Translations under genes and position numbers: made by a program
Part shown: piece after piece, positions 1 through 64,000 of the stretch
Layout: each line of letters starts with the position of its first letter
Position numbering within the stretch: position 1 is the stretch's first letter
Source: Puniceicoccaceae bacterium
GTDB lineage: Bacteria; Verrucomicrobiota; Verrucomicrobiia; Opitutales; Oceanipulchritudinaceae
NCBI GenBank assembly: GCA_040830445.1
Contig: JBFOLZ010000051.1
Coordinates: 5,933-69,932 of the forward strand
Direction: 5' to 3'
DNA: 64,000 nucleotides
The notes under the pieces: model-generated
Database searches by the model: none
What the model saw: the letters and a program-made list of their open reading frames with translations, nothing else
What the model was told of the DNA's origin: nothing

Positions 1-770
1 ACTTCGACAACTGCTGTGCCGGCATTCCCACCCCGGATCCTCTCGGCCTCAATATCGGGAATGAGCTGCCGGACATTTTCCTGAGCGGCCGGGAGCACAA
101 CATTTTCAGCTTGGCCAATACCGGCCGCGGCAAACGCACCACCGGGGAAGGCATGAAGGAGGCCATTGCCAAGGGGGACTTCTCCATGAGCGAGAATGCC
201 AATTTCCTGCAACACACACTGATGAATGCGCTCGTCACGGAGAGCAATGTCCTCAAGCGCCTCCGGGGCTACCAACCCATGGCCGCCTACCCGGCCAATG
301 CGCTGGGACGCAACCTCCGTGATGTTGCGGCCCTGATCGCTTCCGGACAGGAAACCCGGGTCTATTTTGTCTCCCTGGGCGGCTTTGACACCCACGCCAA
401 CCAGCTTTTCCGGCACCGGCAACTGATGGAGCAGCTCTCCTCCGCGATGGCCGCCTTCCAGGCAGACCTTGCCGCCCACAAGCTGGATGACCAGGTCCTC
501 ACGATGACCTTCTCGGAGTTTGGCCGCCGGCCGAGCGAAAACGTCTCCGGCGGGACCGACCACGGGACAGCCGCCCCGCTCTTTGTCATGGGCAGCAAGC
601 TCAAGGGCTCCCTCTTTGGCCAGGCGCCTGACCTGCAGGTGGCAAAGAACAAGGACCTCCCCTTCTCGACCGATTTCCGCTCCGTCTACAGCACGATCAT
701 TGAGCGGTGGTTCGAGACGGACCCCACACGCGTTCTGGAGAAAAAGCACCCGCTCATCGATTTCATTTGA
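1..770 (+). CDS. DUF1501 domain protein (5'-truncated by window edge)
   Basis: Frame is open from base 3 (FDNCCAGIPTPD...). Family-typical motifs VSLGGFDTHANQ, FSEFGRR..EN.SGGTDHG and DFRSVY. Confidence 0.85.
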   Translation, partial: FDNCCAGIPTPDPLGLNIGNELPDIFLSGREHNIFSLANTGRGKRTTGEGMKEAIAKGDFSMSENANFLQHTLMNALVTESNVLKRLRGYQPMAAYPANALGRNLRDVAALIASGQETRVYFVSLGGFDTHANQLFRHRQLMEQLSSAMAAFQADLAAHKLDDQVLTMTFSEFGRRPSENVSGGTDHGTAAPLFVMGSKLKGSLFGQAPDLQVAKNKDLPFSTDFRSVYSTIIERWFETDPTRVLEKKHPLIDFI

Positions 771-881
771 TCGTGCTCAGCGTCCGGCTTTTCCCAGCTG
801 TGCATGCGGAATGAAGCGGCAGCGGCTTTGCGGATCCAGCCATGCCCAAGGGTCGGTTTTTCCTCCGGTCTTGGCAATGTC

Positions 882-2312
882 TTAGACCTTGCCCCGTCGC
901 TCCTCCAGTTCGGCCCGGATCTCCAGTGCCTTGGCCTCGGTTATCGGGTACTTGGCCAGGATCCAGATCGCCAGCGCGGACGTTATCATCGGGACAACGA
1001 TATCAAACACACGCATCATCAGGAGCGTGTTCTCCGACTGGGCCGGCAATTGTTCATCAAATCCGGTGTAATTCAAAAGAACACCCCCGAGCGAATAGGC
1101 CAGGGCTATACCTAATTTGACAACCCACCAAAAAATGGATCCAAACATGCCCTCCCGGCGATGACCCGTCTTCAGTTCATCAAGGTCGCATACGTCCGCC
1201 ACCATGGAGTTCATGAGGGTAAAAAGGCATCCCAGCCCGCAGGCGATGAGCGGCGTGGAAAGGAGGATGAGCCATGGCTGGGCCGGGCTGTAGAGGAGCC
1301 ACTTGGATGCATAGCCAAGGATCGAGAACCCAACCGCCAGGTAGAAGGTTGTCTTCTTGCCAATCCGGCTCGACAGCATCGTCACCAGCGGGATCACCAC
1401 CATGGTGGCACTGGTCATCAGGAAGCCGTTCCAGAACATCAGCCCGGCACCGGCATCCCGATCCCCCCCGTAGACGTAGAAGATCATCACATAGGAGGAA
1501 AAGGAGGAGACCATCATGAAGCCGTTGAAGACAAGGAAGGTCGCCATGCAAAGCTTCAGGAAGGGACCAAAACGGATCGTGGCCGCAAAGCCCTTCAAGA
1601 AGGACATGAAATGCTCCGACAGGCCGGACAACATCGACTGCTCGGCGTCGGCGACCGATTTCATCCGTTCACGACAAAGAAGAGCCGGAATGATCCCGGC
1701 AAAGACGGCGAACACCCCGATGAAAATAGCTAGCTTACGGGCCCCGGTTACCGAATCCGGGGCAAACGATTCCCATTCCATCAACCAGTAGAAGCCCGGG
1801 GCCAGCAGCCAAGGCACCTGGCCGAGGAAATAGGTCACCCCCATCAGCCGGGTCCGCTCATTGCTGTCCGGCGTCATTTCATAGCCGAAGGCGACCCAGG
1901 GCGTGGCAAAGACCGTGTAGGCCAGATAGAAAATGATCGACCCGATCAGGAAGTACCAGAAGTAAAATGACTCGCTGTAGCCTGCCGGCAGCTGCCAGAG
2001 GAGAGCAAACAGGATACCCGCGGTAATGGCCCCCAGGAATATGTAGGGCCGGCGACGTCCCCAGCGGCTCTGGGTGTGGTCGGAGATGTAACCCATGAGC
2101 GGGTCGGTGAAGGCATCTGTCAGGCGGGGCAAGGCCATCAGGAGCCCGACTAGGGCGGGATTCATGCCCAGTCCCAGGTTGAGGACAATCGCCATCATCG
2201 GGATGGCCGCCCCTAGAAGATTGTTTACCAGTGCACCGACACCGTAGGCGATGCGCTGGGGTATCGGGATGCGGTCCTCGGGAGCCGTCCGGTGGTGCGG
2301 GGAATCACTCAT
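882..2312 (-). CDS. MFS sugar:cation symporter (GPH/MelB-like, MFS_2)
   Basis: 476 aa with ~12 hydrophobic segments and motifs DAFTDPLMGYISD.T.SRWGRRRPY and ERTRL. Confidence 0.9.
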   Translation of the reverse strand: MSDSPHHRTAPEDRIPIPQRIAYGVGALVNNLLGAAIPMMAIVLNLGLGMNPALVGLLMALPRLTDAFTDPLMGYISDHTQSRWGRRRPYIFLGAITAGILFALLWQLPAGYSESFYFWYFLIGSIIFYLAYTVFATPWVAFGYEMTPDSNERTRLMGVTYFLGQVPWLLAPGFYWLMEWESFAPDSVTGARKLAIFIGVFAVFAGIIPALLCRERMKSVADAEQSMLSGLSEHFMSFLKGFAATIRFGPFLKLCMATFLVFNGFMMVSSFSSYVMIFYVYGGDRDAGAGLMFWNGFLMTSATMVVIPLVTMLSSRIGKKTTFYLAVGFSILGYASKWLLYSPAQPWLILLSTPLIACGLGCLFTLMNSMVADVCDLDELKTGHRREGMFGSIFWWVVKLGIALAYSLGGVLLNYTGFDEQLPAQSENTLLMMRVFDIVVPMITSALAIWILAKYPITEAKALEIRAELEERRGKV

Positions 2313-2322
2313 TCAATTGTCC

Positions 2323-4062
2323 TCAGGAATCGCCGGGAATGTAGACCCATCCACCGCCTGCATCAACATATTCCTGGGGAAGGAAAATCCACTTGTTGAG
2401 ACTGTAGCTCCAGACCCAGGGATCATTGGAGACGAAAAGCCAGCCCATCCAGCCCCCCGTATCGACATTGCCGTCAGTATTGGGCCAACCGGCCCAACTC
2501 ATTTCCTCGTTCAAGGTTGTTTCCAAGCCGGTAAACGTGATTGTCGCAGTCTCGGTTTGCGGTCCCTTGATAAGCAAACCCGATTGCAAGACATTAAAGG
2601 TAGCCTCCCCGAGGGTTGTCTCCAATTCAAAAGCGTTCACTTCGGAACCAATCGGGATTGAGACCGTTCCCTCCATTGGTTGGAAGGCATTGTCGAGGAC
2701 ACGGATGAAGGCTTCAATGACAAATCCTGCACTACTCGCCAGAGCCCCTGCCTGACCCCGGAACCGGATGACGTCCCCGGGCAATAGCTCAATGACCTTC
2801 GGGCTCCATTCCTGGTAGAGAAGATGCTCCGCTTTTGCGGCGTCACCATCTGTATAATTGTCAAAGGTCAGAATTCCGTCATCCAAAAGGGTGACATAGT
2901 CGAAAATCCCGTAGCTGCCACCCCATGAACCCTTGGCTGCCCCGCCCCATCCACCAGAGCTGTTGAGCCGGTTGGTATGGATAATCCAGGGTTCGTCCCC
3001 GAATGTAAAGTCGTTGTTGATCATCAGGATACTGGCATTGGAGCCCGGATAGGAGCCACTCAGGAGTGGATAGGTACCCGCCTCGATTTCATCAAAGTCG
3101 CTGTATCCATCCCCGTCGGTATCGACTTTGAGGATGTTTGTCCCGATGACGTGCTCCTCCAAGTCGGTCAGCCCGTCGCCGTCGTCATCCGGATCCGTTT
3201 CGTTCGGGTCCATGTCGTTATCTGTATCCAACGGAACTGTGTCCCCCAGGTTGTAGACGCGGACGTAATCAACCTCCATCCGGACCGGCCAGATGTCCGG
3301 ATCGATCCCCTTCTGGCCACCCCAGAATCCCCCAACCGCAATATTCAGGATGAGGTGGAAGGGCTCATCAAAGGGCCAAGCCTCCCAGCCGGTTCCCGGG
3401 TTCGGGGCAGAGAAATATTCACTGTCATCTATCAGGAAGCGGATTTGCTCAGGTGACCATTCAATCGCGTATACATGAAAGGCCGTGTCTACATCAGCAA
3501 TGGTGGTCGTTCCCGTAACCTGGGTGCCCGAGATCCAGTTATTGGCCAGGGAATGCAGGCTTCCGTGGATCCTGCCCATGTCATAACCCACATGTTCCAT
3601 GATATCGATCTCCCCGCTCCTCGGCCAGATACCGTACGCATTGCCCGTCGGCAGCATCCAGATCGCCGGCCATGTTCCCCGCCCTGCCGGCAGCTTTGCC
3701 TTTACTTCTATCCGCCCGTAAAGCCAGTCACCCTGCCCCTTCGATAATAGCCGGGCCGATGTGTAGTCCGCTTCCGGGCTTCGCGTCGGCCAAGGCTCCT
3801 TGTGCGCCTCGATGATCAGCAAGCCGCCTTCCACCCGCGCGTTTTCCAATCGCCCGTCCGTGTAGTATTGCTCCTCGTTGTTGCCCCAGCCGCCGCCGCC
3901 CGTGTCATAAATCCACTTGCTCGCATCCGGCAGCCCATCCGGAGTCGGATCAAATTCATCCGACCAGATCAGCTCAGCCTGCCCCAGCAGGCCCGCAATA
4001 CTCATTCCATAAGCCAGACAGGCGGCAGCCCATGCTCGCTTCTTCGCTGTTTTTCCATTCAT
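2323..4062 (-). CDS. Secreted GH16 beta-1,3-glucanase (laminarinase-like) with Ca-binding DxDxDG repeats and a Trp-rich C-terminal domain
   Basis: Signal peptide, LIWSDEF, WPAIWML and catalytic EIDIMEH. TSP3-like repeats DTDNDMDPNETDPDDDGDG and DTDGDGYSD. Confidence 0.92.
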   Translation of the reverse strand: MNGKTAKKRAWAAACLAYGMSIAGLLGQAELIWSDEFDPTPDGLPDASKWIYDTGGGGWGNNEEQYYTDGRLENARVEGGLLIIEAHKEPWPTRSPEADYTSARLLSKGQGDWLYGRIEVKAKLPAGRGTWPAIWMLPTGNAYGIWPRSGEIDIMEHVGYDMGRIHGSLHSLANNWISGTQVTGTTTIADVDTAFHVYAIEWSPEQIRFLIDDSEYFSAPNPGTGWEAWPFDEPFHLILNIAVGGFWGGQKGIDPDIWPVRMEVDYVRVYNLGDTVPLDTDNDMDPNETDPDDDGDGLTDLEEHVIGTNILKVDTDGDGYSDFDEIEAGTYPLLSGSYPGSNASILMINNDFTFGDEPWIIHTNRLNSSGGWGGAAKGSWGGSYGIFDYVTLLDDGILTFDNYTDGDAAKAEHLLYQEWSPKVIELLPGDVIRFRGQAGALASSAGFVIEAFIRVLDNAFQPMEGTVSIPIGSEVNAFELETTLGEATFNVLQSGLLIKGPQTETATITFTGLETTLNEEMSWAGWPNTDGNVDTGGWMGWLFVSNDPWVWSYSLNKWIFLPQEYVDAGGGWVYIPGDS

Positions 4063-4211
4063 CTCGGGAGTTATCAGGGTTTCTCTTGAAGGGTAATTTC
4101 AATTTGCAGCATATCCTGCATATTAATGCATTATTTTTTGCTTCCCCTGACCAGCTTGTCAAGCCATAGTGCATCGAATACACCCTTATTAATCAATTAT
4201 CATCCCACACC

Positions 4212-5762
4212 ATGATGCGCCTACCTCTGCAAAAAGTCCTATTCCTGATGCTTCCCCTCAGCCTTCCCATCTCCATCCCCACGACCTCCGCCCATCCGGA
4301 AACGGATACTCTCCGGATATACCAGACCAGCCGCGAGGGCGACCGGCTGAAGGAGATTGAACCCGCCCCGGCGAGCGGCGAAGTTACCCGCCAGCTGGTA
4401 TTGGACCCATCGAAACGATTCCAGACGTTGATTGGGATCGGTGGCTCCTTTACCGAGTCGAGCGCACATGTGCTTTCGGAATTGTCCCCGGATGCCCGCA
4501 CGAAGGTGATGGAGGCGTATTTTTCACCAACCGGGGCCCATATTTCCCTGACCCGGACCCATATCGCCAGCTGCGACTTTTCGGTGCGCAACTACACCTT
4601 TGCCCCCGTTCCGGGTGATACGGAGCTGGAGCACTTCAGCATTGAGCCCGACCGGACCTACCTCCTGCCGATGATCCAGCAGGCCCGGGATGTCGAGGGG
4701 TCGGACTTCAAGATCCTGGCCTCCCCGTGGACCGCACCCCCATGGATGAAGACCAATGGAACATGGAATGGCGGGGAGGTGAAGCCGGAGTTCTACGGGG
4801 CTTTCGCCCGGTACATCGTCAAGTACATCGAAGCCTACGCGGAGGAGGGGATTCCCATCTGGGCCTTGACGCCGATCAACGAGCCACTAGGCAACGATTC
4901 CAACTGGGAAAGCACCCACTTCAGCCCGGAACAGATGCGCGACTTCATTGCCGGGCACCTTGGTCCCGCCTTGCGTGACGCCGGTCTGGAGGTTCCCCTG
5001 TGGATATATGACCAGAACCGCGAGGACATCATGCTCGATTGGGCCGATGCCATTCTCGGTGATGAGGAAGCCGCCGCCTTTGTTGAAGGCCTGGCGGTCC
5101 ACTGGTACCAGAGCACGGTTGACGTCGGGGGTGAGATGCTCGATGCCGTTTCGGCTAAATATCCAGATGCCCGCATCCTCCATTCCGAAGGCTGTATCGA
5201 CTCCATCGGGAACGACGAGCCCATTGGCGCCTGGCTTGAAGACGATTGGTACTGGCGTCCGGAGGCAACGGACTGGGGCATGTTCTGGGCCAAGGAGGAA
5301 AACAAGCACCATCACCCACCCTACCGCGCCTTTTACCGCTACACTCGCGACCTCATCGGCGGACTCAACCATAACCTCGTTGGCTGGATTGACTGGAACA
5401 TGGTCCTCAATACCCGAGGCGGACCCAATCATGCCAACAACTTCTGCCTCGCACCCGTACTGGTCGATTCCGGCAAGGACCACGCCTATTTCACTCCCCT
5501 CTTCTACTCCATTGCCCACTTCAGCAAGTTCATCCGCCCCGAAGCCGTTCGTATCGGCCTCTCCGGCCATGACGATACCTTCATGGCCACCGCCTTTTGC
5601 AACCCGGATGGAACCATTGCCATCGCCGTCTTTAACCTTGGCGAAGAGGACCTTTCCTACACCCTAACCACACCCGGCAAGACGTACTCCCTCGGCATTC
5701 CCGGTCAGGCCCTCCAGACTCTCGTGCTGCAAAATGTCGCCCCTGCGGGGCTCGGGGATTGA
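4212..5762 (+). CDS. GH30 glycoside hydrolase (glucosylceramidase-like, probable beta-1,6-glucosidase/glucanase)
   Basis: Signal peptide, GIGGSFTES, RTHIASCDFS, ASPWTAPPWMKTN, acid/base NEP, nucleophile region HSEGC and WIDWNMVL...GGPNH. Confidence 0.92.
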   Translation: MMRLPLQKVLFLMLPLSLPISIPTTSAHPETDTLRIYQTSREGDRLKEIEPAPASGEVTRQLVLDPSKRFQTLIGIGGSFTESSAHVLSELSPDARTKVMEAYFSPTGAHISLTRTHIASCDFSVRNYTFAPVPGDTELEHFSIEPDRTYLLPMIQQARDVEGSDFKILASPWTAPPWMKTNGTWNGGEVKPEFYGAFARYIVKYIEAYAEEGIPIWALTPINEPLGNDSNWESTHFSPEQMRDFIAGHLGPALRDAGLEVPLWIYDQNREDIMLDWADAILGDEEAAAFVEGLAVHWYQSTVDVGGEMLDAVSAKYPDARILHSEGCIDSIGNDEPIGAWLEDDWYWRPEATDWGMFWAKEENKHHHPPYRAFYRYTRDLIGGLNHNLVGWIDWNMVLNTRGGPNHANNFCLAPVLVDSGKDHAYFTPLFYSIAHFSKFIRPEAVRIGLSGHDDTFMATAFCNPDGTIAIAVFNLGEEDLSYTLTTPGKTYSLGIPGQALQTLVLQNVAPAGLGD

Positions 5763-5850
5763 GTGGACCCGATTCCCCGGGGCTGCGTCCACGTGCCCGC
5801 TCCGCGGGCCCGTGTCCTTACCCCGGGCTTTGCGATTCGGCCTCTTCGAG
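5735..5850 (-). repeat. Composite REP-like element, family A, copy 1 (reverse orientation)
   Basis: Reverse complement reads hairpin GCCTCGAAGAGGC - AAAGCCCGGGG - inner hairpin - CCCCGGGG - hairpin AGCCCCGCAGGGGCGACA. Overlaps the GH30 3' end. Confidence 0.75.
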
Positions 5851-5990
5851 GCTCGTCGCGATGTATTCGTTCCCGCCATCCGGGCTTTGCGATTCGGCCT
5901 CTTCGAGGCTCGTCGCGATGTATTCGTTCCCGCAATCCGGGTTTTGCGATTCGACCTCTTCGAGGCCTGTTGCGATGTATTCGTTCCCGC
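5823..5990. repeat. 57-bp tandem repeat x3 (amplified end of a family A element)
   Basis: Units start at 5823, 5880 and 5937: CCGGGCTTTGCGATTCGGCCTCTTCGAGGCTCGTCGCGATGTATTCGTTCCCGCCAT. The third copy is diverged and there are no unique spacers. Confidence 0.93.
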
Positions 5991-6004
5991 CGAGAGCACC
6001 AGAT

Positions 6005-6140
6005 GCCCCGGAGGGGCGATATCTCAAAGCCCAGGGTAAGCTATCCGAAGTCCCGCGAAACGAAGTGAAGCGGGACGGAGGATGGCGCAACCCTGGGATC
6101 ACCCGGCCACCCCATCAATCCAAGCCCCGCAGGGGCGACA
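6005..6140 (+). repeat. Composite REP-like element, family A, copy 2
   Basis: GCCCCGGAGGGGC - AGCCCAGGG (6028) - inner hairpin - AACCCTGGG (6089) - AGCCCCGCAGGGGCGACA. 6123-6140 is a perfect 18-bp inverted repeat of 5735-5752. Confidence 0.8.
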
Positions 6141-6259
6141 CCCCCTTACTCCCAGACGTATCGCACATCGGTCAACACTCCGGCCCAGCTTGAAACCATA
6201 CTTTTATTCCCGGTTTGAATTTTGAGCCTTCGGCCTGCGCGTGCCGAGCCAGCGAATCC

Positions 6260-6667
6260 TCACCGACTCTCCAGAAAGGCCTTCATCGCCTCCAGGCTCT
6301 CCGCACTGAGGTGGTGCTCCATCCCCTCCGCATCAGCCTCCGCCTGCCCGGACGAGACTCCTAGAGACAATAGGAAGCGCACCACCAGCTCGTGCCGCTC
6401 CGCCGAGGTCTCCGCCATTGCCTTCCCGGTGTCCGTCAGCTCGTATCCCCCCGTTTCCGTCCGCGCCACCAGGCCACGCTCCTCAATCCGTTTCAAGGCC
6501 CGGATGACCGAGACGTGCGAGACCCCGAAAACACCCTGCAAGTCCGTCACCCGCGCCTGGCCCCGCTCCTCCAGCAGCGCTCCAATCGCTTCCACGTAGT
6601 CCTCCGCCAGCTCGTCCGAGTGCTGCTTCCGCACCCGGTTGTGCCGCGCCGCCGCTTTCGTGCTCAC
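6260..6667 (-). CDS. mntR: Manganese-binding transcriptional regulator MntR (DtxR family)
   Basis: Closely follows the enterobacterial MntR pattern: R..H..EL.EDYVE.I, GVSHVSV, RHELV.RFL..LGVS...A..DAEGMEHH.S. The GTG start at 6667 has a GAGGA RBS; the ORF track starts at 6718. Confidence 0.88.
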   Translation of the reverse strand: MSTKAAARHNRVRKQHSDELAEDYVEAIGALLEERGQARVTDLQGVFGVSHVSVIRALKRIEERGLVARTETGGYELTDTGKAMAETSAERHELVVRFLLSLGVSSGQAEADAEGMEHHLSAESLEAMKAFLESR

Positions 6668-6748
6668 CGTCCGTCCTCGCATCCCTTCCCAAGAAATCTT
6701 TCTCTTTCTATTTGACAAGGTTCCATTCTCCGCAAAATTATCCGCTCA

Positions 6749-6766
6749 ATGTAGCCTGGGCTACAT
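6749..6766. promoter_or_regulatory. Candidate DtxR/MntR-family operator
   Basis: Perfect inverted repeat ATGTAGCC-TG-GGCTACAT between the divergent mntR and DtxR-feoA genes. TTGACA lies at 6712-6717. Confidence 0.6.
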
Positions 6767-6779
6767 CAGACTGGGAGGA

Positions 6780-7721
6780 ATGATGCTGACAAGAAAAAAA
6801 GGGAGTGGAGAGGACGGAATCCGGACATTGGCGGAGGACATCCTGAAGGCGGTAGCGCACCGGAATTGGCTGGAAGAGTCGTGGACGGTTGAGGAGCTGC
6901 AACCTCGATGGAGCGGCCAATCGATGAAGCTGGGGCTGGCACTGGAGCTATTGGAGCGGGTTGGCCAGGTGGAGCGGACTGCGGGCAAATGGCGCTTGAG
7001 CGAGGCGGGCCGGGAGCGGGCGGTGGAATTGTTGCGGGCGCATCGCCTGATGGAGACGTATCTTGCCCGGAAGGAGGGATTGCCGACGGACGCCCTGCAT
7101 GCGGAAGCGGACAAGGCTGAGCACTTCCTCAGTTCAGAGGGGATCAACCAATTGGCTGATTCCCTGAACCGGCCGCGCTTTGATCCGCACGGGGACCCGA
7201 TTCCCGAGCGAGAGCATGATCTGCACGAGGAGCTACACCAGCCGCTGGTGACGGTTCCGGAAGGGAGTTGTGTCCGCATCGCCCACATTGAGGACGAACC
7301 GGAGGAGGATTTTGAGCAGCTGACGGCGATGGGACTAGCGCTTGAGTTGCCGATCAAGGTCCTGCAAAAGGGCACTGGAGGCATGCAAATCGAGCTGGCC
7401 GGGGAAACCCTTGAACTTTCATCCAACCTGGCCTCGCATGTGGAGATCGTTCCCATGGCCGAGGACGAGACCTATCCTGATAACCTGCAACGGTTGGCCA
7501 GCCTGAAGCCGGGAGAACAGGGGACCGTGGCCTTCATTTCCCCAGCCTGCATGGGACCGGAGCGCCACCGCCTGCTTGATTTCGGCCTAGTTCCCGGGAG
7601 CGAGGTCAGCTGCGAGTTCAGCAGTCCCTTTGGCAGCCCGATCGCCTACAGTTTACGGGGTAGCACCATCGGGCTGCGTCGACAGCAGGCAAGGAACATT
7701 TTCATCCGGAGGGAAGCATGA
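6780..7721 (+). CDS. DtxR-family metal-binding protein fused to two FeoA (SH3-like) domains
   Basis: HRLMETYL...HAEADKAEH..S and P.FDPHGDPIP. FeoA-like repeats LVTVPEG..VRIAHI...LTAMGL and LASLKPGEQG.V...RLLDFGLVPG...SPFGSPIAY.LRG.TIGLR. Confidence 0.85.
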   Translation: MMLTRKKGSGEDGIRTLAEDILKAVAHRNWLEESWTVEELQPRWSGQSMKLGLALELLERVGQVERTAGKWRLSEAGRERAVELLRAHRLMETYLARKEGLPTDALHAEADKAEHFLSSEGINQLADSLNRPRFDPHGDPIPEREHDLHEELHQPLVTVPEGSCVRIAHIEDEPEEDFEQLTAMGLALELPIKVLQKGTGGMQIELAGETLELSSNLASHVEIVPMAEDETYPDNLQRLASLKPGEQGTVAFISPACMGPERHRLLDFGLVPGSEVSCEFSSPFGSPIAYSLRGSTIGLRRQQARNIFIRREA

Positions 7722-8524
7722 GCCATTGTCCACCTGATACCTGTGAGACCTGCAGCGCGCGGATTCCCGTCCTTGAGAAGCTGGGCATCCGCATGAGCGG
7801 ATGGGATTACGTCGTCGCACTGGCGGGAAATCCAAACACCGGCAAAAGCACAGTCTTTAACCAGTTAACCGGCCTGCGGCAACATACCGGAAACTGGCCG
7901 GGCAAGACCGTGGCGCGGGCGGAGGGTGGCTTCTCACTCGACAAGAAGCGCTACAAGCTGGTCGACCTGCCAGGAACCTATTCCCTTCTCTCAACTTCCA
8001 CGGACGAGCGCATTGCCCGGGACTTTGTCCTCTTTGGCCAGCCGGATGTCGTGGTCATCGTTGTTGATGCAACCAGCCTTGAGCGCAATCTCAACCTGGC
8101 CATGCAGATCCTGCAGATTTCCAATCGGGTAGTCATTTGCCTGAACCTCATGGACGAGGCCAAGGCGCATGGCATCGAGGTCGACCACCGGGGCCTGGCA
8201 GCGGATCTCGGGGTCCCTGTCATCCCCTGCGTGGCCCGGAACGGGGACGGTATCCAGGATCTGCTGAATGCCGTCCGGGATGTCGCCACCGGCACCTTCA
8301 AGTGTAACCCGCCCAAGCTGGAACTGGACGTTCCCGGCCTTTCCGGGGCGGTCGAGGCCGTGGCTACCGACATCCGTTCCCTCTACCCGGAGGTTCCCAA
8401 CCCTGAATGGATCGCCCTGCAGATTCTTGACGGGGACGCCACCTTCTTGGAAGCCATCGCCACGGGAACACTGGGCAAACTGGCAGAAGATCCTCACGCA
8501 ACCCATGTAGCGGCAGCATCATGA
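7718..8524 (+). CDS. feoB: FeoB GTPase domain (stand-alone N-terminal half of a split FeoB)
   Basis: G1 GNPNTGKST, G2 GNWPGKTV, G3 DLPG and G4 NLMD. N-terminal CPPDTCETC. ATGA overlaps at both ends. Confidence 0.9.
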   Translation: MSHCPPDTCETCSARIPVLEKLGIRMSGWDYVVALAGNPNTGKSTVFNQLTGLRQHTGNWPGKTVARAEGGFSLDKKRYKLVDLPGTYSLLSTSTDERIARDFVLFGQPDVVVIVVDATSLERNLNLAMQILQISNRVVICLNLMDEAKAHGIEVDHRGLAADLGVPVIPCVARNGDGIQDLLNAVRDVATGTFKCNPPKLELDVPGLSGAVEAVATDIRSLYPEVPNPEWIALQILDGDATFLEAIATGTLGKLAEDPHATHVAAAS

Positions 8525-9933
8525 CAGGTACTGAATTACTAAGAAAGGTGGAGACCCTCCGCTGGAACCTTCCCCGAAATTTCCATGACCGGCTCAGCGA
8601 GTCGGTCTACGGTGAAGCCAACCGCATTGCGGCCAAGCGAACCTTCCGGGCCGGCACCTCCACGCGGATTGCCTGGCAACGGACCGTCGACCGTATCCTG
8701 ACCAATCCATGGACCGGGTTCCCGGTCATGGCCCTAATCTTCACCTTGGTGTTATGGATGACCATTGCCGGGGCCAATGTCCCCTCGGGCATGCTCTACA
8801 CGCTCCTCATTGAGAACGGCCACGGTCTGCTCAAGGGCCTTGCCGCGGACATCGGCATGTGGAGCTGGCTGAGTGGATTTCTGATTGACGGCATCTACCT
8901 GACTTGCGGATGGGTGATCAGTGTCATGCTTCCGCCGATGGCCATTTTCTTTCCGCTCTTCACGCTATTGGAAGACTTGGGTTACCTGCCCCGGGTGGCT
9001 TTCAATATGGACCACCTCTTCCAGAAGGCCGGCGCTCACGGCAAGCAGTCCCTGACCATGACCATGGGGTTGGGTTGCAACGCTGCAGGGGTCATTGCGG
9101 CACGAGTCATTGACTCTCCACGCGAGCGGCTGATTGCCATCATCACCAATAATTTCTCGCTCTGCAACGGCCGCTGGCCGACCCAGATCATGATAGCGGT
9201 CATCTTCCTCGGGGCCCTTGTTCCACCAGCCCTCGCCTCCTTCACAGCTGCGCTGGCAGTGGTATCGGTGGCCGGCCTTGGTTTCGCCCTCGCCTTTGCC
9301 TCCTCATGGCTGCTTAGCCGGACGGTCCTCAAGGGAGAGGCCTCCGCCTTCAGCCTTGAGCTGCCACCGTATCGTCCACCGAAGATCCTGCGGACCCTCT
9401 ACACTTCGCTGATTGACCGTACCCTTTTTGTCCTCTGGCGGGCCATCGTCTTCGCGGTACCAGCCGGGGCGGCCATCTGGCTCATTTCCAATATCCAGAT
9501 ATCCAATCACTCCATTGCCTGGTGGATGGTCACCGGACTGGACCCTGTCGCCTGGCTGCTCGGCCTGACCGGGGTCATCCTCGTTGCCTATATTGTCGCC
9601 ATTCCCGCGAATGAGATTGTCATTCCGACCATCCTCATGCTGACCGTCCACATGACCGGTCTCACCGGTGTCGGGGAACAGGGTGCCGGGGTCATGTTCG
9701 AAACTGACGAAAATTCCATTCTCCGGCAAATCCTCCTTGCCGGCGGCTGGACCACCCTGACCGCCATCTGCCTGATGCTCTTCAGCCTGTGCCACAATCC
9801 CTGCTCGACGACGATTTACACTATCTACAAGGAAACCAAGAGCGCCAAGTGGACGGTTGTGGCCACCTTTATGCCCATCGTTATCGGGGTTGTCCTTTGT
9901 GCCGGAGTGGCGCTGGTGTGGCGATTGTTTTAG
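8521..9933 (+). CDS. feoB: FeoB membrane domain (Gate / nucleoside-recognition domains), C-terminal half of a split FeoB
   Basis: LEDLGYLPRVAFNMD..F.K.G.HGK, MGLGCNAAG, F.LELPPYR.P and IPANEI; many TM helices. Confidence 0.9.
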   Translation: MTGTELLRKVETLRWNLPRNFHDRLSESVYGEANRIAAKRTFRAGTSTRIAWQRTVDRILTNPWTGFPVMALIFTLVLWMTIAGANVPSGMLYTLLIENGHGLLKGLAADIGMWSWLSGFLIDGIYLTCGWVISVMLPPMAIFFPLFTLLEDLGYLPRVAFNMDHLFQKAGAHGKQSLTMTMGLGCNAAGVIAARVIDSPRERLIAIITNNFSLCNGRWPTQIMIAVIFLGALVPPALASFTAALAVVSVAGLGFALAFASSWLLSRTVLKGEASAFSLELPPYRPPKILRTLYTSLIDRTLFVLWRAIVFAVPAGAAIWLISNIQISNHSIAWWMVTGLDPVAWLLGLTGVILVAYIVAIPANEIVIPTILMLTVHMTGLTGVGEQGAGVMFETDENSILRQILLAGGWTTLTAICLMLFSLCHNPCSTTIYTIYKETKSAKWTVVATFMPIVIGVVLCAGVALVWRLF

Positions 9934-12824
9934 TCGACCCGCAGCCGCTCGGAGAGCTTGTGGTAGAGAAAACCGAGAACCGTAAGGACGACGGCCGCGG
10001 CGGCAAAGGCAATGATCCGGTGCAGGACATCCTGCACATCAACGATGAAGAGCCGCCCGAGGGGTACCAGCAGGGCCAGTAATCCGATGATCCGGTAGAT
10101 ACGGTCCACATTCAGGAGGCCGATGATGATGATCGAAAAAGCTGTCACCGCCAGAATCGGGGTGTACCAATCCAGCAAGCCCAGCTGGTTGTAGTGGAAG
10201 GTCAGTACAGAATTGACAAACAAGAGGCCCCCAGTGAGCAGCGAGGCCCCCTGTCGCAGGGTCAGATCCTTTTCCAGGTCTTCAGCCGGGGTTGCCTGGA
10301 GGAAATACCAGACCAACAGGAAAGCGATGATGGCCCCGAAGGACAAAAGGACATGGCTGTTCCACAAGCCCGGTTGAGCAATATCCATTACAGCAAGGAA
10401 GTGCTTCACGATCAGGGTCCCGCCGAAGAGCAGGGAGCCGGTGTAGAATCCGACAACCGGAAAGAACCTGACTCCGGTCATCAACAGAATGGCCAACCCG
10501 GCCATCAGCAACTGCCCGCCCAGCCAGTTGTCATAATAAGAGCCGAACTCCCGGAAGAAGAGCCAGAAGAGGAATGAAGCGGCCACTGTCCAAAGTTTGG
10601 CCAGCCTCCCCCATCCGAGATGGCTGCGCGTTCCTGCAACAACCGCGGGAACGGCCAGCCAGACAAGCCCCGCCACCAGAGCGGCGTAAAAGTAGGCCAA
10701 CCCATCGGGGCTGCCCTTCTCCGTCAGCAGCAGGATGGCAACCGGGAGGAAGGACCACGACCCGGCATGCTTGAGCTTGGGCAGCACGGACAGAAGGAGA
10801 ACGCCGACGGCCATGAGAAAGGCCACTGCGCCCTGCCCCGGCCAGTCATGCATCGCCTGAAAGGCCCACAGCGCAATGCACGGAATGGAAAGAAGGTAGA
10901 TTCCGTGTTGCCCCCAAACGGCGGTTCGCCTTTCCAATGTACTCAGAAAGTGGATACCTGCACCCGACAGGACAAGGATGGCTGCCAAAAGAATTATCGA
11001 AAAAGGTTCATCCATGAACTGCAGGCAGGCCGCGACAAAGGCAATGGCCGCCGTTGCCAGCAGCATCCAGCGCGAAAGAAGCGGTACCAGGGCGAGCCCG
11101 CCCAGGCCATAGGCCACGGCGACAAAAAGCCATGATGCCTCCATCGGAAGTGAGCGCGTGTACCCGACCAGCAGGAGCCAGAGGCCATTGGCGGCCAGTG
11201 TGACGGCAAGGTAAAACCAGTTGCGGGAAGGATCCCGCAGTTGGAACGTCCCCTTCTGCACACCCTGCAGCAGATAGGACAAGGCAAGGACAATGACCGC
11301 CGGATAGAGGGCGGCCATCCACCAGACGAAGCTCCCGAAATCCGGCATCCCGCTGAAGAGCTCGAGGTAAATTACGCCACTGGCAATCGCCAGGACCGCC
11401 GTAACGGCTTCCATCGGGCGGGTTCCCGCCTTCCGGGCGGCAATCGCAACAACAACCGTTTGCAGGGCGAGAATCATCCAGCGCAAGTCACCAGCATAGT
11501 GGAGCAGGGTCCAGGTCCCGATGAGGAATACTGCCTTGATGAAGAGCAATTGGGCAAGAAAGCCGCAACCCCGCAATCCCCAGGCCAGCAGTGAGAAGAC
11601 CAGCATGTTAGAGCCCAGCGCGAGGACCGCCCACTCCAGCGAGTCCGGGTAAAAGACCCGGAAGAAAGAGAAGACGCTGACAATCGCCAGGGAGGAGGCG
11701 ATGGATTGCAGGATCCGGGCATGCAGGGTCTTGCCAAGCATTCCAAGGAAGTAGGACCCGGCAACCGCCGCGAAAACGACATTGATGAAAACGTTTGTCG
11801 AAAAGATCCCCGGCATGGCCACCGTCTTGAGAAAGGAAAGCGCCGGAAAGGCAATGACGACAAAGAAGCTGCCGGGTGTTGTTATCCACAAGGTGTTGCG
11901 GAAGTTTGTCTTCCCGGCCAGCAGGAGCCCGGCGGCAAAGAGAAGAATTGCCGCAATCAATGCCCCTTCCCGCAGGCCTTCCCAGGCCATGAAAATGCTG
12001 AGAAACAATCCAAAGGCAAAGGCCAGCAGGACCAGACCCTCCGATCGGCGCAGCAGGCCAATCCCGCAAATCATGGCCAGTACCACCGCCTGAAGCAGGG
12101 AGCCGACCAGCGGATCCTCAATGACCCGGGTCGCGGGCAGGACATAGGCCGCCACACTGGTCATGTAGAGCATCACCAGTCCGGTCACCATGACCACCCC
12201 TCCAAAGCGCTGGTAGCGCTTTTCCAGGAACCGCCCGCCCCCGGCAATGGCCAGGGAGACGACAAGGAGTTCGATACACTTGAACAAGGGGGATGTTGTC
12301 TGGTTGATGTAGACCGCGAAAAAAAGCGCACTCAGCAGGGCGAGAACGCCCCCAATGCGCGGTAACCACCATTGCATGAGCAGGGTTTCCCGGCTCACGT
12401 TCTCCTCCTGGGCCGGAGGCCACATGCCAATGCTGGAAAGGAACTCGACGATCCGGCTCGTCACCGGTTCGGGCGCTGGCTCGGAAACGGGTTCGGGCGA
12501 AGGCGGGCTTTCGAAGCCGGGAACAATTGCCGGCTGCGCAGGGAGGGGCGCTTCCGTTACCGGCCCGGACGTCTCGACCGGTTCCGGCACCGGCGGCGCG
12601 GGCGGCGTTTCCACGACCGGTTCGGGTTCGACAACCGGCGGCGGCTCCGCCGAGGGAGCTACCGGCTGCAGGCCCCGTTTAATCCGCTTGGTCAAGTCAT
12701 CAAGGGCAATCTCCAGGTCATTGATTCGCCGCCGTTGCTTAACCGCCACAAAGACCAGGATAAGCGGCGTCAAGAGAATGTGCGCCAGGACAAGAATCCC
12801 GATCAGCATTCCGAAATCGTTCAT
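9930..12824 (-). CDS. DUF2339 family polytopic membrane protein
   Basis: N-terminal TM and coiled coil, Pro/Glu-rich linker, WWLPRIGG, more than 20 TM segments, C-terminal D...RIIAF...VLTVLGFLYHK. Confidence 0.75.
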   Translation of the reverse strand: MNDFGMLIGILVLAHILLTPLILVFVAVKQRRRINDLEIALDDLTKRIKRGLQPVAPSAEPPPVVEPEPVVETPPAPPVPEPVETSGPVTEAPLPAQPAIVPGFESPPSPEPVSEPAPEPVTSRIVEFLSSIGMWPPAQEENVSRETLLMQWWLPRIGGVLALLSALFFAVYINQTTSPLFKCIELLVVSLAIAGGGRFLEKRYQRFGGVVMVTGLVMLYMTSVAAYVLPATRVIEDPLVGSLLQAVVLAMICGIGLLRRSEGLVLLAFAFGLFLSIFMAWEGLREGALIAAILLFAAGLLLAGKTNFRNTLWITTPGSFFVVIAFPALSFLKTVAMPGIFSTNVFINVVFAAVAGSYFLGMLGKTLHARILQSIASSLAIVSVFSFFRVFYPDSLEWAVLALGSNMLVFSLLAWGLRGCGFLAQLLFIKAVFLIGTWTLLHYAGDLRWMILALQTVVVAIAARKAGTRPMEAVTAVLAIASGVIYLELFSGMPDFGSFVWWMAALYPAVIVLALSYLLQGVQKGTFQLRDPSRNWFYLAVTLAANGLWLLLVGYTRSLPMEASWLFVAVAYGLGGLALVPLLSRWMLLATAAIAFVAACLQFMDEPFSIILLAAILVLSGAGIHFLSTLERRTAVWGQHGIYLLSIPCIALWAFQAMHDWPGQGAVAFLMAVGVLLLSVLPKLKHAGSWSFLPVAILLLTEKGSPDGLAYFYAALVAGLVWLAVPAVVAGTRSHLGWGRLAKLWTVAASFLFWLFFREFGSYYDNWLGGQLLMAGLAILLMTGVRFFPVVGFYTGSLLFGGTLIVKHFLAVMDIAQPGLWNSHVLLSFGAIIAFLLVWYFLQATPAEDLEKDLTLRQGASLLTGGLLFVNSVLTFHYNQLGLLDWYTPILAVTAFSIIIIGLLNVDRIYRIIGLLALLVPLGRLFIVDVQDVLHRIIAFAAAAVVLTVLGFLYHKLSERLRVD

Positions 12825-12846
12825 TACCAACGTTCCTTACCTGTTC

Positions 12847-14433
12847 TTAAAGCGGGGGATAGATATCCCATTCCGCCGGATAGATGACCGTGAACTCCGT
12901 GGTCATGGTGTCCTTTGCCCCCGACTGCAGGGTACGTTCCCACTTGAAAATGCCCGTCCCCTCTTCCGGTTCCACCTCCTTCGGCTGAATCGTTCGGACC
13001 TGGATCTTATTGTCCCGCCCAATGGGGAACCGATCCTGAAGGACTATCCGGTGGGCCACCGTCATGCGATTTTCCACCGTTGTCTCGTACTTGATATCGT
13101 GTCGCTTCGTCTTGTCGATGAGGCCGCCCTCGGCCTGCTTCTTGACCCGTTCCTTGCGCTCAATCTTCATCTTCTCATTGCGGCCAAGGGAGAGTTCGAC
13201 CTCCTCGCCGGCAGCATAGGATGGCATCCAGCGGCGGGCCACCAGTTGGTCATCGATGTAGCAGTAGGAATCGCCGGCCAAAATCGGCCACCCAAGCTCA
13301 TTCACCAACCCGGCCATCAGCCAGGCATCAGTCGAAAGCTCCGGTACCGCTTCGGACCAGTAATCGGCCTTCAGTTGCTTTGTAAAGGCTGGCCGGATCA
13401 CCGGGCTTTCCCCGGATTCGAGGGTTAACGGTTCCGACAGTTCCATGAAGAATCCCGTCGTGGTCGACTCCGGCATCGCCTGCTCGGCTTGCGGGGGTGC
13501 CGCTTGGGCCAGGTCATAGGAAGATTCCAGCGCCATCCGTGCCTTGGCCATGGGGCGCACTTCCACCTTGTTGAGGATCAGCGGATTCAGCTCCGGCAAT
13601 CCCCCGGCATAAAGAGCGCTGGCGGAATTAAGGGTGACCGAGACATCCTTCCAGTCCTCCCCCGAGTTTTGCCGGATTTGTGCCTTGTATACCCACTCCA
13701 GCGTCCCTGCCGCAGGATTGGCCCGCAGTTCATGAACGGGTTGCCAGCCGCCCTCGCGAATCTGGTAACTTATCTCCAACGCATCCTGATCGGCGACAGT
13801 GCCCTCGATTTCAACCTTCAGGACACCGCTGAGGCGGTTCAATTTCCCCACCAATTCACCGAGGTCCTTCTTTGCCTTCTGTAATTCAATCCCAAGTTCC
13901 TTCTCCTCCTGCTGGAGGGCGGTCAATCGCTCCGCTCCGGACTGGGCAACCGCTTCTGCCTTTTCCCAAGCGCTTTCAGCAAGGGAGAACATCTCTGCAT
14001 CGGCTTCCTCCTGAAGGGACTTGCTGATACTCTGAGCCAGGCCACGGAAATGCTCCGTCCGGGCGGTGAGGGCTTCCCGCTCGATGCGCAACTTGTTCAA
14101 TTTGGCCTCTATCCCTTCAACGACCCCCCGCAAATCGGCGGTCCTGGGATCATCCGCCTCAACCACGTTCTCCCTTGGCAGGAAGAGGAAACCGCCGATA
14201 CGGACACCTTCCGCCGTTCCGGTGGAAATCTGGATTGAGCTTGGGATGAGAGTGCTTGGCAGCCCTTCGACAGTCACCTCGGGAAGGTCATCATCAGCCA
14301 GGGCAACCGACCGGGTGACCATGGCCCCGCTGGGGTAAAGTTCAACATGCTCAATGGTGCTGGATGCCGCTCCGGAGGAAATGACCGGAAGCAGGAACAG
14401 ACACAAGGAAGGAATCAGGTGTGGTTTTTTCAT
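12847..14433 (-). CDS. DUF4140/DUF4139 (MuiA-like) secreted protein
   Basis: Signal peptide, IEHVELYPSGAMVTR, coiled coil, A.IRQNSGEDW.DV.VTL.SA and V.LSLG. Confidence 0.85.
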   Translation of the reverse strand: MKKPHLIPSLCLFLLPVISSGAASSTIEHVELYPSGAMVTRSVALADDDLPEVTVEGLPSTLIPSSIQISTGTAEGVRIGGFLFLPRENVVEADDPRTADLRGVVEGIEAKLNKLRIEREALTARTEHFRGLAQSISKSLQEEADAEMFSLAESAWEKAEAVAQSGAERLTALQQEEKELGIELQKAKKDLGELVGKLNRLSGVLKVEIEGTVADQDALEISYQIREGGWQPVHELRANPAAGTLEWVYKAQIRQNSGEDWKDVSVTLNSASALYAGGLPELNPLILNKVEVRPMAKARMALESSYDLAQAAPPQAEQAMPESTTTGFFMELSEPLTLESGESPVIRPAFTKQLKADYWSEAVPELSTDAWLMAGLVNELGWPILAGDSYCYIDDQLVARRWMPSYAAGEEVELSLGRNEKMKIERKERVKKQAEGGLIDKTKRHDIKYETTVENRMTVAHRIVLQDRFPIGRDNKIQVRTIQPKEVEPEEGTGIFKWERTLQSGAKDTMTTEFTVIYPAEWDIYPPL

Positions 14434-14475
14434 GTTTATGAGGGAAAAGTTAACAGTTGGGATTGCCAGCAGGAG

Positions 14476-15162
14476 CTACCATTCAATGGGCTGTCGATCG
14501 CGGAAGGTGCCGCCGGTCGGCCCGTCATCAGGAAGGGTTGCCAGCCAGATGGCCGTATCCGCCCCTTCTTCCGGCGAGCGGTCGGCATTCATGCCGCCCA
14601 TTTCCGTCCTCACCCATCCCGGACACATGGTGTTGATCTTGATGCAGGCTGGTAGATCCCGCGCCGCCACCATCGTAATGGCGTTGAGCGTAGCCTTGGA
14701 AACCGAATAGGCAAGAGGGCCGCCCAGCCCTTCCCGGAAGGAGCCCCAACCGGAGGAGACATTGACGATACGACCAAAGCCCGCTGCTTCCATACCGGGG
14801 ACAACGTGCCGGATCAGGTCAAAGGCAGCTATCGCGTTAACCCGCAGACTCTCTTCGAAATCGGCCGGGGAAACCTCAAGGACGTTTCCCTCCCGCAGGA
14901 TGGCCCCGTTGTTGACGAGGATATCGATGGTGCCGTATTCCCCGAGGATCGCCTCCATCTGCCGGCCGAGGATTTCACGATCTGCCAAGTCCAGTTCGAC
15001 GGGGACAATGTCACCCTCCAATTGCGAAGCAGCCGCCCGGCCCTTTTCGAGCGAGCGGCTGCCCAGCAGTACGTTAAACTCATTCATCCGGGCCAGGCCG
15101 GCCACGATGGCCTTGCCAATGCCCCGGTTGCCTCCGGTTACCAGTGCGGTTTTTTTCTTCAT
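14476..15162 (-). CDS. SDR family oxidoreductase (carbonyl reductase-like)
   Basis: ALVTGGNRGIG, LVNNGA, IVNVSS, catalytic YSVSK and MCPGWVRTEMGG. Confidence 0.92.
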   Translation of the reverse strand: MKKKTALVTGGNRGIGKAIVAGLARMNEFNVLLGSRSLEKGRAAASQLEGDIVPVELDLADREILGRQMEAILGEYGTIDILVNNGAILREGNVLEVSPADFEESLRVNAIAAFDLIRHVVPGMEAAGFGRIVNVSSGWGSFREGLGGPLAYSVSKATLNAITMVAARDLPACIKINTMCPGWVRTEMGGMNADRSPEEGADTAIWLATLPDDGPTGGTFRDRQPIEW

Positions 15163-15248
15163 CTCAGGATACGCTAAACGTACCTGAAAGAATGAAGCAT
15201 GCGCCAAGGGGGTTCAATCCCTAAGTCACCACACCAGCCCGGTGCTGC

Positions 15249-16259
15249 CTAGAAATTCGGGATGTAGACCCAGCTGCCACTGGGGCTAACCCAGCCTTCC
15301 TGGACGTAAATGTACTTATCCAAAGACAGGTTATAAAGCCAGGGAGCATCGTCGATGATCATCCAGCCAAGCCAGGGGCTTGTATCAATATACTTGGATG
15401 GCGGGCTGTCGACAATTGGGTAGCCGGCCCAGTCGGTCGGCTCAAAAGGCGCATTACCCTCCTGGTAGATATTCAACTCAACTTCATACCCGGTGACCGT
15501 TGCGATCAGGGCATCCTGCAGGGTCGTGGCCTCGCGGGCGGTGTCCACCCGCGCGAAAAAGATATTCACGACATAGTAATCGGTGGCATTGAAGGTGCCT
15601 ACCGGCAGGGTGATTGAAGTCTCCGTCGGCAGAAGCCCAAAGGCGCCCTCCTGGGTGTCATTCTCGGAATCGTAAACCGGGTATCCGCCAAATTCATTGA
15701 AGCCATATATCTCGATATTGATGACACCGGCATAACCGAGATTCGGCCCGGCTCCCTGGCCCTCGGTGAATTCCGTCCACTCGATGGTAAGTGGCTGGTT
15801 GTGATTGAAAGACTGCAAGGCCTCAAAGTTGGTCACTTTCAGGGGTGTGAGCGGATTGTACGCGCCCATGACCAGCAGCTCATTCCAGGTATCGGAGATC
15901 GCACCGATCCCCGCGATGGTGTAGGTGCCCGGCATGAAGGCAGTCGTCATCTCTTCAGCAGTGGCGTAGGAACCAAAAATCTCCCAGAGGTCCTCGTCGA
16001 ACGGAATATCCGTTGGCGTAGGATAGGAGGGACCGGTGACCGTCAGGCTGGAGAGCGTGTCCTGGCCCTCGACCGACAGGTAGCTGGAATAGTTCCCGCC
16101 AAATTCGAAATTGGTATGGTCCCCGAAACCAACAAGGGTGTCCGGTCCGGTTTGCTTGTTGAACTGGGTATACTCGCCAACAATAACTTCAATCTGTGCA
16201 ACGCTCCACAGCGGTACAAGGCCCGCCACCAACAAGAGAAGAGATCGGTATCTGGTCAT
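15249..16259 (-). CDS. Secreted acidic protein of unknown function with a Trp-rich C-terminal domain
   Basis: Signal peptide MTRYRSLLLLVAGLVPLWSVA. The C-terminal 60 aa match the GH16 C-terminus. Confidence 0.75.
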   Translation of the reverse strand: MTRYRSLLLLVAGLVPLWSVAQIEVIVGEYTQFNKQTGPDTLVGFGDHTNFEFGGNYSSYLSVEGQDTLSSLTVTGPSYPTPTDIPFDEDLWEIFGSYATAEEMTTAFMPGTYTIAGIGAISDTWNELLVMGAYNPLTPLKVTNFEALQSFNHNQPLTIEWTEFTEGQGAGPNLGYAGVINIEIYGFNEFGGYPVYDSENDTQEGAFGLLPTETSITLPVGTFNATDYYVVNIFFARVDTAREATTLQDALIATVTGYEVELNIYQEGNAPFEPTDWAGYPIVDSPPSKYIDTSPWLGWMIIDDAPWLYNLSLDKYIYVQEGWVSPSGSWVYIPNF

Positions 16260-16336
16260 GTACGGGCAGTAAGGGGAATACAGAGCGCCCGGCAAGCCTC
16301 AATTGGTAAAAGGTCGGTTAAAAGCAAAGGGCAGGG

Positions 16337-17728
16337 CTAGAAATCCAGAAGTACCTGGTCGTCCTCAACCGGGACCGTAACATCCCATTTGAAGTGGCGG
16401 CGGATATGCTCGGCCATGGCGCTGCTGGCCTCCGGTTCGCCATGGACGAGGAATGTGCGCTCGGGAGCCTTGTTGAAGCCCATCATCCAGGCCAAGAGCT
16501 CATTGTAGTCCGCGTGGCCGGAAAAGCCCTCGATACGCTCAATCTTTGCCTTGATCGGTACCTGCTGGCCAAACATCTTCACGCTCTCCTTGCCCTCGAG
16601 GATGGTCCGCCCGCGCGTGCCCTGTGCCTGATAGCCGATAAAGAGGACCGTGTGCTGCGGCTCGGAAAGGCGTTCCTTCAGGTGATGAAGAATCCGCCCG
16701 CCGGTCACCATGCCGCTGGCGGAGATGATGATGGCCCGCTTCTGCACGGAATTGATCTTCATCGACTGCTCACGGGAAACGGAGCAGACCAGTTTTTCCG
16801 GATGAAAAATCCGTTCGCCGGCGATCGACTGCTTGCGGCAAGTGAGGTTGAGATCGGAAATGTGATTGCGGTGCACCTGCAGGGCATGGTTGGCCATCGG
16901 GGAATCGAGATAAATGGGGACCCGCGGAATACGGTCCGCCTCTTCCAGTTCCCGCAGGAGGTAAAGGAGGGTCTGTGAACGACCGACCGCAAAGGAGGGA
17001 ATCACCAGCACACCTCCCCGTTCCATGCTCTCATTGACCACCCGGACCAGATCATCCACGGGATAGGTCTCTTCATGCAGACGATCCCCGTAGGTGGATT
17101 CCATGACCAGGTAGTCCGCATTGTAGGCCGGGACGGGCGCACGCAGGATCGAATCCACAGGCCGCCCCACATCCCCCGAGAAAATTATCTTCCTGCTTGA
17201 GGAAGTTGTGCTTTTCAAGTCGAGGAAACCCGCCCCGAGAATGTGTCCGGTGTCGCGGAACTTGCCCCTCACATCCGGTGCCGGCTCAAAGTGCTGTCCA
17301 TAGTCAACCGGCTGCAGGTACTGCAGGACATCCCTCGCATCATCCTCCGTGAAGAGCGGCTTGGCTGGCTTATGCTTGGAATAGCCCTTCTTGTTGGCCC
17401 ACTTGGCTTCCTCCTCCTGCAGGTGGCCTGTATCGGGAAGAAGAATACCGGCCAGGTCGGCTGTTGCCTTGGTGCAGTAGATGGGGCCGCGGAAGCCATG
17501 CTTGACGATGGCCGGCAGAAAACCGATGTGATCGATATGGGCATGGGTCAGCATGACGGCGTCAATACTGGCGGGCTCAACCGGGAACGGCTCCCAGTTC
17601 TTGAGACGGATCTTCTTGGGTCCCTGGAAGAGACCGCAGGCGACCAGCAAGCGCTTGTCGTTGACTTCGACGAGGGGACGGCTGCCGGGTACTGTACCGG
17701 CAGCACCAAGGAATGTGAGTCGCATCAT
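16337..17728 (-). CDS. MBL-fold beta-CASP RNA-processing nuclease (YSH1-like)
   Basis: LTFLGAAG.V.GS, THAHIDHIG, GHILG, ESTYGDRLH, IPSFAVGRSQ, SASGM.TGGRI.HHL and FSGHAD. Confidence 0.92.
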   Translation of the reverse strand: MMRLTFLGAAGTVPGSRPLVEVNDKRLLVACGLFQGPKKIRLKNWEPFPVEPASIDAVMLTHAHIDHIGFLPAIVKHGFRGPIYCTKATADLAGILLPDTGHLQEEEAKWANKKGYSKHKPAKPLFTEDDARDVLQYLQPVDYGQHFEPAPDVRGKFRDTGHILGAGFLDLKSTTSSSRKIIFSGDVGRPVDSILRAPVPAYNADYLVMESTYGDRLHEETYPVDDLVRVVNESMERGGVLVIPSFAVGRSQTLLYLLRELEEADRIPRVPIYLDSPMANHALQVHRNHISDLNLTCRKQSIAGERIFHPEKLVCSVSREQSMKINSVQKRAIIISASGMVTGGRILHHLKERLSEPQHTVLFIGYQAQGTRGRTILEGKESVKMFGQQVPIKAKIERIEGFSGHADYNELLAWMMGFNKAPERTFLVHGEPEASSAMAEHIRRHFKWDVTVPVEDDQVLLDF

Positions 17729-17809
17729 GGCTTTATGGGGATAGGCGGTTCGTTGGATACAGAATGATCCCTGTATCCCCCCGGGGCAATACAAATTGAC
17801 TGGGCGATG

Positions 17810-19174
17810 CTACTCGTTGCCAAAGCTTGGCAAGCCGGCCAAGGCCATGGCGATCTCCTCCTCGGGATAGTCATAGTCCCGCAGCTTGCCGGCATTGTAA
17901 TCCGTGTAAGCCTGCATGTCAAAATGGCCATGCCCACAGAGGTTGAAGAGGATTGTCTCCGACTTCCCTTCCTCACGGCAGCGTTCCGCCTCGCGAATCG
18001 CCCCTACGACAGCGTGGGTCGCCTCGGGTGCGGGAATGATGCCTTCCGTCCGCGCAAACTGGGTCCCCGCGGCAAAGCATTCCAACTGGTTGTAGGAACG
18101 GGCCTCGCTGTAGCCCTTGGCCACTACGTGACTGACCAGCGGGGCCATGCCATGGTAGCGCAAGCCACCGCTGTGGAATCCCGGCGGGACAAAGGTACTC
18201 CCGAGGGTATGCATCTTGACCAGCGGGGTCAGGTGGGCCGTGTCACCAAAGTCGTAAGCGTGCTGGCCCTTGGTCAGGCTGGGGCAGGCCGAGGGCTCGA
18301 CCGCCACGATGCGGACGTCCCCCTCCCCTCGCAACTTGCGGCCAAGGAAGGGAAAGGCGATCCCGGCAAAATTCGAGCCGCCCCCCGTGCAGCCGACAAT
18401 GACATCCGGGTAGTCGCCGGCCATTTCCAGCTGCTTGATGGCTTCCTGCCCGATGACTGTCTGGTGCAAAAGGACGTGATTGAGCACACTGCCGAGGCAA
18501 TAGTTGGTATCGTCGTTCTGGGCCGCCACCTCGACAGCCTCGGAGATGGCGATCCCAAGGGAACCGGTACAGTCCGGATCGTCTTCCAGGATAGCGCGCC
18601 CCGATGCGGTTGTTGTACTGGGACTGGCAATACACTTTGCCCCGAAGGTCTCCATGAAGGCTCGCCGGTAGGGCTTCTGGTTGAAACTGACCTTGACCAT
18701 ATAGACCAGGCACTCCAGGCCAAACATCTCACAGGCGAGGGCCAGGGAGGATCCCCACTGGCCGGCACCGGTCTCCGTAGTAATTTTCTTGATACCGGCT
18801 TCCTTATTGTAGAAGGCCTGTGCCACCGACGTATTCGGCTTGTGCGAACCGCTGGGACTCACCCCTTCGTACTTGTAGTAAATCTTGGCCGGTGTATCGA
18901 GGGCTTTCTCGAGATTGCGGGCGCGGTAAAGCGGCGTGCAGCGCCATTGCAGGAGGATCTGCCGAACCGGTTCGGGGATCTCGATCCAGCGCTCGGTACT
19001 GACCTCCTGCTCGATCAGGGCCGGCGGGAAAAGCGGGGCCAGGTCGTCCGGGGTGATTGGCTCACCGGTTCCCGGGTGTAAAACCGGCGGAAGGGCGTCA
19101 GGGAGGTCCGCACACAGGTTGTACCATGTCGCGGGGAGTTGATCATCATTGAGCTGGTATTTGATGGTATTCAT
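17810..19174 (-). CDS. trpB2: Tryptophan synthase beta chain-like, TrpB2 type
   Basis: [17 protein letters not shown] (PLP lysine), [33 protein letters not shown] and H.GGLRYHG; no trpA adjacent. Confidence 0.92.
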
Positions 19175-19283
19175 AATTTCGGGGGTTAGTTCAGGAACTG
19201 AAAAATCAGCTTGGATCGTTAATGTCAACGCCTTGCCGCTTCCGGCCTTGCCTCAGCACCCGGTTCATCCATTGATAAGGACC

Positions 19284-19592
19284 ATGCAGACCCGCGAAAC
19301 AAGGGACCTGGCCTGGACCGGCGACGCCGTGCTGGCTCTCTATGCGCGCGAATGGCTGTTACAGCAACCGCCCCACCCGCTCTTCAGTCGGCAGGAAATG
19401 TTCGTCCGCCTGACCTCCAATGCCTTTCTCCAGGCCCTCGGCGAACCGACCAAGGTGGAAGCCGCTATCGGCCTTGTCTACAAGGAGAAGGGCCTGCAGG
19501 CGGCCTTTGATCACATTGAGACAACCATTCAGCCGATGTTTGAAAAGCATCTCGCCAAGGCCGGAAGGGCCCAGCGGGGACGCAAGCGCTGA
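19284..19592 (+). CDS. Minimal RNase III-domain protein (Mini-III-like, ~102 aa)
   Basis: Signature LAWTGDAVLALYAR (compare LAY.GDA..E.Y.R) and second acidic motif VEAAIGLVY; no dsRBD. Confidence 0.65.
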   Translation: MQTRETRDLAWTGDAVLALYAREWLLQQPPHPLFSRQEMFVRLTSNAFLQALGEPTKVEAAIGLVYKEKGLQAAFDHIETTIQPMFEKHLAKAGRAQRGRKR

Positions 19593-19653
19593 TGGTTCAC
19601 CCACTCATTGGCTCAATAAGATCCGCACGGCCCACCCATCGGTTACAGGCAAT

Positions 19654-19762
19654 TCCGCCATGGGCGGATTATGATTGAAGCCCGGGGTTGGGACGATGAG
19701 CCTGGCGAATCGGACCTACCCCGGGTTTTGGGGTAGACAGTAATTCCCAAGCCCAAGGGGCG
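19654..19762 (+). repeat. Composite REP-like element, family A, copy 3
   Basis: TCCGCCATGGGCGGA - AAGCCCGGGG (19678) - ACCCCGGGT (19718) - AGCCCAAGGGGCG, between convergent genes. Confidence 0.7.
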
Positions 19763-19791
19763 CTGGAATTCGAGGAATGCCAGTCCCGGCC

Positions 19792-21195
19792 CTACCGCGG
19801 CTCCAGCACGTGATAGCTGAGCCGGTGATTGCGCCAAACTTCCAGGAGGACTTTTTCCGGCTCTTCGGCATAGGCCTCATAAAAGGCCTTCAGGGCATCA
19901 AGCGAATCCACCTTCTCCCGGTTGACTGAAAGGACGATATCTCCGGGCCCAATTCCTGACTTCTCTGCTGGAAAGGCCTGTTGGACGCCCGTGACCAGCA
20001 CCCCTTCGTCGTTCTTCAGCTGAAGCTCGCGGGCATAGGCGCGGCTCACATCCTCGACGCTGATACCCCATTTTTCAAAGGCCCAGCGTTCCCCGACCCG
20101 GCTTTCCAGCTTTTCTGTAACGACTTCCAGCTCCTTGCGGTTGCCGTTGCGCTGAACCACCAAGTTGATCGTTGTCCCGAGGGGAAATTCCGAAATGGTG
20201 TGCAGCACCGGCGGCATCTGTTCCGGAAAGCGAACATCGAGAACCTCGCCATTCATCTCCAGGATGACATCCCCCGCCCGCAGGCCGGTTTCGTCGGACG
20301 GGGAGCCGGGATCCACGCTCTCGATTAACATCCCGACATTGGCATCCAACCCGTAGAAGGACTCCAGGTCCTGAAGCGGTGCCGGTTTCAGCCCCGTGTA
20401 GGAGCGCGTCACCCGGCCGCTCTCCTTAAGCCACGGAATGACCTCCAGGGCAATCTTGGTCGGTACCGCGAAAGAAAGATTATTTGAACCCAGATAGCTG
20501 CGGGTATTGATGCCGACAACCCGTCCGTCATCATCCACCAGCGGTCCCCCACTGTTACCGGGATTGATGGCCGCATCGGTCTGCAACCAGGTATTGAAAT
20601 ACCCCGTCTCGTAGCCCCGTATCTGGTTGGAGGCGGCAAAATAGCGGTTCTGGTTGGAAATAATGCCCCGCGTCACGGTCCGGGTGAGCCCATTCGGGGT
20701 CCCCACGGCATAGACGGTTTGCCCCGGATAGAGGGAGTCGGAGTCTCCGAATTCGCTATGCGAAAAGCTCAAGCCGCGCTCGCGGACGGTTTCCATGTCC
20801 AGCCGGACCAGCGCCAGGTCGGTCCAGTGGTCCCAGCCGACCAGCTCGGCCTCGACCCGCTCAAGGTTCGGCAGGGTGACCATGATTTCCTCCACGTTGG
20901 AACCAATGACATGGGCGTTGGTCAGGATGTACCCATCCTCATCCAGAATGACCCCGCTGCCGACACCGCGGACGGTCTGCTTCATGCCCATACTGTAGCT
21001 GGCTTCCCGCACGTCGAGGCGAACCACGGAATCGAGCAGGTTCTGGAAACCGGCTGCCTCGCCGGGATCCTTTACCGAAACGGTCTCACAACCGGCGAGG
21101 GCGACCAGGCCGGTCGCGAGGACCAATGCCAGTTTCAAGTGCTGTGGCGTTGACCTCTGGCAGTTAGTTGACCAATCTCCGCTGTTTTTACTCAT
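19792..21195 (-). CDS. HtrA/DegP-family S1C serine protease with PDZ domains (lipoprotein)
   Basis: Lipobox LAGC, GSGVI...[30 protein letters not shown] and two PDZ-like regions. Confidence 0.92.
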
Positions 21196-21214
21196 GATTT
21201 CAGGGGGTAATTCA

Positions 21215-23785
21215 ATGGATAAAGATAAAGTATACCCATTCACGGAAATTGAAAACCGATGGCAACAGTTTTGGGAGAAGGAGGCCACATTCTCCGCCCC
21301 GACCCAATCCGACAAGCCAAAGTACTACCTGCTGGACATGTTCCCCTACCCCAGCGGGGCGGGCCTGCATGCCGGTCATGTGGAGAATTTTGTCGGGAGT
21401 GATGTCCTCGGGCGCTACAAGCTGGCCCGCGGTTACAACGTCCTCCACCCGATGGGCTGGGATGCCTTTGGCCTGCCCGCTGAGCAGTATGCCGTGAAGA
21501 CGGGAACCCACCCCGCCGAGACTACCAGGACCAACATTGAGAACTTCCGTCGGCAGCTCAATTCCATCGGGCTTGCCATCGACTGGTCCCGGGAAGTCAA
21601 CACCACCGATCCAAACTACTTCCGCTGGACCCAGTGGATCTTCCAGAAGCTTTTCCAGCACAACCTGGCCTATGTCGATGAACGCCCGGTCAACTGGTGC
21701 CCCGCCCTCGGGACGGTACTGGCCAATGAGGAGGTCATCGACGGCAAATCCGAAGTTGGCGACCACCCGGTTGAACGCCGCAACCTGCGCCAGTGGGTGC
21801 TGCGGATCACCGCCTATGCGGATCGTTTGCTCGATGGCCTGGAGGACCTCGATTGGCCGGACTCCACCAAGGCCATGCAACGCAACTGGATTGGCCGCAG
21901 CACCGGGGGCAACGTCACCTTCGATCTGGAGGAAGGCGATTCCATCACCGTTTATACCACCCGCCCGGACACCCTCTTCGGAGCCACCTACATGGTCCTT
22001 GCTCCCGAGCATCCGCTGGTTACCAAGCTGACCAAGCAGGACCAGGAAGAGGCGGTTCAGGATTACATCAAGGCAGCAGCAGCCAAGAGCGACCTCATGC
22101 GCACCGAGCTGGCCAAGGAAAAGACGGGGGTCTTCACCGGCAGTTATGCCATCAATCCGGTCAACAGTGAGCGTATCCCCGTGTGGATTGCCGACTACGT
22201 CCTCATGAGCTACGGGACCGGCGCCATCATGGCTGTCCCGGCCCACGACGAGCGCGACCATGAGTTCGCCACCACATTTGACCTGCCTATTATCGAGGTC
22301 ATACAGCCGCCTGAAGGAACAGATGTACCGGAAGGCACCGCCTTCACCGGCGTTGGCACCATGATCAACAGCGGTGAATTCACCGGGCTGGGAAGCATCG
22401 AGGGGAAGGAGAAGATCATCGCCCAGCTGGCCGGGTCCGGCAAGGGCGAGGCTGCCGTCAATTACAAGCTCCGCGACTGGCTCTTTTCCCGTCAGCGCTA
22501 CTGGGGCGAGCCCTTCCCCATTGTCTGGGTGGATGCCGCCACCTGGGAGTCGGTCAAGGATCGCGAGACCGCCGTGACCCGCCTCCTGCCGGAGGAACCG
22601 GTCACCTACTCGGAGAACGGCGAACCATACTTCGCCCTGCCCCTGCCCGACAGCGCCCTCCCGCTGGAGTTGCCGCAGACCGACAACTACCAGCCATCCG
22701 GAACCGGGGAAAGTCCCCTCGCCAACAACACCGACTGGGTCAATATCTGGTTCAACCTGGAGACCGGCGAAGGCCGGCCGCAAAGCGGGGACAAGCCGGA
22801 AGGCGATGAATGGGTATCCGCCCGGCGAGAGACCAACACCATGCCGCAGTGGGCGGGCAGTTGCTGGTACTACCTGCGTTATCTCGACCCGTCCAACGCG
22901 GAAGCCATCCTTTCGGAGGAAGCCTGCGACTACTGGGGCGTCCCGGATTTCTACATGGGCGGGGCCGAACATGCTGTCCTGCACCTGCTCTATGCCCGCT
23001 TCTGGCACCTCTTCCTCCTCGACCTCGGGGTCGTCAAGGAACCGGAGCCGTTCAAGAAGCTGTTCCACCAGGGCATCATCCTCGGGGAGGACGGCGAAAA
23101 GATGTCCAAGAGCCGCGGCAACGTCGCCAATCCGGATGACTACATCGAGAGCCATGGCGCGGACAGCCTGCGGGCCTACCTCATGTTCATGGGTCCCCTG
23201 GAGGACAAGAAGCCGTGGAATGCCCAGGGCATCGAGGGTGTCCACCGCTTCCTGCGCAAGGTCTGGCGCGAATTCATAGGCTCGCCGGAAAAGATCTCCG
23301 CTGAAGCCAAGGACTCGCCGGCCTTCCTGCGCGTCCTTCACGAGACGATCAAGAAGGTCACCAACGACTACGAGAATATCCGCTACAACACCGCCCTTTC
23401 CCAGATGATGATTTTCATGAACCAGCTCGGCAAGGAGGAGCAGGTCAGTGTTGAGGCGGCCCGCGACTTTATCCGCCTGCTGGCGCCGCTGGCGCCGCAC
23501 CTCGCCGAGGAGGCATGGAGCAAACTGGGGGGAAGCGGCTCGGTCGCCAGGGCCGGGTGGCCGGAATACGATGAATCCCTCCTCAAGACGGAAGAGGTCT
23601 CGATCGGTCTGCTGGTCAACGGCAAGGCGCGTGGGGAAACGATGATCCACAAGACGGCCACCCAGGAAGCCGCCATGGAAGCCGCCATGGCCAATGCCAA
23701 GGTGGCGGCCCACATCGAGGGCAAGCAGATCGTCAAAGTGATTTACGTTCCGGGAAAAATCCTCAACGTTGTCGTACGTGGCTGA
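21215..23785 (+). CDS. leuS: Leucine--tRNA ligase
   Basis: [59 protein letters not shown] and KMSKS. Confidence 0.97.
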
Positions 23786-24629
23786 TTCCACCGGATCCCA
23801 ATTCCTGCCCGCCGACTTTGACCCGACCCGGCCGGTTGCCGTCATTGCCGGCCAGCGGGACTATCCCGTCCTGACGGTCGAGGCCATCCGGGCAGCAGGG
23901 GTACCGGTCCGCCTGGTCGCCCTCCAGGGGGAAACCCGGCCGGAGCTTATTGAATCGTTTCCGGAAACCGAACGGGAGCTCATAAAGGTCGGCCAGATTG
24001 GCAAGATGCTCAAGGCCCTCCGCAAACTGGAAGCCGGCTATGCCCTCTTCGTCGGGCAGGTCTCCCCGGGCAAGCTCTTCCGTGACCTCACCCCCGACGT
24101 CAAGGCGCTGACCCTGCTGGCCAGCCTCCGGGAGCGCAACGCCCATACCATCTTTGGGGCCATCACCGCCGAAATTGAAAAAATCGGGGTCCAGATGCTC
24201 GATGCCCGGGCCTTCCTCGATGCGTCCCTCAGCACCCGCGGGTTGATGACCCCCGGCAAGCTCCACGCCAAAAAGGACCCTATGGACTTTGGTATCCGCA
24301 TGGCCAGGGAGGTCGCGCGGCTGGATATTGGCCAAGGGGTGGTTGTCCGCAAGGGGACGGTCCTTGCCGTGGAGGCCTTTGAGGGGACAGATGACATGCT
24401 GGCACGGGCCAACAAGTACAAGACCGACCAGCTCATTTTCGTCAAATGTGCCAAGCCCGACCAGAATCCGCACTTTGACTGGCCGGTTTTCGGCGAACGA
24501 ACCCTTGAATCGATGCAGGCCAGTGGCATCACCACCGCCGCCCTTGAAGCCGACCGCGTCGTCATGCTCGGCAAGCAATCCCTCCTGCAACAGGCCGCCG
24601 CCGCCGGGATTGAGCTCTACGGGTGGTAG
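23778..24629 (+). CDS. lpxI: UDP-2,3-diacylglucosamine diphosphatase LpxI (DUF1009)
   Basis: VIAG...[23 protein letters not shown] and K..KP.Q...FD.PV.G. Confidence 0.88.
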
Positions 24630-24647
24630 GGGAACTCCAGGCAAGAT

Positions 24648-24773
24648 GCCTGTACTCCATTGGAAGCCCGCAAAGGACTACAGGCGTCTCGCCTGTAGCT
24701 GCCACTCCGCAAAGGACTACAGGCGTCTCGCCTGTAGGCGTCACGTACAGGCGGGAGGCCTGTACTCCATTGG
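24648..24773. repeat. REP-like cluster, family C (ACAGGCGTCTCGCCTGT palindromes)
   Basis: 31-bp direct repeat CCGCAAAGGACTACAGGCGTCTCGCCTGTAG at 24668 and 24707, flanked by a 16-bp direct repeat GCCTGTACTCCATTGG at 24648 and 24758. Confidence 0.85.
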
Positions 24774-24798
24774 GGGCCGGACCACCTGAAATTCTTGT

Positions 24799-24828
24799 TT
24801 GACGGGGCCCGATCCTGTGCTTCATTTT
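24799..24828 (+). promoter_or_regulatory. Candidate sigma-70 promoter of the putative 6S RNA
   Basis: TTGACG (24799-24804) - 18 nt - CATTTT (24823-24828), about 10 nt upstream of the predicted RNA 5' end. Confidence 0.35.
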
Positions 24829-24838
24829 AGATGGTTTA

Positions 24839-25024
24839 AAGCCCTCTGGGATGTGCGAGCGATTTTCACTGCGCTCTTCCCTGATAATTCATCAAAGGGA
24901 GTTCTGAAGTCCCGTGGCTGTCAGGCCGTAAACCGGAAGACAAAAGCGGGAATAGGGGCACCCACCTATTCTAATCAATAGGAAAAAGAGCACGAATTTC
25001 CGTTACGGCATCACCGGAGGGCTT
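24839..25024 (+). ncRNA. ssrS: Putative 6S RNA (SsrS)
   Basis: 186-nt rod. Closing stem AAGCCCTCTGG/CCGGAGGGCTT has a G-U pair that favours the + strand. Further stems GATG.GC/GCATC and GCGCTCTT/AAGAGCAC, a central A-rich bubble, then terminal stems TCCCG/CGGGA, TGTC/GACA and CCG-TAAA-CCGG. Confidence 0.65.
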
Positions 25025-25035
25025 AATTTTCCCCA

Positions 25036-25644
25036 TCAGATGGACCGGGAAACTTCCTCCTTGAGGGAATCCAGCCGGGAATTGACCCCGTCCGCGTAGG
25101 CATCCGGCAGGATGCTGCGGGAGACGAATTTCAGGGCGCCGGCGACATCGGCTGCGAGGCGCTTCTGTTCCGATTCCAGGGGCTTCATGATCAGCCCCTG
25201 TTCCAACGTCGACAGCCCTTCGCCAATACGCGTCAGCGTGCGCGGGGAAACTCCCGTTTCAGGAACTGTTTCCACGACTGCCAGTTCCGGAGATTCTGAC
25301 GGGATGTCAACTTGCTGCTCAGCATCCGGACGGGAAAGCATGACAAATCCGACCACGACCGCCATGGCAAAGGCGGAGGATGGCACCAGCAGGTCGATCC
25401 AGCGCCATCCGGGCCGGACCGTTTGACCGGATTCCACCACGGCGCGCTCGATGCGTTGTTCCAGGAAGGCTGGCTCCGGGAAATCCCTGGGGGTTTCGTT
25501 TTTGAGGCTTTCCGTCAGCTCCCGCTCAAGGGAAACCTGCTGCTCAAATTCACTGGACGGGATCAGTCGGCGAACCCATGCGGGTACGTTCCAACCGAAG
25601 ATCTCCGACGCGGCTATCCATTGTTTGGCAATCCACCTTTTCAT
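25036..25644 (-). CDS. Hypothetical single-TM protein, probable anti-sigma factor
   Basis: ATGA overlap with the upstream ECF sigma; central hydrophobic helix LLVPSSAFAMAVVVGFVML. Confidence 0.6.
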   Translation of the reverse strand: MKRWIAKQWIAASEIFGWNVPAWVRRLIPSSEFEQQVSLERELTESLKNETPRDFPEPAFLEQRIERAVVESGQTVRPGWRWIDLLVPSSAFAMAVVVGFVMLSRPDAEQQVDIPSESPELAVVETVPETGVSPRTLTRIGEGLSTLEQGLIMKPLESEQKRLAADVAGALKFVSRSILPDAYADGVNSRLDSLKEEVSRSI

Positions 25645-26216
25645 TGGGTTAATCCTCCGATGGCTTGGGTTGATTCAATCCGCTTCTTGAGAGCGGCCCG
25701 GGCGCGAAACAAGAGCACCTTGGCGTGGGTCAGGCTGACCCCCATGATGCCGGCGGTTTCTCGCAAATCGAAATTTTCCTTATAGTGTAACAGCAGGACC
25801 TGGTAATACTTCACTTTCAGACCCCGCGCCAGTTCCCAGAGGTTCTCCTTGTTGTCCGCCTCGACCGTTTGCTCCCGCGGACCCGGCTCCGGGTCGGTAA
25901 GGGTCTCATCCAAGTCAACGGTGGTCTGCTTACGCTGGCGGTAGAAGTCCGCCACGGAGCGCCGGGCGATGGTATAGATCCACGGGGCAAATTCCCTTTG
26001 CGGATCAAACTTGTGGAAACTCTTGAAGGCCCGGACGAAGGTCTGCTGGGTGATGTCCGCAGCATCCGCCTGGTTGGGACTTTGCTTGGCGATGAAGTGA
26101 TAGACCTGCTCGTAGTAAGCCTTGGTCAGCTCCGAGAAACCGGCCATGGCCACGTTGTTCTCGGATTCCTGATGGGTTGGCTGAACCATACTGATTGTCA
26201 TCTCAAGCGGGCGCAT
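25641..26216 (-). CDS. ECF RNA polymerase sigma factor
   Basis: Region 2 DAADITQQTFVRAFKS...FD...F.PWIYTIAR and region 4 VLLLHY.E....ETA.IMGVS....KV.LFRAR..LK. Start may be 26189. Confidence 0.92.
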   Translation of the reverse strand: MRPLEMTISMVQPTHQESENNVAMAGFSELTKAYYEQVYHFIAKQSPNQADAADITQQTFVRAFKSFHKFDPQREFAPWIYTIARRSVADFYRQRKQTTVDLDETLTDPEPGPREQTVEADNKENLWELARGLKVKYYQVLLLHYKENFDLRETAGIMGVSLTHAKVLLFRARAALKKRIESTQAIGGLTQ

Positions 26217-26255
26217 CTTTCATCCTTGGAAATTTCCCGGAAAAGACAATTCCCA

Positions 26256-27329
26256 TTAGCCGGCGGTTTCCGGTTCCGCAGTGGCCTCGGCCTCTGCTTC
26301 GGCCTCCGCGGCAGCGGCTTCTGCTTCAGCGGCGGCAGCTTCTGCCTCCGCGGCGGCCTTTTCGGCTTCCATTTCCGCCTTGGCCATCTGGGCCAGGGTC
26401 TTGGCCCAGACCACAGCGGCCTCGACCGGATAGGAGACATTCAGGGAAACTGTCCGTTCGTTGAGGCTGACCTTGGCGGACTGCACCAGGGTGGTGATTT
26501 CCGGATTCCCGGGATTGCTGAGGGCAAAGACAGCAATCAATCCCTTCAGGACCTCACTGACCTGAGCCGCTGTCTGCTCGTCGGCTGTCATCAGGGAGGT
26601 CAAGAGGTTCAGGTATTCCCCCTGCTCGCCCAATTGTAGTGAGACGGCTTCGGTGAGCTGCAGAATCCGGGCCTGGGCCGGCAAATCCTTGAATTCATTC
26701 AATCCCTCAACAAAGGCCCCGAAGAAGATGCCCGAAGCAGCATCGCCGGAATAGATGGCGAAGCGTTCCGAGAGATTAATATGGGTGCTTTGTCCATTGT
26801 AGGTGCTGAAGAAGTTCTGCAGGCTTGGAAGGGTCTTGCTCAGGGCAAGCCGGTTCTCATCGACGAAGGATCCGTAGATTTCCCCACCCTGGATGGAAAG
26901 GATGCCATTGCTGTCCCCTTCAACCGGTACAATGGCTTCCGGTTGCTCAATCTGCATGCCGGAGACAAGACCCTTGGCCACTTGAAGGAGGTCGCCCGTT
27001 CCCTCGAGGATCACAACCGCATCGGGCTGGAGATTTTCCTGGGAGAAGTCGGGCATCGTTCCAAAGACGGTGATTCCCGTGACCCCGTCGGCAATCAGGA
27101 TGGGATCGATTGGCATTTCATCCTTGTTGGGAATGGGAATGATGGCCGTGAATTCGTCATGGAAGGCGGCTCCGGTCTTCGAGGCCCGCAGCTTTTCCAT
27201 GTCCACATGGACAAACCAGTCAACCTCGGAAGGAATGGCTTCCTCCACGACAGGACCGGAGTGCACGGTCTGGGGGGCGGTCAAGGCCCCGAGTGAGAAG
27301 AGAATGGCGAATGAGAATGCGAATTTCAT
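26256..27329 (-). CDS. Secreted hypothetical protein with an Ala/Glu-rich low-complexity tail
   Basis: Signal peptide MKFAFSFAILFSLGAL; C-terminal EAEAAAA repeats. Confidence 0.7.
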   Translation of the reverse strand: MKFAFSFAILFSLGALTAPQTVHSGPVVEEAIPSEVDWFVHVDMEKLRASKTGAAFHDEFTAIIPIPNKDEMPIDPILIADGVTGITVFGTMPDFSQENLQPDAVVILEGTGDLLQVAKGLVSGMQIEQPEAIVPVEGDSNGILSIQGGEIYGSFVDENRLALSKTLPSLQNFFSTYNGQSTHINLSERFAIYSGDAASGIFFGAFVEGLNEFKDLPAQARILQLTEAVSLQLGEQGEYLNLLTSLMTADEQTAAQVSEVLKGLIAVFALSNPGNPEITTLVQSAKVSLNERTVSLNVSYPVEAAVVWAKTLAQMAKAEMEAEKAAAEAEAAAAEAEAAAAEAEAEAEATAEPETAG

Positions 27330-27392
27330 GGTGAATAAAATTGGATCTTTTTGATAGGCTGGGCATCTCCATGATGCCGGTTCATCCATGGA

Positions 27393-27419
27393 TTCGGGGA
27401 TATCCCTTCAGCGGTTACA
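27393..27419 (-). promoter_or_regulatory. Candidate ECF sigma-dependent promoter
   Basis: TGTAAC-N17-CGAA on the minus strand upstream of the hyp-ECF-anti-sigma operon, inside a GGTTAC-A7-GTAACC palindrome. Confidence 0.35.
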
Positions 27420-27435
27420 AAAAAAGTAACCTTCT

Positions 27436-27490
27436 GGAGTCGGCCCTTCAGGGCCGGTTGTGACGTTACCGACCCTAAAGGGCCGACTCC
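27436..27490. repeat. 55-bp palindromic REP-like element, family B, copy 1
   Basis: GGAGTCGGCCCTTCAGGGCCGGTTGTGACGTTACCGACCCTAAAGGGCCGACTCC; 50/55 identical to 55441-55495. Confidence 0.9.
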
Positions 27491-27924
27491 TTAAGCCTGA
27501 TTTCCTTCTCACAGGCCGCCATGAAGGCATCGGTCCAGAAGACCGGTCGGTGGCTTTCCTTGTCGACCTTGCAATTGAGGCGCATCCCCCGGCAATAAAG
27601 GGTCTCCAAATCCGGGCTGCGGATCTCAAACTGGATTTCGAGCTTGGCAGCACGAATGGCGACCGGCCAGAGGACGACCGTGATATCCCGGACACCCTCG
27701 ATCGGGACAATGTACTCCGCTTCCAGCTTGCGCACGACAATGTACATGTCGGGGAAATTGCGCCAGTCGAACCGAGGTGCGCCAAGAACCGACTCCATCC
27801 ATGCCTGCTGGGCCCGTTCGATGAAGACAAAGTACCGGGGATGGTGCAGAATCATCTGCCCGTCCAGCTGGTCGTAATAGGTCTCCGTGTCGAAGTAGAA
27901 GTGTCCGGGCAGTCGTTCTGGCAT
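27475..27924 (-). CDS. Acyl-CoA thioesterase (hotdog fold, 4HBT/YbgC-like)
   Basis: YDQLDGQMILHHPRYFVFIERAQ, VVRKLEAEY..PI and ATKLEIQFEI-type strands. Confidence 0.8.
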   Translation of the reverse strand: MPERLPGHFYFDTETYYDQLDGQMILHHPRYFVFIERAQQAWMESVLGAPRFDWRNFPDMYIVVRKLEAEYIVPIEGVRDITVVLWPVAIRAAKLEIQFEIRSPDLETLYCRGMRLNCKVDKESHRPVFWTDAFMAACEKEIRLKESAL

Positions 27925-27976
27925 GGGGAAAGGCTAGCCAGAAATCAGGAATTTTCCAGTCCTTAGCAGAACAAGC

Positions 27977-28987
27977 TTAACCATGGGGCGTTTTGCCTTC
28001 TTTCCATGCCGCCAGGTACCTTTCCATGCCCTCGCTGGAGGGAAAGGCCTCCGGGCGATAATCCAATTCACGCCGGGCGGCCTCGATGGAGAACCAATGG
28101 CTCTTGGCCATCTGTTGGGCAACAAACCGGGTCATAGGTGGAATCGACTCCTTGCCCAACAGGCGCCACGCAAATTCACAGATACCCCCAATGCGGAAAG
28201 CGGCAGAATGGGAAATCCGCTTTTGCAGCTGTGGCATGCCGAGACCCTTGAGGATGTCGTTTAGCCATTCCCATAAAACCACCGGCTGACCCTGGGAAAG
28301 GAAATAGGGGCGATTGACCGCTGACGGTTTCTCCAAAGCCTGCAAGGCCAGCAAATGGGCCCGGGCTGAATTCTCGACCCGCGTCATGTCGATCCGGTTT
28401 TTGCCGTCACCAACGATACGAAGGCGACCTGCCTCACTGCGCCGGATGACGGGGGGAAGAACGTGCGGATCACCGATACCCCACATCAGGTGGGGGCGCA
28501 GCGCAATCACCCGGCCGCGCCCTTCCCTGCCCCAGGCCAATACCATTTGCTCGGCCAGCGCTTTGCTTTCCGGGTATGGACAATGCCAGTTGCACCCATA
28601 TGGCAGGGATTCATCCGCCCCGTTAAAGGACCCTCCATTAAAAACAACACTGGGCGAACTGCAATAGACCAGCTTGTCTGCCCCCTCTTCATTCATCAGA
28701 TGAAGGAGTTCGCGAGTGCCATCCACGTTAGTGGCAAAGAAATCTGAACGGGAACCCCAAACACCTGCTTTGGCAGCTGTATGAATGACGGCTTGGCACC
28801 CGGACAGGGCCGTGCGGACGGCATCCGTATCCAAAAGGGAACCACAAACCACAGTCACGCCCAACTCTTCCAGGTCCGGATGCGCGCTTCGCTGCAGGGA
28901 TACGACACGATGCCCTGCACCAATGAGCTCACGAACGATATAACGGCCGAGGAATCCTCCGCCTCCTGTAACCAGAATTTTCATCAT
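27977..28987 (-). CDS. oleD: OleD-like 3-beta-HSD / NAD-dependent reductase (2-alkyl-3-oxoalkanoate reductase)
   Basis: ILVTGGGGFLG, HTAAKAGVWG, NV.GT..L, SSPSVVF.G, YPESKALAE, LRPHLMWG.GD and AKSHWFSI.AARRELDY.P; directly after oleC. Confidence 0.82.
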   Translation of the reverse strand: MMKILVTGGGGFLGRYIVRELIGAGHRVVSLQRSAHPDLEELGVTVVCGSLLDTDAVRTALSGCQAVIHTAAKAGVWGSRSDFFATNVDGTRELLHLMNEEGADKLVYCSSPSVVFNGGSFNGADESLPYGCNWHCPYPESKALAEQMVLAWGREGRGRVIALRPHLMWGIGDPHVLPPVIRRSEAGRLRIVGDGKNRIDMTRVENSARAHLLALQALEKPSAVNRPYFLSQGQPVVLWEWLNDILKGLGMPQLQKRISHSAAFRIGGICEFAWRLLGKESIPPMTRFVAQQMAKSHWFSIEAARRELDYRPEAFPSSEGMERYLAAWKEGKTPHG

Positions 28988-30597
28988 TTATTCAGCCGTC
29001 GGGCCAGTTCCAGTCGGTTTATCTTGGCGTTGTGCCGGACATCGACCGGAAAGGCCCGGCAAAAGAATACCGCCTTGATGCCCGCCGTCAACGGATGCTT
29101 TGCCCCGAGTTCCAGAACGGCATCCTGCGTCAGTGAGGCACCGGGTTCCGGCTCAATGGCAATGGCCGGTTCCTGGTCAGGCGCTTCGCCAAGGCCAATC
29201 AGGGCCGACCGGTGGACGCTAGGCAAAGTATTGAAAATGCCCTCGCAGCAATCCGTGTACAGCGGTCCATCGGAAGTCATGACCCGCTCGGCGATCCGCC
29301 CGCAAAACCACAACAGTCCGTCAGCATCAATATAACCCGCATCCCCCATGCGATGCCAAACCCGACCTTCGGCGTCCCGGACCTTGGCCCGGCGGGTTGC
29401 TTCAGTAAGATTGTCGTATCCCTTGGTCACACTCGGGCCGGTGGCAATAATCTCACCTATTTCACCCATGGGAAGCTCGGTGGCTTCCGACAATTCCCCG
29501 ATCGGCTTGTCCTCAATGGCAATGACTTTTACTTCGACCCCGGCCACCGGACGCCCGACACAGGTCCCCGCCCCGGAGACGCTCTTTTCGGCGGATTCGC
29601 GAAGGATGGTCTCTCCATCGATGCAGCTTACTGGCAGGCACTCGGTTGCCCCGTAGGGCGACCACAAGCGGGCATTGGGAAAGACAGGTTGCAGCTCGCG
29701 AACAAGCCCCGGTGGGACCGGTGCACCGGCCATGAGGATACGGCGCATGCCCGGCAGGACCCTGCCCCTCTCGGCCGCCCGGCGGGCAATGAGCTTCCAC
29801 AGGACCGGTGAGCCAAAGCTGTTGGTCACCCCGCATTGCTCAAGTGCCTGGAGCAGCTTGTCAGGATCGGCCTTGGCCGGCTTTCCCGGATGGATCTCCG
29901 GGACCACCGTAGTCATTCCGAGGGCGGGATTAAAAAGGGAAAACACCGGCAGCATGGGCAGATCGACCTCGCCTGGCTCAACCCCGAAAGTCTCCCGGAT
30001 GAGCCGAACCTGTGCGTCAAATTGCCCGTGGCCGTAGAGCACGCCCTTCGGGGGACCGGTTGATCCGGAAGTAAACAAGATGGCCGCCAGCTCGTCTGGG
30101 TCCGGCTCTGCGACGGGAAAGCCGCTCTCCGGAAATTGCCCGTACCAGCGGGCGAACTGCCTGCCCACTGGAACACGGTGCCTGAGGGAGCGAAAACTGC
30201 CCGGGAAGAGTCGACTGATCCACTGGGCCAGCGGAATGCCGACCAAGGCCTCCGGTTGCGTGCGGCGGACACAGCTGAGAAAGTGCTTCAAGCCCATGCC
30301 AGGATCGATGACAACCGGAACGGCCCCCAGTTTGAAGAGGGCGAAACAACAGCGAATGAGGTCACTGCCCGGCCGCACCATTAACAATGTGCGCATTCCC
30401 GGGCGCAGGCCCTTGTCCAGCAACCCGTGGGCCACTTGTTCGGATTGGGCTTGGAGGTCTGAGAAGGTCAGTTTTTCATACCGGATGCTGCCATTGCCAG
30501 CCCGTCCGCGTGGCGCCAGGACCGCTGTTGAGCCTGGCTGAGAGGCGGCACACTCCCCGAGATAGCGTGCTACGTTGGCGGAGGTTCCGTTGCTCAT
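28984..30597 (-). CDS. oleC: OleC-like AMP-dependent ligase (beta-lactone synthetase)
   Basis: LLMVRPG....FALFKLGAVPVVIDPGMG, AAILFTSGSTGPPKGV, SPYGATECLPV, WHRMGD.GY.D..G.LWFCGR and FPVDVRHNAKI.R. Confidence 0.87.
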   Translation of the reverse strand: MSNGTSANVARYLGECAASQPGSTAVLAPRGRAGNGSIRYEKLTFSDLQAQSEQVAHGLLDKGLRPGMRTLLMVRPGSDLIRCCFALFKLGAVPVVIDPGMGLKHFLSCVRRTQPEALVGIPLAQWISRLFPGSFRSLRHRVPVGRQFARWYGQFPESGFPVAEPDPDELAAILFTSGSTGPPKGVLYGHGQFDAQVRLIRETFGVEPGEVDLPMLPVFSLFNPALGMTTVVPEIHPGKPAKADPDKLLQALEQCGVTNSFGSPVLWKLIARRAAERGRVLPGMRRILMAGAPVPPGLVRELQPVFPNARLWSPYGATECLPVSCIDGETILRESAEKSVSGAGTCVGRPVAGVEVKVIAIEDKPIGELSEATELPMGEIGEIIATGPSVTKGYDNLTEATRRAKVRDAEGRVWHRMGDAGYIDADGLLWFCGRIAERVMTSDGPLYTDCCEGIFNTLPSVHRSALIGLGEAPDQEPAIAIEPEPGASLTQDAVLELGAKHPLTAGIKAVFFCRAFPVDVRHNAKINRLELARRLNK

Positions 30598-31733
30598 CGA
30601 CTGGCTTCCTGCAGGCGCTCGTCGCACTCATGGGCCCGGTGCAGGCAGTCTTCGGTGTCCTTGCCAAGGAATGTCAGGTGGCCCATTTTCCGGCCCGGCC
30701 GTGGCTCGCCCTTGTCATACAGGTGCAGCTTGGCCTTGGTGTCCTGGAGGATGGCCGCCCAGTCCGGTTCCCCGTTCTTCCAGACATCGCCGAGCAGGTT
30801 GAGCATGCAGGCGGGGGTGTGCTGCCGGGCCAATCCCGGATGAAGGCCACACACCAGGCGGATGTGCTGTTCAAACTGGCTCGTCAGGTGGGCGTCGATC
30901 GTCAGGTGTCCGGAATTGTGCGGACGCGGGGCCATCTCATTGACCACCCAGCCATCGCTGGTCAGGAAAAGTTCCACCGCAATCAAGCCCACCAGGTCCA
31001 GTCCGTCTGCAATCGCCAGGGCAATTTCGCGGGCCTCATTCTCGAGGGAATCATCAAGGCCGGCCGGACTGACAGAGGTATGCAGGATATGGTTTCGGTG
31101 GGTGTTGTGGATGAGCGGATAAACGCAGGTCTGGCCCAGCACGTTGCGGCCGCAAAGGACGGAGTATTCACCCGAAAATTCCACCCAGCCTTCCAAAACG
31201 GCTGAATGCCCCTCATAGGGTGCCCAGATGGGTTCAAGGTCCATGCCTTCATCGATCCGGACCTGCCCCTTGCCGTCGTAGCCAAAGTCAGCCGTCTTCA
31301 GAACAGCCGGTTTACCAATCAGCTCCACGGCCTGTTCCAACTCGGCCAGGCTGTGGACAACCGCGAAGGGCGCGCAGGGAATGCCGCTGACCTTGAGGAA
31401 CTGTTTTTCCCGGGCCCGGTTCTGGCAGACTTCGAGGGCCTTGCGGCCTGGATAAACCGTCACCGAATCCGCCAGGATATCGAGCGTGCGCGCCGGGATG
31501 TTTTCAAACTCGAGGGTCGCGATATCGACCTTGCTGGCGAATTCACGCAATCCGGCTTCATCGTCATAGGGCGTTTCCACCTGGTGGTCCGCCACCATCC
31601 CGGCTGCGGAAGGTGCCTTTGGTTCAAGGACAACAAACCGGTAGCCCATGGCCCGGCCGGCAAGGATGGACATACGGCCCAGTTGGCCGCCACCGAGCAT
31701 TCCAATGGTTGCACCTGGCAGGATTGGGTTCAT
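30594..31733 (-). CDS. purK: N5-carboxyaminoimidazole ribonucleotide synthase
   Basis: [54 protein letters not shown] and [15 protein letters not shown]. Confidence 0.97.
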
Positions 31734-32230
31734 GCGTCCGGCAAGTCCATGGCTTCAACCTTGGCCCGCAGGCCCTCACGGTAGGCGATTAACCGATCCC
31801 GCAATTCCTCGTCCTCAAGGGCGAGGATGGCCGCTGCACTAAGGGCGGCGTTCTTGGCCCCGGCATCCCCGATGGCCAGGGTCGGGACCGGAATCCCCGC
31901 TGGCATCTGGACAATCGAAAGCAGGGAGTCCATTCCACTGAGAGCACGGCTGCGGACCGGTACGCCAAGGACCGGAAGATGCGTCATTGAAGCGGTCATT
32001 CCGGGGAGATGGGCCGCCCCGCCGGCCCCGGCAATAATGACTTTCAGACCGCGACTGGCTGCGGTCTCCGCATACTCAACCATCCGTTTGGGCGTCCGAT
32101 GGGCGCTGACGATTGACTTCTCGTAGGGAACCTCAAGCTCGTCCAGGATGAGGGCTGCCTCCTTCATGGTTTCCCAGTCTGAAATGCTTCCCATGATGAT
32201 TCCGACCTTTGCGGCATCCGTGTTTTCCAT
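31730..32230 (-). CDS. purE: N5-CAIR mutase
   Basis: [32 protein letters not shown] and [11 protein letters not shown]. Confidence 0.97.
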
Positions 32231-32283
32231 GATTGGGAAACTATGGGAGGCCTCGCGGTTTGAGCAACCCATTTTGAGCATTC

Positions 32284-33219
32284 TCAAGTGGCCATCGCCA
32301 AAAGCACCACACCCGCGACGCTGACCAGTGATCCGAGGATGGCCATGGCACTTGGACGGTCACCCTCAAGGTACCAGGCAAGCGGCATCACCACCAGGGG
32401 CGTCATGGCGACAATTGGCTGGACGATGGCACTGGGTGTGGTGGCAAGGGCCCACTGGAAGCAGATAATCCCGAAGACCGGACCCGAGGCCGCCGTCAGC
32501 ACCACATACAGGGTCTTGTTGGAAAGCGGATCGCGGGCATGGTCCGGCCGAGGGTGTGAACGCCAGGAACGGACGATGAAACTGAGGAGAAAAAAGGCGG
32601 CGATGATCAAGGCTCCCCCCAGAAGTCGCTGGTAACCAGTCGTGGCGCCCATCCAGATGCTTTCCAGAATACCTTCCCCACCCGTCCAGTTGCCGGCTGC
32701 ATTGGCCTCCGCATAGGCCTTGCGGCTGAGGACCGCACCCAGTCCTTGCCCTGCCCCGGCCAGCAACCCGAAGGCCAGTCCGGCAATGAAAGTCGGCATG
32801 CCGGCGGTCGGAATATTCCTGGGCGCCAGGGCAATGACAATGCCGAGGAGGATAACTCCCACTGAAAGGATCTGCGGCCAACTGAGGGTTGTTCCCAACC
32901 AGGCCCATTCGGCCACCCCGGCAATCGGCGCGGCAAGACATTGAGCCATGAGCAAGGTCAGACGGGAACCGATTCGCGGCAGGGCATAGAAGACACCAAT
33001 GTCACCAAAGCCGAAGCCAATTACCCCGCTGAGGAAGAAGTAGATCAACCCGCCGCCACCGATTCCCAAGCCAAACAAATGGGCCATCAGCCCAAGGGAG
33101 ACAACCGCCAGCAGGATGCGGGCAAGGTTGGCCAGGTTCTCCCCCAGTTGCTCGATGGAGCGTCGGGTGGCAATCACACAGTAGCTCCACAGGAAAGTTG
33201 TCAGGATCGCCGGAATCAT
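32284..33219 (-). CDS. EamA/DMT family transporter
   Basis: ~10 TM helices, two EamA-like halves, [11 protein letters not shown]. Confidence 0.85.
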
Positions 33220-33539
33220 GACGGTTCCCCGGTTGCGTCAAAAGTCTTCCAGGGAAGTGCCTGCAAGGCCTCCAGATCCCCCTCGGCAAGGAAGGTCCAT
33301 GCCTCGGCGGCCCTGTCAGGGGGCACTCCGGCCAGTGTCCGGATGACTTCCCCGGCCTCTTCCCAGACCAGGATGCAACCCCTGCGGTATCCCAGGACGA
33401 TTCCCGTACTGGAGGTCAGGTAGACTTCCGGATAATCCGCTTCAAGCGCATCCTCGACCGAGTCCAGGATGCGGCGGCGCTCGGCGGCGGCCGGCACCAT
33501 CCGGGTCACCCCGTCCAGGTCTGTTGTGAAAAACTCCAT
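33216..33539 (-). CDS. Hypothetical protein (107 aa)
   Basis: ATGA overlap with the EamA gene, operon position and acidic globular composition. Confidence 0.6.
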   Translation of the reverse strand: MEFFTTDLDGVTRMVPAAAERRRILDSVEDALEADYPEVYLTSSTGIVLGYRRGCILVWEEAGEVIRTLAGVPPDRAAEAWTFLAEGDLEALQALPWKTFDATGEPS

Positions 33540-33551
33540 ACAACCGAAAAA

Positions 33552-34412
33552 TCAGGCCTCCCACCTGGCGAAGAGGGAAAGTGGCAGCAGCCTGCTGGAG
33601 CCGCTGCACTGCAGGGCCAACTCACCGTACTCAAGCCGGCCACCCGGGAAGTAGTCCTCCATGAGACATTTCAGCATCAGTGAGGAGGCTTCAAGGTTGT
33701 ACATCGTCAGGACGACCAGGCCATCTTTTGGCTCCAGGATTCGCCGGACATTTTCCAGGAGGAGGCCGATCTGCTGCTCGACCTTCCAGAGTTCCCCCTT
33801 GGGACCCCGACCGAAGCTGGGCGGGTCCAGGAGGATCGCATCATAGGTTCGCCCCCGGCGCACCTCGCGGGCGACAAACTTGAAGGCGTCATCGAGAATC
33901 CAGCGGACAGGGGCGTCCTCCAACCCGCTCAAGGCCTGGTTGTGGCGGGCCCAGTTGATGGCCGGCTTGGAGGCATCGACATGGGTCACCTCCGCGCCCT
34001 GGCTGGCGGCAACCAGGGTGGCGGCACCGGTGTACCCAAACAAATTTAGCACCCGTGGACGTTGTCGGCTGGAGAGGCGCTCCATCAGCCAGCGCCAGTG
34101 GGGCTCCTGTTCCGGAAAGACGCCGACATGCTTGGACATGTCCGTCAGGCGGGCCTCAAAGCGCAGGCCCTCAAATTCCAGCAGCCAGGTCCGCTCCGGA
34201 TGGCCGCGCAATTTCCATTTGCCTCCGGCATCATTGATTTCAGCATCCGCCTGACGCCAGTCAGCGATACTGGAATCCTCGGTCCACCATGCCTTGGGTT
34301 CGCCCCGGATCAGGCGGTGGTCGCCAAACCGCTCCAGCTTGCGCCGGCCCCCACAGTCAATGAGGGAGTAAGCATCCCATTGGGAACTTAGAATCGCCGG
34401 GCCCGATGCCAT
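33552..34412 (-). CDS. Class I SAM-dependent methyltransferase (RlmI/RlmK-like C-terminal domain)
   Basis: LIDCGG.RKLERFG, KHVGVFPEQ, VLNLFGYTGAAT, HVDAS and D.ILLDPPSFGRG. Confidence 0.88.
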   Translation of the reverse strand: MASGPAILSSQWDAYSLIDCGGRRKLERFGDHRLIRGEPKAWWTEDSSIADWRQADAEINDAGGKWKLRGHPERTWLLEFEGLRFEARLTDMSKHVGVFPEQEPHWRWLMERLSSRQRPRVLNLFGYTGAATLVAASQGAEVTHVDASKPAINWARHNQALSGLEDAPVRWILDDAFKFVAREVRRGRTYDAILLDPPSFGRGPKGELWKVEQQIGLLLENVRRILEPKDGLVVLTMYNLEASSLMLKCLMEDYFPGGRLEYGELALQCSGSSRLLPLSLFARWEA

Positions 34413-34435
34413 CGGATTGCTTCTGCCGACAGCCC

Positions 34436-35080
34436 CTATTCCAGCACGCGGGCACTGAGGATAAGGATCGGCTCCACTGGGACGTTCTGCATGCCATCCA
34501 CTTCGCCGACATCCACCAGCGCCATGGCATCGATAACGCTCATGCCCTCGTAAACGCGCCCAAAGACAGCATAGCCGCCCGTTATCCCATCCCCATTGAA
34601 TCCGGGATTGTCGACGAGGTTGACATAAAATTGAGCTGTGGCGGAATTCATGTCCATCGTCCGGGCAATGCCAACCGTCCCGCGCAGGTTTCTCAGCCCA
34701 TTGGAGGCCTCGTTGCGAATCGGCGGATTGGTCCGCTTCTGGTCCATGTCCACCGTGAATCCACCTCCCTGGACCACCTGGCCAGCCTGAACACGGTGGA
34801 AGATGGTGCCTGAGTAAAATCCAGCCTCAACGTAATCGAGGAAGTTTTCCACCGTCACCGGTGCCTGGTCCTCAAAGAGCTCCAGCACAACCGTGCCCAT
34901 CGAGGTAACCAGCTCCACCTTGCGCAGTGATTCCTGTTGCCGTTCCAGGGCCTCCGCATCAAGGGTCGGCCAGACCTGAGTGTCTCCCGGTCCGTAGAGC
35001 ACAGGGTGTTGTTTGCCACGGCAACCAGCCAGAGACATCAGGAATACAATAGCGAAAACAATGGATAAAAATTTCCTCAT
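34436..35080 (-). CDS. Cyclophilin-type peptidyl-prolyl isomerase, lipoprotein
   Basis: Lipobox LAGC, AP.TVENFL.YV..GFY.GTIFHRV, QGGGF, RGT..IART....SAT.QFYVN and GYAVFG.V. Confidence 0.93.
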   Translation of the reverse strand: MRKFLSIVFAIVFLMSLAGCRGKQHPVLYGPGDTQVWPTLDAEALERQQESLRKVELVTSMGTVVLELFEDQAPVTVENFLDYVEAGFYSGTIFHRVQAGQVVQGGGFTVDMDQKRTNPPIRNEASNGLRNLRGTVGIARTMDMNSATAQFYVNLVDNPGFNGDGITGGYAVFGRVYEGMSVIDAMALVDVGEVDGMQNVPVEPILILSARVLE

Positions 35081-35089
35081 GGTGCTGCA

Positions 35090-35917
35090 TTATCCGTCAG
35101 CAGGCTGGGATTTCAAGCGCTGAAACGCATCCATGAAGCGATTCAGGCGATCGGGACACAAATCCTCTAGAAATGCCCCCTTCCTGCGGAAGGTGGAGCC
35201 GACAATAAAACCGTCGGCGTGCGGGAAAAACCGGTCCAGGTTGTCCGGGTCAAGGCCGGACCCGATAAGGAGGGGCAGCCGGCAGGCCGAGCGGGCCTCC
35301 TGCAAGTCCTCGATATCCGGCTCGGCCCCGGTCCGGGGACCGGTGATGATAATCCCGTCAGCATGAAAAAAGTCCGCCTGCCGGACGTGTTCCCCGAGGG
35401 GCAAATCCCCGGTCAGGGCATGTGAGCAATGTTTCTTGCGGACATCGGCGAAGACCCGGACGTGATCCGCCCGCAACCGTTTCCGCTCGCGCAGCAAGGT
35501 CCCCGCACACCCCTCGATGAGGCCGGCTCCCCCGATGTGGGCAAAGACATAGCCCTCCGCCCGGATGAACTCCAGTTTGCAGGCCGCGGCGATTTGCATC
35601 GCCTGCAGGTTGGCCGCTTCCAGAAGTTGCAATCCGACTGGCTCTGCACACTCCATCCGCACCAGGGAACAAATCTGCTCCACCAGTTGGCAGGCCTCGT
35701 CCGCGAGGGGCGGCTTGATATAGGGCAGGTCCCCGCTGTTCTCCAGCAGGACCGCATCCGCCCCGGCAGCCTTATATTGCCGGAGGTCCTCCATTGCGCG
35801 GTCGATGATGGCCTGAATGCTTCCTCCATACCCTGGCGAACCGGGTAACGGGCGCAATCCAATCATGGCGATGAGGGATTTCCGGGGGAAGGAATTGGCA
35901 GGCTCAACCAGGCTCAT
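35090..35917 (-). CDS. BtpA/SgcQ family protein
   Basis: IAMI.L.PLPGSP.Y, D...LEN.GD.PY, VFADVRKKH, ADGIIITG..TG and ADGFIVGS. Confidence 0.88.
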   Translation of the reverse strand: MSLVEPANSFPRKSLIAMIGLRPLPGSPGYGGSIQAIIDRAMEDLRQYKAAGADAVLLENSGDLPYIKPPLADEACQLVEQICSLVRMECAEPVGLQLLEAANLQAMQIAAACKLEFIRAEGYVFAHIGGAGLIEGCAGTLLRERKRLRADHVRVFADVRKKHCSHALTGDLPLGEHVRQADFFHADGIIITGPRTGAEPDIEDLQEARSACRLPLLIGSGLDPDNLDRFFPHADGFIVGSTFRRKGAFLEDLCPDRLNRFMDAFQRLKSQPADG

Positions 35918-35919
35918 GC

Positions 35920-38019
35920 TCAGGCACTCTCCGGATCTTCAAAGTGCTCATCGAAGGGAATCGTCACCGTGAAGGTGGATCCCTTGCCCTCGTCACTGAC
36001 AACCATGATGGAGCCGCTCATGAGGTCGACCAGCCGTTTGCTGATGGCCAGTCCAAGTCCGTTGCCGTCGGGTTCGGCGGATGTTTCCTTGCCGCTCTGG
36101 TTGAAGGGTTCGAAGACGGTATTCAACCGCTCGGCGGAAATCCCCACTCCGCTGTCGGAGATATCGATAATCATGTGCCCGGAATCGCCTACCAGCTTCT
36201 CGTAGCGTGCCGCAACCCGGACATGCCCCCTCTCGGTGTATTTGATGGCGTTGTTGATAAGATTGGTCAGCACCTGGCCAAAGCGTGTCGAATCCCCGAT
36301 GACGATGTCCGGCACAGTCTCGTCAATCTCCAACTCCAGGCGGAGCTTTTTCTGCTGCACCTGGCGCAGGGCCAATTGCTCGCAATAGCTGAATATCTCG
36401 GAAGGGCGAAATGGCTCCTGTTCCATTTCCAGCCTGCCGGACTCCATCCGGCCAAGATCCAGCAAATCGTCCATGAGGACAAGGAGGTTGCGGCTGCAGA
36501 CACGGATGGTATCAAGGTACTTGCGCTGGGCAGGGTCCGTTACCAGCTCGTCGAGGATGCTGGCCATTCCCACCAATCCGCTCATCGGGGCCTTGATCTC
36601 GTGACTGATATTGGAAACGAACTGGCTCTTGAGCCGGTTGGCATGTTCCGCCGCCTCCTCGGCAATGCGGGACTTTTCGACCGATTCACGCAGGCGCTCA
36701 TTGATGTGGTGCTGAGTCCGGATCCGCAAAATCAGGACAAGGACAAGGATCGCGAAGAGCAGGAACAGCAGGACAGTATAGAAGAGCGGTTTCGACTCGG
36801 GAACAACTTCCTCCTTGAACAGGTTGTCCCGGTAGAAATCCCACTCGGACTCAAGACGGTCCACACGGGTCATGGCATTGCCCAGCAACCCATAACAGGT
36901 CCGCGCGGCGGTGTAGGCCTCTTCAAGATTTCCGGACCGGGTCAGCAATTCCCCGCGGGCAGCGTGGGCATAGGCAACCACATGGGATTCGCCTTCACGG
37001 AAGGCAAAGGCAGCCAGTTCCTCAAGAAAGGGCCTTTGCAGGGAGACACGGGGATTGGCCATGTACTCCCGCGCATATTGTGCCAGAAGGGAGGCATAGG
37101 TTCCCGGGCTACCAGCATCATGGAACGCCTCGGCGGATTGTTTCAGATACTGGCGCAAAACGCTTTCCTCGTCCCCCATCCAGGCCGCGTGTACCGCCCG
37201 GTACCAATTAAGCCATCCCAATGTCACGGAATTTTCGATACCTTCCTCCGAAGCCTCCGCTTCTTCAAGGAAGCGCTCAACGAGGACCGGCTTATTCGTC
37301 AGGAGGGCGAAGTTGGCTTTTTGCAACCAGAACTGCTGGAGGACCTCTTCCCGGAAAAGGAGACCGGGCTCAACCTCGATTTGCTCAAGGGAGGCGTGCA
37401 TCCTGTCAGCATCCCCGCAATCCGCGTCAGTGATGACCTGCAAAAGAAAACTGGCCGCCTGGCATTCCGGATCCTGGAAACCGCCAAGGGCCTCCACTTT
37501 CCGGAGAATGTCCCTGGCCAGGAAAGGCCGGCCCAGTCGCAAACTTGCCCGGACACCGGATTCCAACAGGTAGAGCTTGGTGGGCCGTTCGGCTTCCGGG
37601 CTGATCCCCTTCAGCCCCTCAAGGAACTGGTGCAGGCCCGCCTCGTATTCCCCGTGACGGGTATTGAGATCGGCCAATGCGGCCTGGATACCGACGACAA
37701 CATCGTCCGCTGCCGGGGACATCAGGACCTCCACCAAGAGACTTTGCAATTCCTGCCGTGTCGCTTCAAAGCCCTTCTGCATGGCGAGGGCCGGAGCCAG
37801 CGCCAGGGTCAGCTCGATGGATTGTTCCCGCGTCCCGGCTTGTTCAGGAAGCAGGCCTTCCTTTTGCGCCATTTCCAATGCGGCCATTGGGGAATAGCGG
37901 CAGATCTGGCGCAGGAGCCGGACTTTCTCCCCGTAGGCATCCCCGGCAGGCTGGGCAACTGCCGTGGCCACGCAAACCGCGGCCATCACCAGGAGGGGAA
38001 AAAAGCGGCCACGCCTCAT
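35920..38019 (-). CDS. Sensor histidine kinase (helical/TPR-like extracytoplasmic domain, HisKA, HATPase)
   Basis: KSQFVSNISHEIKAPM, N box QVLTNLINNAIKYT, G1 DSGVGI, F box FEPF and G2 GLGLAISKRLV; no receiver domain. Confidence 0.92.
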   Translation of the reverse strand: MRRGRFFPLLVMAAVCVATAVAQPAGDAYGEKVRLLRQICRYSPMAALEMAQKEGLLPEQAGTREQSIELTLALAPALAMQKGFEATRQELQSLLVEVLMSPAADDVVVGIQAALADLNTRHGEYEAGLHQFLEGLKGISPEAERPTKLYLLESGVRASLRLGRPFLARDILRKVEALGGFQDPECQAASFLLQVITDADCGDADRMHASLEQIEVEPGLLFREEVLQQFWLQKANFALLTNKPVLVERFLEEAEASEEGIENSVTLGWLNWYRAVHAAWMGDEESVLRQYLKQSAEAFHDAGSPGTYASLLAQYAREYMANPRVSLQRPFLEELAAFAFREGESHVVAYAHAARGELLTRSGNLEEAYTAARTCYGLLGNAMTRVDRLESEWDFYRDNLFKEEVVPESKPLFYTVLLFLLFAILVLVLILRIRTQHHINERLRESVEKSRIAEEAAEHANRLKSQFVSNISHEIKAPMSGLVGMASILDELVTDPAQRKYLDTIRVCSRNLLVLMDDLLDLGRMESGRLEMEQEPFRPSEIFSYCEQLALRQVQQKKLRLELEIDETVPDIVIGDSTRFGQVLTNLINNAIKYTERGHVRVAARYEKLVGDSGHMIIDISDSGVGISAERLNTVFEPFNQSGKETSAEPDGNGLGLAISKRLVDLMSGSIMVVSDEGKGSTFTVTIPFDEHFEDPESA

Positions 38020-38906
38020 TTCAGGACGTCACCTATATTCATCAGGGGCAACGGCTGGGGGCTGTCTCCATTGATGAAATAAATCTTTGAACTGGGATCC
38101 TTTGATATGACTTTAAGGGCGTCCATTGCCTGCAGTTGCAAGTAAGCAGGGTTTTCCGCAATGGCTTCGTTGAGCTGCCGAATCTCGTATGCCCGTGCAT
38201 CGGCCAGAAGCTCAATTTGCTTGGCCTGTTCTTCCGCGGCCTCGCGCTGTGCAGTGGCTTGGGCCAGCAATTGTTGTTGCTCGGTTCGGTAACGTTCCAG
38301 CTCGGCCTTCTGCTTCTCGACTTCCTGTTCCCGTTCCTTCTTGGCCTCAATGGCCTTCATGATGAAGGGTGGCAGGGTGATGCTGCGGATGAGCACCCGG
38401 TCGATCTTCAGGCCCTTGGGCTCAAGGTCAGTACGGAGCGCGCTCATCATGTTCTCCTGCAGCATGTTCTGGGTCTCCTCGAGGAAGAAGTCCTCGGCCC
38501 GGGGAATGCTCTTGCCAGCCTCGCGGAGGATGGACCGCAGTGCCGGAGTCAGCTGGTTGGTGATGAGCATGGTGGTCGTGCCGAAGTTCTGGTAGGTACT
38601 CGGCGCGAGGTCACCATTGACGCTGAAACGCACGCTGACGTCGATTTCGGTCTGCAACTGGTCCTGGCTGGGAACCGCTGCGGTCTCGGTGTGGGTCTTT
38701 TCCCGGATGTCAAACAGCGTCCACTCGTAGAGCGGATTCACCGGGATGTGCAGGCCGGACTCGTAGGGCTTGTCGATGACGGAGCCGAACAAGGTGGCCA
38801 CAGCCACATGACCGGCCGGGACGGATTTGAAGAAGCGGCTGCCGAACAGGACAACCAGGACGACGACAATTATGCCGACGATCATGGAGACATTTGCTTT
38901 TCTCAT
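38016..38906 (-). CDS. SPFH / band 7 / prohibitin family protein
   Basis: N-terminal TM, V.AGHVAV.T.FG.V, VPSQDQL, LIRSI.LP.FI..AIE.K and coiled-coil tail. Confidence 0.88.
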   Translation of the reverse strand: MRKANVSMIVGIIVVVLVVLFGSRFFKSVPAGHVAVATLFGSVIDKPYESGLHIPVNPLYEWTLFDIREKTHTETAAVPSQDQLQTEIDVSVRFSVNGDLAPSTYQNFGTTTMLITNQLTPALRSILREAGKSIPRAEDFFLEETQNMLQENMMSALRTDLEPKGLKIDRVLIRSITLPPFIMKAIEAKKEREQEVEKQKAELERYRTEQQQLLAQATAQREAAEEQAKQIELLADARAYEIRQLNEAIAENPAYLQLQAMDALKVISKDPSSKIYFINGDSPQPLPLMNIGDVLK

Positions 38907-38916
38907 AAAGGATGTA

Positions 38917-40278
38917 TTACTCCGATGAGCCGGATTTTTCAATACCTTCGCTCATCAAGTCGCCAATTAGTTTGGCCAGGCCGGCCCTGGGGAGCTCCGT
39001 TTCCCCGCCACTTTGCAGGTCGCGCACTTTGACGACATCACGCGCCCGCTCCTCGTCGCCGTAGATCAGGGCAACGCGAGCCCCGCTCTGGCCGGCCAGC
39101 TTGAATTGCTTGCCAAAGCCGGTTGACTTCAGGGCGTAACTCACCCGGTAACCGAGCGAACGCAACAGGGTCGCGTCCTGAAGGGCCATGAGACGTTCCT
39201 CCGGGCCACCGGTAACACAGTAAAAATCGGGTCCGTCGACAAGGGGTGGCAGCAGGCCGCTCTCCTCGAGGGCATCGGCAAGGACCACATCCCCCATGCC
39301 GAAGCCGACCGCCGGGACGTCAGGATACCCCAGCAGGCTGACCAGGTGATCGAATCGTCCCCCACCGGCAAGGGCCCGTCCGGTTGGATGGCCCTCCTTG
39401 TCGGTGGTGAAGATTTCAAAGACAAACCCGGTGTAGTAGGCCAGTCCCCGGACAATACCAAGGTCGATCTGAATGTAGTCCCCCACTCCGTGTGCTTCCA
39501 GGGAGTCGAGGAGGACTTTCCATTCCCCGATGCGCGCTGTAAACGATTCCTTTATTTCCGCCGTGGGCGCGAGGCCTGCAACAACTTCCTGCAGCCCTTC
39601 GATATCCCGCTGGGCGCGCAGCAGCTCGACGGTCCCGAGGAAATCGTCCACGGCGTCGTTGAAGAAAGGCTTCAACTTGTCGCGGAGGTCCTCGGTGGAC
39701 ATGCGCTCCATCTTGTCGATGACTGCCAGCACTTCGAGGGCGGCATCCCCGGCAAATCCCAGTCCTTCCAGGAAAAGGGTCCACAAGAGCCGGTCGCTGA
39801 GGCGCAACTTGATATCACCCGGCTTGAATCCAAACTCGCGCAGGACGCTAACTGCCAGGGCCATCACTTCCGCATCCGCCTGCGGTCCGGCCTCACCAAA
39901 GATATCGGCATTGAACTGGTAATGCGAACGCAGACGTCCTTTCTGTTGCCGCTCATAGCGGAAGTTTTCAGCGATATTGAACCACTTCACCGGCCGCTTG
40001 AGGCTATTGATCTTGCTGCCCACCATACGGGCCAGAGAGGGCGTCAGCTCGGGACGCAGGGCAACCGACCGTTCTCCCTGGTCGACAAAGTGGAACAACT
40101 GGCTGACAATTTCCTCCCCGCTCTTGCGGGTGAAGAGGTCCAGCGGTTCAAGCGTCGGGATATCATACTCCAGGAAATCGAAACGGCGGGCCCAGTTGGT
40201 CCACTGGCGGAATATGTAGTTCCGTTTCCGGCAATCATCGGGATAGAAATCCCTGAAACCCGGCAGCACTTCAAACAT
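38917..40278 (-). CDS. hisS: Histidine--tRNA ligase
   Basis: LPGFRDFYP, LRPELTPSLAR, FRYERQQKGRLRSHYQFNAD, IVRGLAYYTG.VFE and GGGRFD.L. Confidence 0.97.
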   Translation of the reverse strand: MFEVLPGFRDFYPDDCRKRNYIFRQWTNWARRFDFLEYDIPTLEPLDLFTRKSGEEIVSQLFHFVDQGERSVALRPELTPSLARMVGSKINSLKRPVKWFNIAENFRYERQQKGRLRSHYQFNADIFGEAGPQADAEVMALAVSVLREFGFKPGDIKLRLSDRLLWTLFLEGLGFAGDAALEVLAVIDKMERMSTEDLRDKLKPFFNDAVDDFLGTVELLRAQRDIEGLQEVVAGLAPTAEIKESFTARIGEWKVLLDSLEAHGVGDYIQIDLGIVRGLAYYTGFVFEIFTTDKEGHPTGRALAGGGRFDHLVSLLGYPDVPAVGFGMGDVVLADALEESGLLPPLVDGPDFYCVTGGPEERLMALQDATLLRSLGYRVSYALKSTGFGKQFKLAGQSGARVALIYGDEERARDVVKVRDLQSGGETELPRAGLAKLIGDLMSEGIEKSGSSE

Positions 40279-40296
40279 GGCGCTGGGTGGGCGAGC

Positions 40297-40623
40297 TTAA
40301 GCCTGCCGGTTATCGTCCAAGTCCTTCAGGTTGGCCTTGAGTTCCTTCCCGGACTTGAACTTGATGACCGACCGCTCGGGAATGACGACATCCTTTTCCG
40401 GCCGGTTGGGATTACGCCCAATCCGGGCCTTGCGGACCTGCACTTCAAAAACCCCGAAGTTCCGCAATTCAACGTTCTTGCCGGAGGACAGCGCCTTGGA
40501 AATCTCGTCGAGCGTCCGCTGCACGATTTCCCGAATGGCCTTCTGAGAGACTTCAGGGTACTCGGTCTTGACCTCATTATGAATACTGAGGACGATATCT
40601 CTCTTGGTCAGGTTTGCGGACAT
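40297..40623 (-). CDS. HU/IHF family DNA-binding protein
   Basis: LTKRDIV, VELRNFGVFEV..RKARIGRNP and IKFKSGKELK. Confidence 0.93.
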   Translation of the reverse strand: MSANLTKRDIVLSIHNEVKTEYPEVSQKAIREIVQRTLDEISKALSSGKNVELRNFGVFEVQVRKARIGRNPNRPEKDVVIPERSVIKFKSGKELKANLKDLDDNRQA

Positions 40624-40720
40624 GGGAATATTGGTTTAACTTAAAAAATTCTAAGGATTTACAGTAATTCCTTAATAAGCAGGCACATGCTGTCAAGAGT
40701 GCCAACACAAAACATCATCA

Positions 40721-42340
40721 ATGAGTAAAGATAAAACACCGTTGGAGGAACTCCAGGAGAAGCTGCAGGACGCGCTGCGGAGTGGCAATGTCCAGATCAC
40801 GGGCGTCATGCCGGGCCAGCAGGTCCCACCGCAGAAACCCGCTGAGGATGGCCCCTCCAAGCAGGATCAGGAGGCGGAAGAAGCTCTGGAACAGATTCGC
40901 AATTTCAATTTCAAGCCGCGCGAAATCAGGGATTACCTGGACCGGTTCGTCATCCAGCAACAAGAGGCAAAAAAGGTTCTCTCGGTGGCCATCTGCGACC
41001 ATTACAACCATGTCCGGCAATGCCTGGAGAACCCCAAACTGCTGGAAAAGGATTATCACAAGCAGAACATTCTCCTCCTTGGACCAACAGGCGTCGGAAA
41101 GACCTTCATCATGCGGCACATCTCCAAGCTGATTGGGGTGCCTTTTGTGAAGGCCGATGCGACCAAATTTTCCGAGACCGGCTATGTCGGGGCGGATGTG
41201 GAAGACCTGGTCCGCGATCTCTACAAGGTCTCGGGCTCCAATGCTGATCTGGCCCAGTATGGCATCATATATATTGACGAGATCGACAAGATCGCTGCTG
41301 CCAGCAATATTTCCGGTGGCAAGGACGTATCGGGCCGGGGAGTGCAGATAAATCTTCTCAAGCTGATGGAGGACACCGACGTCAACCTTTTCAGCCCCAC
41401 CGACATGATGGCCCAGATGAGCGCCATGATGGAGGCCAGTCGAGGCGGCAAGCCCCGCAAGCGCAGCATTAACACCCGGCACATCCTGTTTATTGTCAGT
41501 GGCGCGTTCGACAAGCTGGCGGAATCCGTCAAGAAACGCCTCGAGGCCAACTCCATTGGCTTTGGCAACACCCGGGACATCATAGACAGGGAGGCCAGTG
41601 AGTACCTCCACAACGTCGAAACCAACGACCTCATCAAGTACGGCTTTGAACCGGAGTTTGTCGGCCGTCTGCCAGTGCGGGTGGCCTGCGACCCGCTGGC
41701 CGCGAAGGACCTTGCTGCCATCCTCACCAGTGCCGAGGACAACCTGCTCGAGCAGTACACCCAGGACTTCAAGGGCTATGGCATTGACTTCAAGGTAACG
41801 ACGGAGGCCATCGATGAAATTTCCGAGCGCGCCTACCAGGAAAAGACCGGTGCCCGTGGGCTCATGACGGTCTTTGAACGAGTCTTCCGCTACTTCAAGT
41901 TCGAACTGCCGTCGGCGGGTGCCCCCTCATTCGAGGTTACCCGGGAAACCGTGGCCGAGCCGCAGGAAGCATTGAAGGAGCTGCTCAAGGAACACAGCCA
42001 CATGAAACGCAACATCCTGCGCCAGGAATTGGATGCTTTCATCGAGCGTTTCAAGAGCACGACCGGCATGACGATTTCCTTCAGCGAGGAGGCCTGTGAC
42101 CTCCTTATCGATGTGGCCGTGGACCGCGACAAGACAATCCGGGCCATCTGCGAGGAGCGCTTCAAGGATCTGGAATACGGCCTGAAAATCGTCTCCCGCA
42201 ACACCGGCAGCACCACCTTTGAAATCAACCGCACCATGGCGGAGAACCCTGATGCGGAACTTTCCAAGATGGTCGTGGAAAGTTTTAACCAGGCCCAGGA
42301 AAATCCGCCGGAACCAAGCGAGCCCGAAGAAGAAGCTTAA
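40721..42340 (+). CDS. ClpX-like AAA+ ATPase lacking the N-terminal zinc-binding domain, with a C-terminal extension
   Basis: Walker [23 protein letters not shown], Walker [23 protein letters not shown] loop SIGFG and PEFVGRLPV. Confidence 0.88.
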
Positions 42341-42419
42341 CCCAATGGGTTGGAATTCTGCCTTCAGGCGGTATCCGGCTGAAGCCGGGACTCCAACCCG
42401 AGACCTAAGAGAAAAGCGA

Positions 42420-43118
42420 ATGCCCGAAGGTAAATCCGTCCAGACCATGTTTTCCGGAATTTCCGGACGCTATGACTTTGCCAATCACTTTCTCAGTGGG
42501 GGCATGGATTTCTACTGGCGTTACCGGTTGGTCAAAGCGGTGGCGCGGCATCAACCGTGTGCAGTGGCCGATCTGGCAACGGGTAGCGGGGATGTTGCTC
42601 TCGCGATGCGGAAGAAGCTGCCGGCCACCTGCCCCATCCATGGTCTTGATTTCTGTGAGCCGATGCTCGAAGAGGCTCGCCGTAAACAGGAAGATCGCAA
42701 CCTTCCTGGCGAGCTGAGTTTCGCCTTTGGCGACTGCCTTAACCTGCCCCTGCCGGATGCCAGCGTCGAGGCGGTGACCATCGCCTTCGGTTTGCGTAAC
42801 CTGGAGGACCGGCACAAGGGCCTCTGTGAGATGCGCCGCATCCTCAAACCCGGCAGTGGTGCCCTCTTCGTCCTAGAGTTCACCCAGCCGGATGCCTGGA
42901 TGAAGCCGATTTACGGTCCCTACCTGAAGTATGTCCTGCCGCAGTTGGCCAAACTGGCTACCGGCGACAAAGCCGCCTACGATTATCTGGCCGGGAGCAT
43001 CGAGGCTTTCCCGGACAAGGCCAGCCTCAGCGAAGAGCTGGCAGCCGCCGGATTCAGCGCCATTGAGGCCACAGGACTGACCGGTTCCATTGTCGCTATC
43101 CACAAGGCAATTGCCTGA
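42420..43118 (+). CDS. menG: UbiE/MenG family methyltransferase
   Basis: [51 protein letters not shown] and LEFTQP. Confidence 0.92.
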
Positions 43119-43169
43119 GTGACCGCCCAGTGGGGCTCGGTCCGGGCACCTGTTGAGATTTTGGGTTAC

Positions 43170-43206
43170 AAAAAAATCCCGGCCCCGCAGCGCGGAACCG
43201 GGATTT
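43170..43206 (-). terminator. Intrinsic terminator after skp (possibly bidirectional)
   Basis: AAATCCCGG / CCGGGATTT stem with an adjacent A-run (U-tract on the minus strand), between convergent genes. Confidence 0.6.
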
Positions 43207-43233
43207 GGAAATTGAAGGACCGTTGAGCAGGGT

Positions 43234-43821
43234 TTACTCGGTCGGTGCGTCAGCATTGAGCTGGTTCAGCACCTTGTCGGTGATGTCCAGGGCGTCGCTG
43301 CCATAAAGGACAGTGGGGACACCACCAGCCGGAGAGCTGCTGTCGAGGACGAGGTCGGCAGAGTGGTCCCGGAGGGCGATTTCCTGCACCAGCTTGACGA
43401 TCTCGTTGATGAGGTCGCGGCTGATTTCCTGGCTCTGCTGCTGCAGGTCATTCACCTTCTGCTGCCACCAGCGCTGGGCTTCCTGCTGCTTCTGCTGGAT
43501 GCCGAGACCCATTTGCTGGATTTCCGCTTCCATTTCAGCCTTTGAATCCTCGGAAAGGACAGGGTTCTGCAGTTCTTCCTGCTTGGCCTGGAAGTCCTGG
43601 ACGAGGGTCTCGAGTTCCTTGGCCTTTTCCTCGCGCTCGGCGACAGCTTGCTGCTGGACACTTTCGAGGCGCTGTGTGGCCTGTGCGGCCTTGTAGTAGC
43701 CGTCGAGAAGCTTCTGCAGATTCACAGTAACGATTGTTACCTCCGCATTGGCCGCATTAAAAGCAAGGGCGCCCATCGCGAGAACGGGCAGAAGGAGTTT
43801 CTTTATATTTCTCATTTTCAT
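43234..43821 (-). CDS. skp: OmpH/Skp periplasmic chaperone
   Basis: Signal peptide, I.TVNLQKLL, long coiled coil and VLYG...LDITDKVL; follows bamA. Confidence 0.88.
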   Translation of the reverse strand: MKMRNIKKLLLPVLAMGALAFNAANAEVTIVTVNLQKLLDGYYKAAQATQRLESVQQQAVAEREEKAKELETLVQDFQAKQEELQNPVLSEDSKAEMEAEIQQMGLGIQQKQQEAQRWWQQKVNDLQQQSQEISRDLINEIVKLVQEIALRDHSADLVLDSSSPAGGVPTVLYGSDALDITDKVLNQLNADAPTE

Positions 43822-43890
43822 GAATGTTTTGATGGATTTGTTCGATAGGTCAATGTTGAAGAGACCCCAGAAACAAAGGGGTGTTCAAAT

Positions 43891-46272
43891 TTAGAAACGA
43901 GTACCAAAAGAGAAATTGAACTGATTTCCGGTATCGTTGGTGTAGCGGAGGTTCCCGTTTTCATCGTAGTATTCCGATGAAGTGATGGGTATCCCGTAGT
44001 CGAGACGAAGGGGATTCCCAAGGACGAGAAGACGTACCCCGATACCCCAATTATCGTTGTAGGTAGAGGGATTGAAGTCGAAGTCATCCTTGTTGACGAA
44101 GCCCCAGTCGTAAAAGATCGCGATCCGCATGGCGTCGGCCAACTTGACTGAGTATTCTACACTGGCGAAGCCGTAGGAATTCCCGCCGATGGGCTCGCCG
44201 ATGAAGTCGCCATTGGGACTACCATCCTCATCAAAACCACTGATCGGTCCGACATCGCGGTAGTCAAATCCGCGCAGGGAATCCGGCCCGCCCATGTAAA
44301 ACCGATCAAAGAAGGGAGCGAACTGGCCGCTGTATTCCCAAATCGAGCCGGCGCGGGCGAGCACGATGATGACCTGGTCACCGATTTCAAAGGTCGGGAG
44401 GAAAAAGGCGCTGCGGCCCTCGAACTTGAGATATTCCGTATCCCCCCCGATACCGGCAAAGGTCGTGGCAAGCGAAATACGGCTGCCGCGGGTGGTAAAA
44501 ATGAGGTCGTTCCGGGTATCACGCCACATCGTGAAGGCCATCTTGGACACGGAGCGCGGGCTTTCCTCCGCCTCCTCGCGGATGACAAAGGGCGCATTGC
44601 CACTGACATTGCGAAGGTCGACAACTTCGTAGTTGTAGGCCAACTGGCCATTGACGAGACCGAAGAGTCGCTTCCTCAGATACAGCTGCAGACCGGTCCG
44701 CATTTCGTCGTAGGTCGTACTGTTGAAGTCCGTTTCCCGCCGGAAGAGCTCAAACCCGAAGGCCAGTCGTCGCTCGAAGAACCAGGGCTCCTCAAAGGCC
44801 AGGACCACTTCGTTGGAGGTGGAGCCAATGGAACCGCGGAAGCGGAACTTCTGACCATCCCCCTGCAGGAAGGGTGAGCGCCACTTGAAGAGATCGAAGT
44901 TCCCTTGGGAAACTTCAAAGAAGAAGACCGCATTCTCAATGGAGCTGAATCCGGCCCCGAACTGGAAGTTTCCGGTACGGCCTTCCTTGACCCGGATTTT
45001 GAGGTTTCGCTTGCCGGGAATGTTGGTCGGTTCCGGGGAAAGCTGCACTTCCTCGAAGAAGCGGGTATTCTTGAGGATGGCCTCACTGTTCTTCATGTAG
45101 ACCATGTTGAAGGTCCGTCCGGGGGACAAGGCCAGTTCCCGGATGATGACCGTGCTCTTGGTCTTGGTGTTGCCTTCGATGATGATCGACTCCACGTCAA
45201 ACTTCTCGCTTTCGCGGACGTTGTAGATGAGGTCGATGTTACCGGTCTCGATATTGGCCCGGCGGTCGGGACGGACACTGGTGTCGAGGTAACCAACGGA
45301 GCCGTAGATGTTAGTCAGGCGCTCAACATCCTCATCGAGGACTTCCGGGGAGAAAACGTCCCCCGGCAGGAGATCGATGGAGGCAAAGAGAAGCGGTGTC
45401 GGGAAAATGGTATTTCCTTCAAAGCGGATATCCCCCACCCGGTACTGGCGGCCTTCGTCAACCCGGATGGTGACAACAATCTTACCCGGCTTGGGATAAT
45501 CCAGGGAAACGTTTGATTCCGGAATACTGACATCGAGGTAACCGGCATTGAGGTACTTGGCGCGCAGGCGCTCAAGATCTTCCTGGAACTTGACCTCGTC
45601 AAACCGGCCGGAGCCGGTGAGCCAGGAAAGGAACCAGCGTTTGCGGGTCTCCATTTCCTTCTTCAACTGGCGACCGGAAAATGCCGTGTTGCCGATAAAT
45701 TCGACATCATCAATCTTCAGCTTGAGTCCTTCATTGATGAGGAAAACAACGGCCCCGTCCCCGGTGTTGGGATTCTTGTCGATGCGGTAATCGACCCGGA
45801 CTTCTGTGTATCCCTTGTCGCGATAGTATTCCTTGATGCTGTCTGCACCCCGCCGGATACGCCGCTCATCAATACTCTGGCCAACCCGGATATCCACCTC
45901 ACGGCGCAAACGCCGGGTCTTGACCTTGTTGTTACCGGTAATCTCGATTTCAGAAATCCGGTAACGGGCCTGGACCGTAAAGATGACCCGCAGTTGCCCG
46001 CCACTCATGTCCTCTGTCCGGGCCTCAATGAAGTCGAAAAGCCGGGTGCCATAAAGGTTGCGGATCGAGCGGTCGACAAGGTTCTGGCTGAAAGGCATTC
46101 CTTCCCGTATTTGCAGACGGGCCAGGACAGCTTCATCACTGATATTCCGAATATCGACAAACTCGATATCGATGTCGCCGACGATTCGGTCCGTGACTTG
46201 AGTCTGGGCGGAAAGCGGGCTGAGAGCCGCCAGGAGGAGTCCGAGAATCAGGTATTGGATAAGGCCTCTCAT
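43891..46272 (-). CDS. bamA: Outer membrane protein assembly factor BamA
   Basis: POTRA repeats, GN.KTK..VI.REL, F.MGG.DSLRGF, PLRLDYG.P and C-terminal FNFSFGTRF. Confidence 0.95.
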   Translation of the reverse strand: MRGLIQYLILGLLLAALSPLSAQTQVTDRIVGDIDIEFVDIRNISDEAVLARLQIREGMPFSQNLVDRSIRNLYGTRLFDFIEARTEDMSGGQLRVIFTVQARYRISEIEITGNNKVKTRRLRREVDIRVGQSIDERRIRRGADSIKEYYRDKGYTEVRVDYRIDKNPNTGDGAVVFLINEGLKLKIDDVEFIGNTAFSGRQLKKEMETRKRWFLSWLTGSGRFDEVKFQEDLERLRAKYLNAGYLDVSIPESNVSLDYPKPGKIVVTIRVDEGRQYRVGDIRFEGNTIFPTPLLFASIDLLPGDVFSPEVLDEDVERLTNIYGSVGYLDTSVRPDRRANIETGNIDLIYNVRESEKFDVESIIIEGNTKTKSTVIIRELALSPGRTFNMVYMKNSEAILKNTRFFEEVQLSPEPTNIPGKRNLKIRVKEGRTGNFQFGAGFSSIENAVFFFEVSQGNFDLFKWRSPFLQGDGQKFRFRGSIGSTSNEVVLAFEEPWFFERRLAFGFELFRRETDFNSTTYDEMRTGLQLYLRKRLFGLVNGQLAYNYEVVDLRNVSGNAPFVIREEAEESPRSVSKMAFTMWRDTRNDLIFTTRGSRISLATTFAGIGGDTEYLKFEGRSAFFLPTFEIGDQVIIVLARAGSIWEYSGQFAPFFDRFYMGGPDSLRGFDYRDVGPISGFDEDGSPNGDFIGEPIGGNSYGFASVEYSVKLADAMRIAIFYDWGFVNKDDFDFNPSTYNDNWGIGVRLLVLGNPLRLDYGIPITSSEYYDENGNLRYTNDTGNQFNFSFGTRF

Positions 46273-46276
46273 ATGA

Positions 46277-47692
46277 TTATTCCAAAGGCTGGTCAGTATG
46301 GTTTTCAAAGCGAGTAAATTCGGGGATAAAGGTCAAAGCCACGCTGCCGGTCGGACCGTTGCGCTGCTTGGCGATTATGAGGTCCCGCTCACGGGACGCT
46401 TGCGGCACAGTGGGGTTATCCTCGGTGTTTTGCCTCGCGGCAAGCAGGAAAACAACGTCGGCGTCTTGTTCGATGGACCCTGATTCGCGCAGATCGGAGA
46501 TCCGCGGCTGGCGGTTTTCCTTTTCAGAGGACCGGTTCAGCTGGCTGAGAACGAGGACCGGGACGTTTAATTCCTTGGCCATGGCCTTGATCCCACGGCT
46601 GATTTCAGAAATCTGCTGCTCCCGGGGCACCCGGGAATCCGTCCCGCTGATGAGCTGAAGATAATCGATGACGATCAGCTGCACCTTGTGCTGCCGGTGG
46701 ACTCGCCGGGCCTTGGCCCGCAATTGCAGGATGTTGATCCCGCTGGCGTCGTCTACCCAGATGGGAGCAGTCTTGAGGACCTTGGCCTCCCGGGCGAGAT
46801 CCGCCTGCTGCTTCTGGCTGATCATCCTATCGCGGACCCGTCGCATACTGACCTTGGCCCGGCCACAAAGCATCCGCATGGCCAATTGCTCGGAAGGCAT
46901 TTCCAAGCTGAAGACAAGGATGCCTTTTCCCTCTCCATGGTGCGGGAGGGCAGCATTCTCGGCAATATTCATCCCAAGGGAGGTTTTCCCCATTGAAGGA
47001 CGGGCTGCAAGGACCACCATCTGCCCCGAGTGAAGCCCGAAGGTCATCCCATCGATATCCTTGTATCCTGTCAGGACACCTGCATCCTGGTTCCCCTCGA
47101 GGATATTCCGGATCAGTGTCCCGGCGTCCTCAATCGACTCATCAAACTTCTTCGCCGAGTCGCCGGAGCGGTCTTCCTGGATGGAAAGAATTCGGGCTTC
47201 AGCGTCACCGATAAAGGCCTCCAGTTGGTCCTGGTTGACATAGGCCTCCTCGGCAATGTGGGAGGCCGTCTCAATCAGCCGCCGCAGGAGCCACTTCTGG
47301 TGGACGATGTCGAGCCAGTAACGGGCATTGGCAATGGACTCGATCCGGTTCGTCAACTGGATCAAGGCTGCCGGGCCGCCCACCAATTGAATCAGCGGGG
47401 TTTTGGGATCCGTGTTGCGCTGTTGCCGATAGAGCCAGTCGATGCTGCCGACCGGCCGGCTGCTCAAGGCATCCAGGACCGTGACCTCATCCACGCCGCT
47501 GTTCTCGGCGTAGAGGGTCTGCATCACATGAAAGATGACCTTGTGGGCCGGCTTGAAGAAGGATTCCGCCTTCAGGCCGGCTTCCATGCAGGCGGAAAGG
47601 ATATCCGCTCCCGGATCGATCAGGCAGGATCCGAGAAGACCTTCTTCCGCCTCCAGGCTGTGCGGCGCTATGCGTCCTCGCTCCTCAGTCAT
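46277..47692 (-). CDS. dnaB: Replicative DNA helicase
   Basis: PHSLEAEEGLLG, LAARPSMGKTS, FSLEMP.EQL, IDYLQLI, SQLNR and DLRESGSIEQDAD. Confidence 0.97.
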   Translation of the reverse strand: MTEERGRIAPHSLEAEEGLLGSCLIDPGADILSACMEAGLKAESFFKPAHKVIFHVMQTLYAENSGVDEVTVLDALSSRPVGSIDWLYRQQRNTDPKTPLIQLVGGPAALIQLTNRIESIANARYWLDIVHQKWLLRRLIETASHIAEEAYVNQDQLEAFIGDAEARILSIQEDRSGDSAKKFDESIEDAGTLIRNILEGNQDAGVLTGYKDIDGMTFGLHSGQMVVLAARPSMGKTSLGMNIAENAALPHHGEGKGILVFSLEMPSEQLAMRMLCGRAKVSMRRVRDRMISQKQQADLAREAKVLKTAPIWVDDASGINILQLRAKARRVHRQHKVQLIVIDYLQLISGTDSRVPREQQISEISRGIKAMAKELNVPVLVLSQLNRSSEKENRQPRISDLRESGSIEQDADVVFLLAARQNTEDNPTVPQASRERDLIIAKQRNGPTGSVALTFIPEFTRFENHTDQPLE

Positions 47693-47747
47693 GGCAGGTG
47701 CGATGTCGCATGTAAAAGGTCCTCAATCAAGGGTCAGGGACGGGGGC

Positions 47748-48248
47748 TTACGCCTCTGCAGCGCCTTCGCTCTCTCCTTCTCCTTCTTCGATCGGATTCT
47801 CCGAAACAACCTCGAATTCGAAATCAAGGGAAACGTCCTCATGCAGGCGGACGCGGGTGCTGTGCTTGCCAAGGCTCTTGATGGGGGTGTAGAGGCTGAC
47901 CTGCTTCTTGTCCAGTTCGACGCCTTCCTCGGCGATGCGGCTGACAAGATCCTGGGCGGTGACCGCTCCGAACATCTTGCCTCCGGGGCCTGTCTTGACG
48001 GCGAAGACAATCTTGATCGTCTCCAGCTTGGCAGCGACCTGCTGGGCGCTTTCGAGCTCGGCGGCCCGGCGCTTATCGGCACGGTCCTTGAGGGCGTCAA
48101 TCTGCTTCCGGTTGGCCCGGGTAACAGGGATGGCGAGGCCGCGCGGCAACAGGAAATTGCGGGCGTAGCCGGTCTTTACGATAATGGTGTCACCCTCGTT
48201 GCCGAGGTTCTCCACCGGTTGAAGTAACAGAAGTTCTGCGTTTGCCAT
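47748..48248 (-). CDS. rplI: 50S ribosomal protein L9
   Basis: LG..GD.I.VK.GYARNFLLP.G.A and GKMFGAVT. Confidence 0.96.
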   Translation of the reverse strand: MANAELLLLQPVENLGNEGDTIIVKTGYARNFLLPRGLAIPVTRANRKQIDALKDRADKRRAAELESAQQVAAKLETIKIVFAVKTGPGGKMFGAVTAQDLVSRIAEEGVELDKKQVSLYTPIKSLGKHSTRVRLHEDVSLDFEFEVVSENPIEEGEGESEGAAEA

Positions 48249-48299
48249 GGGAATAATTCTCCTCTGAAAAAGTAAATGGTTGATTGCAATCAGTTGTGA

Positions 48300-48743
48300 T
48301 TAAAAGGGGACCTCGTCGTCGTCGAAGCTGTCTCCACCGGAGGCTCCGGAATCCTGGGCCGGGCGCGGACTGTCCTGTGCCCCACGGGGCTCCTCCGAAC
48401 GCTCCTGGCTGCCACCGGAGCCGAGAAACTGGAAGTTTTCCACCACGATCGCGAGCTTGGATCGCTTTTCGCCATTCTGGGTCTCCCACTGGTCGAGCCG
48501 CAAGCGGCCCTCCACAAAAAGGGGGGATCCCTTCTGGCAGTATTTCTCGATAATCTCGGCCTGGTTTCCAAAGGCATCCAAGTCGACAAAGGTGGTCTCT
48601 TCCCGGGCCTCGTTGTCACGGGTACGGAAACGACGGTTTACGGCCATGCCGAACTTGGCAATCTTCATCCCGGTCGGCGTAGTCCGCACTTCGGGATCGC
48701 GGGTCAAATTACCCATCAGTAACACTTTGTTGAAGTTTGCCAT
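48300..48743 (-). CDS. ssb: Single-stranded DNA-binding protein
   Basis: NKVLLMGNLTRDPEVR.TP.G, VEGRL..DQWE and C-terminal DDDEVPF. Confidence 0.97.
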   Translation of the reverse strand: MANFNKVLLMGNLTRDPEVRTTPTGMKIAKFGMAVNRRFRTRDNEAREETTFVDLDAFGNQAEIIEKYCQKGSPLFVEGRLRLDQWETQNGEKRSKLAIVVENFQFLGSGGSQERSEEPRGAQDSPRPAQDSGASGGDSFDDDEVPF

Positions 48744-48766
48744 AGCTCAGGTCCTCCGGTTTATGT

Positions 48767-49066
48767 TCAGGCAGACTTAAACATTGCCCGCTTGACGAGA
48801 CGGTCAAGACGGATCGCGTCCTGGAAGGAATCCGGCAGGCCAGCCGGTCCGGTGACAACGACCGAGAGATAGGAATCCCCGGTATGTCCCTTTTCGGTGA
48901 TGCGGCTGAAATCGCGGCGTCCGAGGTTTTCCATGGACTCGACTTCACCACCGGCGTTCTTCATGAGTTCGGTCACCGTTTCTTCCAGCGTTTCCACGGG
49001 CGACTCGTATCCGCGCGTGTCGAGGATAATGGTAACGTTATATTTCCGATTTTTTTGAAGGCTCAT
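48767..49066 (-). CDS. rpsF: 30S ribosomal protein S6
   Basis: RKY.VTIILD, E.LGRR.F.R and position between pth and ssb. Confidence 0.85.
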   Translation of the reverse strand: MSLQKNRKYNVTIILDTRGYESPVETLEETVTELMKNAGGEVESMENLGRRDFSRITEKGHTGDSYLSVVVTGPAGLPDSFQDAIRLDRLVKRAMFKSA

Positions 49067-49649
49067 TCTTGAGAATGCGTTGGTTGATTGTGTTGGCTGC
49101 GAGGGCCGGACCCTTCTGAATGGCCAATGCCATTTCAGAGAGAATGCGATCCCAGCAATTGTTGAGAGTGCTTGTTTCCCCGGGGGTGAATTTCCCGAGG
49201 ACGTAATCCGTCATGCTGGCGCGGGTAGGTTCCTCTGGCGCAATGCCAATCCGGAACCGGGGAAACTCCGACCCATAACGCTGGATGATGTCATCGACAC
49301 CATTGTGCCCGCCCGCACTACCGCGGAGGGAGAGCTTGGTCTGCCCGAGGGGCAGTTGAAACTCGTCAACCACAACCATAACCGACTTCGGGGACCATTT
49401 ATAGAAACGGCATACATTCCCGATAGCCTTTCCGCTGGCATTCATGTACGTCTGCGGTTTGAGCAGGAGCACAGGCTGGCCAGCTATTTCGATGGTAGCG
49501 GTGTGGGCACACATCCGGCTCTCCGCTTTCCATAAAGCGGAATGGGCCTCGGCGAGTTTATCCTCCGCGGCAAAACCGATGTTGTGGCGTGTCCCATCGT
49601 ATCGGGCCTCGGGGTTACCCAGGCCGGCGATGACACGCACCGATTGCAT
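49038..49649 (-). CDS. pth: Peptidyl-tRNA hydrolase
   Basis: GLGNP..RYDGTRHNIGF, KPQTYMN.SG, GSAGGHNG and R.RIGI. Confidence 0.96.
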   Translation of the reverse strand: MQSVRVIAGLGNPEARYDGTRHNIGFAAEDKLAEAHSALWKAESRMCAHTATIEIAGQPVLLLKPQTYMNASGKAIGNVCRFYKWSPKSVMVVVDEFQLPLGQTKLSLRGSAGGHNGVDDIIQRYGSEFPRFRIGIAPEEPTRASMTDYVLGKFTPGETSTLNNCWDRILSEMALAIQKGPALAANTINQRILKNEPSKKSEI

Positions 49650-49670
49650 GCAAAGAACAAATAAAAACGA

Positions 49671-50348
49671 TCAGGACTCGGCGGCGGCAGCCTCTTCAGC
49701 CTTGGGTTCCTCGCCGGCTTCGGCAGCGGCTTCCCCTTCGGCAGCGGCTTCTTCGCCTTCCGCTTCCCCTTCCTCGGCCCCGCTGGCACCGGCAGAGGCA
49801 CCAACACAGGCAATGAGGACAAGTTCCGGATCACCGAGGAAGGTCACTCCTTCCGGAGCATCCACTTCCGACAAGTGGATGGACTTGCCGATTTCCAGTT
49901 CGGTGACATCGACAACTATGGCCTCGGGCAGGTCGCGCGGGCGGCAACGAACCCGGAGGGTCTGGGTGCTGATCTCAAGGACCCCACCGTAATTCCTGAC
50001 CCCGTCGGCCGTACCGCGGGTGGCTACCGGAATGTCGGTCTCCATTTCCTTACCACGGACGATTTCCTTGAAGTCAATATGGATAAAGGCGTCGGTACGC
50101 GGATTGCGCTGCAGCTCCTGAATAATAGCATAGTGGGAATCGCCTCCCTCTTCCTGAAGTTCAATGAGGGCAGCGGTACCGGAAAACTTGCGATAGGCCA
50201 TGCCAAATTCGTGGGCATCCAGGGTCAGGTGGCGGACACCGGATTCCCCGTAAATGATGGCCGGGACAATTCCCTGCTGACGCAGGTGCTTGCTGGCCGT
50301 CCGGCCCATCTCCGTTCTTGGTTTTGTGTTAAGCGTAATCTGTTTCAT
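49671..50348 (-). CDS. rplY: 50S ribosomal protein L25 (Ctc form)
   Basis: R.E.GR.AS.HLR..G.VPAIIYG, QRNP......HIDF and LP..I.VDV..L.IG.SIH. Confidence 0.95.
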   Translation of the reverse strand: MKQITLNTKPRTEMGRTASKHLRQQGIVPAIIYGESGVRHLTLDAHEFGMAYRKFSGTAALIELQEEGGDSHYAIIQELQRNPRTDAFIHIDFKEIVRGKEMETDIPVATRGTADGVRNYGGVLEISTQTLRVRCRPRDLPEAIVVDVTELEIGKSIHLSEVDAPEGVTFLGDPELVLIACVGASAGASGAEEGEAEGEEAAAEGEAAAEAGEEPKAEEAAAAES

Positions 50349-50502
50349 TGCGTGAAAAATTGGGTGATCGCAAATTTCCGATCAAAGAAAAAGAGTGACC
50401 CATACGGAAGCCGGGCCCGAAAGCAAATCTATTTTTTTCATTCCTCGGTTTTCTTCTTGCCAAGGACCATGCGGCTTAACAAATTCCGACCCTTCTTTGG
50501 AC

Positions 50503-50578
50503 GCCACCCTAGCTCAGTTGGTAGAGCAGCTCACTCGTAATGAGCAGGTCGTCGGTTCGAGTCCGATGGGTGGCTCCA
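50503..50578 (+). tRNA. tRNA-Thr (anticodon CGT)
   Basis: 76 nt. Acceptor GCCACCC/GGGTGGC, D arm AGCTCAGTTGGTAGAGC, anticodon stem GCTCA-CT CGT AA-TGAGC, T loop GGTTCGAGTCC, encoded CCA. Confidence 0.96.
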
Positions 50579-50612
50579 CGCTTCGCTCTTGTAGATTACC
50601 CCGTGATTAGGA

Positions 50613-52628
50613 TCAGGCCGGGGCCGGGGCGGCTTCCGCGCTCAATTCGCCATCATCCTTTTTACCATCCTCAGGCTTTTTGGCGGCCAATTCGTCCTCA
50701 GGCTCTTCATCGTCGGCGCTGTCGGCGCGGTCCTTGATGGTCTCGACGGTGGTGCGGATTTCCCCGTACTTAATGATCTCCTCGACGTGGATGCCCTCGA
50801 TGGTCTCGTGCTCGAGAAGCGCCTCGGCAATCATACGCAGGGCCTCATGGTGGTCCTCGACAATCTTGTGAGCCCGGTTGTACTGGTCCTCAATGATGAC
50901 GGAAATGGCCCTATCGATCTTCTCCGCGGTCGACTCGCTGAAATTCTGGGTTCGGTTGATTTCCTTGCCGAGGAAGACCTGTTCCTGGTTTTCCCCGAAG
51001 GCCACCGGACCGAGGTCGCTCATACCCCAGTCACAGACCATGTGACGGGCAATCTTGGTCGCCTGCTTGATGTCGTTGGCAGCACCATTGCTGAAGTCCT
51101 GGGTCTCAATTTCCTCCCCGATACGGCCGGCCATGGCACAGCAGATCTGGTTCAGGAGATGCTTACGGGACTGTCCGAGAATATCCTTCTTGGGCAGCAT
51201 CATGGTCAGGCCGAGGGCCCGTCCCCGCGGAATAATAGTCACCTTGTGCAGCGGCAGATGGCCGTCATCGATAACCGCTTGGACGAGTGCGTGCCCAGCC
51301 TCGTGGAAGGCGGTCATCCGCTTGTCCTCGTCGTCCATGAGCTTGCGCCGCTCACGGCCGAAGGCAATCTTGTCACGGGCTTCCTCGACGTCATGCCGGT
51401 CGACAACCTTCTTGTTGTAGCGGGCGGCAATGAGCGCGCTCTCGTTGAGCAGGTTGGCCAGGTCGGCCCCGGAGAACCCGGGGGTATTGCGGGCGACATT
51501 GAACAGGTCGATATCATCACCCAGCTTAATCTTGCTGGCATGGACCTTGAGGATTTCCTCACGACCATGCAGGTCCGGCAAGTCGATCATGATCTGCCGG
51601 TCAAATCGTCCGGGACGGAGAAGCGCATTGTCCAAAACATCCGGCCGGTTGGTCGCCGCCATGATGATGACGCCTTCATGGCCGTCAAAGCCGTCCATCT
51701 CGACAAGAAGGGAATTGAGGGTCTGTTCACGCTCGTCGTTGCCACCGCCAAGACCAGCTCCTCGCTGGCGGCCAACGGCGTCGATTTCATCAACAAAGAT
51801 AATACAGGGGGCGTTCTTGCGGCCCTGCTCAAACATGTCACGGACACGGGCGGCCCCGACCCCGACAAACATCTCCACAAAGTCCGAGCCGCTAATACTG
51901 AAGAACGGCACATCGGCCTCGCCGGCCACAGCACGGGCCAGGAGGGTCTTACCGGTTCCTGGAGGCCCCACCAGGAGGGCCCCCTTGGGGATACGGCCGC
52001 CGATACGCTGGAAGCGCTTCGGATCCTTGAGGAAGGAAACCACTTCCGCCACTTCCTCCTTGGCCTCGTCACAGCCGGCAACGTCCTTGAAAGTGACCTT
52101 TTCGCGGTCGCGGGTGAGCATACGGGCCTTGCTCTTGCCGAAGTTCATCGCGCCCCGGCCGGCACTGCGCAACTGCCGGACAAAGAGGAAATAGAGAATG
52201 AGCAGGATGAGCAGGATCGGCAGCAGGTTGAGCAGGACCTGGGTAAAGAGCGTGCTTGCCGGCTCCTCCTTGAAGAGTCCGGATTCCTGAAGGACCTGGA
52301 TATTTTCCTCGGTCAGCTGGCCTTCTGCGAGAAAGGTGATGTCCTCGCCACCTGTGGTCTTGAGGCGACCCCGAATCTCATGCCATTTGGTCCCTCCGTG
52401 GGGAGCAGCCTTGATGACGGCGCCGGGAACAATCCGGCTCTCCTCGCCCTTCTCAGCCTCCTGGATGACCTGCCGGATAGTCAGCTCCTCGGACTGTTGC
52501 ATGTCGGAGTTGCTGATGAAAAGGATCGCGAAGATGACAAAAAATACGAGCAACCAGATGCTCAGCATCCGGAATTGGCCCCCGTTATTGAGGGGCTTGT
52601 TGCGCTTTTGATTGGGATTCTCAACCAT
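50613..52628 (-). CDS. ftsH: ATP-dependent zinc metalloprotease FtsH
   Basis: Two TMs, [46 protein letters not shown] and HEAGH. Confidence 0.97.
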
Positions 52629-52647
52629 AATGAAGTGGCAAACGTGC

Positions 52648-54099
52648 CTATTGCAGATTGTAAGTCAACTTTAGAGCCGATTTGTGATTGTGGCAAATCC
52701 GGAAAGCCTCGGCCGGCGGAAATCCGGGGATCCAGACGATGGAGCCCCGACTATCCAGTAGGACGGGCAGACGGGATTTTTGTTCGGAATTAAGCTTCGC
52801 ATCGGTAAAAATATCCTGCACCTTGCGTCTTCCCGGAGCGCCCAGCGGCTGATAACGGTCCCCCGGCATCCATTGACGCACCTCAATCGGTCCATCGACG
52901 CCGGCCACCCAGGCCTCCGTTCGGGGATTAGCCGATTCATAGGCAAACGGTCCAATCTCGGGTAGCTGGACCGCTTCTCCCTCAAGGCCTGCTCCGTCAG
53001 GAAGGAAAAGGCTTCCAGCCTTCCAATGCCAATGATTGCCCCCACTCCACGGCCTTGGCTCGGGGGCCTTTCCAGGCCGCAGGACTAATAGATTATCTTC
53101 CTTAAGCTCAACAACTTGCGGCATTTCACCAAAATTCTCAACCATCCCAACAGGTAAAATTAGCCCGGTCTTGCCAGCTGAAATGGCATCAACCAGGGTA
53201 TCCGCCGGCCGGGTCGGGAAGGGTTGTTGCGGATTGTGCCGCAGCCACCAGGCCATGAGAACGCGCCGGGCCAGTGCGGGCGCCCCGCCCATTACCTGCT
53301 TCAGGTCAATCCGGAGCGGATCGGTCAAATCCAGACCCAGCTCCTCAATCGCATGGTCGAGGGAATCCACCATTTCCTCCATCAATTGTCGCGTCCGGGC
53401 GGCTCCGGCGTGAATGTCCTGCGGGAAGTGCTTCTCCAGCAGGGGCACGATTTCCTGACGCAGCCAGTTGCGGGTATAGGCGGTGTCCGCATTTGTGGAA
53501 TCCATCCGGTAAGGGACAGGTAACTTATCGAGGATGGCCATAATCTGGCCCCTCCTGAGGCGCAGCAAGGGCCGCAGGCGTACCTGTCCATCCGTGAAGG
53601 AACGAACCGGCATCGGCGTGGCCAAGCCTGCCGGACCGGAACCGCTGAGCAGGGCCATCAACTGCGACTCCAGCAGGTCATTGGCGTGCTGCCCGAGGAT
53701 CAGGGCACCTGCACCCGGTTGCCGGTAGATTTTGCCCATCCAGTCATAACGGGCACTTCGGAGCGCGGCCTCATCCGGTGTCAGGGGCGTCTCGGGTCGG
53801 CCGATGTGGAAAGGATGGCCCAATTGGTTGGCCGATTCCCGGACAAATTCGGCATCCCCATCCGCATCCGTACCCCGGATCCCATGGTGGAAGTGGAGGA
53901 TGTGCAGCTGATTCGGGGATTCGGCAAAAAACGCATGCAGGCAAAGGACCAGGAAGACCGAATCCGGCCCGCCGGAGCAGGCGGCAAGCACCGGCCGTTT
54001 GGCGGGTAGTTTTTCCAGGAAATCAACCACCACCGGGTCCAACCGGCTTACCGGCTCCGGTTCAGCAAAACGCCGGGCAATCTCCGGCCAGTCAGTCAT
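52648..54099 (-). CDS. tilS: tRNA(Ile)-lysidine synthetase
   Basis: ACSGG.DS, HFHHGIR, LR..RY, D.TN....Y.RN.LR and PGDRY.PLG..G.RKVQD. Confidence 0.93.
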   Translation of the reverse strand: MTDWPEIARRFAEPEPVSRLDPVVVDFLEKLPAKRPVLAACSGGPDSVFLVLCLHAFFAESPNQLHILHFHHGIRGTDADGDAEFVRESANQLGHPFHIGRPETPLTPDEAALRSARYDWMGKIYRQPGAGALILGQHANDLLESQLMALLSGSGPAGLATPMPVRSFTDGQVRLRPLLRLRRGQIMAILDKLPVPYRMDSTNADTAYTRNWLRQEIVPLLEKHFPQDIHAGAARTRQLMEEMVDSLDHAIEELGLDLTDPLRIDLKQVMGGAPALARRVLMAWWLRHNPQQPFPTRPADTLVDAISAGKTGLILPVGMVENFGEMPQVVELKEDNLLVLRPGKAPEPRPWSGGNHWHWKAGSLFLPDGAGLEGEAVQLPEIGPFAYESANPRTEAWVAGVDGPIEVRQWMPGDRYQPLGAPGRRKVQDIFTDAKLNSEQKSRLPVLLDSRGSIVWIPGFPPAEAFRICHNHKSALKLTYNLQ

Positions 54100-54103
54100 C
54101 GCA

Positions 54104-55378
54104 TCAGCTGATGGGCGGCGTCAGGCGGTCGCCTCCAAAATGCGGGACCAACGCACCCGGAAGCAAAACGCTTCCGTCGGCTTGCAGATTGTTTTCCAGC
54201 AGGGCTGCGAGGACCCGTGGAATGGCGAGACCAGACCCGTTGAGGGTATGGACCACGCGCGGCTTTCCGCTTTCGTCGCGAAAACGGATGTTGGCCCGCC
54301 GGGCCTGGAAATCAGTGAAACAGCTGGCGCTGGAAACTTCCAGCCAACGCTTTTGGCCACCCGCCCAGACCTCAACATCATACTGCTTGGCGTGCGGGAA
54401 GCCAATGTCCTTGGAGCACATCAGGAGGGTGCGGTAAGGCAGCTCCAGTTTTTCCACCAATCCCTGAATGTGGGTCCGTAGGTTCTCCAGCTCATTCATC
54501 CCCTCGTCCGGGTGAACCCATTCCACAAGTTCCACCTTGTCGAACTGGTGCACACGGTTGAGCCCACGGACATCCTTGCCATAGCTGCCTGCCTCACGCC
54601 GAAAACAGGGCGTGTAAGCACAAGCCTTCAAAGGCAGGTCAGCGGCATCGATAAATTCGTCTCGGTAGAAGTTGGTCACCGGAACCTCGGCGGTCGGGAT
54701 CAGGTACAGTCCATCTTCCTGGACATGATACATCTGGCCCTCCTTGTCCGGGAGTTGACCGGTGGCAGTCGCACTGGCGGCACTGACACAGATCGGCGGG
54801 TGCACCTCCTCAAACCCGGCAGCGGTGTTTTCCTCGATGAAGAAGGTCAGTAAACTCCGCACCAAGCGGGCCATCTGGCCACGGAAGACCGGCCAACCGG
54901 CACCCGTGATCTTGGTTCCACGCTCAAGATCAACGTAATGGGCAAACCAGGGAATATCAAAGTGAGCGGCCGCGCTGGAAGAAACATCCTCCGGTTCGCC
55001 CCAAGTGTGGAAGACCACATTGTCATCCTCTGTCTCGCCGTCCGGGACGCTGGGATCCGGAATGTTCGGGATGGCCAGGAAAGCAGCTTCCCACTCCGTC
55101 TCCACTTCCGCCTGCTGGGACTGGAGCGCCTTCACCTCCTGGGAGAGTTCCCGCATCTCGGCCAACTTGGCCTTGAAGGCGTCGGAGCCCTTGTCGAGCT
55201 TGGCCATTTCCGCATTGGCCGCCTTCTGGGCAGCCCGCTTCTCCTCGGCTTCGCGGATAATGCGGCGGCGGCTGTCATCCAACTCCAGGACGGTGTCGAG
55301 ATCACAGTCGAATTTCTTGCGGTTTATGCCGCGCCGAATGAGGTCGGTATTCTCACGGAAAAACTTAAGATCCAGCAT
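54104..55378 (-). CDS. serS: Serine--tRNA ligase
   Basis: MLDLK.FREN, LIPTAEVP, CFRREAGSYGKD.RGL.RVHQF.KVE and HTLNGSGLA. Confidence 0.97.
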   Translation of the reverse strand: MLDLKFFRENTDLIRRGINRKKFDCDLDTVLELDDSRRRIIREAEEKRAAQKAANAEMAKLDKGSDAFKAKLAEMRELSQEVKALQSQQAEVETEWEAAFLAIPNIPDPSVPDGETEDDNVVFHTWGEPEDVSSSAAAHFDIPWFAHYVDLERGTKITGAGWPVFRGQMARLVRSLLTFFIEENTAAGFEEVHPPICVSAASATATGQLPDKEGQMYHVQEDGLYLIPTAEVPVTNFYRDEFIDAADLPLKACAYTPCFRREAGSYGKDVRGLNRVHQFDKVELVEWVHPDEGMNELENLRTHIQGLVEKLELPYRTLLMCSKDIGFPHAKQYDVEVWAGGQKRWLEVSSASCFTDFQARRANIRFRDESGKPRVVHTLNGSGLAIPRVLAALLENNLQADGSVLLPGALVPHFGGDRLTPPIS

Positions 55379-55440
55379 AAGCGACCAACGATGCAAATGC
55401 CCATGGCAGTGGAAAGCCCAAAATGTCGGTCCGCGTTTGA

Positions 55441-55495
55441 GGAGTCGGCCCTTCAGGGCCGGTTGTGTCGCGACCGGCCCTGAAGGGCCGACTCC
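55441..55495. repeat. 55-bp palindromic REP-like element, family B, copy 2
   Basis: GGAGTCGGCCCTTCAGGGCCGGTTGTGTCGCGACCGGCCCTGAAGGGCCGACTCC; near-perfect long inverted repeat. Confidence 0.9.
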
Positions 55496-55502
55496 TATTA
55501 TC

Positions 55503-56372
55503 TTATTTCATAATCCCCCACTCCTGGAGGTGGGACTCGATAAAGTGAATGACGGCCTCATGCGCATCGCGGTCGGGGCCCTCGATCCGGATGGGCTCGC
55601 CAAAGGCGAAATGGACCGGTTCATGGGGAAGGAAGGGGCCATAGTCCTTGAACAACTTGCCATTGCTCCAGGCATTGGTCTTCAGAGCCAGCGGAATGAC
55701 CGGGACCCCTGCCCGCTTGGCCAACTTCACCCCGATGGTGTTAAAGGACTCCCGCTCAAACTGCACGGTGCGGGTCTTCTGGGGGAAAATGACGATGGAG
55801 GTACCCGCCTCAAGCCGTTCGCGTCCACCATGGAGGACCGCCTTGAGGTCCTCCCGCGGATTAACCCGGCCAACCACGATCGGATTACGGGAAAGCATGA
55901 TATGCTTGAAGACAGGGTATTGGACGAGAGCCTCCTTGACGACAAAAGTCAGCGGGCGGAAAGGAAGGACCATGGAGGCCATCAGGAACGTCTCCGCAGT
56001 GCTCATGTGGTTGCCGATAAAGACACAGGGCTCGTCCAGATTGGCAATATTGGCCGTACCCGTGACAGAGACATGGGCCCCTGTTTTTTCAAACGCCTGC
56101 CGGATTTTGAGGCTGGCGGAATACCATGCCCAGTCGCTGAACTTTCCCCGCTTGGCCTTGTAGGAAGAGGCAAACACGGTCCGGGCAACCCGGGAATAGA
56201 ACAATGCGCTCGGAAGCAAGCGGCTCAAGGGTCCCGGCTTGAATGGGGGCGAGGAATAATCGGCAAAATGGGGTTCAGAAAATGTCGGTAAAGGATTCAT
56301 GTATTGGGCTGACACGTTAAGGCCAGTCTCCGTTCTTGCCCTCAGCATGGAGCTCGTCAACACTTCTGCCAA
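55503..56372 (-). CDS. 1-acyl-sn-glycerol-3-phosphate acyltransferase (PlsC family)
   Basis: FIGNHMS..E (HxxxxD/E variant), FVVKE.L, IFPQ.TR and VPVIPLAL. Start uncertain (56372, 56348 or 56300). Confidence 0.85.
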   Translation of the reverse strand: MAEVLTSSMLRARTETGLNVSAQYMNPLPTFSEPHFADYSSPPFKPGPLSRLLPSALFYSRVARTVFASSYKAKRGKFSDWAWYSASLKIRQAFEKTGAHVSVTGTANIANLDEPCVFIGNHMSTAETFLMASMVLPFRPLTFVVKEALVQYPVFKHIMLSRNPIVVGRVNPREDLKAVLHGGRERLEAGTSIVIFPQKTRTVQFERESFNTIGVKLAKRAGVPVIPLALKTNAWSNGKLFKDYGPFLPHEPVHFAFGEPIRIEGPDRDAHEAVIHFIESHLQEWGIMK

Positions 56373-56404
56373 TCCCAGAATTCCACGATTACCGCCTTCT
56401 TGCA

Positions 56405-57323
56405 GATGCCCAGATCGACATCAACCTCCCTTTGGCGCCCCGCAAACGTCCTTGCCGCCCTCGGTATACTCATCCTGAAACTGAGTGCCAAGCTGCCTTT
56501 CAGCTGGATGCGGGGCCTTGGGAAGGGCATTGGCTCGGTCGCAGGAATCCTCTTTCCCTATCGCCAGAAGGTTGGGTTGGTGAATCTGCGCCTTTGCTTT
56601 CCGGAGATGAGCGAAAAGGAGCGGCGCCAGTTACTCTTCCGCCATTACCAGTCGATGGGTATGGGGATTTTCGAGATGGCCGCGGGTTGGTACAAGCCAG
56701 AAGGATATTTCGAAAAGATCAGCCGGGTCACCGGACTGGAACACCTCAAGGCGGTGGAGGAATCCGGACGCGGCGCCCTGCTCCTGACAGCCCACTTCAC
56801 CACTCTCGAATTCGGCGGGCGAATGATGGTCGAGCATTACAAGGCCTTCAGTTGCCTCTACCGCAAGCCTAACCAGCCCGTAATCGCCAGGGAAATGACG
56901 CGTATCCGGGAAACGAAAATGCGCCACGTCATTCACTTTGATGAGATGAACGACCTCATCCGGGCGCTCCGGGACGGTGAATTCGTCTGGTACGCCCCGG
57001 ACCAGGGAAAGAAGATGAAATACAGCGACATCATTCCCTTCTTTGGCGAGCCCGCGGTGACCAACACCGCCACCGGGCGCATCGCCCGGATGGGCAAGGC
57101 CGCCATCCTGCCCTTCGTCGGGTACCGGTGTCCCGACGGGCACTATCAACTGGACATCTACCCGGAACTGACCCACTTGCCGACCAAGGATGCTAAGGCG
57201 GATGCCCTGGAAATCAACCACCTCATCGAGGAGCTTGTCCGCAAGGCCCCGGACCAGTACTTCTGGCTCCACAAGCGCTTCAAGCGAAGGGGCCCGGGGT
57301 ATCCCGATGTGTATGAATCTTAA
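56405..57323 (+). CDS. lpxL: Lipid A late acyltransferase (LpxL/HtrB family)
   Basis: N..LCFPE, G.EHL, G.LLL.AHF..LE.GG, YAPDQ and APDQYFWLHKRFK.R. Confidence 0.88.
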
Positions 57324-57345
57324 TCTTGATCTTAATCTTAATCCC
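57318..57345. repeat. Short 6-bp tandem microrepeat (ATCTTA/ATCTTG), with an inverse-sense counterpart at ~57776-57806
   Basis: TCTTAATCTTGATCTTAATCTTAATCC at the lpxL stop; AAGATCGGGATTGAGATTGGGATTGAGAT upstream of the msbA-like gene. Confidence 0.6.
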
Positions 57346-57451
57346 TAGGCGCCGATTCCAGACTGCGAAGGATTTTGCTTCATCGGATTGGAAAGAATTT
57401 GGATACTGAGGTAGCGGCCGCCCACTGCATGGCCTTTAAATTACCTTCAGT

Positions 57452-57574
57452 GCCACCCACAGGGTGGCAGCAAGTCAAGCCCGGGGATGAGGACGCCGCT
57501 ACGCCACGCGTAGCGGAGGACGATTCCCCGGGAAACGCGTTCCTCACCCTCCCCTGCGCGCCTTGAAAAGGCGC
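57452..57574 (+). repeat. Composite REP-like element, family A, copy 4
   Basis: GCCACCCACAGGGTGGC - AGCCCGGGGATGAGG - inner hairpin - ATTCCCCGGG - GCGCCTTGAAAAGGCGC. Confidence 0.72.
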
Positions 57575-57584
57575 ACGGATCCCC

Positions 57585-57704
57585 GCGGTCCTTCAGGCCG
57601 CGCCTGGAATTAGGGCCTCCGACCCCCAGGGAATCCGCCTCCTTCGCGCTTCGCGCTTCGGAGGCCTCATCCCTGGGCTATCCTCCATACCGCCCTTTGG
57701 GCGG
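57585..57704 (-). repeat. Composite REP-like element, family A, copy 5 (reverse orientation)
   Basis: Reverse complement: CCGCCCAAAGGGCGG - AGCCCAGGGATGAGG - inner hairpin - ATTCCCTGGG - GCGGCCTGAAGGACCGC. Confidence 0.72.
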
Positions 57705-57841
57705 AAACGATTACCCATGTCTGGTTGGACCTATTCCCCATGCTTATAATTTCTTTTTATTGCCCTAACCCGAGTAAGATCGGGATTGAGATTGGGATTG
57801 AGATGATAAGCAGAGGCCTCTTAAATGTCTCCCTTTCGAGC

Positions 57842-59620
57842 ATGGATTACTCCCGTTATTACAGCTTGGCCAAAAAGAACCGCCGCCTGTTGGTCATTGG
57901 CGTCCTGGCCGGCGCGGTGGCCGGCATCACCAGTGGCGGCGGGGTTCCCTTCTTTATCGAGAAGGTGTTCGCCAGCATTTTCGAGAATACGGAACGCGAC
58001 TACTCCCTCGCCTACTTGCTCTTTATTTCCTCCCTCCTGCCGGCCGTTTTCATAGTCCGCGGTGTTGCCTATTACATCAACCAGTACTTCCTCCAGTGGG
58101 CCGTGCAGAACATCCTCATGGATGTGCGCCATCAACTTTTCAACAAGCTGCAATCCCTCCCGGTGGTCTTCTTCGAGCGCCGCAAATCGGGTGACCTGAT
58201 GGCCAAGCTGGTCGGGGACACCTTGCAAATTCAAGAGGCGATACTGCTGGTGGCGCGGGTGGCCTTCATTTACCCCTTCACCTTTTTGGCGGGACTGGGG
58301 TACCTCATCTTCCTGTCGATCACGGAGAAGCAGATTGGATTCCTTCTCGTGATGATCATCCTCGCCCCTCTGATGGTGGTCCCGGTACGCTACATCGGCC
58401 GTCACCTGCGGCGCCGCTCGCGCGAGTTGCAGCACACCCTCGGGGAACTCTCCGACATCATGACGGAAAACCTGCGCGGCGTGGTGGAGGTCAGGTCCTT
58501 TAACTTGCAGGAGCGGGAAAAGGAGCGCTTCGACGTCAAGCTGAAGGCCTACAACCGGTTTGCCATGAAGATCGCCAAGTACTACCACATGACGCAGCCC
58601 TTTATGGAGCTGATTGCGGTAGTGATGGTCTCGGTGGCATTCCTCTACTGCTACCAGACGGGCATTGAGGTGTCAGTATTCATTGGTGTGGCCGGCGCGC
58701 TCTATTTCACGGTGGATGCCTTGAAGCGTCTGGCCCGGATGCTCAATAGCGTCCAGAAGGCCAGTGGCTCGTTCGAACGGATCGAGATTGTCCTCAAGGA
58801 GGAAGAGGCGGTCAAGGACTCCGAGGAACCGGTCGTCCTGCCGGCCCCCAAGGGCAACCTGCAGTTCAAGGCCATGCGGTTCAGCTACATGGATACGGTC
58901 GAATCTCCGGACCTTGAGATTCAGGAACTGGGCATCCCCCTCGGCACGACCTGCGCCCTTGTTGGACCAAGCGGGGCCGGCAAATCCACCTTCGCCAAGC
59001 TCGTCCAGCGATTCTACGACCCCAACTCCGGGAGCATCCTCTTCGATGGAGTCGATATCCGTTCACTGAAGAAGGAACAACTGCGGGACAACATCGCCTT
59101 TGTCCCCCAGGCCCCTGTCCTTTTCAACGGGACGGTAGCTGACAATATCCTCCTGGCACGCCCGGAAGCTTCGGAAGAGGAAATGCGGGAGGCCGCCCGG
59201 CAAGCCCATGCGGAGGAGTTTATTTTGTCGTTGCCGGATGGATACGATTCCATTGTCGGGGAAAACGCGGTCCGCCTCAGTGGCGGCCAGCGGCAGCGTC
59301 TGGCCCTTGCCCGGGCTTTCCTCAAGAATGCCCCCATCCTCATCCTGGATGAAGCCACCTCCGCCCTCGACTCGGAGAGCGAGGAGAAAATCCAACAGGC
59401 CCTGAAGGCCATCGCCCGCAACCGGACCCTGATCATTATCGCCCACCGCTTCGCCACCATCCGCATGGCCGAGACCATCCTCCTCTTCGAAAAAGGACGG
59501 ATCCGTTGCCGCGGGGATTTCGAAACCCTCCTCCAGGACGACCTTTTCCGGCGCCTCTACGAGGTCCAGGTGGCAGGGATGCCTAATTCTCCGCAGCCTG
59601 GTTCTCCGCCAGGGGAATAA
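57842..59620 (+). CDS. ABC exporter, permease plus ATPase (MsbA-like lipid A flippase)
   Basis: Six-TM domain, Walker A GPSGAGKST, signature LSGGQRQR and ILILDEATSALD; follows lpxL. Confidence 0.88.
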   Translation: MDYSRYYSLAKKNRRLLVIGVLAGAVAGITSGGGVPFFIEKVFASIFENTERDYSLAYLLFISSLLPAVFIVRGVAYYINQYFLQWAVQNILMDVRHQLFNKLQSLPVVFFERRKSGDLMAKLVGDTLQIQEAILLVARVAFIYPFTFLAGLGYLIFLSITEKQIGFLLVMIILAPLMVVPVRYIGRHLRRRSRELQHTLGELSDIMTENLRGVVEVRSFNLQEREKERFDVKLKAYNRFAMKIAKYYHMTQPFMELIAVVMVSVAFLYCYQTGIEVSVFIGVAGALYFTVDALKRLARMLNSVQKASGSFERIEIVLKEEEAVKDSEEPVVLPAPKGNLQFKAMRFSYMDTVESPDLEIQELGIPLGTTCALVGPSGAGKSTFAKLVQRFYDPNSGSILFDGVDIRSLKKEQLRDNIAFVPQAPVLFNGTVADNILLARPEASEEEMREAARQAHAEEFILSLPDGYDSIVGENAVRLSGGQRQRLALARAFLKNAPILILDEATSALDSESEEKIQQALKAIARNRTLIIIAHRFATIRMAETILLFEKGRIRCRGDFETLLQDDLFRRLYEVQVAGMPNSPQPGSPPGE

Positions 59621-60707
59621 ACTCGACCCGGTCGATTTCCTTGAGCCCCGGGTACTTCATCTTGTCGGCAAAGGCCTCGCGATCGGACAAATCATGGATA
59701 GTGGCGTCCGTCTTCCAGACACCGTACTTCGGTGAATACACATAGACGCGGGTTCCAATGTTAAAGGCCAAGGCCGAGGCCTTGCCATGATAGTCCGGAA
59801 GAATCCACAGGTCCTTGGTGTAGTGGAAATATAACTTCTGAGTCCATCGCGGTGCGAGCATCTCGCTGGCCACCTCTATATTGTCATAGTATCCGGTCAG
59901 CTCATCCCAGTAGTCGCTCCAGGAAAACTTCTCCTTGCCGACATCCTCAGCCTTGCCGAAGGCGGACTCCGCATCCCTGCCCGGATTGGGATCTTCCCCG
60001 TAGCGGTAAATCAAACGCACCAGCTCTTCAGGCCTCTTGCCCTTCTGGGATTGAAGGACCCCGTCAATCCTGCCTGCCGGAATATCGATGGTTTCCCAAG
60101 TCTCCTCGGTGTAGCCGTATTCCTCCTCGTCATCCAGCACCATGTCCTCGTAGATGATGATCTCTTCGGTCCGTTCCGGGAAGACCTCCTCGACGTAACT
60201 GGAGGCAAACTGGAAAAGGACATCCGACTTCATGCGGTCTTCATAGCTGATGGGAACAAAAAAACGCCGGTCGGACTCGTACTCCGCCCCCGGATCATAA
60301 CCAAACATGCGGTCGTTGTAGAAATAGAGGCAGAGCCACTTCAGGTGCGGCCGCTCCTCGCCATCGATGACCGGAAAATGCAACATGCAGGCCCATTTGT
60401 ACTGCCCCGGGATGAGGCTTTCCCGGTAGCGGTCCATGAACTCCAGCGCCAGGACGAGATCACCCCGTTCCAGCTTCGGCTGCTCGTAATAGGTAAACTG
60501 GGGACTCTTGACCCGGAAGGCCGGGGCGAAATTCTCCGGATGATAGTTGACCACGAATTCCTCGAGGTCGAAGAGCGGATCATCCTCGGATATGTCGTCT
60601 CTTTTCTGGGCAGTGAGCATCAGCGACCCACAAAAGAACAATCCTACTAGTAGCAGACGCCAATGGCGCTTGCCAGTATGGTTGAAAAGTCGCAGCACAC
60701 TATTCAT
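59583..60707 (-). CDS. Secreted hypothetical protein (374 aa, acidic and aromatic)
   Basis: Signal-peptide-like N-terminus and codon usage like neighbouring genes; 38-bp convergent overlap with the ABC exporter. Confidence 0.7.
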   Translation of the reverse strand: MNSVLRLFNHTGKRHWRLLLVGLFFCGSLMLTAQKRDDISEDDPLFDLEEFVVNYHPENFAPAFRVKSPQFTYYEQPKLERGDLVLALEFMDRYRESLIPGQYKWACMLHFPVIDGEERPHLKWLCLYFYNDRMFGYDPGAEYESDRRFFVPISYEDRMKSDVLFQFASSYVEEVFPERTEEIIIYEDMVLDDEEEYGYTEETWETIDIPAGRIDGVLQSQKGKRPEELVRLIYRYGEDPNPGRDAESAFGKAEDVGKEKFSWSDYWDELTGYYDNIEVASEMLAPRWTQKLYFHYTKDLWILPDYHGKASALAFNIGTRVYVYSPKYGVWKTDATIHDLSDREAFADKMKYPGLKEIDRVEFIPLAENQAAEN

Positions 60708-60794
60708 AAGCCATCCACTAAGATGCCCACTGCATTTTTGGCAATACAGGACCGCAGCGAACAGTTTGAATCAATTGATTGATCGGATTGCGTC

Positions 60795-61208
60795 CTACTC
60801 AACACTATGGGCTTCGAGGAACATGGCCTTGCTTAGGGCGGCAAAGAAATTCTGATAGGGTTCCGGCTCATTGACTGCCCTGAGCCCGTATTGGGCATTG
60901 GCACGGACAGTAACCTGACTTTCACCTCTGGTTCTCGCCGTCACGGTCATTTTCAAAGCATATCCATCCAGTTTAGTGGCGGTAACAGTCCCAAGGTCAA
61001 CATCAGCACTTTCGACCACGAAACCAAGGTCCTGCAAGGTGTTAATGACAGACACGAGAACGAATTTTCGATCAGTTGTGTCAAATGACCGTGTCTGCAT
61101 TTGCCGCAGGGCCATTTGGTTCTCGTTGGAGTCCATGAGCCTCTCTTGAGTCGTCTCGCAGCCGGCGAAAAGGATAACAAGTGAAAATAATGCGATTCTG
61201 TTAAGCAT
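60795..61208 (-). CDS. Lipoprotein of unknown function (paralog of 61227-61802)
   Basis: Lipobox FAGC; RQMQTR.FDT.D...LQDLGF.V...D.DLG and F.ALSKAMFLE. Confidence 0.75.
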   Translation of the reverse strand: MLNRIALFSLVILFAGCETTQERLMDSNENQMALRQMQTRSFDTTDRKFVLVSVINTLQDLGFVVESADVDLGTVTATKLDGYALKMTVTARTRGESQVTVRANAQYGLRAVNEPEPYQNFFAALSKAMFLEAHSVE

Positions 61209-61226
61209 AAGTATCGGGTATGAGGA

Positions 61227-61802
61227 TTAAATCTGCTGATCCTCCAAGAAGATGGCCTTGGACAGTTTAGAATAGAATTCGAGGTACATTTCCTCGTCAT
61301 TGATCCGCTCTATCTTTGAAACTTGATTGGCATCATTCCAGACAATCCGCTGAAAGGTGACACGGACAACGACCGACTCTTGATTTTCGCCAAAGGCACG
61401 TGTCACGACCGAGGCCTTGAAAAGCTGGTGGTGGTCGGTCGGGACATAGGCTCCCGTTAATGCGGCAAGGATAATGGATCCGACAACTTGTCCGGCGTTG
61501 ACCGCGCTCCTTTCCTTGGACGCCACAAGCAAGCCCAACTCACCTTCTGTTTCATCAATCGTGAAGCCGAGGTCCTGCAATTGGGCTGCAGAAGCATTGA
61601 GGATCATCTCCTGATCACTGGTATCATACTTGCGGCTCTGCATCTGGCGCCATTCCATGCTCTGCTCATCCAGAGCCAAAGCCTCAGCGGGAATGGTAGA
61701 TTCACACCCTGGGATAAATGCCAGCAGACAAAGGGCAACTGCAATTGCAGACAGCCGCGTGAGGGTGGAGCTAGAATTTCGAGGTGTGGTAAGCGAAGTC
61801 AC
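61227..61802 (-). CDS. Lipoprotein of unknown function (paralog of 60795-61208)
   Basis: Signal ending IPG-C; RQMQSRKYDT.D...LQDLGF.I...E.ELG and FYSKLSKAIFLE. GTG start with AGGAGG RBS. Confidence 0.75.
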   Translation of the reverse strand: MTSLTTPRNSSSTLTRLSAIAVALCLLAFIPGCESTIPAEALALDEQSMEWRQMQSRKYDTSDQEMILNASAAQLQDLGFTIDETEGELGLLVASKERSAVNAGQVVGSIILAALTGAYVPTDHHQLFKASVVTRAFGENQESVVVRVTFQRIVWNDANQVSKIERINDEEMYLEFYSKLSKAIFLEDQQI

Positions 61803-62172
61803 GAACAAGTCCCTCCTTATCGAACTTAATAATCACCGTAAAGGATTTCTGGGTTGAGCTGCTGGCGCCCGACTTGCCTGAAACACCGACCAGGATTAAA
61901 GTGGCAAAACCGGAACTCTCCGAATACACTCGATTGGTTGAGATTCGATCATATACCCAGACTTCGCGTCGTTCCTCATCCGTTGTGACAATGTTTGGGG
62001 ATCCCAAAACAGCCGCAACTTCAGCCCCGCTCATTCCGACTCGGATTTCACGCTGAACCACTCCCGCTGTGAGTTCCGTGCCCTCAGCTGCGGCAACATC
62101 CGCTGAATGTTGTTGGGCACTTTGGCAGCCAAAGGCCAAAAGTGGTAGTAGGAGAAAACTGATCTTTTTCAT
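61771..62172 (-). CDS. SmpA/OmlA (BamE-like) domain lipoprotein
   Basis: Lipobox AFGC; I.VGMS.AEV..VLGSP.I......EVWVY and .IIKFD..G.V.DF. Confidence 0.72.
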   Translation of the reverse strand: MKKISFLLLPLLAFGCQSAQQHSADVAAAEGTELTAGVVQREIRVGMSGAEVAAVLGSPNIVTTDEERREVWVYDRISTNRVYSESSGFATLILVGVSGKSGASSSTQKSFTVIIKFDKEGLVRDFAYHTSKF

Positions 62173-62271
62173 AAGAAAACATTACAACGCCAATTTATGG
62201 GAAAAACGAGTAAAATCGACGGTGCTTGCCAAGCTGCTCCGAACAAATAGGTTGTTGAACCATAGATTGGC

Positions 62272-63465
62272 ATGAATCTCGTCCGGCCACAGACTCCCTA
62301 TCAGTTCATGGCTCCCAAATACTCGCGGGCCTTCCGACCGGTGCTGCATCTGCTGGTGCGACTTTCACAACGGTACGAGTTCCATGTTAAGGGAACAACC
62401 ATTGAGGGAGCAGAGGAACTGACCAAGCTGGTCAAGGCCGGGCAATCCGTCCTGATTGCCCCAAATCATGCCGACCATGCGGATCCCGGCCTTATGCTCA
62501 CCGTCGGGCGGAGGTTTGGCTTTGCTCCCCACTTCATGGCCGCGCGGGAAGGGTTTGAGAAGAGCGCTCTTCACCGTTGGGTGCTGCAACGCGCGGGTGC
62601 CTTTTCCATCAACCGGGAAGGAGCGGATCTGGCAGCCATCAAGATGGCCATCCATGTCCTGCAGGAGGGGAAGTTCCCGCTGGTCATCTTTCCGGAAGGG
62701 GAAATCTACCACCATATGGAGGAGCTGGACGAGCTCAACGACGGCGTGGCCAGCATCGCCCTGAGGGCGGCGACCAAGTTGCCGGAGGGGCGACGGGGAT
62801 ACGCCGTGCCAGCCTCCATCCGCCTGAAGCACGATCCCTCCGTGGAGGAATGCTTTTCGGACCGCTTGAGCGTCCTTGAAAAACGAATCCTCCTCAAGCC
62901 CCGCATCCATGACAGCGCCGTGGACCGGATTTTCCGGCTGGGAGCGGCGCTCCTGGCCGTCAAGGAAGAGGAATACCTCGGTGCCGCCCAGCAGGGAACG
63001 TTGACCGAGCGCATTCACCGCCTGCGTTCATCGATCATGCAGACCGTCGAGGCGGCCCATGGCATCAACCATGACGACCTCTCCTTCCCCAAGCGCATCA
63101 AGCTGCTGCGGGCCCGTATCCGCAAGGAGCTTACGGAAGGGGATGGAGAACCGGAGGCCAAGCGCAAGGAGGAGCTGTATGACCATTTGGACGATATCTT
63201 TGTTGTCCATCAGCTTTACAGTTATCCCCGGACCTACCTCCTTGGTGAGCCATCCGTCGACCGGATAGCCGAGACAATTTTCAAGCTGGAGGAGGATATG
63301 CTGGGGAAGGCCCGCTACCTCGGGAAGCGGAAGGCGGAAATCCGCTTTGCGAAGCCCATCGACCTCGGATCCTTCCTCGAGCAGCAGGGCCTCAATGCCA
63401 AGAGCGGTATTGATCCGTTGACCCGGGAGATTGAGGACCGGATCATGCAATTGCTGGCCCGGTAA
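62272..63465 (+). CDS. PlsC-domain acyltransferase (phospholipid/glycerol acyltransferase)
   Basis: LIAPNHADHAD (HxxxxD), FMAARE.F, LQRAGAFSI.REG.D and VIFPEGEIY. Confidence 0.85.
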   Translation: MNLVRPQTPYQFMAPKYSRAFRPVLHLLVRLSQRYEFHVKGTTIEGAEELTKLVKAGQSVLIAPNHADHADPGLMLTVGRRFGFAPHFMAAREGFEKSALHRWVLQRAGAFSINREGADLAAIKMAIHVLQEGKFPLVIFPEGEIYHHMEELDELNDGVASIALRAATKLPEGRRGYAVPASIRLKHDPSVEECFSDRLSVLEKRILLKPRIHDSAVDRIFRLGAALLAVKEEEYLGAAQQGTLTERIHRLRSSIMQTVEAAHGINHDDLSFPKRIKLLRARIRKELTEGDGEPEAKRKEELYDHLDDIFVVHQLYSYPRTYLLGEPSVDRIAETIFKLEEDMLGKARYLGKRKAEIRFAKPIDLGSFLEQQGLNAKSGIDPLTREIEDRIMQLLAR

Positions 63466-63537
63466 TAATTCAACTTCCCGGCTTTCCTTGACTCCGCAGC
63501 AGGATGGCCGACTGTTGAGAGCAACACCTTTGTTTTT

Positions 63538-64000
63538 ATGAAAACCACCCTCTCCTCACTTCTCCTTCTGCTTGTCTTCCTGGCTGGCTGTGAAACGACC
63601 CCGGACGTCAATGTCCAGTCGGGCCCGGATTTTGATCCCTCGAAATACAACACCTTCGCGGTACTGGAACCCGAGAAGAATGCCCTCACACCGGGGGCTT
63701 CCGTCCATTACGCCACCCTCAAGATGCTCATTGCCGGGCCCTTGAAGAGCAAGGGACTCACCGAGACTGACCTTGAATCGGCCGATATCGTCTTCCAGGC
63801 AGTCGGCGGAGCTATCCCGATGGTCAGCCCCTCCCAGTATGGCTTCGTCTGGGTCGGCGACTGGTACACCTGGCAGCCCACCCTCTACCGGCGCTCCAAC
63901 ATGAACAGCCAGTCGGCGGGCATGATTGCCGTCAATGCCTTCGACAACCAGACCAAGGAAATTGTCTGGCAGGGAGTGGCTTATGGACATGGGGCTACCG
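63538..64000 (+). CDS. DUF4136-like lipoprotein (3'-truncated by window edge; not in the ORF track)
   Basis: Read by hand: MKTTLSSLLLLLVFLAG-C...DFDPSKYNTFA...L..KGLTE...AD.V...G.IAVNAFDNQTKEIVWQGVA. Confidence 0.72.
   Translation, partial: MKTTLSSLLLLLVFLAGCETTPDVNVQSGPDFDPSKYNTFAVLEPEKNALTPGASVHYATLKMLIAGPLKSKGLTETDLESADIVFQAVGGAIPMVSPSQYGFVWVGDWYTWQPTLYRRSNMNSQSAGMIAVNAFDNQTKEIVWQGVAYGHGAT

Follow-up and report, generated by a model that had tools for sequence, protein, structure and literature searches.

Within the window (the whole stretch of 64,000 nucleotides analysed here, from a Puniceicoccaceae bacterium), a GH16 gene is located at 2323..4062 on the minus strand. The encoded protein (579 aa; Pfam PF00722, E = 2.8e-22; TSP3_bac; NCBIfam EglC-like) consists of a Sec leader (approximately residues 1-28), a catalytic domain (approximately residues 30-272; about 3247-3975, minus strand), TSP3-type acidic repeats (approximately residues 273-342), an uncharacterised beta region (approximately residues 343-518), a short linker (...TLNEEMS) and, just after it, a Trp-rich tail of 57 aa (residues 523-579; 2326..2496, minus strand). 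The HMM envelope of the tail ends 3 aa before the stop codon (2323-2325, minus strand). A sugar symporter of the GPH/MFS_2 type (882..2312, minus strand; Pfam PF13347, E = 1e-63) follows directly downstream after a gap of 10 nt, and the two genes are probably one operon. A GH30 glycosidase with a signal peptide (4212..5762, plus strand; Pfam PF02055, E = 1.7e-79) is encoded divergently from the GH16 gene. The two glycosidases make up a laminarin-type locus, where the tail is confined to the endo-acting GH16; the GH30 protein has no match to the tail HMM. An orthologue of the GH16 protein (L007, 68% identity) ends cleanly at ...TLNEETT, without a tail. A scan of genome contigs with the GH16 protein returned mostly homologues of the catalytic domain.

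The second tail-bearing gene of the window (15249..16259, minus strand) encodes a secreted protein of 336 aa. Its start codon is taken to be the ATG at position 16259, a TTG further upstream (16295) being less likely. The protein comprises a Sec leader (residues 1-22), two FN3/Ig-like beta-sandwiches (residues 23-264), a linker (residues 265-276) and a tail of 60 aa (residues 277-336; 15252..15431, minus strand), followed by the stop codon (15249-15251, minus strand). It belongs to no Pfam or NCBIfam family. The full-length model (pLDDT 80.7) matches FN3 pairs and Vibrio RbmA in Foldseek, and an alignment of 15 orthologues shows the tail retained in all of them.

A BLASTP comparison of the whole proteins (E = 2e-14) finds similarity in the C-terminal region only, that is, in a common tail of about 58 aa rich in Trp and Tyr, with 24 of 65 columns identical in a MAFFT alignment (40% identity). 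A sequence-only reading of the window had pointed to such a shared tail on two secreted proteins with unrelated cargo. Both open reading frames are as it described them, the tails it quoted match, Sec-type leaders are found on both proteins, and the cargo (GH16 plus TSP3 repeats versus two FN3/Ig-like sandwiches) is indeed unrelated. The observation was even understated: an HMM made from this pair of tails retrieves 35 ORFs in the 3.07-Mb source genome, which is of the Puniceicoccaceae type and 92.5% complete, with E-values down to 1e-37, and hence the resemblance, as judged from sequence, is far beyond chance. Iteration of the HMM converges at 35 ORFs with 38 copies. The tail reaches the C-terminus in all 35, with 0-6 residues before the stop. 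Sec-type leaders are present on about 88% of these ORFs, and a strict signal-peptide criterion is passed by 30 of 34 members, compared with 27% of random long ORFs, all such calls being heuristic. A 50-codon ORF elsewhere in the genome (C67:12918-13067) is a leaderless half-copy of the tail, probably ended early by a stop codon. A small lipoprotein gene downstream of the tail genes was considered as a recurrent partner and rejected; a lipobox-like small ORF occurs at only one of the 35 loci and looks spurious.

In a library of 1.84 billion proteins, the HMM identifies 1,057 clusters with the tail, on diverse signal-peptide-bearing cargo. Of the top 150 library proteins, 137 finish in the tail (0-6 residues before the stop). 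The proposal that the tail is always C-terminal consequently holds for the source genome and for most of the library; in about 6% of the library members the tail is internal or near the N-terminus, with hundreds of residues after it. N-terminal or internal tandem pairs precede FN3, CBM9, RCC1 plus FGE-sulfatase or CotH regions, and no new signal peptide intervenes. Tandem pairs are found in approximately 65 of the top 150 proteins, some proteins hold two copies with a second cargo between them, and domain-only proteins consist of a signal peptide and two tail copies (e.g., P0041, P0054 and P0038). Region-restricted searches of a 5.8-billion-protein collection, limited by its word index, returned 2-3 proteins only. 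The distribution is narrow: the tail occurs in 23 of 24 genomes of one family and in none of 295 genomes sampled from other families across the phylum. There are about 35 tail proteins per genome, and up to approximately 79 in relatives; at the low end, one genome has no copy and two others have 1-2. The cargo includes GH16, BNR glycosidases, a sulfatase, an octaheme cytochrome, RCC1, LRR, HAF and DNRLRE proteins, an esterase and FN3 pairs. About half of it is carbohydrate-active, encoded in loci of the polysaccharide-utilisation type; matches to CBM9 and CBM96 fall in the cargo, outside the tail.

The AlphaFold model of the GH16 tail, computed with the alignment of 35 copies, is all-beta with six or more strands (pLDDT 90.6), and the same strands recur behind the linker in the full-length model of the 336-aa protein. 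About 20% of the residues are aromatic, and W5, T18, G23, Y43, G53 and W55 are nearly invariant. The domain is acidic, with K+R at only about 3%, and inspection of the alignment shows that an LPXTG-like motif, a hydrophobic segment and a basic tail are absent from all 38 copies; the sequence-only reading had correctly described a tail with neither a transmembrane segment plus basic end nor PEP nor LPxTG. It had also expected a tail outside the existing family collections, in agreement with the searches: the 35 copies give no Pfam match at E <= 1 and likewise none in NCBIfam, PDB sequences yield no match, and the best Foldseek match to the PDB (E = 3.6, TM <= 0.33) is not a fold match. DUF7183 (PF23811), the one faint resemblance in Pfam, was rejected as a candidate, with at best 12-13 bits (E about 0.15) against a gathering threshold of 27 bits and equally weak matches in control genomes. 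Stand-alone half-copies of the tail had hinted at an internal duplication of the domain, an idea that was dropped, as the two halves align with an hhalign probability of 2.5%. The literature on Puniceicoccaceae, Lentimonas, verrucomicrobial sorting domains and DUF7183 yielded no description of the tail. The tail is best explained as an autonomously folding module of about 58 residues, Trp/Tyr-rich and, as modelled, all-beta. We place it in an unnamed superfamily that has its centre in the Puniceicoccaceae-type family of Opitutales.

A longer Trp-rich tail, also unnamed (about 75-100 aa), is found on 21 other proteins of the source genome, and the two sets do not overlap. Profile comparison of the long and short tails (hhalign 96%, E = 3e-9; score 43, compared with at most 16 for shuffled controls) identifies the former, at the level of sequence profiles, as a remote homologue of the latter, with the common core ...[WF][LF]G[WF]...PW[VI][WY].....W[IM]Y. 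Like the short tail, the long tail is mostly C-terminal on secreted proteins; it differs by an extra hairpin unit and by ending about 20 aa before the stop. It is also somewhat more widespread: the phylum sample shows it in 4 further families.

The tail shares its position with a known sorting signal. Two tandem paralogues (C62:38443-39189 and C62:39240-40070) are alike along their entire cargo (40% identity, E = 2e-47); the former ends in PEP-CTERM, the latter in the Trp tail. Among 40 relatives, nothing homologous to the LTD-type cargo of this pair turned up at E <= 1e-8, and DUF4465 proteins were examined instead. Single-copy DUF4465 orthologues share one conserved cargo end, after which 7 continue into the Trp tail, 13 into PEP-CTERM and 4 into the long Trp tail; in the DUF4465 tree a PEP-CTERM pair is nested inside a Trp-tail clade (support 99/97). 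Both orthologues and paralogues thus exchange the Trp tail and PEP-CTERM at one and the same junction. The source genome encodes four exosortases (PF09721, over cut-off) and at least 15 PEP-CTERM proteins, the latter a set apart from the tail proteins; the exosortases show only that the two systems coexist.

The exchange with PEP-CTERM, a true sorting signal, bears on the sequence-only reading of the tail as a sorting or anchoring tag. The check proposed with that reading came out largely in its favour, the matches being many, nearly all C-terminal, on diverse cargo with signal peptides and outside Pfam and NCBIfam. One version of this idea takes the tail as an export or sorting signal for a dedicated outer-membrane translocation or attachment machinery, analogous to the C-terminal domain (CTD) of the type IX secretion system (T9SS), and perhaps removed or covalently processed. 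It accounts for the placing of the tail at the very C-terminus, followed by 0-6 residues, in more than 90% of members, for the diverse Sec-dependent cargo and for the strict lineage restriction, as expected if the tail were coupled to lineage-specific machinery; the interchange with PEP-CTERM also counts in its favour. We nevertheless consider it unlikely, as internal or N-terminal, tandem and domain-only copies are not expected of a terminal signal, and TIGR04183, the T9SS signal, has no match in the whole source genome. For the T9SS machinery itself, SprA_N (PF14349) gave no match in this 92.5% complete genome and none in the control genomes. The recurrent neighbours of the tail genes are sulfatases, TonB-dependent receptors, LacI regulators, hybrid sensors and SDRs, with no dedicated machinery among them, which counts weakly against an export signal. 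Nothing was found that points to the undescribed export pathway that the sequence-only reading had taken the tail to imply, and because these neighbours are not machinery and indicate no dedicated pathway, such a pathway stays a conjecture. A broader version, in which both Trp tails are the recognition signal of an undescribed Puniceicoccaceae outer-membrane export or attachment pathway, parallel to and interchangeable with PEP-CTERM/exosortase, is likewise improbable; if true, this pathway would be the verrucomicrobial functional counterpart of the T9SS CTD.

Most likely, the tail holds exported proteins on the surface of the cell by an undescribed means. The specific form of this reading that we favour, in which the tail is a surface tether or docking module acting non-covalently, has about an even chance of being correct. 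The internal, tandem and domain-only forms are better explained by an autonomous binding or tether module than by an export signal at the terminus, such modular use being typical of binding modules; the PEP-CTERM swapping at the same junction directly supports the sorting or anchoring slot as first proposed. The tether reading draws further on the independent predicted fold with strands recurring behind a linker, the high aromatic content with its nearly invariant residues, the enrichment of signal peptides over random long ORFs, and a slot shared with a known surface-sorting signal. The context is one of surface uptake, with TonB-dependent receptors (adjacent to tail genes more often than expected, see below), sulfatases, LacI regulators and the laminarin locus with its tail on GH16 only. 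Two points run counter to the tether reading: the very strong C-terminal bias would be expected of a terminal recognition signal but is not required of a binding module as such, and the PEP-CTERM swapping would suit a sorting role just as well.

According to the tether reading, the tail proteins would be exported by Sec, as the heuristic leader calls suggest, and would arrive at the surface through a general pathway, for instance type II secretion, for which secretins are present. The tail, on its short linker, would then bind non-covalently to a common lineage-specific target in the envelope, possibly the organism's own exopolysaccharide, an LPS glycan or a receptor protein. The acidic composition of the tail, with few basic residues, speaks against a simple electrostatic attachment to anionic LPS or sulfated glycans. 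By the proposed binding, the tail may retain enzymes, binding proteins and adhesin-like proteins on the cell, in many cases next to TonB-dependent uptake receptors. The tail would take the evolutionary slot of PEP-CTERM and act as a folded binding domain rather than as a cleaved transmembrane signal.

The binding target need not belong to the cell. As a substrate-targeting carbohydrate-binding module (CBM) for an abundant environmental polysaccharide, such as an algal glycan or a marine gel, the tail would make the proteins stick to the food particle. Many CBMs are likewise small aromatic-rich beta modules behind a linker, often in tandem, and the carbohydrate-active half of the cargo with its polysaccharide-utilisation-type loci would be consistent with this role. 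The octaheme cytochrome, RCC1, LRR, HAF-repeat, DNRLRE and FN3-pair proteins, however, have no obvious need of a substrate CBM, and the same tail occurs on enzymes for chemically different substrates; a cargo far too diverse for a substrate-specific module supports the tether instead. The exchange partner is PEP-CTERM, a cell-associated sorting signal, and not CBMs, and the tail has no HMM or structure match (Pfam, Foldseek) to CBM families (e.g., CBM5/12, CBM9, CBM10 and CBM96). We consider this explanation quite unlikely.

A sub-variant of the tether with a protein target would have the tail plug, in the manner of a dockerin, into a cohesin-like surface scaffold or into TonB-dependent receptors, building multi-enzyme complexes. 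Usage is close to that of dockerins, with dozens of diverse proteins concerned, and tail genes are enriched beside TonB-dependent receptors: 4 of 21 receptor genes immediately adjoin a tail gene, compared with 0.55 expected (12 of 5000 permutations), although the test counts clustered tail genes as independent and its p-value is optimistic. No candidate receptor or scaffold was identified, and the tail, all-beta in the model and without a Pfam match, shows no sequence or fold relation to dockerins. This variant is very doubtful.

Marine Puniceicoccaceae, like other Opitutales, specialise in degrading algal polysaccharides, and we know of no account of how their Gram-negative cells hold dozens of surface enzymes and binding proteins without SusD-type lipoproteins or T9SS. 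The tail would define a large, formerly invisible class of surface proteome, with about 35 proteins per genome and more than 50 together with the longer homologue. A new HMM would give a domain annotation instead of "hypothetical protein" to at least about 1,000 protein clusters. The exchange on orthologous cargo constitutes a natural experiment on the poorly understood PEP-CTERM sorting and offers a direct route to testing where tail proteins end up. A self-folding tether of 58 aa could also serve as a display tag.

Several known systems resemble the tail in part. The T9SS CTDs of Bacteroidota (Por_Secre_tail, TIGR04183/PF18962; CHU_C, PF13585) are also small, beta-rich and lineage-restricted, and they too form the very end of many unrelated proteins exported by Sec. 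They have an Ig-like beta-sandwich fold and are longer (about 70-100 aa, compared with 58), and the tail differs by its tandem, internal and domain-only forms; it has no sequence match to them in Pfam or NCBIfam at E <= 1, and no CTD structure is among the Foldseek matches. The dockerins of cellulosomes (PF00404) share a size of about 60 aa and a mostly C-terminal, sometimes doubled or internal placement on enzymes and non-enzymes of polysaccharide degraders. They serve docking, not catalysis, and consist of alpha-helical, Ca-binding duplicated segments with known cohesin partners in Gram-positive anaerobes, whereas the tail is all-beta, Trp-rich, from a Gram-negative lineage and without a Pfam match to PF00404. 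Choline-binding modules (CW_binding_1, PF01473), GW modules and SLH domains (PF00395) are likewise aromatic-rich and occur as single or tandem copies, usually towards one end of the protein. They tether many exported proteins to an envelope polymer, binding Gram-positive wall polymers. Unlike these repeats, the tail has two halves that are not detectably repeats of each other, and PF01473, PF00395, LysM, SH3b and GW give no Pfam (E <= 1, 35 copies), PDB sequence or Foldseek match. The PEP-CTERM/exosortase system (TIGR02595; EpsH-type PF09721) has the same position and the same kind of diverse, signal-peptide-bearing, surface-type cargo. PEP-CTERM, the substrate of a membrane protease-like enzyme, is a motif of about 25 residues with a transmembrane helix and an Arg-rich end; the Trp tail, in which sequence inspection finds no PEP motif, hydrophobic helix or basic cluster, is by comparison a predicted folded, acidic, all-beta domain of 58 residues that also occurs in tandem and internally.

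The Trp tail, a Trp/Tyr-rich C-terminal region of about 58 residues, is a new, autonomous domain that is restricted to one bacterial family, mostly C-terminal, attached to diverse Sec-exported cargo and exchangeable with PEP-CTERM. The sequence-only reading had located it on two genes of the window, and both are present as described: one encodes a 579-aa GH16 protein (2323-4062, − strand), the other a 336-aa protein counted from ATG (15249-16259, − strand; with the alternative upstream TTG at 16295 as start it would be 12 residues longer). The former is a GH16 glycosidase (Pfam PF00722, E = 2.8e-22) with bacterial TSP3 repeats, the latter has no family match in Pfam or NCBIfam. BLASTP of the whole proteins aligns the C-terminal region only (E = 2e-14), as expected for the shared tail that had been proposed, and in a MAFFT alignment of both tails 24 of 65 columns are identical. 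Positions 2323-2496 comprise exactly the final 57 codons of the GH16 gene and its stop codon. Inside the window these are the only tail genes. A full-length AlphaFold model of the 336-aa protein (15 orthologues, pLDDT 80.7) predicts two beta-sandwiches, a linker and the tail; in Foldseek the sandwiches match FN3 pairs and the Vibrio matrix protein RbmA.

An HMM derived from the two window tails was run on every six-frame ORF of the same genome (3.07 Mb, 145 contigs, 92.5% complete; the window is C51:5933-69932, with C-numbers denoting contigs). The anticipated pattern of many C-terminal hits on diverse secreted cargo is indeed found. The search identified 35 ORFs and, upon iteration, converged at 35 ORFs with 38 copies; the last copy lies 0-5 residues from the stop in all 35, and three tail proteins additionally contain a second full or half copy. 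Nearly all N-termini resemble Sec type-I leaders, such as MKTKLFLTALTLVGASLASAQ. Since start-codon choice may bias these calls, a stricter heuristic with a random-ORF control was applied, which accepts 30 of 34 tail members versus 161 of 600 randomly drawn ORFs no shorter than 300 aa (Fisher p = 6e-13). When the 34 full-length members were scanned with Pfam and NCBIfam, many unrelated families were returned and none common to all; neither collection therefore contains a model of the tail. The cargo includes GH16 (2 proteins), BNR/sortilin-type 'F510_1955' glycosidases (3-4), pectate-lyase folds (2), RCC1 repeats (2), a sulfatase, a PHB-depolymerase-type esterase and a tetrathionate-reductase-family octaheme cytochrome c, as well as BspA-type LRR, HAF repeats, DNRLRE, DUF4465, and CBM9 and CBM96. 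If the tail mediates surface display, the cytochrome (C142:10373-12004, − strand; TIGR04315, E = 1.8e-136) would be a multihaem protein facing outwards from a verrucomicrobial cell.

The consensus of 214 full-length copies is W-A-G-[YFW]-P-[IV]-x3-G-x-V-[DN]-T-G-x-[WF]-[LM]-G-W-[LIV]-x-V-x3-P-W-[VI]-[WY]-S-x2-L-x2-[WY]-x-Y-L-P-E-x2-V-x3-G-x-W-x-[YF], with 9.2% W, 6.6% Y, 4.1% F and 3% K+R. A subtype, W-Y-G-Y-P…D-D-S-G-W (WYGYP...DDSGWVY), lacks the 6-7-residue loop ahead of the last strand and predominates in gene clusters on C22, C9 and C93. These clusters of adjacent family genes (C22:45437-55399, C22:6385-11727, C9:724-3938 and C93:4846-9126) encode paralogous ~315-aa proteins and ~855-aa BNR glycosidases, and adjoin LacI regulators and TonB-dependent receptors. 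Among the best 150 library proteins, 137 have the domain at the C-terminal end and about 65 have two copies; several have copies split by a second cargo region. In nine, a tandem pair is internal or near the N-terminus, followed by FN3/purple-acid-phosphatase-N, CBM9-like, RCC1+FGE-sulfatase, pectate-lyase or CotH regions. No new signal peptide occurs behind the pair in these nine, so they represent genuine architectures rather than fused gene calls. Library proteins P0041 (164 aa), P0054 (159 aa) and P0038 (190 aa) consist of a signal peptide and two domain copies only. The second half of the domain alone is encoded by a 50-codon ORF (C67:12918-13067, − strand), 16 nt downstream of the stop of family gene C67:13084-14400. 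This arrangement is similar to the 'full + half copy' layout seen in C67:15454-16632, C99:17868-20453, C27:25039-27273 and library proteins P0170 and P0172; the ORF is probably either a half copy severed by a stop codon or an extension reached by read-through.

We infer that the tail sets the final location of exported proteins. The tandem, internal, N-terminal and domain-only forms, together with the aromatic-rich fold and the linker, fit binding modules, and the reading we favour, at roughly even probability, is a non-covalent tether or docking module that would bind a common envelope target. A sub-variant of this tether, docking to a dockerin-like protein partner, appears quite improbable.

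The same genome also encodes four exosortases and at least 15 PEP-CTERM proteins. One PEP-CTERM gene (C62:38443-39189) is directly upstream of a Trp-tail gene (C62:39240-40070), and the two are paralogues with 40% identity across the whole cargo (E = 2e-47). Their homology stops at …TPG[SA]Y, after which one continues with VPEPSTYAVVLGLLAIGFVIRRRRS and the other with DSGIGGNTWAGYPV…. DUF4465 extends this exchange beyond one paralogue pair. Among 41 related genomes, 24 have it as a single-copy orthologue, and its conserved cargo end …[AV]-[IVM]-D-x-L… precedes one of three tail types: the Trp domain (7 genomes, each belonging to the window's genus), PEP-CTERM (13 genomes, including five of the window's genus and three of other families) or a second, longer Trp-rich tail (4 genomes). 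A maximum-likelihood tree was built from the cargo only, omitting the two partial ORFs G008 and G011b. In it, a clade of nine rows of the window's genus (support 99/97) contains the seven Trp-tail orthologues and, nested within these, a PEP-CTERM pair (100/99). Mapping the three labels onto this tree takes 6 changes; fewer are forced by strongly supported branches alone. For GH16, the orthologue at locus L007 (68% identity) ends cleanly at …TLNEETT, with no Trp-rich tail encoded downstream in any frame, and at locus L013 the tail is present behind a different middle domain. Taken together, these swaps indicate that gain, loss and exchange of the module all take place at a sharply defined junction. 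The L007 gene (L007:2500-4557; contig CBFDDG010000001.1, in a MAG labelled Phycisphaerae) is the nearest GH16 orthologue, with identity through the uncharacterized middle domain, and encodes a natural tail-less variant that ends 16 residues after TLNEETT; the label of this genome names another phylum, which could be due to mis-binning or to horizontal transfer.

The Trp tail thus occupies the position otherwise taken by an established signal for cell-surface sorting. This exchange, as well as the very strong C-terminal bias, speaks for a true export or attachment signal served by putative machinery, an explanation that we nonetheless regard as rather unlikely; within 8 kb of the 35 tail genes, no machinery-like family recurs among the non-family neighbours. 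That the tail is a substrate-binding CBM is doubtful, more so than the export signal: with such diverse cargo and the PEP-CTERM exchange, a cell-associated target fits better than a substrate.

The neighbours that do recur in this survey are sulfatases (15), TonB-dependent receptors (7), LacI regulators (4), hybrid sensor regulators (3) and SDRs (3). Four of the genome's 21 TonB-dependent receptors directly adjoin a tail gene (0.55 expected), matched in 12 of 5,000 label permutations, an optimistic test because the tail genes are themselves clustered. PEP-CTERM genes are likewise found beside receptor genes (C92:9922-10762, C22:17798-25282 and C100:14800-18458), so receptor-centred loci contain both classes of tail. 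Window positions 882-5762 form a compact laminarin-type locus, consisting of a GPH/MFS_2 symporter (882-2312, − strand) 10 nt downstream of the GH16 gene, the GH16 gene itself, and a divergent gene for a secreted GH30 without tail (4212-5762, + strand); only the endo-acting GH16 is tailed. The window start cuts a DUF1501 (sulfatase-like) protein, whose C-terminal part is encoded at 3-770 (+ strand). Three secretins in the genome provide a generic outer-membrane route, and no T9SS tail signal was found there.

Among 1.84 billion representative proteins, the tail profile matches 1,057 clusters at E <= 1e-3; of these, 635 reach E <= 1e-10. The tail is present in 23 of 24 genomes of the window's family (1-79 matches each) and in 0 of 16 from other families of the order, all within the 41 related genomes. 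An even phylum sample of 301 genomes gives 5 of 5 for the family and 0 of 295 for about 59 other families. The nearest MAGs are labelled Puniceicoccaceae or Opitutales bacterium at NCBI.

The longer tail (~75-100 aa, on secreted proteins; core GW..s.WfGw....PWiYH..HGW.Y...YP..Y.....W.YY..G) occurs on 21 ORFs of the window's genome, none of which has the short tail. It ends 2-26 residues before the stop in 18 and is near the N-terminus in three, once ahead of fasciclin domains. Examples outside the window are C1:60684-62225, C100:21795-23441 and C85:279-1979; the nearest, C51:72162-75902, lies ~2 kb past the window end. Profile comparison identifies it as remotely homologous to the 58-aa tail (hhalign probability 96%, E = 2.7e-9, score 42.9 over 34 columns); none of twenty column-shuffled controls scores above 16.3. 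It is likewise unnamed in Pfam, and in the phylum sample is present in 5 of 5 genomes of the window's family and sporadically in four other families.

The tail is an undescribed domain family and superfamily. An existing Pfam identity, which had been named as a possible objection, did not materialize: the 35 copies have no match at E <= 1 except noise-level DUF7183, rejected at 12-13 bits against a cut-off of 27. The two window tails have no match in NCBIfam, the profile finds nothing under E = 0.29 among all PDB sequences, and full-text literature searches found no description; public records name the proteins 'hypothetical protein' or after their cargo. An AlphaFold2 model from the 35-copy alignment is small, all-beta and confident (pLDDT 90.6, pTM 0.75), and its best Foldseek match among 350,542 PDB chains has E 3.6 with TM <= 0.33; the predicted fold is apparently new. 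The tail does not belong to the T9SS CTD, PEP-CTERM, LPXTG, dockerin, choline-binding, SLH or CBM families; for each, a defining feature was tested and is absent. The kind of job it would perform, appended localization or anchoring, is one already known.
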